DNA from: Asterionella formosa
Lineage: Eukaryota
Direction: 5' to 3'
Length of the DNA stretch: 42,218 nucleotides
NCBI GenBank assembly: GCA_002256025.1
Contig: NKIB01014599.1
Span: 1-42,218, forward strand
In this document: positions 1-42,218 of the stretch, piece after piece
Layout of the letters: every line of letters begins with the position of its first letter
Position numbering within the stretch: position 1 is the stretch's first letter
Made by a program: the position numbers and the translations under genes
The notes under the pieces: model-generated
Told to the model about the DNA's origin: nothing
Seen by the model: only the letters and a program-made list of their open reading frames with translations
Database searches by the model: none

Positions 1-367
1 TCAAAGTCCACCCACGGCTGCTCTTCCGACAGAGAATTCGCGTTCTTCTCTAGGCATGTCGTTGATCATGTAATCAATGGGATCAAAGTTGTTGACAACA
101 AGACAGCAGCATCGCTCAAATTGCGGGAAAAACTAACTAATTCCCAAATAGGAATGATAATATTTCATTTATAAAAGTAGTCTAATAGAAATATTTTACT
201 TTTTTTATAATGGTTTTGTCATCCTACGTCACAGTAGATGGGTGGTTGACAGCATTTAGGATTTCCCAAAAACCGATAGCATCGTTTTTTCGTCAGTTGA
301 CCAAAACCAAAACCAATCCAAAAAAAAGTTTTTGGGTTTTGGTTTGGGTCAACGGTTAGCAACGGCC
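1..367. mobile_element. Possible terminus of a TIR (Harbinger-like) DNA transposon that extends off the left edge
   Basis: The segment ends ...GGTTAGCAACGGCC followed by TTA (368-370), a TWA-type target triplet. It contains an imperfect subterminal inverted repeat at 296-353 (GTTGACCAAAACCAAAACC...GGTTTTGGTTTGGGTCAAC). The partner end is not in the window. Confidence 0.4.
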
Positions 368-753
368 TTAGCTAGTGATGTTTTCTCCAAACTAGGGTTT
401 AGCCAGGGCTGCAACCTTAAATTACATATCGGCAAGCAAGTCTGTGGGAGTTCCCAGTATGCATATTGCTTCACAAATTTAATAGTTAAAGTAAATTTAC
501 TCTAGATGTTGAATTGTGATCATAAATGAAAGTAGAATTGAATAAATTAGATGATAGCGTCGAAGTTTTGTCTTCAATTCGAGGTCGTGAGGATAAGAAA
601 GAAGAGTGCATAAATAAATGGAAGGTATGAGAAAGAACGAACGGCTTGAGATGTAAAAAAGCCAACGACATTCTCGCTCAAAAGAGGATTGTTTAGTTAA
701 AGGGGCAGTGTCTGTGCGACGCTTTAGTTGATTCCAGCACCGTTCATTTCCTA

Positions 754-2673
754 TCAAGTCCCAGAGCTCATGTCAGGGATTGGATTTGAATATAAACTGG
801 TATACTTGTCTAAGGCATCGTTAGCAAGCTTAGCGACTGGACACTTAGTATCAGAGCGTCCAACCTCTTTGCTGATTTGTTTCTGCATCTTGAGAAGGCC
901 AAGGAATATAATCAAACCTTGTACCAACCCAAGTAATCCCAAAACAGCATCAGTGGGACTTTGCCCGCGTTCAGTATCTGTCACAAAACGGCCTATCATG
1001 AACGTCAAGGCAGCGGCTGCCAGACGAAGCATGTAAGTCTTTCGTTGGCTACGACGGTGGCGTCGTCGAGTGGATCGACGAGGCATACGCTTCGAATTGG
1101 ACTGAAAAGTGAGAGCACTCCGGATACTATCCGATTGTGACTGCAGAGATTGAGACTGCAGAGAGAGAGACTGTAGAGATGACATACTGTAATCCATAGA
1201 ATCGTCAACGAATGATGAGGTGCGTCTCAAAGGAAGCTGTACGTCAACGGAAGCAATAGGCTTCTTTGCACGTTTACCTTCCACGGGGATGTCCACCTGA
1301 AGATTCTTCGTCTCGGGTATTGTCTCTAACAAAATCTCGCTATCATTCGCTACTTCAGCATTCGCTGCAGCGGCTGCAAAAGCGGCATGTTCAATGGCTC
1401 TATTCATTTCCACTCTCCTGTCCCTCGATTCAACCGAAACTTCCTCGTCTTCCTCCTTTACTGTCTCAACGCAGGAGACGCTTTCCCGAACTCTCCCATT
1501 TTGACGCTTGGAAGAGGACTTCCTGCGTTTTGGTGCAAGAGGATCGGATCGTCTAAGTAGCTTACGAATCTTGGAGTTGGCAAGGATTGGATTACTGATT
1601 GTTGAACATTGAAGACCAGTATATCCAACCGGAATGGCCACCAAAATTTCTCCAAGGGTAATTTTGGCGCACTTCGCTTCACTATTATGGGAACTGGCCA
1701 TGAGGTTCATATCTGTAATTTCGATGCCATCCTTGGGACGGCACAGTCCGGCGTAGGCCTGTGCGCCAAGGGCGGGCTCAGTAGAGTTTGCAGGAATCAT
1801 GACCAAAATGTCTCCAATTGTCGTTTTTGAAGGTGCGTAGATTATTTGAATGAGTTCAAAAATCTTAGACTTCGGCTGAATCAGTAACACGAAGACCTTG
1901 AATGCTGCGAAATCTTCACTAGGAGCATCAGGAGTACTCAGGCAACGGGTCACAACAGGTCTGGTCTTGGTGTAGGTGAGACGACTGTCAGTGGCAGCTC
2001 GCAAAGCAGGACTCATGTTACTCTTTCCTTTGTTTAAAGAGTACCTAAGTCCCTCCATCGGAGCATCGAGAGGAGCAGAGTTGAGCAAATAATGACCATC
2101 AGCAGTGTGCTTGTGGATCAGTCTGTCATACCCATCATCAATTTCTTCTTTATCCTCGTCAGAAGTATGTGGAGACAGCGAGGGAGCCGGTTGCACCAAG
2201 TTGAAATTCCATGGAGAAGCTAGCCCTTCGCTGTCATCGTCACCGATTAGCACTAAATTGGGAGTAGGAGAGGAGTTCTGTTTCTCAAGGTATAGGTTGA
2301 GAGGAGAGAGTGGGATATCACCGGCTGGCACATCGTACGAAGGCCGCGTGATTCCTATACGATGCGACGCGGCGCTAGTGTCATCATCACTGCTTTGATA
2401 AGCAGGCCTTGCAATTCCGAGTCGCTGGGAAACAAGGGATCCTTCTGTTCCACTATCATCGTTGAAGTCATAGCACTTTGTCTTTCGGGAAGAGTCTTGA
2501 TGAAAGAGGGCAAAAGGAGAGGTAAACGCAGCGGTCTTTGCCATTGTGCCAGGAGTGTAAAGCGCTTTCGCCTTTGCGAAATTAAATGGCGATTCAGATC
2601 CAGGCTCACTGTCACTTTCGGCAGCAAGCTTGGGCAAGGGAGTCGAGGGGGTGATGGGAACGATTGGCTTCAT
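754..2673 (-). CDS. Hypothetical protein with a central globular domain and two C-terminal hydrophobic segments
   Basis: Long uninterrupted ORF 754..2820. The likely start is the ATG at 2673 (MKPIVP...), though the upstream ATG at 2820 is possible. It has a Ser/Pro-rich N-terminus, an ordered core (FKVFVLLIQPKSKIFELIQ...GEILVAIP) and hydrophobic stretches near the C-terminus. Confidence 0.8.
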   Translation of the reverse strand: MKPIVPITPSTPLPKLAAESDSEPGSESPFNFAKAKALYTPGTMAKTAAFTSPFALFHQDSSRKTKCYDFNDDSGTEGSLVSQRLGIARPAYQSSDDDTSAASHRIGITRPSYDVPAGDIPLSPLNLYLEKQNSSPTPNLVLIGDDDSEGLASPWNFNLVQPAPSLSPHTSDEDKEEIDDGYDRLIHKHTADGHYLLNSAPLDAPMEGLRYSLNKGKSNMSPALRAATDSRLTYTKTRPVVTRCLSTPDAPSEDFAAFKVFVLLIQPKSKIFELIQIIYAPSKTTIGDILVMIPANSTEPALGAQAYAGLCRPKDGIEITDMNLMASSHNSEAKCAKITLGEILVAIPVGYTGLQCSTISNPILANSKIRKLLRRSDPLAPKRRKSSSKRQNGRVRESVSCVETVKEEDEEVSVESRDRRVEMNRAIEHAAFAAAAANAEVANDSEILLETIPETKNLQVDIPVEGKRAKKPIASVDVQLPLRRTSSFVDDSMDYSMSSLQSLSLQSQSLQSQSDSIRSALTFQSNSKRMPRRSTRRRHRRSQRKTYMLRLAAAALTFMIGRFVTDTERGQSPTDAVLGLLGLVQGLIIFLGLLKMQKQISKEVGRSDTKCPVAKLANDALDKYTSLYSNPIPDMSSGT

Positions 2674-5143
2674 GGCGATTGAGAAACGAAGAAAAGAAGT
2701 TCGAAACAACGTTATTTGAGATGAAGCGCTAAACAAGCAAGTGTACAGCAGAGTCATATGTGGCGGGCGGGCGAGCGGCTGGAAGCTATCACAACCGAAA
2801 AATCCGAGTTGCTCAATCATGTCTCAAGAAAGGATTCAACATTCGTACATACACGTATGTAGGACTGGGATTTGGCAGTTGGTTTCTGTTTCCCGGGATG
2901 AGGATCACCAAACCGAAAATTTGAGGCATTATGTACTTCAAAGAAAGGCACGTCTGCTATTACCCGTCGCCTGTCGAAGAACGATAGTGTGGCATCAATC
3001 GAAAATAATCGATGATGAGTGCAGAATGAGCACCAGTAAACCAGTAATTGTACGTTGCTGTACGGCTGTGATGTATTATATGATTCGAAGCAAAGAATTC
3101 AATTTCTTGGTATTCATGTATGAATAAAGTATTTAATATATATTTCAACAGGCGGCCTCGAAGGGGAACTGAGCGATGAACACCGTTCGCATAATCGTTC
3201 GATGATGGCATCATTCTTGTTTGGCAGCACCGTACCATGGTACCAGGTAGGATACGTACGATGTAAGAATAACGGCCACATCCTCGACAATTTAAAACCT
3301 GTTCTGCACGCCTCACCGTCGACCAAAATCCTTAGCGTAGAGGTACCAGGTAGGTACTATAGTAAAGACCGGTACATCGGTAACCAGACATACAGACTAA
3401 TGGAATACCCCGTATGTACATAGGATATCAACTCAATTTTATTTTATTGAAGTTACCCCCGGGTACGTAGACTCAATTACCGACTTGTTCGACTGCCTTT
3501 CTGCAAATGTTCCTTTGTTTCCTGTCAATTCTTGAATGGTTCGCTTTGTTGCTCCAACTAATCCCTAGCCTCATAACTGGTGTTTGAATTCGGTTCTATG
3601 TAGATTGAGTAATTTGTTTACTCCAGGTCTCCCATAACTGCAGTAGAAGAGTTTTGCACTTTAGCCATGGGTGGGACTTCGGGTGGGTGAATTTTATCTA
3701 TAGACTATAAATTTGCATGGCTTGGTGGTCAACGATAGCTTCTTTGTTGACGCTGATTCGAAGAATTATGAGCTTTCTGCATTGAACTCTTGCATGGTTG
3801 TTCACTGACATGATATCAACTCTTCCATCACCCCCCTTGCTTCTCCTTGCATGATTTACATGTCGATTATTTCTTTCGAACTTCATCTTCAATTTTGCTA
3901 GGCTTGATTTAGCTCCTTTGGTTGTTGATCTTTCCTCAGCCTGCCTGCCTTCTGATTCCTCATGTTTCCCTGTTTTCAATGTGGCTGTGCTTCGTGCACA
4001 TCCCCTGTTTCCCTCCTCTATCAGCATAATCCACACTGGTCCCCTGGATTCATTGCTAATTTTTGTTGTATTGTTGGTTGAAGCTCATGTATCGACAAAA
4101 ATTTCACGCACAGGAATTGCCTTGCCTTTGTCACCATGACTGGATGATCGTTGGGTGGCTCTCTCCTTGGATAGGAGGTCACGGACACTTTCGCTTCGTT
4201 TTGGAGCCTGCATAACCTTATGTCCCTTCTTTTCGAGTATTGGGCGAACTACTAGTATTTAATTGATGAAGATTAGTGTCTTGGTCTTGAGCGGAAGGTT
4301 CACTTATTTGGCGAGGCGAAACAGATTGAACACCAGTGGTTTGGAAGTTCTTTTCCAATGACTTTCGTTGGCTGGGCTTTAGATAAAATCATCTGTGGGA
4401 GTCTCGCCGCAATCAACGATAATCACGTCATCATCACAGGACTTGATGAAGCCCGCGCCATCATGGTCCTCACTACCCGCCTAGTCTCATTCAGAGTGAG
4501 CAAATGACTTCGAAACGCGCCTCTGCTTGCAATTGCCTACTGCGTTTGGCCCCATCATGTTGTTACTCTATTGTGGAGTAGTTCAACAGAAAAAATCTGA
4601 AATCTGAGGAATGTTTTGCTTTTCATAAAAAGATTGTCAAAATGGAAAGTTTTATTGAAACTCAATTGTTTTTGAGGAAATTTAGATGCTCAAATAACTT
4701 GAATAATCTCTCCTTGAGGTTGCGGCGAAGGCATATATCCATTCCTAATAAAGTCAAGAACGCCATCCTTGTTCTTCCCATGCAATTGCTCTAAGAGAAG
4801 TAGCCACAAAATTAAGCATAACTCGTAAATGTTGCTAGAAGTACTGAAGCAAACCATAATTAAAGGAGTTGCAATAATGGGCGCACTTCGAAATACCAAA
4901 ATAATTTGTGCCAAAATTATTACATCACAAATATTCTTTGCTGATGTAATATATAATATCGTCAAGGCGCTCTGATACTCGAATTATTTTAGATAAATTA
5001 TCTGACAGTAAATATAAATTTAACTATAATTTACAACAGTAAAATTTTCATAGCGACGCATCTTCTGATGTGTTAGTATGCCTCCTCTTGTACGCACACT
5101 GTATACATGTTTTCCATAATTTATTCAGTGTCGGTCACGGACC

Positions 5144-6341
5144 ATGTTGGCTGACCTCTCATTTTCTGATGATGATGATATGATCATCACATTACTACTG
5201 CTAGCAGCATTTGATCTAGCAATAAACAAGACGGCATCATTTCATGAATGTTTGACTGTTGATGATATCAGAAGAAGAAGTGGCAAAATCCGGCGCCACA
5301 CACTACAGCATCCATTGTCAAGTCCATTCTGGACTTTGTTCAAGCAATAGCAAGCATGATGATGCCCTCATCACATTATGTGGGTTCGATCATGCTTCCT
5401 TCGGGCTCCTACACCAGCTATTCAAGCCTTATTTTGATTCCTTTACTCCCTGTAGAAAAAAAGGAATTCATTGTCAAGAATTCAACAACAAAATCTGGTC
5501 GACCCAGATTGCTGTGTTCCATCAGTCCTCTGGCACTTGGGCTGGCAGCATGGACTAGGACTCGTGGATCCTATATGATTCTTCAGATCATTTTCGGCTT
5601 AACTCATGGTTCCTTGAACATTTGGTTGCGGTTATCGAGGCGGATGATTGTCAAAGTGCTTCAGACTAATGAAGATGCCATTGTTCGACTACCTACTGCA
5701 GCCGAAACTACTTTATTTGCATCCATGATTCATAAGAAGTACCCTTTGGTAAATATTTTTGGGGAGCAATGGATGATCTGAAACTCACCCTGCAACGACC
5801 TGGAAATGAAAGGCAACAAAACAATTTCTACAATGGGTGGACTCATGAACACTATGTGACAAACTTGTTTCTTTTTTCTCCTGATGGAAAAATTCGTTTC
5901 TCTTATTTTAATGCACCTGGTGTCCTCCACAACTTTACCATGGCAATTTGGTCTTCAATCTATGATCAAAATGAAATGGTTTACAAGGATACAGGTAAAA
6001 AAGTAGTTGTGGATTCAGCATTTGCATCTAAGAAATCAAATGCAATGCTAAAATCCCATCAAAATAATTTGGATGCAAACGGTAATCTTCGACAAAGATT
6101 TGGCATAAATCGTCAAGCAACTTCAGTCAGGCAGTTGTCTGAATGGGAAATGAGGTGTCTTCAGGGGTCGTTTCCCAGGATGAAAGATATATTTCGTTAT
6201 GAAGAGAATGGTGAAAGGAAACTAATACTCCAAATGATTGTTTTACTATACAATTTTCGCGCCAGTCAAGTCGGCCAGAATCAAATTGCTTCGTTGTACC
6301 TGCCCTATTTGCATAGAAGTGCTAACAGATATGCATTTTAA
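5144..6341 (+). pseudogene. PIF/Harbinger (DDE_Tnp_4-type) transposase, frameshifted
   Basis: Harbinger motifs are spread over four ORF pieces: SSPFWTLF / DDALITLCGFDHASF / GRPRLL...WTRTRGS...IFGLT / MDDLKL...QNNFYNGWTHEHYV...FSPDG...NAPGVLHN...VVVDSAF...TSVRQLSEWEMRCLQGSFPR. Frameshifts fall near 5345, 5455 and 5765, and the usual HD motif reads HN. Confidence 0.9.
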
Positions 6342-6454
6342 GTCATAGAGTAATGTTTCAAAGACTTAGATTTACTATTTTCATTTAACTTATTCATCAT
6401 CACTACTACTGCTTTCGTTCTTGTCACCATTATTATCATTTGGGGTTTTAAATT

Positions 6455-6973
6455 CTATTGATGCAGATGAAGATGGTTGTGCATTTGTACTTGGCGTTTT
6501 GCAACAGTTGCTCCAGCGGAAACAGCAGGAGTTGTTTCTGGAGCGGAACAAGCAGGAGTACTATCCAAAGTTTCAACCACCGCTTCAGCATTGTCTTGAC
6601 TGTCCTCAAGTACCATGAATTCATCCTTGACATTGTTGCCATCTTCTATCCCAAGGTCTGTAGAATCAATTTCGCCACTAGCATCTGCTCTTTCCTCTAT
6701 TTTTCGGAATACTTGCTTAGCACATCGGACTTCAGCAGGACATGTTGGGTCACCAGTTGGTATTTTCACTTTATGTAGTTGTGCAAACTTTCGCCGAATT
6801 GAAGTTCCAGTCCGATCCTTGTCTGGAAAATTTTCATTGTGCTCGGATGCTACACATTCCCATTCATGTGATCCAATTGGAAGATGTGTCAGAACAGTGT
6901 AATACACATGATATAATATTTTTTTAATTTCGAAGTGCGCCCAATGATAACTGCTGTTGATCCCTCCTCCCAA
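6455..6973 (-). pseudogene. Myb/SANT-like (DUF6818-like) accessory protein of the Harbinger element, probably degenerate
   Basis: Motif LPIGSHEWECVASEHN...RTGTSIRRKFAQL...PTGDPTCPAEVRCAK. The ORF is convergent with the transposase, which fits the two-gene PIF/Harbinger layout. No clean ATG start. Confidence 0.75.
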
Positions 6974-7173
6974 AATTCTTTTCCGTTGTTGCCGTTAGAG
7001 ATAAAAATGTTTTCTTTGTTGATTAATTTAATTACATGACATACATTAAATCTATAAAATTAGTGTTGCTTGATGCTGTATCTGCAGCAAAGGCATATAA
7101 AACAACCAAAAATAGTTGATTTCTGATAAACATCATGTGTTATACCTACCACAGCCCATTGCTTAAGCTATCT

Positions 7174-7409
7174 AGGGGAATGGCTTAGTGGTTAGCACAC
7201 CTCATGAGGTGGCAGGTCCGATTCCTGCATTTTCCACCTGTCCTTCTTATATGTAGCCCCTAGGGTTCCATTTTGTGTGGCTGACAAGGAGACAGGTCCC
7301 ATTGTACTGTTCGGACGAATAAAACCGGTTCTAATTGTGTCCATTTATTTGGGCATAAGTGCGATTTTTGGATAGCTTTAACGTACTCTAAGATTTAATT
7401 GACAATTTT
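7174..7409 (+). mobile_element. tRNA-derived SINE (236 bp) with 16-bp TSD
   Basis: Identical direct repeats ATTGCTTAAGCTATCT lie at 7158-7173 and 7410-7425. The tRNA-like head (7175-7238) has A-box TGGCTTAGTGG (7181-7191), B-box-like GGTCCGATTCC (7215-7225), T-stem GCAGG/CCTGC and acceptor stem GGGGAAT/ATTTTCC. The 3' end is AT-rich. Confidence 0.85.
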
Positions 7410-8090
7410 ATTGCTTAAGCTATCTGCTTTTTGGCCTTTGTCGCTCATGGTTCGAACAAGCAAAGGGCTCCAATTTTTCCTATTGATTACCCTTTTCTGA
7501 CTCTGTACAATTTCCAACAATAGTTTTTCTAACTTCTACAATGCATTGGATATGTATTTGCAATACCTCAACATAGCAATCAGCATGAAAGAAAGCAATA
7601 TGCAATCAACCATGATGGCTTTTTGAGCTTTGAAGGGTTGCAAAGGATAACGAACGCAAAGGCAATTACTCTAGCTGCCTGGACTTTTTATGAATAGTAG
7701 AACAGGGAATAAGATATTTTCTTCTCGAGTAATCGCCATCTGGATGAACTTATCACTAATATAATTTTTACTTTAGTTGTCTTCTCACTTGAATGCTGAG
7801 CAATGCGTCCATCATGACAGTAGTTTCCTTGGTGCTGGCTCTCCGTGAGTATGTTTCAGATTCGCTCCAATGCACCTTCGCAGGTAAACAGTATGGATTT
7901 GTATCAAAACAGGAAGGATGTAAGGAAGCTATGACAATCAAGGAAATTTACATATTCAGTCCTCGTTTGTGCCATGGCTACTGACTGTGGACAGAGGGTT
8001 GAAAAATCAAAGCAAATTAACGTTATTGTACTGTCAGATGACACACTGTTCTAAAATTACAACTTGTTAGCCTTAATAAGTGTCATTACC

Positions 8091-9056
8091 CTAGGAGAGA
8101 TATCCGAGTCCAAGATGAAATCGAAGTTGCTCGTACACTGTTGAATAGGTCAACATAACTGGAGTCAGTCGAAAAAAGAATATTGGCCAACCTCTCCAGA
8201 ACCCTGTCACTCCGTTTTTTCTGTACACACTTTGAATACAATGCAATAATGTCCTCTTCGAATTCATGTACTTGGCCATGATGAAATCAGCAGGCGCTGA
8301 TAAGAGACTGGCTCCAAAGGAAGCAGAAATACTTGCGACAACATGTAACTTGGTGTCGTCTTCTAACCCTCGCTCTTTCAACATCGTCTTTACCCCATCA
8401 TAACCCAGCATTTGACCAGCTGTAAAGAGCCCACCACGAACTGCCAATGTCTCAGATCCTTTCCAAAGACCTCCTAGACCTCGCTCATTTACAATTTGTG
8501 TAACTCGTTCAAGGTAATTGTTTCTTTTTCCTGGTCCACTTTGTGCTTGAACTTGAGTCTTTAGAAGGTGAAAGGGTGTTGTAACACAGTATGCAGTCGC
8601 TCCGCAAATCAGCCCCGCCAGAACCATGTGATGGCCCATTTTTTCTTGTCCAGATAGTCCATCTCGAACAATTTCGTAGTACCCAAACCGAACTGCAGAC
8701 GCACAAGCCATTCCTGCCGCATTGACTGCCAGTCCTGGCCTCCACAATCCATTGACGATTCCTTCTTGTCTCAAAATTCTGGCCGCAAACTCAATCAACG
8801 TTGTCTCAGATGTCAATTTGACTTGCCATCGAACTCTTAGACAGTCCAAAGGATTGTAGATAGCAGAGGAAATAGCAGAGGCTGTCCCTGCTGCAATAAA
8901 GTGCCGCCAAGTTGGAAGGGTACACTTCCTTGTTTCTCTCTCTCCTATTTTAATGTATTCTTCAAAATGGTGTTGTGATTTTGATGGAGGAGCGATGAGT
9001 GCAACTGATGACACATCGTACCGATCTAACCTCAATTCGTTACTGATTGCCTGCAT
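8091..9056 (-). CDS. Mitochondrial carrier (SLC25) family protein, dicarboxylate/oxaloacetate/UCP-like
   Basis: 321-aa ORF with three carrier repeats. Px[DE]xx[KR] signature variants PLDCLRVRWQ, PFHLLKTQVQ and PADFIMAKYM, and second-half motifs GLWRPG, GLWKG and GFWRG. Confidence 0.93.
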   Translation of the reverse strand: MQAISNELRLDRYDVSSVALIAPPSKSQHHFEEYIKIGERETRKCTLPTWRHFIAAGTASAISSAIYNPLDCLRVRWQVKLTSETTLIEFAARILRQEGIVNGLWRPGLAVNAAGMACASAVRFGYYEIVRDGLSGQEKMGHHMVLAGLICGATAYCVTTPFHLLKTQVQAQSGPGKRNNYLERVTQIVNERGLGGLWKGSETLAVRGGLFTAGQMLGYDGVKTMLKERGLEDDTKLHVVASISASFGASLLSAPADFIMAKYMNSKRTLLHCIQSVYRKNGVTGFWRGWPIFFFRLTPVMLTYSTVYEQLRFHLGLGYLS

Positions 9057-10021
9057 GTTTGTTTTGCTGTGTTTTGTTTCTCAGCGGCTCGACGAATGAC
9101 GAGGGATGGTCGTTATATGTGACACCAGTTTTGTGAGCATTCCATTTTGTTGCACGTTTGTCATCGATAAAATATCTTATCCCAAATCATTGCATGTATG
9201 TAGAAAGGCCCTGAATCATTATTATTGCAGAGAGCGAATAGAAAAGAACATTTGCTGATTGGTATGGCATCATGGCGGCGACATCACTACTTGTAGGTAC
9301 GACTCCTTAAATGGAATCAATGAAATGCATGATGAGTCATCCATCAACAACGGCTCAGGACCGGTAAGAGGCGTGAGATATTTATAGCAGAGCCTTCATA
9401 CCAAGTCAAAGAAAGTGAACATACCGGGACTGTAGAAAGGACACCGGTAGTCAAATGCGTGCTTGTTTTTATATACGACCGGTATTAATTAATCTTGTTT
9501 ACAACGAAGCAAGGCAGTCAGTCGCCCTGCTACCCATATTTTCTTTGGGTAAGCTTACTACAGGTACTCCGAGTACCAGGCAAGTGCACCAGGGACCGGT
9601 ATACTGGTGATGTATCTGGTTCTCGTCCCTGCTACAGTGCACCATATTTTTCATGTATGTACCGGTATGCTTTTCTAGTTAGGTACTCCGAACTCCGAGG
9701 ACCTGGTACCGGTACGTGTCTGTAAATGGATGTCTACAGCTAAAATAATATCATGCCTGTCGTGTACAATACCGGTACTTCATCAAAGAACTGGCCATAC
9801 AGAGTACCGGTACATATTGACATACCGATATATGTTGCTGTACATACCGGTAGCACTACAGCAGTTGACGAGAATCGCACAGAGGGTCAGACGATTGCAT
9901 GGATCCTGCTGTTGCTTGTTGTTGCTGTGCCTGGAAGCAAGGCCATGACCATGGACATATTTATTGGCAGCGGTTTATAGTCATACATTATTTGCCTAGC
10001 TAACGTCTGCTGTCTTCCACA

Positions 10022-13000
10022 ATGGTGAGTTCATGGGCAAGCCTAGAAGGGGAGACACTGAGCGTTAAATAAGAGATCATATCACGCAGCAGTTTGGAAC
10101 GACCGTGATTCGACAACAGAGAGCGAACGGATCGGAAGCAAAATGGAAATTTGCGAAATCCTCCAGGTCCATAATCCAGCAACTAACTCTTGTCGAATTG
10201 CTCCCAAACTCCCAAACTCCGTTTCTTCGCACGCAAACACGCACGTGCTGTACAGCCGCTTCGATTGGATATCAAGAAGAAACTTTCTGCCTCGTCAGAA
10301 CGCGTCAAGTCCGTTGATATTCACCACAGCGAACCATGGGTACTTGCTGCCTTGTACAGCGGCATTGTCATGATTTGGGACTACGAGACCGGAAGTTGCG
10401 TCAAGTCCTTTGAACTCAGTGAATTGCCCGTCCGATGTGCCAAGTTTATCTCGCGCAAGCAGTGGTTCATCGCGGCGTCGGATGATATGCGCTTGCGAGT
10501 GTTCAACTACAACACCATGGAGAAAGTTAAGGAGTTTGAAGCGCATGGCGACTACATTCGATCCCTGGAGATTCACCCGACTTTGCCATATGTTTTGTCC
10601 TCCTCCGATGACATGACCATCAAGTTGTGGGACTGGGACAAGAATTTTGATTGCACGCAAATGTTTGAGGGTCACGCACACTACGTCATGCAGGTCAAGT
10701 TCAACCCGAAGGACACAAACACTTTCGCTAGTGCCAGTTTGGATAGATCCATCAAGGTATGGGGTCTTGGCTCACATACGCCGCATTATACTTTGGAGGG
10801 CCATGAACGTGGTGTCAACTGCGTGGACTATTACCCCTCTGGGGACAAGCCTTACATTTTGTCGGGGGCCGATGATCGCACCGTAAAGATTTGGGATTAT
10901 CAGGTAGGTTAGGGGTGGGCACATTCGTCGCTCATGTTACCAAGATCAGTTTTGTCTCACGTGTTGTACTTTGCTCTGTAGACCAAGTCCATTGTCCACT
11001 CTTTGGATGGGCACACCCATAATGTGTGCGCCGTCATGTTTCACCCAAAACTGCCCATTATTTGTTCCGCATCTGAGGACGGAACTGTACGCATCTGGCA
11101 AAGTACCACCTACAGAGCAGAGACTACTCTCAACTACGGGATGGAACGTGCATGGGCATTGGCCGCCAGCCCAAACACCAACAAACTTGCTATTGGTTTT
11201 GACGAGGGTTGCGTCTGTATCGAGCTCGGATCGGACGATCCTGTAGCTTCTATGGATGCCACAGGAAAGGTTGTTTGGGCCAGAAATAATGAGATCCAAA
11301 CCACATCAGTAAAGGGTGTCGCCTCTGGAACTAGTGAGGACGATGCACTTCCTGATGGTGAACGCCTTCCTATCGTTGCTCGTGATTTAGGGTCTTGTGA
11401 ACTCTACCCATCCAGTCTCAAGCATAACAGCAACGGGCGATTTGTAGCTGTCTGTGGTGATGGAGAATTCATTATCTATACATCGCAAGCTCTTCGTAAC
11501 AAGGCTTTCGGGCAAGCGCTTGACTTTGCATGGTCGGCCACTGCCACTGGAGACTATGCCATTCGAGAGTCAACGTCGCGGGTCAAAATCTTCAAGAACT
11601 TCAAAGAGAGCCTTGCCTTCCAGCCTGCTACAACGTCAGCCGAAGGACTTTTCGGTGGCGCTTGTGTTGGAGTCAAGGGGGCTGATGAAGCTGTCCTCTT
11701 TTATGACTGGGAAAGTGGTGTTTTCATTCGCAAGATCGATGTCGCTCCAAAGGAAGTTTTCTGGTCGGACGCGGGAAACTTGGTCTTATTGGCGTGCAAG
11801 GATTCGGCGTACGTTCTCACTTACAATGCCCAACGCGCTGCACAGGCAATTGCAGCAGGAAAGGTTTCTGCTGAAGATGGTATCGACGGAACCTTTGATC
11901 TTTTGTACGAGATCAATGACACAATTACTTCGGGAAAATGGGTTGGTGACTGTTTCATCTACGTGAACAGCGTTGGCCGTCTCAATTATAGCGTTGGGGG
12001 ACAGATCCAAACACTGGTGCACTTAGATACTTCAGCTGGTGGGACTACTCAGCACACCATTCTGGGATACCTGGCCAAGGAGGACCGCGTTTTTTTGGTT
12101 GACAAGAATCTTAACGTAACTGCTTATTGTGTTATGTTATCTGTCCTTCAATACCAGACTGCTGTCATGCGTGGAGACTTTGATGCTGCCAACGAGTTAT
12201 TGCCTCATATTCCAGAGTCAGAATATACAAAGGTTGCACGTTTCCTCGAGTCTCAAGGATTCAAGGAAGAAGCCCTCGCTGTCACTGCAGATCCAGACCA
12301 CAAATTCGACCTTGCCGTTGAGCTTGGCCACATCGATATTGCTCACACCATCATCCTCGAAACCCCCGATGAAGAAAAGGATAGCACAGAAACTATGGCT
12401 AAATGGAAAAAGCTCAGTGATTGCGCTTTGATGGACACCAATCTTGACCTTTGTGAAGCTGCCAGTATTGCGAGCAATGACTTTTCAGGTTTATTACTCT
12501 TATATTCCGCAACTGGAAATCTTGAAGGATTGGAAAACCTTGCAACACTTGCTACCGAAGGCGGAAAGACTAATGTTGCGTTTGTTGCTAACTTCCTCTC
12601 GGGAAATGTCGAAGCATGTGTTGATTTGCTCGTTGGTACCAAGCGCCTTCCCGAAGCCGCGTTTTTCGTTCGTACTTACTTGCCATCTCGCATCAACGAA
12701 ATTGTTACTCTTTGGAAAGAAGATCTTGCCACGGTTAGTGAATCAGCTGCGAAAGCACTCGCCAAGCCAGCAGAAAATCCTGCTTGTTTTCCTGACATCG
12801 CAATTGGGGTCAAAGTTGAGAAAATGTTCTTGGCTCAACGTGACCAAAGCAAAGTAACGGGTATTCCGGCATCAGACTACCTAACTGCAAAGGATGACCT
12901 GGAGTTGAATCTCATTTCGTTGATCAAGAGCAAATCGAAACCTCAAGCCCCTCCGGCAGAACCAGAGTGCAAGGTTGGCTATGTTGACGGCGGACAAGCA

Positions 13001-13201
13001 GCCGCGGCCGCAGCCCTGGCTGAAGCTGACCCTGAACATGTCGCAGCGTTGGCTGAAGCTGAACGTGCCGCAGCGTTGGCGGAAGCGGCCAAAATAAGGG
13101 AAGAGGAAGAACGCGCAGTAGTAGTAGCAGCAGCTGCTGCAGTCGCAGAATCAGAAGTGCCAAACGACGATAGCACGAACGACTTTGGCGAGGATTGGTA
13201 G
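10022..13201 (+). CDS. COPB2: Coatomer subunit beta' (WD40 repeats plus solenoid)
   Basis: Exons 10022-10024 (ATG only), 10256-10903 and 10982-13201, joined by GT-AG introns. Splicing gives the conserved start [11 protein letters not shown]...[11 protein letters not shown] repeats, [11 protein letters not shown] and the [14 protein letters not shown]...RNKAFG motif. Confidence 0.97.
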
Positions 13202-13957
13202 AAACTGAAATAGGAAATTGTGTGGGTACCTTGTACTCTGTCGGCGAGAAATCAAGTAAGGAAAGAAAATATAAATGGACGCGATAAACAAACTTCTATA
13301 CCTCGTCAGCCAAAGTGGTTTATTTCTGCGAATGTGACGAAGTTTTGAGGGCAATTACTTAGACTAGATGTGGTCATCCACATTTTTTTCAATGAGTGCA
13401 TTCATTTGGAAAAAATAGTTTAAACTGAACAGGTCAAGAAATGAGGTGGTGGCGCAATAAGATTGACACGAAAAGGTTGGATTCAAATTCTCTATACCCC
13501 AGTAGCCTTGTGTAGCCCTGGTATGTTGATGACTAACAGACTTGTCGTTTTTGTTATGTAGTGGTTGTTCTTGCTCTTTCGTAACTCTCCTGCAATCACT
13601 GCCGATTCCACCTGTGGTAGCCATTTTCTTTGAGACTGATATCACCTTTTTTCTGATGGCTAAGAGACCAATAGGTATTTTCCAAGCACTCATCACACCG
13701 GCTTTATGTTCAATTTGACATTGGTAGACTATTAACTATATTTATACCGGTATTTACAGGCATGCAAATTGTAATCAGTTAATGGTACACCAGTACTCCT
13801 TCTGTACCTATGATTTCAAGGCATACATGGTGTTGTATTGGAATCTAATCTTTGAGGGTCAGCCCTTACACTTACCTTGCACTCAGGCTGATGGTCAAAT
13901 GATTGCATCAAATTTCTTAGCAAATTGAATCCTTTTGACTTTGGATAATCCTTTCAT

Positions 13958-14800
13958 TTACATATCTCGAAACAACAACCCAAGCCCAATTAAGCCCAAC
14001 CCGACTGCTACAGTATTTTTTGCTGCAGTGATTGGGTTTATGTCATATGCAAGAGAGCAAAGGTGAAAGACAGTACACATTAAATATTGTCCAAGAATGA
14101 AGCACTGCTTCTTGGTAACTTGATTGTCTCGCAGGTTAACACCAAGGAACTTGTCTGCGGCCGCAACCGGTGAAATAAGCACTAACAATGACTTTGCAAC
14201 TGCCATAGTTACAAACGTCTTGGCAGATAGATCGTAATAATTTCCAATTTTAAAGAGGTTTGAAATAGTCACCCACGACATGATGATAGAATTCACTAGA
14301 AGGAACCTGGTATTAACATTGACCTTCTGAAATGCTTGAGTTCCCAATCCCCATAGTGATCCTAGCACCCGGGGCAGGAGTGACAATCCGATAACTTGAT
14401 TTGCTGGCAACTTTAGTATCAAACTGGTGTAAATGGTAACGGCTTCTCCAATTGATACGACACCTGTGATCTGACGAAAGAAACGGGGCCCGGGAAGTTT
14501 ATCGTCTGGAGCTGTTTCGAGTTTTTCCCACAATGAGGGAAAGAAGGCATTTAAAATTCCATTCGAAAAAGCCGCCATGATAGATACATTAGCGGCAAAT
14601 ACTCCGACATCATATGCTCCACCGCGAAACAAGTGCAATCGATGTCGCGTCGTCTCATCAGTACCTCGCAAGGGCATCCCACATTGTGGAACATCAAACG
14701 ACGTCAGTCGCGTCGCCAATCCGATCCCATGCTGTCCTGGGACGCTGAGCGCAAGGCTGGGGCACGCAATGAGGAGGGACAGACTCAGAATAGCTTTCAT
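13958..14800 (-). CDS. Hypothetical multi-pass membrane protein with signal peptide
   Basis: ORF of about 280 aa starting at ATG 14800 (MKAILSLSLLIACPSLALS). An LFRGG motif follows the leader, and several hydrophobic segments follow that. Confidence 0.7.
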   Translation of the reverse strand: MKAILSLSLLIACPSLALSVPGQHGIGLATRLTSFDVPQCGMPLRGTDETTRHRLHLFRGGAYDVGVFAANVSIMAAFSNGILNAFFPSLWEKLETAPDDKLPGPRFFRQITGVVSIGEAVTIYTSLILKLPANQVIGLSLLPRVLGSLWGLGTQAFQKVNVNTRFLLVNSIIMSWVTISNLFKIGNYYDLSAKTFVTMAVAKSLLVLISPVAAADKFLGVNLRDNQVTKKQCFILGQYLMCTVFHLCSLAYDINPITAAKNTVAVGLGLIGLGLLFRDM

Positions 14801-15860
14801 GATCACATATGACCAAGCAGCAATCAAATGATTGGAATTTGAATGTCAATTTCTTTACGAAATCGCTTCCAAAATCGTAGTGACGCACATTCCATGCATT
14901 GATAAAATACCGGTACACAATGCATTCTGTTCAGGTGTGCCGTGGTTTCATTCCTGCTTGTTTTTGATCTTATTAGTTATCAACACGACTACGGTAGGTG
15001 AGCGAAGGAAGATCGTACATTCAGATGTATTTACGTCATACGTACAACATGTGACAATAAATATAAAAAAAACATAGTATGCATATGAAGGGTTGTCACA
15101 TATGTATGAAAATGAGTTGCGATTGTAGAGAGTTGGAGTACAGTACACCAATCCCTGACTAATAAGCAATAACTATTGCTATTCTGAGCTAGCTACATTG
15201 TTGTTCTATCTTGAAAAGGCTGGGATGATAATTTCCATGAATGCATGTGTGTGCCTTCAATGAGCTTTTGGACAGGTTGAACTCAAGCTTCTTGGTTTCC
15301 TCCTCCCTCCAAGAACATGACAGCCTCACAACTTGCTTAATTCACATATCCATATGAATTGTGTAGGGCAACACCTTTATTTTCAAATTTAAGTCCCAGC
15401 TATCAAAGGGCATATCACCAAGGCAATCCTGTCATGTCCAGCAGAGCAACAATGGTGCAACATGATGTCCTCCATGGCTGAGTTGTGTCATGACCTGGCT
15501 AGTAGCTCCTCAATTGCCACCAATTTTCCCAAGGCCCCCAAATGGTCCTTCGAGTTTCAATAGAAGAAAGGCGGAGAATAGAAGAACCATCATGATGGTT
15601 TGGGCTCCTCAAATGGCTGGCCACCAATATCATCATTTTTCGACTGAATGGGCCTTGGACTAATGTTCTCCTTACATCCTGCTCCTCTACATCTGCAAAT
15701 AGAAAACATCTTATTCGTGTGATGCATCTTATAATGAAGATCATATGATCATATAATTTCAATATGTATCATCTAGTATATATAATAATTATTGTTATAG
15801 AGAATATTGTAAGAATAAATATATACATACATGTTTTTATGTAATGTTTACCATCACACT

Positions 15861-16032
15861 ACAACAATCAGCAATTGTTCAATCAATTGACATTCATTAC
15901 AAATTTTTAGTCAAATTCCAAAGCACATCAATTCACATGAGTCTCACAACAATCAGCAATTTTTCAATCAATTGACATTGTTCATTACAAGCTTTTAATC
16001 AAATTCCAAAGCACATCAATTCACATAAGTCT
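15861..16032. repeat. Tandem duplication of an approx. 85-bp AT-rich unit
   Basis: ACAACAATCAGCAATT...CAAATTCCAAAGCACATCAATTCACAT.AGTCT occurs at 15861-15945 and 15946-16032. Confidence 0.85.
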
Positions 16033-16608
16033 TTATCTCCTTTACAAGGTCTTCGATTGCCACTGGAACACATTGATGGCACTGGTATGATTGCAGCGCT
16101 GGATTGAATTGGCCAGAGTCAATGGCATGACATGATCATGGTAAGCCAACATGTACTGATGAGCTTGAATAGAAAATTTTCGTTCCTCTGATATGGACAG
16201 TCTTTTGCTAACCTCGATAGACTCCCACCACCTCCAAAATTGCATTTTCCTAAATCATTGAGAAAGCCTTCAATCTCACCAGTCTCCACATCCATAAGCA
16301 AAATAATTATTCACCCATACCTCGACTTTCGTTTCAGTTGGTGGATTGGCGAAAACATCCTCATCCAGTGCTGAAAGAACCTCACTTTGCAAGACCCTAC
16401 TGTCACCACCACTGTCATCCTCATCATTCACTTCTTCGCTTTCGTCTGAATAATCTTCCATCCCAGTGGTTTTCAAACCACCAGTTTTGGATGTGAACAA
16501 GTTTTGTCTCGGCATTGAGGAGTGTCATGAAGTTAATGCATACCAGTAGTTTTCTCCTTCCCATGTTGATATACCAGTATGTACAAATACACCACTGGTA
16601 CCCGTTTT

Positions 16609-16710
16609 ATAGATACCAATGTCACCTTGTTTGAACGAGAACGTGTTCTTGCGTACCAGGGTACCAGTACCATAGATACCAATATCACCTTGTTTGTACG
16701 AGAACGTGTT
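16609..16710. repeat. 39-bp direct repeat separated by a TACCAGGGTACC spacer
   Basis: ATAGATACCAATRTCACCTTGTTTGWACGAGAACGTGTT occurs at 16609-16647 and 16672-16710, with 2 mismatches. Confidence 0.85.
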
Positions 16711-17042
16711 AATACCGGGTAGTCTACACTTCATCAAATGGAAGGTCTGGTAGCGGAGACTGAAATCAGCCCAATAAGCCGGAACGTACTACCGGTACCT
16801 GAAATGTCAATATCTGCTTCACTATCAACTATTCTACGCATACATACAGCCATACTCAGATATGAGGAATCCCGTCATCATTGATTTGATCGAATGGACA
16901 TCTGAGGTGAACCTGACATTTCAAAATGAACTTACCTGCAATTGCTACAGGTAGAAGATTATTGGACTGGAGAGTGGGAAGCATTGCAAACTCATACGGC
17001 GACGAAAACTCAAAGGCGAAACGACATTGCAGTTGTGGCATC

Positions 17043-18182
17043 ATGAGAGTCCTCGGAATGAATGGCATAAAGCTATTTGTGCTTGTTGTTCTGTGCCTTC
17101 AGAATTCCGTTTTTACTCTCTTGAGGAGGTACAGTCTAGGCGTCTTGAAAGAGAAATACTCCAAGGTGAGAAATTCAATGATAGCGATGAGTTTCCAAGA
17201 TGTTTGATAACTGAAGGCCAACTTTTTTTGATGACCTTGCAACTATCCTGAATAATTCCAACTGCAGCATGAAGTCCTTGTTGTTGGTGAATTAATCAAG
17301 GTTGTGGTTTCGATTTACATGTTGTCAAAGTCTCTTCCCGAGGGTGTGACTTTGAGAAATCGTATTAAATATCTTATTAGAAGATCTAACAAGATGTTTG
17401 TTTTGGCTGCAATCTACGGCGCCATGAATGTTCTTTCATTTGTGTCACTGCGCAACATTGGTGCTGGTATATTTACCATTATTGCGCAATGCAAAATCTT
17501 GACCACGGCAACATTCTCTGCAATCCTCTTGGGGCGTAATTATTCCTGGGCACGTTGGCGGGCTTTGTTTGGGCTTAGTTTGGGTGTCTTGCTCTTCAGT
17601 CAACCTATTTGGAGTGACGTTGAAAAGAGGAAAGTCCAAGAAGGTGGAAGCGCATTCCTGGGCACATGTGCGGTCTTAATTGAGGTTACCCTAAGTGGAT
17701 TTGCTTCGATTTACTTTGAGAGAGTCATCAAGTCGGACACAGAGCAGCTTGGAATTTGGGAACGTAACTTTCAACTCGCGCTGGCAAGCTGTCCAGTCTA
17801 CTTTCTCTTTATAGCATACGAGGGTGGTGGAGAGGCGGGATTTTGGGGGGGATGGTCAGCAGTATCCTGGAGTCTTGCAATCTTGGGTGCAGCAGGAGGA
17901 CTTTTGGTTGCTCTTTCTATCAAATACGGGGATGCAATTCTCAAAACGCTTGCCACTACCGGAGCTATCGTTCTTTCGTCATTTTTCGATCATTGGTTTT
18001 TGGGTGGTCCATTGAACGCAATCATGATGATTGCTGGAGTAAATGTTGTGATTTCTATTTGTAATTATACATTTGACACAACCCCTGTGGTGGAGGTCAA
18101 TGCAAGATCGAGTGGTAAATCTGGAGAAAAGTTTGATCTAGAGAAATCTGACCAAGAGTCAAACCCTTTGATTACGAAGTAA
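17043..18182 (+). CDS. Nucleotide-sugar transporter (SLC35A, UDP-galactose/CMP-sialic acid family)
   Basis: Exons 17043-17165 and 17268-18182 (GTGAG...CTGCAG intron, phase 0). Motifs LCLQNS...RRYS, GELIK, QCKILTTATFS, SGFASIYFE, WERNFQL and GGLLVA...KYGDAILK. An in-frame ATG at 16926 is an alternative start. Confidence 0.93.
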
Positions 18183-18535
18183 GGTTCGAACTACAGTATG
18201 ATTTAAGGTTACAAGTACAAATTTTAAAGCTTTTGTGTTGATGAATATTTTCGCGTCGATTCCACGGAAGAATTAAAATAGGCAGAGTTGAGCTAATGAA
18301 ACAAATATCAAATATTCATTTCAATTTCTTAACATTCGAATCCTCCACATACAAAATTACAGATAATTTGGATGGCACAGTGCCTGCGTTACTTCAAGTT
18401 ATTATGTATTCGTGTTTTCTAGGGTTTTATGCATGTTCTTGTGGGTCAACTGGAATTATGAGTAACGCGGACCTTCGAAAGCAATAAGGCTGCGGTATAA
18501 ATACTGGGAAAAGTGCTCTAAGTAATTGGTGGATT

Positions 18536-19637
18536 TTAAGCTTCGCCTGATCGATGACGTTTGCCACTGGCATGGGTAGCTGCGGTCTGCAAGGAGTCTT
18601 CCGTGCTGCGACGCTTACCACGGACGACAGCAGCAGGTTTACTAACTTCTGTAGCGCCCGTTTCTACGCCTGCCATCTTGGCCTTAACAACTTCCGTCAC
18701 CGAATCAGCACGGGCTCGGCCCTTCATCTCGCTCTGAATGTTGCTCTCTTGTTCAATCCCAGAAATGGCTCGCTTGCGAGACACTTTAGTAGTTACAGCA
18801 ACCTTTCCTTTCGAAGCGTCTACCTTGGGTTTTGCAGGCTTCTTCGCAACTGAGCCCTTTCTAGGACAGAGCGACAAATTTCTTTGTTTCTCCGTCGTAG
18901 CGCTCAAAGGAGCGACCGGTGTCAATCTGTTCATCAGAGTTGGTGTTGTTGGTCGCTGAATTTCATTGATCTCCCCAACTTGATCGTCAAATTTTTCTCC
19001 AGAAAAAGCAAGTAAATTTGCTAAACTGAGTTTCGCCGTGAGGTCATCAATCGCTTCCACAGCCGAGATTCCTCGCTCCTTCATCGCGCTCTTCAATGCT
19101 TTTGATACAATCAACGCTTGAGCAGCCCCATCAAGTCCAATGCATTGCAGCTTCATGATGTGAAACACCTACGTAAACATAGAAGGTATGTGAGCAAACT
19201 GGAAGCCAATGCACATTACCTCCCCTTAAACGAATAACTTCTATTCTCTCCCATTCAAAACAGCCCTCGAGCAAACGACCATTCAAAATTCAGACTATCG
19301 CAGCAGAAGGTTGATGAAAAACACAAAGCTCGTTCCAGATTGGATTTCATCGTTTGATCATACTTCAAAGGAAATGGAAGAGCCTACACTCTCTGACTGT
19401 TGCAACCAAAAAGAATTAAAACAGACGTACCTCGTCGTCAGTTGGTTCAATCTCTCCTCTCGCCAGTTCTCGTAAAAGTGTTGTTGTCGCTCTGTCACGG
19501 CTATATCCAAATCGCTGCATTAGTGTGTCAACACCTTCCTTGACAGCAGTCATGAAGGATGCCTTGGCACCTACCAAGCTTTGGGTCCTGCGACGACCCA
19601 CGACTGTACGTGTGCTTGTGGCCGATAGCGCAGTCAT
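18536..19637 (-). CDS. Hypothetical two-exon protein (about 279 aa) with a basic C-terminal half
   Basis: Exon 19637-19431 ends at a GTACGT donor and exon 19168-18536 follows a TAG acceptor. The phase-0 join links two ORFs in frame. Confidence 0.75.
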
Positions 19638-20339
19638 AGTGTTTCTGTTTTGATCAAGGAAAATAGAAACTCAGAAGATCAGATAGATGTCGCCTCTAGA
19701 AGATTAAGGCAAAGTATAGCGCCCTGAACTAAACGATGACGGCTTCAATCAAGGAGACAGGGGTCGTTGCAACGAACCAGAATTCTATCGAGCAGCCAAG
19801 TAATCAATATATATATATAAATAATAACACTGGCTGCGGCTAATAGCAACGTCCACTTTTTTACGTGACAACTTACGAACAAGTTCTTTTGTGTGCAGAC
19901 GCTACGTTTGATAAATAGACTGGAAGGGATTCCTTTGTGTGTACAGTACAGTACCTGGTACCAGGTACATACTCCCTCACTATCATAGAGTACCTAGTGG
20001 TACCCTGGTACCGATACCTCGTGCACTCAGACCTAGTGCTGTGTGCAGTTGGAAAACCACATTACCAGTATTAACTTAAGAATATTGGTGAATACAGGTA
20101 CAGGTACATGAATGTCAAGGCCATCACAATGTAACAGTCGTATTTACTATCCCTACTTACTATGCTCACTAATGAAGCAGCATATTTTTACTGTAAAAAC
20201 TGCAGATTTGGAAGCGTGGGCTGCTGGTGATCACGAAGAAAGAAACAAGAAGCAGCAAGGTGTTTTGCGTCTTAAGTACTGTCTTGTGTTCTTGCATTTC
20301 AGTTCATTTTTCATATGTCACGATTTGAGATTTGGACAA

Positions 20340-22075
20340 TAGTAAATTGCTATGTTAATTAGTAAATCCATGAAAATTTTCTATTTTTAGCTTTATAAAC
20401 CCCCCATTGTTCTTGTACATATTCTGGTGCATGGTAATCTTGCAGAAAAAAGATTGAAACAATTGAGCAAGTGGTCCATCACCAATGCATTTTTCTTCCC
20501 CTTTGTCGTTCTTCATCTCGTCCTCACTCATGATGGTTGCTCCTCTGTCTATTTTACTGTTTCTTGTATACTGCATCTAAGGGGCGATCTTAGCAGAGAT
20601 GCAAAAATTAAAAATATGTTGCTCAACTCAATTTTTTGTGTTTCACACATCCGGGTGGTAAGTTGCTTCCAGCAACCCATTTTTGTTGCTCCGAAATGGC
20701 TGTGTATCTGCGTGTGTCACTACTTATGCAGCGTTAAGCAACTCTATTGGCAACCACTTTTCGCCTGGAGAATGATACCATAAACCTTTCAAGTTCTTGT
20801 TCTTATTTAGTGCTTAATGACCAATGCACTTTTAGGATGATCCAGCAGATTCGATTTTTCTCTTTTATTTTCTTAATCTTCTGTAACTGTACTGCCAAAC
20901 TGGAGGCCTGTATGTTTTCCCAGATCATGCGAATTAGCATCATGAGGGTTAGCGTCTCATTTTGTTGACCAGTGTACATGTGCTGAAGTGCTCCATGCAT
21001 TGACAGAAACAATCTTCCAGGCAGGGCTTGTTAACCAAAGGTATCAGCAGGCCGTGGAATTGTGATATGCGGGCTGTGTTGGTACCATACTTGTTGTTTT
21101 CTTTTGCTTGTTTTCTAACTGTTTCGAAAATTAATAATGGCAGCATGAGGAATACTACCGAGCACTTCCTTTTCTCTCAATTTTATACAGGTAAGTGTAT
21201 TCCTCTTGAATTGTGATCTTCCTCCTCTTTTTTCTTTTTACTATTCTCGCAACCTCATAAATTCTGCTGCCGAATGAACAAAACATTCTTTAGTTTTTCT
21301 GAAATGATGGAGCTGGCTACAATGTTTGTTTCCTTTGGACGACCACCATAGGGCAAGTTGTGGTGGCAGCAATGGTGGTGCTGCTTTCGATTGATAAAGG
21401 TCATGGTGATGGCAGGAGAATGACTAGAGCTTGTCGATGTAATCTTAGTAGTAGTAGAGAATCATGATTATTGCTGCTATAGTAGATGGAAATTTTCATA
21501 CCTTCTATTGTCAAAGCAGACATTTTGCTCTGCAATTCTTCGTGTACAGCAACCCTGGCATGTTCGTTTGAACTTGTGGTACCACCAGATAGCCTCATTT
21601 TCTTCAGAAAGCATTTCACTTTTATTGTAGTCACCTAAGGGACAAGGTTATGTACATCGTGCACTGCATGGGAAATTGCGCCATTTGGTAGTTTTCCATT
21701 AGTGTTTGCTTTCAACGCTCCTTCCATAGTTTTAGTAGAGATGGTCAATGTGCAATATTGAATCATTTTGGTTTTGATCTGCTAATAGATTGAGCCGCCT
21801 TGCCCAAAGGAAGAGTAGATTTCTTCTTCAGCATCATTTGGGTGCATATTGTGACAAGCCTGTTGTCATTTGCTTTTTGTTCACCATTTTTCCCTTCTTT
21901 TTGACGTTTCTGCGCTTTGACGAATTAATTAGCATAAAACCTACCTCACTACCGGTAAGTGGTGTACAGTCGATTTCGGAGGTTCAAATTGATGATATTC
22001 TCCATATATTGAGACTATTTTAAGCGCCTTTCCGGCGTGCTCATGTAATTTTTTCAGCAAAATGACCGCTACTTA
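20340..22075 (-). mobile_element. Degenerate transposon-like remnant with one TIR-like end
   Basis: Stop-riddled coding-like fragments on the minus strand. The segment ends in AGCAAAATGACCGCTACTTA + CTG (22056-22078), which matches the TIR and target of the approx. 100-bp MITE family. The left boundary is not defined. Confidence 0.4.
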
Positions 22076-22470
22076 CTGGTACCTAGTAAGTAGGGTACCT
22101 GGTACCACGTACCGTGTAGTCTATACTCTTGGAGTACCGGGTAGATAAACATACCGGTATGTATTGTGCAGACTACCTGGTACCTGGTGCGTACCTGTAG
22201 ACGAACGCGAGTTGCTTTTCCTCAAGGAAAGAATCCTTGTTTGCTTGCTTACTGGAAGTGACTACCGGTAATATGATGATGGTACCTGGTACCTGATGGC
22301 CTGGAATATAAAATAAGCCTTTCGAAATTTATTTTTCTGTCCTCAGTAATTGCTACCAGCAAAATCATTGCTTGGAGACCTCTTTTTGACCAGAACAATC
22401 GTGCTTCACCGTACAAGTCAATACCCCATTTGAATTAACTGCTAGAAGTGCGAAAGTTACAGTCATAGCC

Positions 22471-24156
22471 ATGAGTGACCTCATCGAAGTGAACAACTAC
22501 ATTGGAGGAAGGTTTGTCCCGCCCTCGACTGGAAAGTATTTGATTGTGGAGAACCCAGCTGATATGTCTGAAGTCGGAAATGTTGCCCTTTCGTCAGGTA
22601 TGACATGTTTTGTGCTTGTATTTGCATGCGTGTTGATGGAGCCAAGAGCCTTACACAGTCTCATTGTTGCCCTTGCATTTCATCCTCCTATGCAGCTGAT
22701 GATGTCGCAATTGCCGTGGAAGCAGCGAGCCAAGCATTCCCGCAATGGTCAAGCCTTACCATCAAGGCTCGAGCTTCTTTGATGCTCAAGTTTCATGCTC
22801 TGGTTCAAGCACATGCCACAGAGTTGGCGGAGCTTATCGTCCTTGAAAATGGAAAGAACGTTGTGGAAGCCCTCGCAGATGTTGCCAAAGGGAACGAGAC
22901 AGTCGAATGGGCTTGCTCGTTGCCTCAGCTGGCTCAAGGAAATATTTTAAAAGTTTCCTCGGAAGTATCATGTGAGGACCGGCGGGTCCCTCTAGGTGTC
23001 ATCGCCAGTATTGTTCCGTTCAACTTTCCCCTCATGGTTCCAATGTGGACCGTGCCCATTGCTCTGGTGCTTGGAAATACGGTTGTGCTCAAACCTAGCG
23101 AAAAAGTACCACTGACTATGCGTCGAGTCGCTGAACTGTTCAAGGAAGCCGGGTTTCCGGACGGCGTCTTCAACATGGTCCAAGGAACGAAAGAGACAGT
23201 GGAAGCCCTCATGGATCACCCAGACGTTAAAGCTGTTACCTTTGTTGGATCGAGTCCGGTGGCACAGGCTGTGGCGTCGCGTTGCCGTACTTTAAACAAG
23301 CGAGTCACAGCGCTGGGTGGGGCCAAGAACCACTTGGTCGCATTGCCAGATTGTGAAGTGGATGGAGCCTCCTCGGATATATGTGTTTCATTTGCTGGTT
23401 GCGCAGGCCAACGTTGCATGGCTGCGTCTGTTTTGCTCTTAGTGGGGCCCCAAGATGAGTTGCTACACCAACTTGTAGATAAGGCTTCAAAACTGCAGCC
23501 TGGAAAGGGACCAGGCCAAGTGGGCCCAGTGATTGATGGGACTTCCTATAACAAAGTCCTTTCGTACATAGACGACGCGGAAACGAATGGTGTCAAGATC
23601 TTGCTCGATGGACGATCATGGAAACAAGAAAAGGGCCACTGGATTGGTCCCACAATTTTGTTGCATGAGTCGTCGGCTGACAAGGCAATCAAGGAAGAAA
23701 TATTTGGACCGGTTCTTTCGGTCTTTATTTGCAAATCATGGGAGGAAGCAATTGCTATTGAGAATGCAAATCCTTTTGGCAATGCTGCAAGTGTTTATAC
23801 GACCAATGGTGGCAATTCTGAGTGGTTTACGTCAAAATTCCGAGCAAGCATGCTCGGAGTCAATGTACGTACCTGAGGTAGTGCACTTTCTCGTGCCAGC
23901 TCTTACAGATTATTCTCACTTCATGTCTTTCTCCTTCCAGATTGGCATTCCAGTCCCTCGTGAACCGTTTAGTTTCGGTGGATTGTATGGAACTCAGAGC
24001 AAGTATGGAGACATGGACATTACAGGTGATGGTGGGATGGAATTCTTTACAAACCGTATTAAGATCTCGAGCAAATGGCCAATCGTCCGACCCGCGGAGA
24101 TACATCAGAATGGAACTGGACCCACCGATCACGCTAATTTTGCAGGTACAATGTAA
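22471..24156 (+). CDS. ALDH6A1: Methylmalonate-semialdehyde dehydrogenase (acylating), ALDH6 family
   Basis: Exons 22471-22597, 22696-23864 and 23941-24156 with GT-AG introns. Motifs PFNFPLMVPMW, KPSEKVP, FVGSS, GGAKNH, GCAGQRCMA (catalytic Cys), EEIFGP and GVNIGIPVPREPFSFGG. Confidence 0.96.
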
Positions 24157-24541
24157 TTAAATCGTTTGGACGTAGTAATAACCGGCACAGCATACAGGTT
24201 TTTCGTATACTATAGAAACTTGGAAATGAATAAAACCACCCATGTTCAACGTGTATGTTCAGTCAATTAAAATTTAGCGTTTGATCTTATCATAAAACAT
24301 AAAGTTAATTTGGTAAGTGGCACTGAACCAGTTGAAGTCAATGTGGCGCCTGAAACGCTGTCATGGTGGATTCAACCTTTGTAGAGCAATGAAACACGGA
24401 AACAAGAGTGGGAGTTTAAACACTGATTACAATTCCAAAAGACTATTTCCGCGTATCGAGAGACAGCGTTGTCTATAGAGCGCTGGCAGTGGCTGGAAAG
24501 GATACATAAATATATATAACGAATTTAACGAAGGAGACAAC

Positions 24542-25077
24542 TCAGTCCAAGGCCGCCGCGCCCTCGGCGAGAACATCGCTCTCAGTTGAAATAATTGGTA
24601 GTTCCTCGGTGTCAACTTCACTTCTTTCCGCTCCCTTTCCGATTGCCTTCCTACTATTCATGTGGATCCCCATGAAATTGAAAATGACATGAGTCAACAT
24701 GAAACGCCAAAACGCTAGTATTAGATTTTCCTGGTTCGCGCTGAGAGGAACCGGCTTCTCCGGTGGCACCTCGTCTATCTCGGGCAACTCTGATAAGTCA
24801 AGTTCTCTTGACTTTTCCTTTTCTTCTGGCATCAGCACATCTTCAGGAATGGGCATCGGCACATCTTCAGGAATGGGCATTGACAAAACAGAGGGAAACA
24901 ACATTATAGTAAGCAGGAGTGGAAATTATGCACAAGAATAGCAATTCGTTGTAGTAACGAATTTCCATTGAGCTTACCTTGTTCTGCCTCAGGAACATTT
25001 TTGGGAAAGCAGCATAGAAGGAGATTGAAGCATTTCGTCTCCCTTTTTGGTGTTAGGTCCTCAATAGGGAAACTCAT
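24542..25077 (-). CDS. Small hypothetical protein, probably two exons
   Basis: ATG at 25077, exon to 24978 with a strong GTAAGC donor, then an acidic ORF ending at 24542. The acceptor position (near 24840-24900) is uncertain. Includes a 24-bp tandem duplication at 24828-24875 (MPIPEDV x2). Confidence 0.5.
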
Positions 25078-25391
25078 GTTGACTTGTCCAAGCAGAAGCG
25101 ATGCTGTGATCCTTTCTTCTTTTCCTTTTTGAGCGACCATAAACTATTACCGGTACGTAAATAACAAACCGGTACCTGGTACCCGGTGGCACACGATAGT
25201 ATCCAATTCGTACTACAATACTGGTAATTCTTGTACACCATAAAGGTACCGGTTCCCGGTACCAGGTACTCCGTCTTGTTCGTCGTGGTCTTGGCGAGGC
25301 CAACAAGATGGCATCGCCCCCAGCAATACTGTAATGAATACAGTACTCCGTACCTGGTACCAGGGTACCAGTACGTCGTACCTAGTACCAG

Positions 25392-25492
25392 CAAGAAGTT
25401 GCGGTAATTGTCCTGACGCTAAAAAAGCAATGTTTAGCTTTTTTATCCCATATTAAATAAATTGTTTTGTTAAGCAAAATGACCGCAACTTG
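25392..25492. mobile_element. MITE family A, copy 1 (101 bp), TSD CAG
   Basis: CAG|CAAGAAGTTGCGGTAATT...AGCAAAATGACCGCAACTTG|CAG. The reconstructed empty site reads GTACCAGGTACC. Confidence 0.75.
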
Positions 25493-25545
25493 CAGGTACC
25501 AGGGTATGGTGCCTCTGGTACTATTCACCAAAGTCATTACCAGAG

Positions 25546-25614
25546 GAAGGTCCGGTAATCGAGAGATTTAGCTTATTCTTGTCTTTAGTAAAATCCGTAT
25601 TTTACCGGACCTTG
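25546..25614. mobile_element. MITE family B copy (about 69 bp)
   Basis: GAAGGTCCGGTAATCGAGA...TTTTACCGGACCTT. Same TIRs as, and similar interior to, 40510-40573. The TSD is not preserved. Confidence 0.7.
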
Positions 25615-26533
25615 TACCCAGTATACCTGATACAACTGGTAACTGGTACTACCTTGTAGAGGTATGCCAACATACATAATGCATTTGTACCCAAGTGTAA
25701 ACAGAAGGAACTAAGCTAGAGGTAAACAGTGATCCCTATTAGCACTGGTAAGTATCCTCTCTCACCATGGAGCACGATGTAAAAATGTCAATTAAATTTC
25801 ATATCACATTAAAGCTATCCAATATTTGCACTCGTGCCTGCCCTGCAGTTGTCAGGATTAAAAAAGCAGGTTCTGGGTAATTATAGTGAATTGGTAATAA
25901 GTGCAGTGAATTTGTAATCAGGTAATCATTGGGTAATTATGAGCTTAATTAAATAATTAGTGTATCTATATTAACTCATAGCTAAAGGGATTCACAAGCG
26001 CCATTATGAGAAGGATTCACAAGGACCTTAATGTGAAGGTCATTAGATGTCCTACTAACATTGACGGCACAGCTATGCTAGAAGTACATATATACCAATA
26101 GTTATCATGTACCAGTAGCATGAAGTTGCAGGTACACAATGCAATATGTACCTATCATATGAGCTACATACTAGTAACACCTACAAATCATGATCAGTCC
26201 CGTGTACATGTACAGTATGTACTACATATGCTGGGTACCACCATGGAAGTAGTCATGTGCATAATTTTAAAGGGTACACCTATCACTTAGGGTTGACGTG
26301 GTATATCTACACCGTGTGTATTGTGTAAATTTCTACAGTGCGAGTAAACAAGTATATGGTCTGTATAGAAAAGCCTATAAAGTTAACGTTGTATAGGGCT
26401 TATACCATCTAATATAGTAGCTATATCTAGCGTGATGTATACAGTACCATGGGTCAGGGCCCAAATATTTTCAGCTAAACCATCAAATGAGTCGATTTCA
26501 GCGCCACTGCAGCTACACATTATCAAACAAGCT

Positions 26534-26975
26534 ACAAGCAGATGAACAAATCACAAGAGTTGACAAGAAAATCATGGAGATAGACTGAAATGACCGAAAT
26601 CCACCCAAAAGCATCCTTAAATTGAGTAAAGCTTTTGACAATCTCCACGCATCCAAATCAGATCCATACAGACAGACCCTTTCTGTCCCACTGTATCTAC
26701 ACAGTACATACTAATGAGCAACAAACAGAGGAAAGAACCTCAAGAATTGACAAGAAACTCATGGAAATAGACCAAAATGACCAAAATCCCAACAGCATCA
26801 TTAAATTGAGTAAAGCTTTTGACAATGTCCACGCATCCAAATAAGATCCAGCCAGACAGACAGTTTCTGCCCCACTGTATCTATACAGTACATACAACAA
26901 ACAGATGAAAGAATCACAATAATTGACAAGAAACTCAGCCACGGAGATAGACCAAAATCCAACCAATGCACAGCA
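26534..26975. repeat. Tandem repeat, approx. 180-187-bp unit, about 2.4 copies
   Basis: Units start near 26534, 26721 and 26897. Shared blocks include TTGACAAGAAA.TCA, TTAAATTGAGTAAAGCTTTTGACAAT.TCCACGCATCCAAAT and CCCACTGTATCTA.ACAGTACATAC. Confidence 0.9.
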
Positions 26976-27532
26976 TCATTCAAATGATGAATGGCCACGC
27001 TCAGGCAAGTTTTATTAAAGGCATATGGAAACAAACAAAGAAAAAAATTAATCAAGTTTCTAGACCCACCACCTGCAAGACAACTGTTATTCATGGACCT
27101 GGCTACAAACACTGATGGCAATTTTTTCCTATGCAAGGGAGTGACCACCCAAACCTCTCCACCACCCCACCAAGTTCTTTTCTGGGCCATGGAGCGCAAT
27201 TAATACAATCATGTAGCAAGCTAGGCTAGTAGTAATGCAATATAAAAATTATTGACATACATGATGCATTTACTTTTAGACTACATCATAGCAGCGCACC
27301 TACTACATACTTGGTGGGTAGTAGACTATTGTTACCTTGTACTCTTAGCAGTTTCTTTCTGGCTTTACAGGCTGATATGAGTTTCCCTTTGAGGCCCAAT
27401 ATGAAGGGAGTCTATCTTTTCTGGCAGGCATGAGACGATCTATTGGAGTGCGTCGAAACTGAAAATGTGCACATAAAACGTGCGGAACCGGACCTTCCAG
27501 GTGGTAGCAGGAAGCACTATCTTAGCTACCTG

Positions 27533-27637
27533 CAAGTTGCGTTAATTTTGCTCAACTAAAGATTTAGCTATCTATAAAAGTTTAGCTAAATTTATCCAAG
27601 ATTAAAATGTTAGTTTAAGCAAAATGACCGCAACTTG
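27533..27637. mobile_element. MITE family A, copy 2 (105 bp), TSD CTG
   Basis: CTG|CAAGTTGCGTTAATTTTGCT...AGCAAAATGACCGCAACTTG|CTG. The reconstructed empty site reads TACCTGGT. Confidence 0.8.
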
Positions 27638-27881
27638 CTGGTGCTTGCTTACAAGGTTCTGATACCCCAGTACTCTTCCCTTTTCCACCGACCGGTAACT
27701 GGTAATACTTCCACCAGGGATACCACATCCTTTACCAGTTACGAGTACCAGGGTACCTGGTACCAGGTTCCTATTACGCGTACCTGGTACCCTGGTACCT
27801 GGTGCCATGTACATATAGTACCAGGTATCTGGTGTGGTGTGCTCACTTTTCTTGATGCCCTTGGTGTGATGCCAGTAGGCG

Positions 27882-28775
27882 ATGACAATGACGAAGAGCA
27901 TATCAAGCGTATTTTTCTTGGTCACTCTTGTTGCCTCGTCCCATGCATTTCGTCCCACGTGCCAATCAATGCGCCCAGCTACATCATCTGCGATAAATCT
28001 CAATAACTTGTTCAACTTCAATAAGCCGGAGCCAGAGAAAAAAGAAGAAGAATTTCAAGATGCTGCATATGACAACGATGACCCAGTCGAAAAGATGTTC
28101 AGTTTTTTCTTCGGAAAAAGGGAGGAATCACCCATGGGAATGGCTCGATTTGGATCTGGTAGATTTCCAGAGCAATATCCCGCAACAATAGACGAGTGGG
28201 CGGACCCGGTCCAAGGCGACGATCCTGAAATGGCGAAACTTCGCCCTTTGCTCAAAAATACAAACTTGGAAACCCGTCGACTGAAATTAACTTACTCGGC
28301 GAATAAAAATGGATGGAATGCTGAAAAGTTCCATCAAGCCGTTGACAAACTAGGTGGAGCCTTGGTTGTTTGCACGACTACATCAGGACTTGTTTGTGGC
28401 GGATACAATCCAAAGGGATGGGTAGGCTATGGCGAAGCTCGCGGCTCGATTGCTGCTTTTCTTTACGTATTTAACAGTGATGGAAGTGTAACGAAGCTAA
28501 GGAAGGTTGGTGGACCAGGTCTTGCTCAAATGGACATGCCCGAAGCGGGTCCTTCATTTGGAGCCGATTCTTTGGTGATTCCACTAGGCAGGGACAAACC
28601 CAAACAGGCAAGAAGTAAACTTGGTTCCTACTTCGAACGCTTTCCCGACGGCACCAATAGTCTATTTGGAAAAACTGCATCAGCTGAACTGAAGGAACTC
28701 AAAGTCTACCATGGTGTCTATGCACAAGGTGAATACATTCCATTCACCGACGCCGAGCCTTTTGCCCTGTACTAA
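27882..28775 (+). CDS. TLDc-domain protein, probably plastid-targeted
   Basis: Signal peptide ending ASSHA-FRP followed by a Ser/Thr/Arg transit-like stretch. TLDc motifs L.YSANKNGWNAEKFHQAVD, GGYNPKGW, AFLY and GPSFGADSL. Confidence 0.9.
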   Translation: MTMTKSISSVFFLVTLVASSHAFRPTCQSMRPATSSAINLNNLFNFNKPEPEKKEEEFQDAAYDNDDPVEKMFSFFFGKREESPMGMARFGSGRFPEQYPATIDEWADPVQGDDPEMAKLRPLLKNTNLETRRLKLTYSANKNGWNAEKFHQAVDKLGGALVVCTTTSGLVCGGYNPKGWVGYGEARGSIAAFLYVFNSDGSVTKLRKVGGPGLAQMDMPEAGPSFGADSLVIPLGRDKPKQARSKLGSYFERFPDGTNSLFGKTASAELKELKVYHGVYAQGEYIPFTDAEPFALY

Positions 28776-28929
28776 GTCTGGTATTAGCTATAATCAATTT
28801 CGTACAGGAAAAAGTCATATCGTTCTAAAGTGATAAAATTGTGTGGCTATCATTGCCTTTGCCTTTGAAGATGAAACCAACGCTAGATCTAATGCACCTA
28901 ATACTTGCCCACCTGAGAATCCATCAAAG

Positions 28930-29416
28930 TTACAGCTCCAATGTTTCCTCAACATGTGGGCTCTCGTCATGGAGAGTTGGAACGACATTTTCTGATTCAG
29001 TTGCCTTTGCCGCGGCTTCGTTTTGGTCCGTCGCTTCCGACATGAATTGAGGTAGGCCATCAGATCCAACTTTGAAAGCGTGTTGTGCGGCAGCCTTCTG
29101 CAAGACTTCTCTAGGAGGGATCGATTGCACGTAAAGTCCAAAGACAATCATGAGTAGAACTGCAGCTCCCAGAGCGTAAGGGATGGCCTTTGTGAATGCC
29201 TGTACCAAAATAGCGTCAAGTTGTGGCAAGCCATTTTTTTGAAGGTCAAAATGGTAAGGATGAGCCCCCAAACCCGGATGTAGTCATTACAAACCATGTC
29301 GAACTCACCTCTCGGGCCTCTTGTGCATTCTTCAAGCGCTCCTTTTTCTCTTCCTTTGTTTCCCTTCGGTGTTTTCCGTCTTTCTTTGCCTTTTCGTTCT
29401 GCTTGTTGCGGCCCAT
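28930..29416 (-). CDS. SMCO4-like single-pass membrane and coiled-coil protein
   Basis: Exon 29416-29309 (MGRNKQ...RRETKEEKKERLKNAQEARE, GTGAGT donor) joins exon 29199-28930 (CAG acceptor; AFTKAIPYALGAAVLLMIVFGLYV) in frame. The ET..KKER...QEAR + TM pattern resembles SMCO4/DUF4519. Confidence 0.75.
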
Positions 29417-31166
29417 TGTAATTAGAATTCAGCTCGACGATTGAATTATTGTGTATACGAAGATAGTATTGTTGGCTCTTGTTCCTATGCTTGGCGGGTT
29501 ACCTGTAGTCGGTTGAAACCGGGATACTTGAGGAGGGAGAGTACATGTACCGTTAATGTATCTCGGTAAATATGCATTTTTTTTAAACTTGTCATACCAG
29601 TTGACACATGAAAACTATTACAGGTAGTATGCAACGTATTGATACCGCTTGGTATGTATGTATCAAGAGCACAGGGAGATACGGAGTAACACTACGGAAT
29701 TGGTAGTGCACTGTACAATGACCGCAGTAGACCCTCGAGCAGCATTAATGTGATGATGAATCGACCTCAATGAAAACGCAGACATTCACTGCCTTGTTGT
29801 GAAAATGGTCATAAACTGAATCATTCCATGGCAGTAATGCAAGCTAAAATGCAATCCAAGAAACTTGTCAATTGGACTTCGAAATATGGGGAGCAACCAG
29901 TGAAGGCTTGACCAGCAAAACAACACATACACCAAACCCTTTTTTGAAGGACGTGCAGAGAGTGGTTCCTACTGAAGTATGGCTATATTTGCTGGTATCC
30001 TTGAGAACGCAAGAAAGACTTATAGGACGGCTGCAAAAGCTTCATCCAAAGCATGATACCTCCTACTGAAATCTTTATGTAGCAAACATAAGAAATTAGA
30101 ACATCAACAAACAAATTAAAAACTTATCCCTACTAGGTATATCCAACAGATCAGACCTACTGGGAGTGTGCAGTATAAGCTCAGAGATTTCGGATGGTGA
30201 ATAACTGACACCGCATGATATCAACACATCGCCAACCTACCAGATTCTTCCAAGCAAAAGTCTGGTAGTAGGAAGGGTTGGTCTTGCACACTGCCTACAA
30301 GCTCAAGATTCAGGAGGACATTAAGACAAAAATACATGAACACTAGTACGACAATGAACTATGTGCATGTGATTGCGTCAAGACGAATAGGAAGTTATAG
30401 CTACAATTTTTCTCTGGTACTAAAAGGGCATTTTCTCAAGGAAGGAAGAGCAACAAGCTTTCTCTATTACAAAAGGGCATTTTCTCAAGTTAGGGTGACT
30501 GCCAGCAGTGTGAAAAATATAGTCACAAAGAAATCAATTCTTGAAGGGAGTGAAAAGAAGGCCAAAAGGAAGAACTCACAAAAGAACAGAAAGATAAGAG
30601 GAAGACCCATCTCTGAATAGGAAAGACTTTAAGGGGCAAACAACAGATGAGTTCTAGTGTGGATGATTGTACCGGCTGTTGAATTTTTATGACAATAAAA
30701 CAGCACCACGAGAAGAATAAAATATTTATGCAAGCTAGCTATTGATGAGCAACTACTCATGGAGTAAGCATGTACTAGAGTAATTTATGATAAGAGCTTT
30801 CATGAAGAAATAATTGTCCTTCCATGGAGCTGATGGCAATTATGCCAATATGAATTGCCTTCAGGGATGTTGGGCCATTAATTATTAGGCAGGAGGTTGA
30901 CTTCTGGAAAAGGGGCTTGGAACAGTGGTGACATTCCACATAATACCAGTGAAGCTGACCCAAACCTTGATTGCATTTTCCTCTTTGCGACTCTTGGGGT
31001 GCTTTCCAATATTAATTTTTCATTTGGTGAGCTTGTAGTGACAGTTGGGAATGATGCTGTTATTGCATATGTAGAAATTAACCCAGCAACTGAAGAAATG
31101 GTTGAAATGCGTAACACCAGCATGGAATCATTTGAAACCAGCAATTATGACTTTTCTATGAACTTC

Positions 31167-32279
31167 TCACCAGTTCCACCAAATTTTCCCAGTAAAGTTG
31201 ATCAATGCAGCGGTTTCCGGGGTCAGCACACGGGAAGTTTTGAAGAACAGAACTTCTCCAAGAGAAGGAATTTTGCCATATGTTGTTTTCAGACGTGATG
31301 ATACCCAAAGGTCACGTTCGGTACAGTTAGATCGATTTTCCTTGGTGAATATTTTGGGCCTCGTCAGGCTCATTATATCATATCCATTATCCAAGATTTT
31401 GCGACTCATTCCCTTTTCATATTCTCTAATAATACGATGCAAGATATTCAATTTAGTCATGTTTGGAAACGCAGCCATAAGTGGTCGACAATCGAAGACA
31501 CAGGTTGATTCCTTGATGAGCTTAATAGCAACTTTGTCCAGGCAATATACCATGGATTGAATATGAACAGGTCCACAATTATGAGACAATCCAACCATTT
31601 TGACATTTCCCACCATCTTGTCAATGAATGCACTTGTCCATGGCAATGATTGATTCTCGTTCTTGAGCATGACGGGACCTGTTGTTCCACAATTGACGTA
31701 TATGAAGTAATCATAAGCAAGAATATCCGTGACATTATCATGCACGACGATTCGGACTGATTCCATGTCATAGCATACGTCGTCTCGTTCTAGCAGTGTG
31801 ATGCGATGCGAATGGTCTCGTTGACAAACCTTGTCCAATTCAGTAAGCTCGTTTCGATAAAGCGGCGCAACGTCATGACCCAGTACAATAATGGTATCTT
31901 GCACCTTGCAATCCACACCATGCTCGAGAAAAAAGTCCAAGTTTCGAATGTATAATTCATTCTTATGGACATCTCCTTCCGTACGTGTTGCTGGACCGCT
32001 GAAGACCACTAAAATTTTGGGTTGCTGAATCTGAATTGCAGCTACGCTGGTCGTCGTCGTCGTTGATTCTGCCATTGCCACTCTTTCATCACTTTTTGTC
32101 TGAAATATCGGAAAGCTCATCACAAGATCTTGCTGATGGACCACCCAGGTAGCCGACACGAGAACACATGCAAGAACAGGAAGCACTTGTTGCCATCGAT
32201 GCCATATGGGCGTGCTTCTTGTCACGCTAAGGTCGTGAAAAGGGAATGACGATATCTGCTTATTGTGATCCTCCATCAT
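31167..32279 (-). CDS. Type II membrane protein, putative glycosyltransferase (rhamnan synthesis F-like)
   Basis: 370-aa intronless ORF with an N-terminal signal anchor and a Thr-rich stem. Motifs NLDFFLEHG, YDYFIYVNCGTTGP, HIQSMVY and YEKGMSRKILDNGY recall RgpF-like proteins. The family call is from memory. Confidence 0.7.
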   Translation of the reverse strand: MMEDHNKQISSFPFHDLSVTRSTPIWHRWQQVLPVLACVLVSATWVVHQQDLVMSFPIFQTKSDERVAMAESTTTTTSVAAIQIQQPKILVVFSGPATRTEGDVHKNELYIRNLDFFLEHGVDCKVQDTIIVLGHDVAPLYRNELTELDKVCQRDHSHRITLLERDDVCYDMESVRIVVHDNVTDILAYDYFIYVNCGTTGPVMLKNENQSLPWTSAFIDKMVGNVKMVGLSHNCGPVHIQSMVYCLDKVAIKLIKESTCVFDCRPLMAAFPNMTKLNILHRIIREYEKGMSRKILDNGYDIMSLTRPKIFTKENRSNCTERDLWVSSRLKTTYGKIPSLGEVLFFKTSRVLTPETAALINFTGKIWWNW

Positions 32280-33179
32280 ATCTACTGAACTCGAATAATG
32301 GCATGCCCAATAACATACCTTGTACCAGGTACCATTTTTTTTAAATCATTTGTCCAAGGAGGATGGAGGGGTGTACAGTAGCGGTTTTCAGGGAAGTACT
32401 CCGAGTACCACCCTGGTACAAAACAAAGGTGATAGGTCTGTCTCGCGGTCTGGGAACAAAAACATGAACTCAAGAGCAAATTATTTTTCGTTTTATACCG
32501 GTAATATAAGATACCGGTAGTGAAATGATTACCGTACGGTAGTTCATAGAATCTCCTAACAGGTACCACTCTGTCGTACCAGGGTACCAGGTACCTAGTA
32601 CCAGGAACAAGGTACCAGGTGCCAGGTCCATGGTACCTGGTACTGTACTAGTGTTTAGTTACGAGGTGACCGGCATGAAAAGATCATCCGGTCATGGTGC
32701 AGAAACCATGATGCTTTATATCCATACTGGATATCTACTCGATGCATAAATAAATGTACATATCTATGCTTATATGTAAGTATTTATGTATGTGTGTTCG
32801 TACATAAGGTTACAATTTACCGGTATCTCTCGGTATTTAAATATTCCGGTAACGGTTTATCCCACAAGTACAATACATAGCTCCACTCTCAATACCAGGT
32901 ACCAGGTACCGTAGATGTTATGACCGAGGTCTAATATTTTTATCGTACCGCATGTAAGTACGCACACAGGTCCTGGTACCTGGTACCAGGTACACTTCAG
33001 TGAGCCACAACCTCACAACAGCCATCAAGATGATGTTGAGATGACAAAAACATAGTACTACCGGTAGTTAGTAAGAAATACCACCGGTGTAAAACGTTTC
33101 GATTGTCAATGTGGACATCGTTTCGGCGGGTGGCTGCTCATTTCACGTGCTTGCCGCTTGAACGATCTCCCTAAATACC

Positions 33180-34478
33180 ATGAGATCGACGACAAGTGCA
33201 AGTCTACTTCTGCTAGCTTTGAGTTGCTATTACGTTACTTCCTTTGTGTACCGTAGCCAACATTTTACCTTCAAGTCCCCATCACTGTTTTCACGTCAAC
33301 TGCACCTTTCAGTGGTTGGAAACGAAGCTATTCGGACGAGGCGCAACATTGAAATTCCTCTTTTAGATCTATCAGACTCTGAATTGGCGGATGAGCTTGT
33401 TGTGCCTCTTCCGTCGTCTCATCTATCTGATAAAATCGCAGGTTCACATCATATCTATGGTGTGATACTTCGACGACCAGCTCACAAGATGATGATTGAC
33501 GAAGCCATTGACAATGGTGGGGTATTTGATTTGGGGACGGGATCCAGCGATCGAGCTTTCGGTTGCATTGTTTCCAAGACCGGGGATGGTCTGTTGGGTG
33601 CTGTTGGGTGCTCAGCAGAAATTATCCTTCGAGCCGCGTTACCAGAGGAACAAGACAAAAGTGATATTGGCCAAGATGCTTTATTGGCTGTATTGTTCAA
33701 AGGATCGTTTCGCTTCGTTGTCAAAAGAATATTAAAGACGTTCCCATATCCAGTTGGAATTGTTGATGAGCTGATTGATGACGCGCCAAGGGACGACGAT
33801 GAAGGATCGGACTTCGCCAGAAGAATTCTTATTTGTTTGAAAAAATTTATTGACCAAAAGCTGTCGGAGCAAGAAAACGAACTCACTCCACTCCAAAAAT
33901 TTATATTGGACGAAAACGGCGTGCAACGTGTTGACCCAACCAAGAAACGGGCGCAAGCGGAAGAAATGGCTGCCATCTTTGATGTATTTCAATCTGCGTT
34001 GATTGATGACTGTCCCCTACCAGTGGATCGATATTATTATATAGGCATGATGGCTGCGGAACTTATCAAAGTTGATAATGATATGCGGTCACAAATGATA
34101 GCCATGACCGATGGTGTGGCTCGATTGCGTTTATTGTGTGAACACATGGAGAATAGAATGGGCATGAACGCCGTCAGCAGCAAAGAAAATATGCAAATTT
34201 CTGATCAGCCAATAGGCGCGCAAGTCAAAGATCTCAAGGTGGGTGAACCTCAGCTACCTCCATGGGCTAATGAAATTACAAAAGGAACCCGACTGGAATA
34301 CTTTTGGAATGAAGAGTGGGGCTGGTGCTCGGGAACTGTGTCGGAACTTCCCATAAAGGTGGTTGATGAAATCATTTTGATGGTGACGTTTGATTCCGAC
34401 GGAGAAACCCATCGATTACCATTAACTGCTGATGACAAGGTGAGGTGGCGACCAGAACAACGCGGATCGTTTGAATAG
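33180..34478 (+). CDS. Probable plastid-targeted protein with a Lon N-terminal-like domain and a C-terminal Tudor/SH3-like domain
   Basis: 432-aa ORF with a signal peptide ending VTS-F. Lon-N-like motifs FGCIV, VGCSAEI, KGSFRFVVKRILKTFPYPVGIVDELID and RLRLL. Aromatic beta-rich C-terminus (GTRLEYFWNEEWGWCSGTV...VTFDSDGE). Confidence 0.75.
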   Translation: MRSTTSASLLLLALSCYYVTSFVYRSQHFTFKSPSLFSRQLHLSVVGNEAIRTRRNIEIPLLDLSDSELADELVVPLPSSHLSDKIAGSHHIYGVILRRPAHKMMIDEAIDNGGVFDLGTGSSDRAFGCIVSKTGDGLLGAVGCSAEIILRAALPEEQDKSDIGQDALLAVLFKGSFRFVVKRILKTFPYPVGIVDELIDDAPRDDDEGSDFARRILICLKKFIDQKLSEQENELTPLQKFILDENGVQRVDPTKKRAQAEEMAAIFDVFQSALIDDCPLPVDRYYYIGMMAAELIKVDNDMRSQMIAMTDGVARLRLLCEHMENRMGMNAVSSKENMQISDQPIGAQVKDLKVGEPQLPPWANEITKGTRLEYFWNEEWGWCSGTVSELPIKVVDEIILMVTFDSDGETHRLPLTADDKVRWRPEQRGSFE

Positions 34479-36141
34479 TAGTGAAATGTTGTGCAGTTTA
34501 TAATCCCTGTTCTAGTCTACCACTACTCTCTATGTAGGATACTTTTGAGCTGTATGAGTGGCAAAAGGAAGTCTACTAGTACCTCCATTGTTGGTATTTT
34601 CCTATAAGAAACTACCTTTTCATGATGAAGCCAATAAGCAAATCTTTGAGCGATGAAACAAGTGCTGACATTATGGTTTCATTGGATGGAGAATGTTTAA
34701 GATCTTTTACACTGGGAGGCTCTAAATTGAGCTGCAAGACTGTTAGCTAGCAAGAGGCTGCTGGTATTTTGGTTGATATGCATTATTATTTAGGTAGTTA
34801 GAGCAACAATCAATTGAGATTGGCATCAAGAACGAAGCAACTCATCATGGCAATGTGTTTGGGTTCCTGATGCAAGCTTCGAGAGCAATCACTGTCATCC
34901 CAGCCTAGTGTATTCATGTACTTACTCTTAATGGAGTACTACAGCAATAGCAATAGAATCAATCACATTGTCCATGGTGAGGACAAGATGATCAATGTCA
35001 ATCTAACAGACATATCCATTGGGGATGATCTCGTTGAGTCATTCTTTGGCTGTAATTTAGATAGGAATGTATTGTTGTTGACCCATTCTCAATATCATGA
35101 GATATATTTTTTGTCTGATTCAAAACTTCATCCAAGTAAGTAGTACAGAACTCATGGTATGCACTGAAACTCTTGCATTTACAAGGAAAGTGCTCAAGAA
35201 ATGCTTACCACAACCAAATTCCATACTTTTAGCTGATTTACAATTTCGAACAATACCCCTCAATTCTCCTTGGAATGAGAATCAGGGGAAATTGAGGATT
35301 TGTATACACTTATACAATCTAAAGATAAAATTTTTCGTGAGTGTCACTGCATCTGCATTTTTTGTACATGCAAAAGTGCTCCATCTGGGAGTTCAATGTA
35401 AGGGTGTGGACTTGCTTCAGCATCTTGACTGCATGTAAGGGAGGAAAATTTTGATTCTATATGCATCTTTCCCTTCTTTCCAAAGGTGGCCTTGAAGGCC
35501 TTCATTGGTGCCTTAGCTCATTGCATAGATGGTATCTTGGCAATGCTTGATTGATACTATGACCGAAATAAATGTTTGGAAACAAAAAAAACGAATGAAA
35601 ATCGATCTGACTACCAGTAAGAAAACTTTGACTTTATACCATCTTGTACACATTATTCCGGTAGTCTACCGGTAGTATTATTTATTGGAAATATTTAGAT
35701 TATGTATATAAATATGATGACATGCGCCACATTCGTGAAGCAGACAAAATTTCCTCACACAGATTCAAATCCTGGCGCGCCCCCAAAAAATCGGACACTC
35801 AGGCAAAAATCATTATGGCGTCAACCCTCCTACCGTGCCATACCCAGTTAAATCTACGTTCACAGACGCGTTTCAAAAATATTTAAAATCGTGAAAAAGT
35901 GAAGGAGAACCTGGAAACGATTGGTTCCATAGGATGCACACCGGGAGTCTATGCTGTACCTGGTATGTCGATCATTATGAGGTATTAGATGAACAGTATC
36001 AGGTATACCTGGCTTAACAAGGTTGGTCCAGGTACCAGGTACCAGGTACCTTGAAATTCACATCACATAAATATGTATACAGGCACACCTGCATAAAAAA
36101 TCTTTATCTCCTCCCTTTAGAAAACGATACAAGCCACCAAC

Positions 36142-36656
36142 ATGTCTGGAAAAGGTGAGTTTATCAGCGCCTACATTGTTGATACAGTAATGAGATGCAC
36201 AATGGAAGAAGTCAACTGATACCTCTATTGTCTCTGTTTTCCAAAGGAAAGGGAAAGGGTGGTCGTGGAGAAAAGAAGGCTTCCACCACTTCGTCGAGCA
36301 AGGCAGGACTTCAGTTCCCAGTCGGTCGTATCGGACGTTACTTGCGTCAAGGCAAGTATGCCACGCGAATGGGTGCTGGAGCTCCTGTCTACCTTGCCGC
36401 TGTCCTTGAGTATCTCTGCGCAGAAATACTCGAGCTGGCTGGAAACGCCGCACGTGACAACAAGAAGAGTCGTATCGTTCCGCGGCATATTACCCTTGCT
36501 GTTAAGAATGATGAAGAACTCAACAAGCTTCTAGGAGGAGTTACCATTGCTTCTGGAGGTGTCCTTCCTAATATTCACGCCGTTCTGCTCCCAAAGAAGG
36601 TTGTGGCCACATCATCTTCACAAGGAAAGTCCAAGAACGCTTCGCAAGACTACTAA
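36142..36656 (+). CDS. H2AX: Histone H2A, H2A.X-type variant
   Basis: Exons 36142-36154 and 36247-36656 give [12 protein letters not shown]...[13 protein letters not shown]...YLAAVLEYL...[15 protein letters not shown]. The protein ends in SQDY. Confidence 0.96.
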
Positions 36657-36989
36657 CGAGGGTTTCATGTCCTTTGTGTGTAGGAAAAGTTTTTGGGTTC
36701 GTACGGGGTGATGAACCAGAATTTCTCGCAAGGAAGCAGGAAGTAAAAAATATTAATGATTGTCTCGATGTATTGTTCAAACTTTCATTTGTCGAGGTTT
36801 CAGACCCTATCAAAATTTTTATCCCTAAGGCAATTACACGCTGTCAGAGTAAAATTTATTCTTTTAGAATATATAAGGTTTATCAACCTTTTCGTAGCAA
36901 GAAAATCAAAAGAGGATCAAGCACTAAATGGCACATCAGCTTGCTGTTGCAAGCTGCATATATCGTACGGCAGAGTTAAAAACCAGAAA

Positions 36990-38105
36990 CTAATGATCCT
37001 TTGGTGGCATGTAGTGAACCCCGCACTTCTCGTTTGCCCAATGATTTCCATTCAGCATAACGTCGACAGTCACCTTGGTTGACTTATTTTGATCGTCTAA
37101 AGGCATTTCGCCAAGTACCTTATACTTCAGATCTGCAAGTCCGTTTGTTTTCCAAGTCTTGTCATGTTCCTCCAATGCTTCCCATTTTACCATGCACTTC
37201 CATTCCTTGTTTTGACGTAAAAAATCGAGTTTTTCTGGCAGAGTCATATCTTCTAGGTCAATCAGAGTTCCCTTTGGAGGCCATTCCCATTTAATACCGA
37301 GATTCTCCAGCCTCTTTTGCATTTCATCATCTTCGCCACCCCATCCCCAGAACGTATTGGGGTATCCATTGATTCGCTTATAATCGCTGGATGAAAACGA
37401 GACGACGCCTCCAAAGTACTTGGGATTGTTGGAATACCGATCCCAAACGCGAGCAATGTGTACAGGTGATTTTGGAAACTTGGCATACCATTCACCCAAA
37501 TCATCTTGTGGTAACAAGTCAACATCATGATAGATGAATACGTCGTGAATATTTTTCTTCCGAGCATAGTCAAATCCAACATTGAGTAGCTTCCCTCTGT
37601 TGAATTTACGACCGTCATCGGACTGTTCCACAATATAAATATGATAACTTGACACAAGATTTTTTTTCAGCAACTTTTTGAAAAACTGATTCATGTGAGG
37701 AATGAATTTCTTTAGATGAGCAGCTCGATGTTGAGCGGCATGCAGGTCTCGATAGGGAACAATAATTGCCACGGAAGTCCTGTCGGTCAGCGACGACGCC
37801 AGATCATCTGTACTTGGCTTTGGCCGTTTGACAGGAGGCTTTTCAGCCACTGCCGCTGAAACAGTTCCTACGAGAATTGTTCCCAAACCCTCACCCGTTT
37901 GGCGCTTTCGCTCTTGTTCCTTGTTGACTGCTGCTCGTTGTTTCGCCTTCAAAGGGTCAGCTACTTCCGAGTTTGTCGGAAAGTGCCATTGCGTGTGTTT
38001 TGTTTCAGCGTGAACATAATAGTAGCGCTTCTGTGAATTGGAAAATCCTTTAGTCCAACCTTTTGGCAACGACAACGGAGCCTCAGATTCATCATTCGTT
38101 GCCAT
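36990..38105 (-). CDS. WW domain plus GT7 (beta-1,4-galactosyltransferase family) protein
   Basis: WW domain LPKGWTKGFSNSQKRYYYVHAETKHTQWHFP. GT7 motifs VAIIVPYRD, FNRGKLLNVGF, HDVDLLP, YFGGV and INGYPNTFWGWGGEDDE. Confidence 0.93.
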   Translation of the reverse strand: MATNDESEAPLSLPKGWTKGFSNSQKRYYYVHAETKHTQWHFPTNSEVADPLKAKQRAAVNKEQERKRQTGEGLGTILVGTVSAAVAEKPPVKRPKPSTDDLASSLTDRTSVAIIVPYRDLHAAQHRAAHLKKFIPHMNQFFKKLLKKNLVSSYHIYIVEQSDDGRKFNRGKLLNVGFDYARKKNIHDVFIYHDVDLLPQDDLGEWYAKFPKSPVHIARVWDRYSNNPKYFGGVVSFSSSDYKRINGYPNTFWGWGGEDDEMQKRLENLGIKWEWPPKGTLIDLEDMTLPEKLDFLRQNKEWKCMVKWEALEEHDKTWKTNGLADLKYKVLGEMPLDDQNKSTKVTVDVMLNGNHWANEKCGVHYMPPKDH

Positions 38106-38801
38106 GTTGATTTATGTATGGAATGAACTCAGCATTTGGTACCTGGTACTGGGTACCGGGTTTACCCTGCCTGGGTGGTCCCGTTACCTGGTATCAGGTT
38201 ACCTGGAACCAGGTACTGGTATACCGGTACGCTGGGCTGCTCGATGTGGACCACCCTCATTGCTTCCCAGCTACCGGTAGAATGTCGTACATACCGGCAT
38301 ACCGGTACCGGTACCGGTAGACATACCGATACATATTTAATCCGGAAATTTGTCTGTTGTCTGGCTACATGCAGGTGGTATGTAGACTGGTGTCGTAGAA
38401 CACGAACGAGCAAGAAGGGTACAAAATGCAAATCTGATGATACTGTGAGTACTTTGCATTTATGTATGTGATAAATATATATTAATAGCTCATTTGAACA
38501 TCGTTCTCACGTACCCTACAGTCCGCCCAACAGACAACGAACAATCATAATACAAGGACATGTAAGTAGAAATGAATGTCCATGAGTCAAGGCCGGTGTG
38601 ATTGTTGCCATAATCACATCTGCCTGTAAGCTCCACTTACCCTTTCATCATTGATGCTTCTATTTCAATTGAAAATCAGAAAACTGACGATAAGAAACCA
38701 AGGCATCTGCAAATTGAAGTGGTCTCAACTTTGAATATTACTTCCTCGCGTTGCAACATTTCCAGCATTAATAACACAAAGGAAACATTCATTGCAGCAG
38801 T

Positions 38802-39644
38802 ATGAACAGACTCCTACATTATCTGGTACTTTTGGCAATTTGCAATGTCGTCCGTTCCGGTGATACTACAAACAATGACGAATTCGAAGAATGGCTGCAA
38901 ACATTTTCTGGACTCGCTCCCTTTCTTGCGGTCTCCCTCTTTGTCATTTTCTCCCTTCATTTGTTACTTTATCCTCAATATGCCTTGCGCTCCCTCATGA
39001 AAGAGTATCTGGAAGCGGGACGTAGTGTTCAAGGACAAGTGCTCTCATGTGAAAATAAACCAGGTACCGGAGGAGAAATCTTTTTCGTGGAAGTGATGTA
39101 CGAATTCTCAGAGCACAAGTTTGCCGACAATCCAAGCATGAAGTTTCGCTTCCCTGGAGCTATTCAAAATAAAAAGTTTTTGCGTAGGTTTGAGTATAGA
39201 AGGGAAGTTGCTCGAGGAGATGTTGTAGAGGTTCTATTGTTGCCAGGCGGATATGCATCGCGTTCTGGGTGTCCCAGGGAAGTGATAGAGACAATCCTTT
39301 CAGATTTTGATGACCGACGGATGAATCTTTTGTGGATTCTTGCACTCATTCTAGTTGGTGTTATAGTCGCACTTTCCGTCAGGGAAGTGCTTCGTATGGG
39401 AAACCCAGGAAATGGATGGATTGCACTAGCGCTCGGCCTTGGTCTCATTGAGGTGGTATCATTCCTTTACTGTGCTGATCAATTCTTGAAGAGCAAACAG
39501 AGGAGGTTTTACTCTGCAAGACCATTTGTTACAGAAAGTGAACGAGTGGTAGCAGAGGTCGTGAATCGACCAATGGATCCATTTAAAATTCCATTGCACG
39601 AATTTTCTGGGCATGCCCGAGCATCGGAGAGAAATATAGTTTGA
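38802..39644 (+). CDS. Hypothetical membrane protein (signal peptide plus about 3 TM segments)
   Basis: 280-aa ORF: signal peptide, one TM, a beta-rich soluble part (GRSVQGQVL...VEVMYEF...GDVVEVLLLPG), then two TM segments. Confidence 0.75.
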   Translation: MNRLLHYLVLLAICNVVRSGDTTNNDEFEEWLQTFSGLAPFLAVSLFVIFSLHLLLYPQYALRSLMKEYLEAGRSVQGQVLSCENKPGTGGEIFFVEVMYEFSEHKFADNPSMKFRFPGAIQNKKFLRRFEYRREVARGDVVEVLLLPGGYASRSGCPREVIETILSDFDDRRMNLLWILALILVGVIVALSVREVLRMGNPGNGWIALALGLGLIEVVSFLYCADQFLKSKQRRFYSARPFVTESERVVAEVVNRPMDPFKIPLHEFSGHARASERNIV

Positions 39645-40509
39645 GGCTGGCTGTGGCTAGTTCCATTCTTTGGAGAAATATTTTCATAGCATGAATGGGG
39701 AATGGGCTTCTCCGAGGTTCCTGCTGTACATAGAATGACAACATAATGCCCATAAGTACTGAGAATTTGTTTACCATGTCTGTTCTTTATTTTGGACCAC
39801 AGTCTATGATACCAGTAGTAGAACATATAATGCAGTTCACTGAAAAGTTCACTTGTGTGAAAACTAGTATCTGGTGGAGTACCATCAAGGTGTGGTAAAT
39901 TTGCTGAAATGGCGATTTGGACATTGCAGATGATACTTAAGCAAATATACTTGCTAGATCGCACAACAGTTATCTTTTAAGTGTGGTATAATCATTTTGA
40001 ATTCCTTTTCTTCTGGGACTAGATTTGGCTTGAACCATTTTAGGGTGAAACTCATTCCCCCAATCTCCAACCTCCCAATCAAAATATAATTGGGGGATTT
40101 TACCAGATAACAAGATTCCATTTTGGTCAGAGGCACAAACAGATACACAGAGCATGTTTACCAACAGCTAATGACTGTACATATGTGATGATAATACATA
40201 AATGATACGTGAAGGATAAAATATAAATGTACATGTATACATTCATGAAGACAAGACATGCCCAAGGTGATCTCTTGCCTGCAAGTACACATGTGTACAA
40301 GAAGGCAAGTAGCTGCCAAGAATGGTATTCCTATTATTGAGGCAAGCAATTCACAAACTACAAGGTACTATCAGGAGGTGCCATAGCGAATATCAATCAA
40401 TGATGACCTATGCATATGGCACAGCAGTATGGCCACAGATTACCAGTTACATTAGATGGTTCAAGCCCAATATAACGTTACCGGTAACCTGTTACGCTCT
40501 TCTACACAG

Positions 40510-40573
40510 GAAGGTCCGGTAATCGAGATAATTAACTTAATCTTAAGTACAAAACGTGTTTTACCAGACCTTC
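40510..40573. mobile_element. MITE family B copy (64 bp), TSD CAG
   Basis: CAG|GAAGGTCCGGTAA...TTACCAGACCTTC|CAG. The 13-bp TIR has one mismatch. Confidence 0.8.
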
Positions 40574-41999
40574 CAGACTACCGGTATGTTTTATATTCTT
40601 GTTCTTACTCTCGCTGTAGATACTTACTACACAAGCAATTGAGACAGTGTACCGGTACATATATATGTACATGTCAACCCCAAGTGAAAGGTGTTCCCAT
40701 TTACATTCTGCACATGATCAACATGGTACCAGGTACCTGGTACCCATATATACTAGTCCACATGCATACATGTACTCGGGACTGATCATGATCAGTACGT
40801 GATTCCATGCAGATAGCTACCTACTAGCGTGTCTCATGTACTAAGTACATATTGCATTATGTATGCGAGGCTGTATGACTCGTCAAAATCATTAGTACAT
40901 ATGTATCTCAAGAGTAGACGTAGCAATGCTCCTAAGCTTAAGGTTCCTGCATTTGAACCCCTAGCTCGAGGTAGGGGTAAAATAATAATATTTAGTCAGA
41001 ATATTCAAACACACACTTCTTGCGAATAAATTATAAATGTATATCGCTAAACAGAGCTTTCACCAATAGACACTCTTTCCATATGCTTAGATACAGTCAT
41101 TGATCAAAGTAAGGGTATAGATCAACTCTATATAACATCAGTATGATATAGAATCTGGTCAGAAACTGCAGAAAGGACCTTTTTCGCGCCGAAATTTAAC
41201 TTCTGGGGGTATGTGAAGATTACCTAGTATGTACTTAACTCTTCTTCAAACCCTGCCAACATTGAGCTATTGTTGTCCAAAAATTTGACAAAATAAGGGC
41301 GCCCCGAAGCCAAAGTTGGCAAAAGTAAGAAAAGTTGGCAAAAGAAAGCAAATCTTGCTTACATTGCTTTATTCTCTCCAAACTCAAAATTGTTCTCCTT
41401 TTCCAACCAAAGTGATGAAAACAACCAATAATGAACGGTTCTATAACAATTAGGATTTGAAATATTTGCTTGCTAGTGTCATCATATGTAACAACTACCA
41501 GTAGTCATACCCAATATAACTATTATACAATTCCACCATATGAATGCTGGTGGCTGGAATCATGCTGGTGGTGCTCAGGGTACCATGGTAACCAAGGTAG
41601 CACTCGTAAGCACTTGTATATAATTATTCGATTCTTTTCTAAAGATAATATATTTACCAGTATAGCACTACGGAGTCACTGTGTACTGGTAGTGGTCATG
41701 AGCAAGTGGAGTATGCATGGTGCATCATGTCATCTCAGCCTTGACCATGACGAAATCAATACATATCTTCATGGAAAATGAGAATGACGCTTTGCTATTG
41801 GGTACATATATTGAGCACGATGTAGAAAATACGATCGTAAAAGAATAGTTGTGATAACTCTAATGTTGATAACGAAAATTGAAATATCCGATAGCGCATT
41901 TTTTAATGATTATTTTATAGCTTCACAGTTCAAAATGCTGATACTACTATCAGCAGATTTGACACTTTCACAGTACATCTAAGACGCGAAATACGCCAC

Positions 42000-42218
42000 T
42001 TTTCGAAATTTCGTCTACGTATGAGTGTTAATTATGTGGTACTTCACATGCATTAATGCCACTCTTCACGTAAAAAAGATTACTTTTAACGGTTTCATGT
42101 GAAGTTTTAACTGTTTCATGTGAAGTTTTCACAATGAATTTTGAACGCGAGACTGAATTAGTTGATGTTTCAAATAATTCATTTGACTTTTCGAAATTTC
42201 GTTTACGTACGAGTGTTA
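42000..42218. repeat. Clustered short direct repeats at the window edge
   Basis: TTTTCGAAATTTCGT.TACGTA.GAGTGTTA occurs at about 42000-42030 and 42189-42218. GTTTCATGTGAAGTTTT occurs at 42092-42108 and 42113-42129. Confidence 0.7.

Follow-up and report, generated by a model that had tools for sequence, protein, structure and literature searches.

A multi-copy, dispersed family of tRNA-derived short interspersed elements (SINEs) was found in a freshwater diatom. A complete copy of 236 bp lies in the window, the whole stretch of 42,218 nucleotides that was analysed, and consists of a tRNA-like head, a family-specific body and a distinct 3′ module, enclosed by an exact 16-bp target-site duplication (TSD). 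By structural definition the element is a tRNA-derived SINE. It is short (below about 700 bp), non-coding and non-autonomous, its 5′ head is tRNA-derived with A and B boxes and a sub-threshold Rfam score, and many dispersed copies with unrelated flanks were present in four of four sequencing runs. Thus the core reading of the initial annotation stands: the tRNA-derived SINE is complete, carries a 16-bp TSD of its own and lies in a diatom genome. It is likely that the element belongs to those transcribed by RNA polymerase III (Pol III) and moved by a LINE via target-primed reverse transcription. The coordinates of the features are collected in Table 1.

Table 1. Positions of the SINE, its modules, its depth bins, its truncated relative and its neighbours in the window. 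Depths are summed contig depths in the runs X1, X2, X7 and X9, and ratios are relative to the unique right flank.
Feature	Position	Strand	Basis or remark
TSD, left copy	7158..7173	.	Exact 16-mer; outside the repeat family, contig match lost at 7173-7175
Complete SINE copy, 236 bp	7174..7409	+	Boundaries set by the TSD and independently confirmed by contig loose ends
tRNA-derived head	7175..7236	+	Rfam RF00005, 23.7 bits; cloverleaf minimum-energy fold
A box TGGCTTAGTGG	7181..7191	+	11/11 to the consensus
Palindrome CACCTCATGAGGTG, 14 nt, replacing anticodon arm and variable loop	7198..7211	+	About 8 nt shorter than in tRNA; 5-bp stem, 4-nt loop
B box GGTCCGATTCC	7215..7225	+	10/11 to the consensus, one mismatch
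Family-specific body, least repeated module	7237..7289	+	Depth ratios in bin 7233-7273: 24, 35, 12, 34 (X1, X2, X7, X9)
3′ module (tail), most repeated part	7290..7409	+	Depth highest in bins 7315-7396; joins other sequence at 7290
Terminal TTTT, candidate Pol III terminator	7406..7409	+	No A-rich tail
TSD, right copy	7410..7425	.	Exact 16-mer; X2 (7327-7900) and X7 (7367-7900) contigs bridge element and flank
Head bin, summed depth	7192-7232		X1 244549, X2 6550, X7 544, X9 1326; ratio about 263, 203, 65, 186
Tail bins, peak summed depth	7315-7396		X1 547113, X2 12980, X7 1557, X9 2163; ratio about 588, 403, 187, 303
5′-truncated 59-bp tail copy, same 3′ terminus	25780..25838	-	47/59 bases identical to 7352-7410
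DDE_Tnp_4 ORF	5736-6341	+	Pfam
DUF6818 ORF, upstream neighbour of the element	6455-6994	-	Pfam
Mitochondrial carrier gene, downstream neighbour of the element	8091-9056	-	
TACCTGGTACC-type copies	22096-22298, 25173-25366, 27754-27834, 32316-32992, 38140-38215		

The 16-mer ATTGCTTAAGCTATCT was found only at the two edges of the insert when the 42,218-base window was searched with up to two mismatches allowed. The chance expectation was 0.04 matches, and none of 100 shuffles reached two matches. The bases next to the two copies are unlike on the left (C/T) and on the right (A/G), so the repeat is exactly 16 bp long and the insert is exactly 236 bp. The insert between identical 16-mers described in the initial annotation was therefore confirmed, with 16 of 16 bases identical. 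Seventeen direct-repeat families were detected within 600 bp; ATTGCTTAAGCTATCT is an exact pair with a spacing of 252 bp (family D17), and the longer families are near-tandem duplications with spacings of 19-188 bp. The termini of the insert are not TG...CA, and no terminal inverted repeats were found, the first 20 nt being unlike the reverse complement of the last 20 nt. The longest stop-to-stop frame in the insert has 55 aa (7208-7372). It gave no match among proteins of 98-2000 residues, which is a weak negative, and on that same weak negative a derivation of the body and tail from the 3′ end of a LINE ORF was set aside.

The head was borne out as tRNA-like although its score was sub-threshold. 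The Rfam tRNA model matched over model positions 1-71 with an E value of 0.045; the gathering score of 29 was missed because the anticodon region has 13 nt in the model and only 5 aligned nt here. The minimum-energy fold of the head was a cloverleaf: its acceptor, D and T stems comprise 7, 3 and 5 bp, the T loop has 7 nt, and a hairpin with a 5-bp stem and a 4-nt loop takes the place of the anticodon arm. The shortened anticodon arm covered by a palindrome, as first proposed, is indeed present, and no majority variant falls within the palindrome among the positions listed. A functional tRNA gene was ruled out at this site: ARAGORN called no tRNA gene at the head, the Rfam score was below gathering, and the anticodon arm has the dimensions just given. 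A gathering-level Rfam scan of the whole window returned no RNA family. On the minus strand, a match to the Plastid-ycf2 5′UTR RNA model at 7177-7237 scored 23.5 bits against a gathering score of 65.7 and was rejected; it is taken as chance or as the mirror of tRNA-like sequence. Fold energy was likewise discarded as evidence, since it was not significant for the head (z −1.31, with 23 of 200 shuffles folding equally well) or for the whole element (z −0.68). The sole pointer to the tRNA-Ala origin suggested earlier is the acceptor-stem G3:U70 pair, the anticodon being deleted, and this origin is a weaker claim than the core reading.

The Pol III A box has the consensus TRGCNNAGTGG, and the A and B boxes of the head were scored against the consensus sequences of Pol III promoters. 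The two boxes lie 23 nt apart, closer than they do in tRNA genes. The one mismatch in the B box lies at position 7218, where other family members read T, giving the canonical GGTTCGATTCC with a B box of 11/11. This letter was supported by 151319 of 156797 of the summed depth and by 93 contigs in X1, and by 73, 37 and 57 contigs in X2, X7 and X9, respectively.

The dispersal of the element was studied in public sequencing runs. Part of the region 6600-8000 is contained in 20 listed runs from 16 studies, mostly freshwater, lake and algal metagenomes. Contigs from one DNA run in each of four studies (X1, X2, X7 and X9) were matched to 6700-7900 at a likeness of at least 80%, and 3642, 730, 393 and 542 contigs, respectively, were placed on the 1201-base stretch, totals that include an unrelated upstream repeat. 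The unique right flank (7438-7900) had a flat depth of 930, 32.2, 8.33 and 7.13 in X1, X2, X7 and X9. Relative to this flank, the depth of the element ranged from 12 to 588 by bin, and in the tail bins it was 579-588 in X1, 337-403 in X2, 145-187 in X7 and 280-303 in X9; since summed contig depth is not copy number, these ratios can be read only as tens to hundreds. Moreover, 37-117 distinct contigs per run carried the element at the variant sites 7218, 7330 and 7367, and the family letter at 7330 was carried by 117, 87, 58 and 68 distinct contigs in X1, X2, X7 and X9, respectively.

The contigs also defined the ends of the repeat unit. On the left, loose ends were located at 7174/7175 in X1 (15 and 21 contigs), X2 (14 and 24) and X7 (5), and at 7173 (11 contigs) and 7175 (16 contigs) in X9. 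On the right, loose ends at 7409 were observed in 33, 22, 11 and 16 contigs of X1, X2, X7 and X9. These positions indicate that the inner edges of the 16-mers are the limits of the repeat unit and that the 16-mer lies outside it. Beyond the loose ends, the agreement of the onward-flank consensus was 0.40-0.53, which indicates that the flanks of the copies are unrelated. The initial annotation would have given up its reading for a single copy, or for copies all sharing the same 16-bp flank. The depth ratios and the numbers of distinct contigs dispose of the former, and the loss of the match at the 16-mer edges together with the low flank agreement disposes of the latter. Exact patterns were also searched: the head pattern had no loci in metagenome, viral and genome contig collections and the tail pattern none in metagenome and viral contig collections, all seemingly without the host organism, so that these searches are silent on copy number. 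In the RNA runs X14, X16 and X20, 0.18-0.32 of the sampled words of 6600-8000 were present.

The element is modular. The body is skipped or replaced in many contigs, as in the joints 7194>7274 and 7207>7274 and in the joints 7217>7339 and 7267>7315, which carry 3 and 9 other letters, respectively. In X9, 10 contigs switch to other sequence at 7290. Contigs that are colinear through head, body and tail also exist, covering 7197-7406 in X2 and 7189-7391 in X7 and X9. The body-skipping joints and the colinear contigs together indicate that the head and the tail are each common to other subfamilies or families. The tail would presumably be the recognition site of the partner reverse transcriptase. 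In other copies, too, the element closes with AATTTT, beyond which the flanks are unlike (loose ends at 7400/7402, X2 and X7). A 17-mer of the body was found in no paper in a literal text search of the literature. Nothing was found in support of membership in a central-domain superfamily (V-SINE, MetaSINE, CORE and others); the initial annotation had speculatively likened the body to the V and Meta types.

A 5′-truncated copy of the tail is present on the opposite strand of the window at 25780-25838, with blastn E values of 2.5e-6 and 1.3e-4 against the tail. The preservation of the 3′ end without the 5′ part suggests the product that target-primed reverse transcription leaves; the end of a related element is an equally good reading. 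No tRNA-like head was detected within 25300-26700, and no exact flank repeat of at least 8 nt accompanies this copy, whereas the complete copy has its own TSD of 16/16. No Pfam domain was detected at E ≤0.01 in 13 ORFs around it; a weak DUF1137 match nearby had an E value of 0.048, below its cut-off. The surrounding region, 25400-27700, holds several other short repeats, which also match 40505-40801.

The complete copy is decayed. It departs from the depth-weighted majority of X1 at a minimum of 13 positions, of which 7214, 7218, 7232, 7249, 7257, 7271-7273, 7308, 7311, 7330, 7356 and 7367 were listed. The change at 7218 spoils the B box, which the majority letter restores. Besides the terminal T run, the copy has internal runs of four or more T at 7230-7233, 7271-7274 and 7365-7369. 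With the B-box mismatch and these three runs, the copy is probably inactive, as judged from its sequence. The majority letters erase the three internal runs, and the majority change 7249 A>T makes a new run at 7247-7250; for this reason, the statement that source copies lack internal T runs was rejected as it stood.

The fairly recent insertion that the identical TSD had at first suggested was not borne out, in view of the number of majority differences and because no empty site was seen. A perfect TSD is compatible with a divergence of about 5%, since only 32 bases are at risk. As for an empty-site allele, no joint across 7174-7425 was present among the 15 joints listed of 31 in the four runs. 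The right junction was bridged by contigs of X2 and X7 under a rule of 31 letters. The left end was entered by only 27-28 letters by contigs of X2 (to 7200) and X9 (to 7201), and contigs of X1 and X9 begin only 27-30 letters before the right end, both short of the same 31-letter rule.

The window is eukaryotic, encoding coatomer beta′ (COPB′), a mitochondrial carrier, an aldehyde dehydrogenase, a nucleotide-sugar transporter, a galactosyltransferase and histone H2A. All the named best hits of the aldehyde dehydrogenase ORF were diatoms with 66-77% identity, including Cylindrotheca, Nitzschia, Odontella, Epithemia, Amphora, Attheya, Thalassiosira, Cyclotella and others, and this supports the diatom host proposed earlier; unnamed environmental hits reached 81-100%. 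The coatomer beta′ gene (10190-13201, plus strand) is divided into two ORFs, 10190-10912 (WD40) and 11003-13201 (second propeller and TPR), and the gap of about 90 bp between them is probably a short intron.

Upstream of the SINE, 5266-7090 is a remnant of a PIF/Harbinger-like DNA transposon with the DDE_Tnp_4 and DUF6818 ORFs. Its part 6700-7090 was highly repeated in all four runs, with a depth of up to 496891 in X1 against 930 for unique sequence. Other copies of this repeat continue past 7088 with one shared sequence (agreement 0.95, 30 X1 contigs), so at that point the window's copy either diverges or has been truncated. The SINE is set apart from this repeat by about 85 bp of sequence that is nearly single-copy (bin 7110-7150, 1602 against 930 in X1). 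With regard to a LINE in the window, neither a reverse-transcriptase nor an endonuclease domain was detected in the scanned ORFs, which formed partly overlapping sets of 13, 19 and 16 and comprised ORFs of at least 50 aa in 24900-27900 and 4800-8100 and of at least 120 aa elsewhere. Other repeats were also noted. There are 16 dispersed copies of a TACCTGGTACC-type 16-mer, mostly clustered between long ORFs; the direct-repeat families D1 and D3 are dispersed 16-19-mer copies of this type. Either a regulatory motif or a short repeat of palindromic form could account for them. Furthermore, about three tandem units of roughly 185 bp with 80-91% identity occupy 26504-26985, where no Pfam domain was found in the scanned frames.

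In the mechanism considered likely here, the A and B boxes inside the head would serve RNA polymerase III as the promoter of source copies, and transcription would halt at the 3′ T run. The 3′ module of about 60-120 nt, which has no A-tail, would then be recognised by a reverse transcriptase that a partner non-LTR retrotransposon (LINE) provides. Once the LINE endonuclease had nicked the target, target-primed reverse transcription would copy the RNA on the spot, and the 16-bp duplication would result from a second nick made at a distance of 16 bp. An RTE-like LINE is a reasonable guess for the partner, because the element has no A-tail and an RTE-like non-LTR family is reported from the diatom Thalassiosira pseudonana (PMC2806351).

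A different target-primed machine, for example a Penelope-like element, might instead have moved this tRNA-headed non-autonomous retroelement. Such a machine would accord with the missing A-tail and with the scanned ORFs of the window, in which no LINE partner was found, and the 16-bp TSD shows staggered nicks and reverse transcription rather than which enzyme made them. However, no hammerhead or other RNA family was found in or around the element, a head, body and tail together with a Pol III promoter make up the classical plan of a SINE, and the RTE-like LINE family is known in another diatom (PMC2806351). This alternative is considered unlikely. The site could also be read as a decayed tRNA gene or pseudogene beside unrelated repeats, with the 16-mers paired by chance or by local duplication, so that there would be no single mobile unit. 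The sub-threshold tRNA score would fit, as would the very different depths of head, body and tail, which show that the modules also occur apart. The loose ends in four runs nevertheless coincide with both inner edges of the 16-mers, single contigs in X2, X7 and X9 span head, body and tail, and a second 16-mer did not arise in any of the shuffles, all of which make this account highly unlikely.

A non-autonomous DNA transposon (a MITE, for example one linked to Harbinger) or the solo LTR of a tRNA-headed LTR retrotransposon was also weighed. TSDs are 3 bp long in Harbinger elements and 4-6 bp in LTR elements, lengths that the 16-bp TSD far exceeds. In addition, the termini are neither inverted repeats nor TG...CA, and the stretch of near single-copy sequence lies between the SINE and the upstream repeat. 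On this evidence of non-inverted termini and TSD length, membership among MITEs or DNA transposons was rejected. What would favour such an origin is the presence of the DDE_Tnp_4 and DUF6818 ORFs 180-1400 bp upstream, in a stretch that is also highly repeated, and the existence of tRNA-headed LTR elements (PMC10886601); this origin is nonetheless the least probable of the alternatives. Movement of a Pol III-transcribed SINE by a LINE remains the preferred reading.

The element is of an ordinary kind; what makes it of interest, to diatom genome biology and as a source of markers, is taxonomy and practical use rather than mechanism. With its clear head-body-tail plan, its 16-bp TSD and depth ratios in the hundreds, such a family would supply diatom genomics with a defined SINE and would imply that an active LINE partner exists, one worth finding. 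Studies of strains and populations would also gain presence/absence markers, in a diatom found in many freshwater metagenomes.

SINEs were long thought to be absent from most unicellular eukaryotes, a view quoted in PMC5859163 and PMC7466962. As reported in the cited papers, Phaeodactylum tricornutum has 13 "putative SINE" copies totalling 1,454 bp, called the first in a diatom (PMC5859163), SINEs are mentioned for Cyclotella cryptica (PMC7466962), SINEs make up 0.2% of the P. tricornutum genome and are noted in "only two other diatom species" (PMC8147415), and they account for 0.02% in Chaetoceros tenuissimus (PMC8613185). The family in our study shares the host group and the class label with the "putative SINE" annotations of P. 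tricornutum, C. cryptica, Skeletonema costatum and C. tenuissimus. Those annotations are automatic with very small totals and, in the cited passages, come without a described head, tail or TSD, whereas the anatomy of the present family is defined and its depth ratios run into the hundreds; the two are set apart here by descriptions and not by sequence. Among the papers that literature searches listed, none describes the head, tail or TSD of a diatom SINE in its title or abstract, and an entry in Repbase or Dfam is possible. The remark that SINEs are little described in diatoms thus fits the literature at that level, where only small automatic annotations appear. It is possible, if not quite probable, that this is the first anatomically defined high-copy SINE family of a diatom, with an anticodon arm collapsed to a palindrome, A and B boxes that are unusually closely spaced and putatively functional, and a tail common to several element families. 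Were this so, it would speak for LINE activity, perhaps RTE-like, and Pol III retroposition that are recent or ongoing in a unicellular lineage long believed to be almost devoid of SINEs.

The infSINE families of oomycetes are tRNA-related SINEs of microbial eukaryotes. AfuSINE2 from Aspergillus fumigatus is also tRNA-related, with direct-repeat TSDs of 4-14 bp (PMC5063351). Both have tRNA-related heads and short direct-repeat TSDs in common with the present family and live in hosts once thought to be SINE-free; they belong to another lineage, and the likeness is one of description and not of sequence. The general plan of tRNA-derived SINEs is head, body and tail, as outlined in PMC5786205 and PMC7245038. 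Compared with the tRNA-derived SINE2 elements that have LINE-derived tails ("stringent" pairs), the element likewise has a tRNA-like head with A and B boxes, an unrelated body, a distinct 3′ module, a long TSD, and many dispersed as well as 5′-truncated copies. It differs from them in that the anticodon arm is cut to a 14-nt palindrome with the A and B boxes brought to 23 nt, and in that the end is AATTTT, neither an A-tail nor a simple repeat.

What the first reader, a model, noticed from the sequence alone, without database searches (positions are those of the whole stretch)
25389..27640. Approx. 100-bp MITE family inserted at the centre of the TACCWGGT promoter motif (CWG TSD)
Seen: two copies (25392-25492 and 27533-27637) with TIR consensus CAAGTTGCGGTCATTTTGCT. 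One is flanked by CAG/CAG and the other by CTG/CTG. Removing each element plus one TSD restores GTACCAGGTACC and TACCTGGT. An orphan end at 22056-22075 is also followed by CTGGTACC. Established: some Harbinger elements, such as zebrafish Harbinger3_DR, duplicate CWG inside an ACCWGGT-centred target. Inference: a target-specific Harbinger-type system uses the promoter arrays as landing pads, which would explain why mobile DNA accumulates between divergent promoters here.
Basis: partly seen in the sequence, partly recalled or inferred. Interest (0 to 1): 0.72.

Follow-up and report, generated by a model that had tools for sequence, protein, structure and literature searches.

The report
Target-specific miniature transposons near algal promoters
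These are two old copies of an abundant gene-less jumping element of a freshwater alga that inserts into one short palindromic DNA word found mostly just upstream of genes; the enzyme that moved it was not found, and the word looks partly like a scar left by other jumping elements.

Summary
Both copies belong to an 88-bp MITE family (window copies 101 and 105 bp). The genome has 2,339 matches to the 20-bp TIR and 0 to the control. The flanking CWG is duplicated directly in 48 of 50 listed copies, and empty paralogous sites carry one CAG. The target is the palindrome (G)TAC-CWG-GTA(C). Two longer non-coding families share the TIR, and a sister family with GAAGG ends also favours CWG. MITEs lie 5' of the nearest long ORF in 36 of 45 cases.

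The Harbinger link is not shown. None of 52 Harbinger-type transposase loci examined is bounded by this TIR, and NuwaI, the known CWG-duplicating group, starts with GGG, not CAAG. 'Promoter motif' is shown as a location only: related units also arise as insertions at lone TA sites, like excision scars. The copies are old and were present in four other samples.

This scan noted what is probably the same family, and the scar idea, on other contigs of this genome (e1-7575910, e1-7576080). Verdict: a new variant of a known kind.

The parts
25392..25492 (+). MITE copy 1 (101 bp), member of the 88-bp CAAG family; left TIR degenerate
   Evidence: left junction covered by contigs of X2 and X8, right junction by X2, X6 and X7
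25389..25391 (+). left target duplication CAG of copy 1
25493..25495 (+). right target duplication CAG of copy 1
27533..27637 (+). MITE copy 2 (105 bp, 17-bp internal insertion), 245 bp upstream of the TLDc gene
   Evidence: left junction covered by contigs of X2, X6 and X8
27530..27532 (+). left target duplication CTG of copy 2
27638..27640 (+). right target duplication CTG of copy 2
25546..25614 (+). 69-bp MITE of the sister family with TIR GAAGGTCCGGTAA; flanks not CWG in this copy
27409..27497 (-). long-type end of the GAAGG sister family, flanked by CWG
40510..40573 (+). 64-bp GAAGG-family MITE flanked by CAG/CAG
41327..41975 (.). internal part of an AB-family element
25148..25391 (.). 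array of TA-CC(W)GG-TA / TA-CCAG-TA units upstream of the minus-strand gene; copy 1 sits at its edge
27690..27827 (.). array of the same units upstream of the TLDc gene
27882..28775 (+). TLDc-domain gene, right-hand gene of the divergent pair
   Evidence: PF07534, E 4e-11
24542..25079 (-). gene without a Pfam match, left-hand gene of the divergent pair (start and intron inferred)

Best explanation
A clade of non-autonomous cut-and-paste DNA transposons: an 88-bp MITE, a 1.0-2.1-kb 'AB' family and a 0.7-1.5-kb 'CD' family, all with the 20-bp TIR CAAGTTGCGGT[A/C]ATTTTGCT, and probably a sister family with GAAGG ends.

Shown: they insert in either orientation at the centre of the palindrome (G)TAC-CWG-GTA(C) and duplicate CWG.

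Inferred: a DDE transposase supplied in trans bound the TIRs, read the palindromic target and cut it with a 3-nt stagger; fill-in made the duplication. The target is several-fold denser 5' of genes than 3', so insertions collect near promoters. The target units probably arise, at least in part, as scars at TA sites left by another transposon. The burst is old and the autonomous parent is lost, decayed or was not reached. The likeliest enzyme class is PHIS/Harbinger of the Nuwa type (about 55%), but this is unproven.
For: Direct duplication of the W: 48 of 50 listed copies concordant, p 2e-12 against 50%; 130 strict copies with CWG on both sides. AB/CD elements: 7 of 10 complete pairs with identical triplets, and an 8.86-kb AB copy keeps CAG/CAG. 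Empty sites: the MITE at L088:1975-2061 sits in an AB element, and 20 hits span the site without it, the best with a single CAG. Flank profile on 164 ends: CWG in 120 against 3% background; TAC before it in 69 of 120. 5' bias: MITEs 36 of 45 (p 7e-5); motif 1.75 against 0.37 per kb over 152 long ORFs; 50 in 8.0 kb against 2 in 5.0 kb in the window. No ORF in the AB or CD consensus. Age: median 91% identity to a reference copy over 73 copies; a young GGG Harbinger abuts truncated family copies in L118 and L125, which reads as later insertion into them. For Nuwa: CWG is the defining TSD of NuwaI (PMC4482050); the ACCWGGT core is shared with Harbinger3_DR (PMC3016246); the sister family starts with G; a diatom family, Harbinger4_TP, lies near Nuwa (PMC12730594); a resident PIF-type element has C-starting ends (L193, L196).
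Against: No transposase is linked to the TIR: 0 of 52 DDE_Tnp_4 loci examined, out of 150 scored and 423 candidates; 41 of the 52 show a GGG- or CGG-type TIR. NuwaI ends are usually GGG and the group was found only in animals. CA..TG ends with a 2-5-bp TSD are the pattern of the CMCT clade. About a quarter of ends (44 of 164) lack an exact CWG, and among the 38 MITEs with canonical ends only 20 have identical triplets. I read this as later mutation, but the non-G flanks were mirrored on the other side in only 3 of 27 rows. A formal alternative (ends GCAAG, 1-bp duplication) gives the same sequence and is not excluded.
Confidence: 0.75

Rival explanations
1. Same elements and target, but the mobilising enzyme belongs to the CMCT clade (EnSpm/Plavaka/Transib/RAG1-like) or another undescribed DDE lineage with CA..TG ends. 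It would be a sequence-specific member of a group not known for this target.
For: The ends CAAG..CTTG and a 3-bp TSD fit the CMCT pattern '5'-CA..TG-3', 2 to 5 bp' (PMC12730594, section read). No Harbinger locus carries the TIR. Earlier notes report Plavaka and a RAG1-fold relic in this genome (unchecked).
Against: EnSpm ends are CAC, and Plavaka ends TGT or CATCA. The sister family starts with G. CWG with an ACCWGGT core is documented for PHIS. Searches with RAG1 and Transposase_21 found nothing but were uninformative, since their controls did not ring either.
Confidence: 0.35
2. The TACCWGGTA arrays are mainly mutational scars, that is footprints of a TA-targeting Tc1/mariner/pogo element that works in open promoter chromatin, and not selected promoter elements. 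The CAAG family then uses another transposon's scars as its target.
For: Sample differences at lone TA sites: TA to TACCGGTA at 25144 (X2, X7) and TA to TACCTGGTA at 25213 (X2), with no adjacent unit to slip from. 12 of 308 insertions in MITE/AB/CD copies add such a unit, most at a TA. The words are 10- to 94-fold over-represented in the DNA held (that DNA was selected around these elements).
Against: Most observed gains are the 6-bp CCGG/CTGG types; the 7-bp CCWGG type, the main target, was seen about twice. The direction of the sample differences is unknown. I did not look for the TA element. 275 of 308 insertions are of other kinds. The strong 5' bias also fits a factor-binding site. Scar and cis-element are not exclusive.
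Confidence: 0.55
3. One reading: TACCWGGT is a functional promoter motif, an active Harbinger system uses it as a landing pad, and this accounts for the mobile DNA between the divergent promoters.
For: 5' enrichment of motif and MITEs; 9 of 15 window genes have TACCWGGTA within 600 bp upstream and none downstream; four CWG-family pieces lie in this one intergenic region.
Against: No function test; units are gained and lost; no young burst and no empty allele among the rows shown for four runs; no Harbinger partner; CWG families cover only about 365 of 2,800 bp here.
Confidence: 0.2
4. The elements are TA-duplicating (Tc1/mariner-like) with ends CCWGCAAG, so the CWG belongs to the TIR.
For: The outer flank is often TAC-CWG, so TA lies next to a CCWG.
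Against: A TIR would make the two W positions complementary; they are identical on the same strand in 48 of 50 copies. Empty sites keep one CWG.
Confidence: 0.02

Closest known systems
NuwaI group of the PHIS superfamily (Han et al. 2015, PMC4482050; parts 1-3 of 4 of the text read, supplements searched for five terms)
   Same: 3-bp CWG target duplication; TIR length within 12-61 bp
   Different: NuwaI TIRs usually start GGG and were found in 16 animal genomes only (three diatom genomes were in the survey list). Here the TIRs start CAAG (sister GAAG), the host is an alga, and no two-ORF autonomous element was found.
Zebrafish Harbinger3_DR (PMC3016246, two passages read)
   Same: inserts at the centre of a palindromic target with core ACCWGGT
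   Different: its target continues AAAC..CTTT, here (G)T..A(C); its ends and enzyme are known, here the enzyme is unknown
CMCT clade: EnSpm/CACTA, Plavaka, ESTA, Transib (Kojima 2025, PMC12730594; outline and sections 3.1 and 3.2.2 read)
   Same: CA..TG termini and a TSD of 2-5 bp
   Different: EnSpm ends CAC, PlavakaA TGT, PlavakaB CATCA, ESTA duplicates TA; no CWG-centred target is described in the sections read
Tourist-type MITEs mobilised by PIF/Harbinger (recalled)
   Same: short, AT-rich, high-copy, near genes, 3-bp TSD
   Different: TSD is TWA and the ends start with G; here CWG and CAAG

Membership tests
MITE (non-autonomous TIR element) | short, TIRs, TSD, no coding capacity, high copy number | tested here: met
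   88 bp modal length; 20-bp TIR; CWG TSD in 48 of 50; 2,339 TIR matches, all families together
NuwaI (PHIS) | TSD 5'-CWG-3' | tested here: met
   definition
NuwaI (PHIS) | TIRs usually begin GGG | tested here: not met
   ends are CAAG, sister GAAG
NuwaI (PHIS) | autonomous copy with DDE transposase plus Myb/SANT ORF between the TIRs | tested here: inconclusive
   0 of 52 DDE_Tnp_4 loci examined are bounded by the TIR; 98 of 150 scored hits were not examined
NuwaI (PHIS) | transposase falls in the Nuwa clade | not testable with these tools
   no linked transposase to place
Canonical PIF/Harbinger | TSD TWA; first TIR base A or G | tested here: not met
   TSD CWG, first base C; resident canonical families show GGG with TWA
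CMCT clade | termini CA..TG, TSD 2-5 bp | tested here: met
   CAAG..CTTG, 3 bp; definition; not met by the GAAGG sister family
CMCT clade | transposase with C(2)C and H(3-4)H motifs | tested here: inconclusive
   no linked protein; PF12940 and PF02992 searches gave no hit and no control hit; Plavaka was not searched
EnSpm/CACTA | termini CAC..GTG | tested here: not met
   third base is A
Tc1/mariner (Stowaway-type) | TA duplication | tested here: not met
   W is duplicated directly in 48 of 50 copies, so CWG is not part of the TIR

The most novel reading that the evidence does not exclude
An undescribed sequence-specific DDE transposon lineage (CAAG/GAAG ends, CWG duplication, 9-11-bp palindromic target) whose preferred target is the excision scar of an unrelated TA-targeting transposon. 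It would reach promoter-side DNA by following another element's footprints, a two-tier targeting chain that has written hundreds of insertions next to algal genes.
Probability: 0.3. Interest if true: 0.72.

Novelty: new variant of a known kind. Interest (0 to 1): 0.47.

Why it matters
CWG-duplicating, sequence-specific cut-and-paste elements are described from animals, with GGG ends (PMC4482050). An algal clade with the same target core but CAAG/GAAG ends would either extend the Nuwa group to a new host lineage or mark a convergent target in another superfamily. A transposase with a 9-11-bp palindromic, mostly non-coding target would be a useful insertion tool for microalgae. If the target words are scars of another transposon, this is a testable case of one mobile element steering another towards promoters. 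The limits: all copies seen are old and gene-less, the enzyme is missing, and no effect on expression is shown. I found no paper on this family in eight library searches; Repbase and subscription journals were not searched.

Tried and rejected
1. Looking for the autonomous parent:
- 20 stretches of up to 10 kb next to unpaired long-type ends: only host genes and other repeats.
- An 8.86-kb element with A and B ends and CAG/CAG (L144): its length comes from nested insertions, and its ORF fragments have no Pfam match above cut-off and occur in other contexts.
- The window's own Harbinger near 4.9-6.9 kb: different TIR (GGGCGCAC) and AAT flanks.
- A DDE hit 2 kb inside a GAAGG end on C14125: it has its own GGGCG TIRs and AGT flanks.
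- A TIR next to a Harbinger in L184: separate elements.
- RAG1 and Transposase_21 searches: nothing, uninformative.
- JGI metagenomes: one 1-kb contig. Viral contigs: none.
- The 380-bp segment shared by AB and CD: stops in all frames and no clear codon bias; the two consensus sequences may have contaminated each other.
- 98 scored Harbinger hits, and the loci of the 96 GAAGG ends other than those already held, stayed unexamined.
2. Insertion polymorphism: contigs of four runs from four studies cover junctions of both copies; no joint that skips either MITE was among the rows shown (115 joints not shown; contigs drop rare variants). The right junction of copy 2 was not among the pieces listed.
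3. 3-bp against 1-bp duplication through non-G flanks: 1 full match and 2 third-base matches in 27 rows (26 distinct elements); weak.
4. Slips: one search used a gap sized for 100-bp copies and found 7 atypical ones; one search had histone H2A on the wrong strand and was replaced.
5. Rfam: no match in 21500-28500.

Full report
Setting. The window is contig C14599 of a 68.4-Mb, 15,436-contig eukaryotic assembly, with intron-bearing genes. Runs that hold it are labelled algae or freshwater metagenome where labelled. Earlier notes of this scan call the host a diatom; I did not test that.

Observation. The TIR 20-mer occurs 4 times in the window against 0.02 expected, and 2,339 times in the genome at up to 2 mismatches against 0 for the reversed control. 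That count covers both ends, all families and duplicate contigs. The typical copy is 88 bp (21 of 45). The window copies are 101 and 105 bp because of small insertions, and copy 1 has a damaged left end. The end at 22056-22075 is not a MITE end but the decayed end of a longer family.

A clade, not one family. The same 20-bp TIR bounds a 1.0-2.1-kb family (AB) and a 0.7-1.5-kb family (CD). Neither consensus has an ORF (longest 73 and 88 codons). A sister family with ends GAAGGTCCGGTA has 64-69-bp MITEs and longer ends. Three pieces lie in the window, 8 of 14 ends held have CWG, and 96 genome sites match its long-type end (CWG was part of that pattern).

The duplication. Among 130 strict MITEs with CWG on both sides, the 50 listed have the same W on both sides in 48 cases (p 2e-12). 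CWG is therefore a direct duplication and not part of the TIR, which rules out a TA-duplicating element with CCWG ends. Without a flank filter, 20 of 38 MITEs have identical triplets, and most others differ from a CWG pair by one or two bases. For AB/CD it is 7 of 10. One MITE landed in an AB element, and 20 hits in other copies span the site without it, the best with a single CAG. Of 74 MITEs tested, this was the only convincing empty site; six others gave hits that I set aside as self- or array matches. The sequence cannot formally tell CAAG ends with a 3-bp duplication from GCAAG ends with a 1-bp one. The test on non-G flanks was weak (3 of 27 rows mirrored); I prefer 3 bp because it has precedent.

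The target. Over 164 distinct ends (loci chosen by flank-biased patterns left out), 120 have CWG against 3% background. TAC precedes it in 69 of 120, against 5.4% of CWG in all DNA held and 15.3% within 300 bp of the ends. The target is thus the palindrome (G)TAC-CWG-GTA(C), read beyond the triplet, and used in both orientations (11 CTG, 9 CAG).

Position. In the window, TACCWGGTA occurs 23 times in 8.0 kb of 5' flanks, 0 times in 5.0 kb of 3' flanks and 0 times in gene spans; the wider word set gives 50, 2 and 0. Over 152 long ORFs in the loci held, the density is 1.75 against 0.37 per kb, and MITEs lie 5' of the nearest long ORF in 36 of 45 cases, from 75 MITEs. These use ORF ends as gene ends, and the loci are not a random sample. 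The promoter-side location is well supported.

Is the word a promoter motif? Not shown. Earlier notes (e1-7576080, e1-7570232) suggested excision scars, and I tested that in part. Other samples differ from the window by TA to TACCGGTA at 25144 and TA to TACCTGGTA at 25213, at lone TA sites with no neighbouring unit. Inside MITE, AB and CD copies, 12 of 308 insertions add such a unit, 21 are tandem duplications and 275 are other. So units do arise de novo, mostly the 6-bp types. This is what footprints of a TA-targeting element would look like (mechanism recalled from Tc1/mariner), but I did not look for that element, and a scar can still bind a factor.

The enzyme. The genome has many Harbinger-type transposases (150 scored of 423 candidates). 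I examined 52 loci, many of them one family. 41 show GGG- or CGG-type TIRs with TWA, ANT or TA-type flanks, and none is bounded by the CAAG TIR. In two loci a young GGG family abuts truncated CAAG-family copies, which reads as later insertion into them. Twenty long stretches beside unpaired ends, an 8.86-kb nested AB copy, and scans of metagenome and viral contigs gave no partner. For PHIS/Nuwa: CWG defines NuwaI (PMC4482050), Harbinger3_DR uses AAACACCWGGTCTTT (PMC3016246), the sister family starts with G, and a resident PIF-type element has C-starting ends. Against: NuwaI starts GGG and is listed for animals only, while CA..TG with a 2-5-bp duplication is the CMCT pattern (PMC12730594). I put PHIS at about 55%, CMCT or another lineage at about 35%. 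The family works like NuwaI but fails one of its listed features, so I do not file it as a member.

Age. MITE copies have median 91% identity to a reference copy (73 copies); AB and CD copies are mostly 70-85% alike. Contigs from four studies cover junctions of both window copies, and no empty allele was among the rows shown. The burst is old.

Does it explain the repeat load here? Only in part. The two MITEs and two sister pieces cover about 365 bp of a 2.8-kb divergent region; other repeats fill much of the rest.

Verdict. A real, abundant, strongly target-specific family of non-autonomous DNA transposons with a promoter-side bias. The duplication type is known from animal Nuwa elements; the ends and the host are new as far as eight searches of the paper library show. 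The third supplement of PMC4482050 was cut when stored, and the supplements of PMC12730594 were not opened; either could hold related ends. The scan reported what is probably the same family on another contig (e1-7575910). The missing enzyme and the scar question are what would raise it. New variant of a known kind, interest 0.47.

Noticed in passing
window 4879-6942: Decayed two-gene Harbinger (DDE_Tnp_4 at 5256-6341, convergent DUF6818 ORF at 6455-6994) with TIR GGGCGCACTTCGAAAT and AAT flanks, i.e. ANT (Pangu/Harbinger2-like); unrelated to the CAAG family.
   Followed up: partly
L196:514-4073 and L193:1932: PIF-type (Plant_tran) element with ends CGGTGC..GCACCG and flanks CTTA / TAAG, which suggests a TA duplication inside CTTAAG, like the fungal PHISTA group.
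   Followed up: partly
L108-L127 (contig ends, e.g. C191:6-410): A young, near-identical Harbinger family with TIR GGGTCGTTCTTATCA and TWA/TCA/TGA flanks breaks about 50 contigs at the same poly-A position; it looks recently active.
   Followed up: partly
window 25546-25614, 27409-27497, 40510-40573: Sister CWG-flanked family with TIR GAAGGTCCGGTA; 96 genome matches to its long-type end.
   Followed up: partly
L050:530 and L060:1501: A short MITE variant flanked by an apparent 5-bp repeat CAAGG on both sides, in TAC-CAAGG-TAC.
   Followed up: no
L144:1128-6579: A 5.4-kb insertion without obvious TIRs inside an AB element, with broken ORFs of no Pfam family; pieces recur in L135, L194, L132 and L230.
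   Followed up: partly
window 26120-26430 and 40440-40880: Two inverted copies of a repeat; the second has extra GTACC-type units where the first has few, which suggests arrays grow inside repeats.
   Followed up: partly
window 26496-26987: Repeat with three units of about 184 bp, also in L030, L074 and L183.
   Followed up: no
L005:1520-1524; L002:1434-1625; L025:1501-1714: Family members stand head to head or within 20-40 bp of each other in the same array, i.e. repeated hits on neighbouring targets.
   Followed up: no
L258:316-699: A 380-bp near-perfect hairpin (arms of about 165 bp) whose inner part is bounded by TACCTG and CAGGTA.
   Followed up: no
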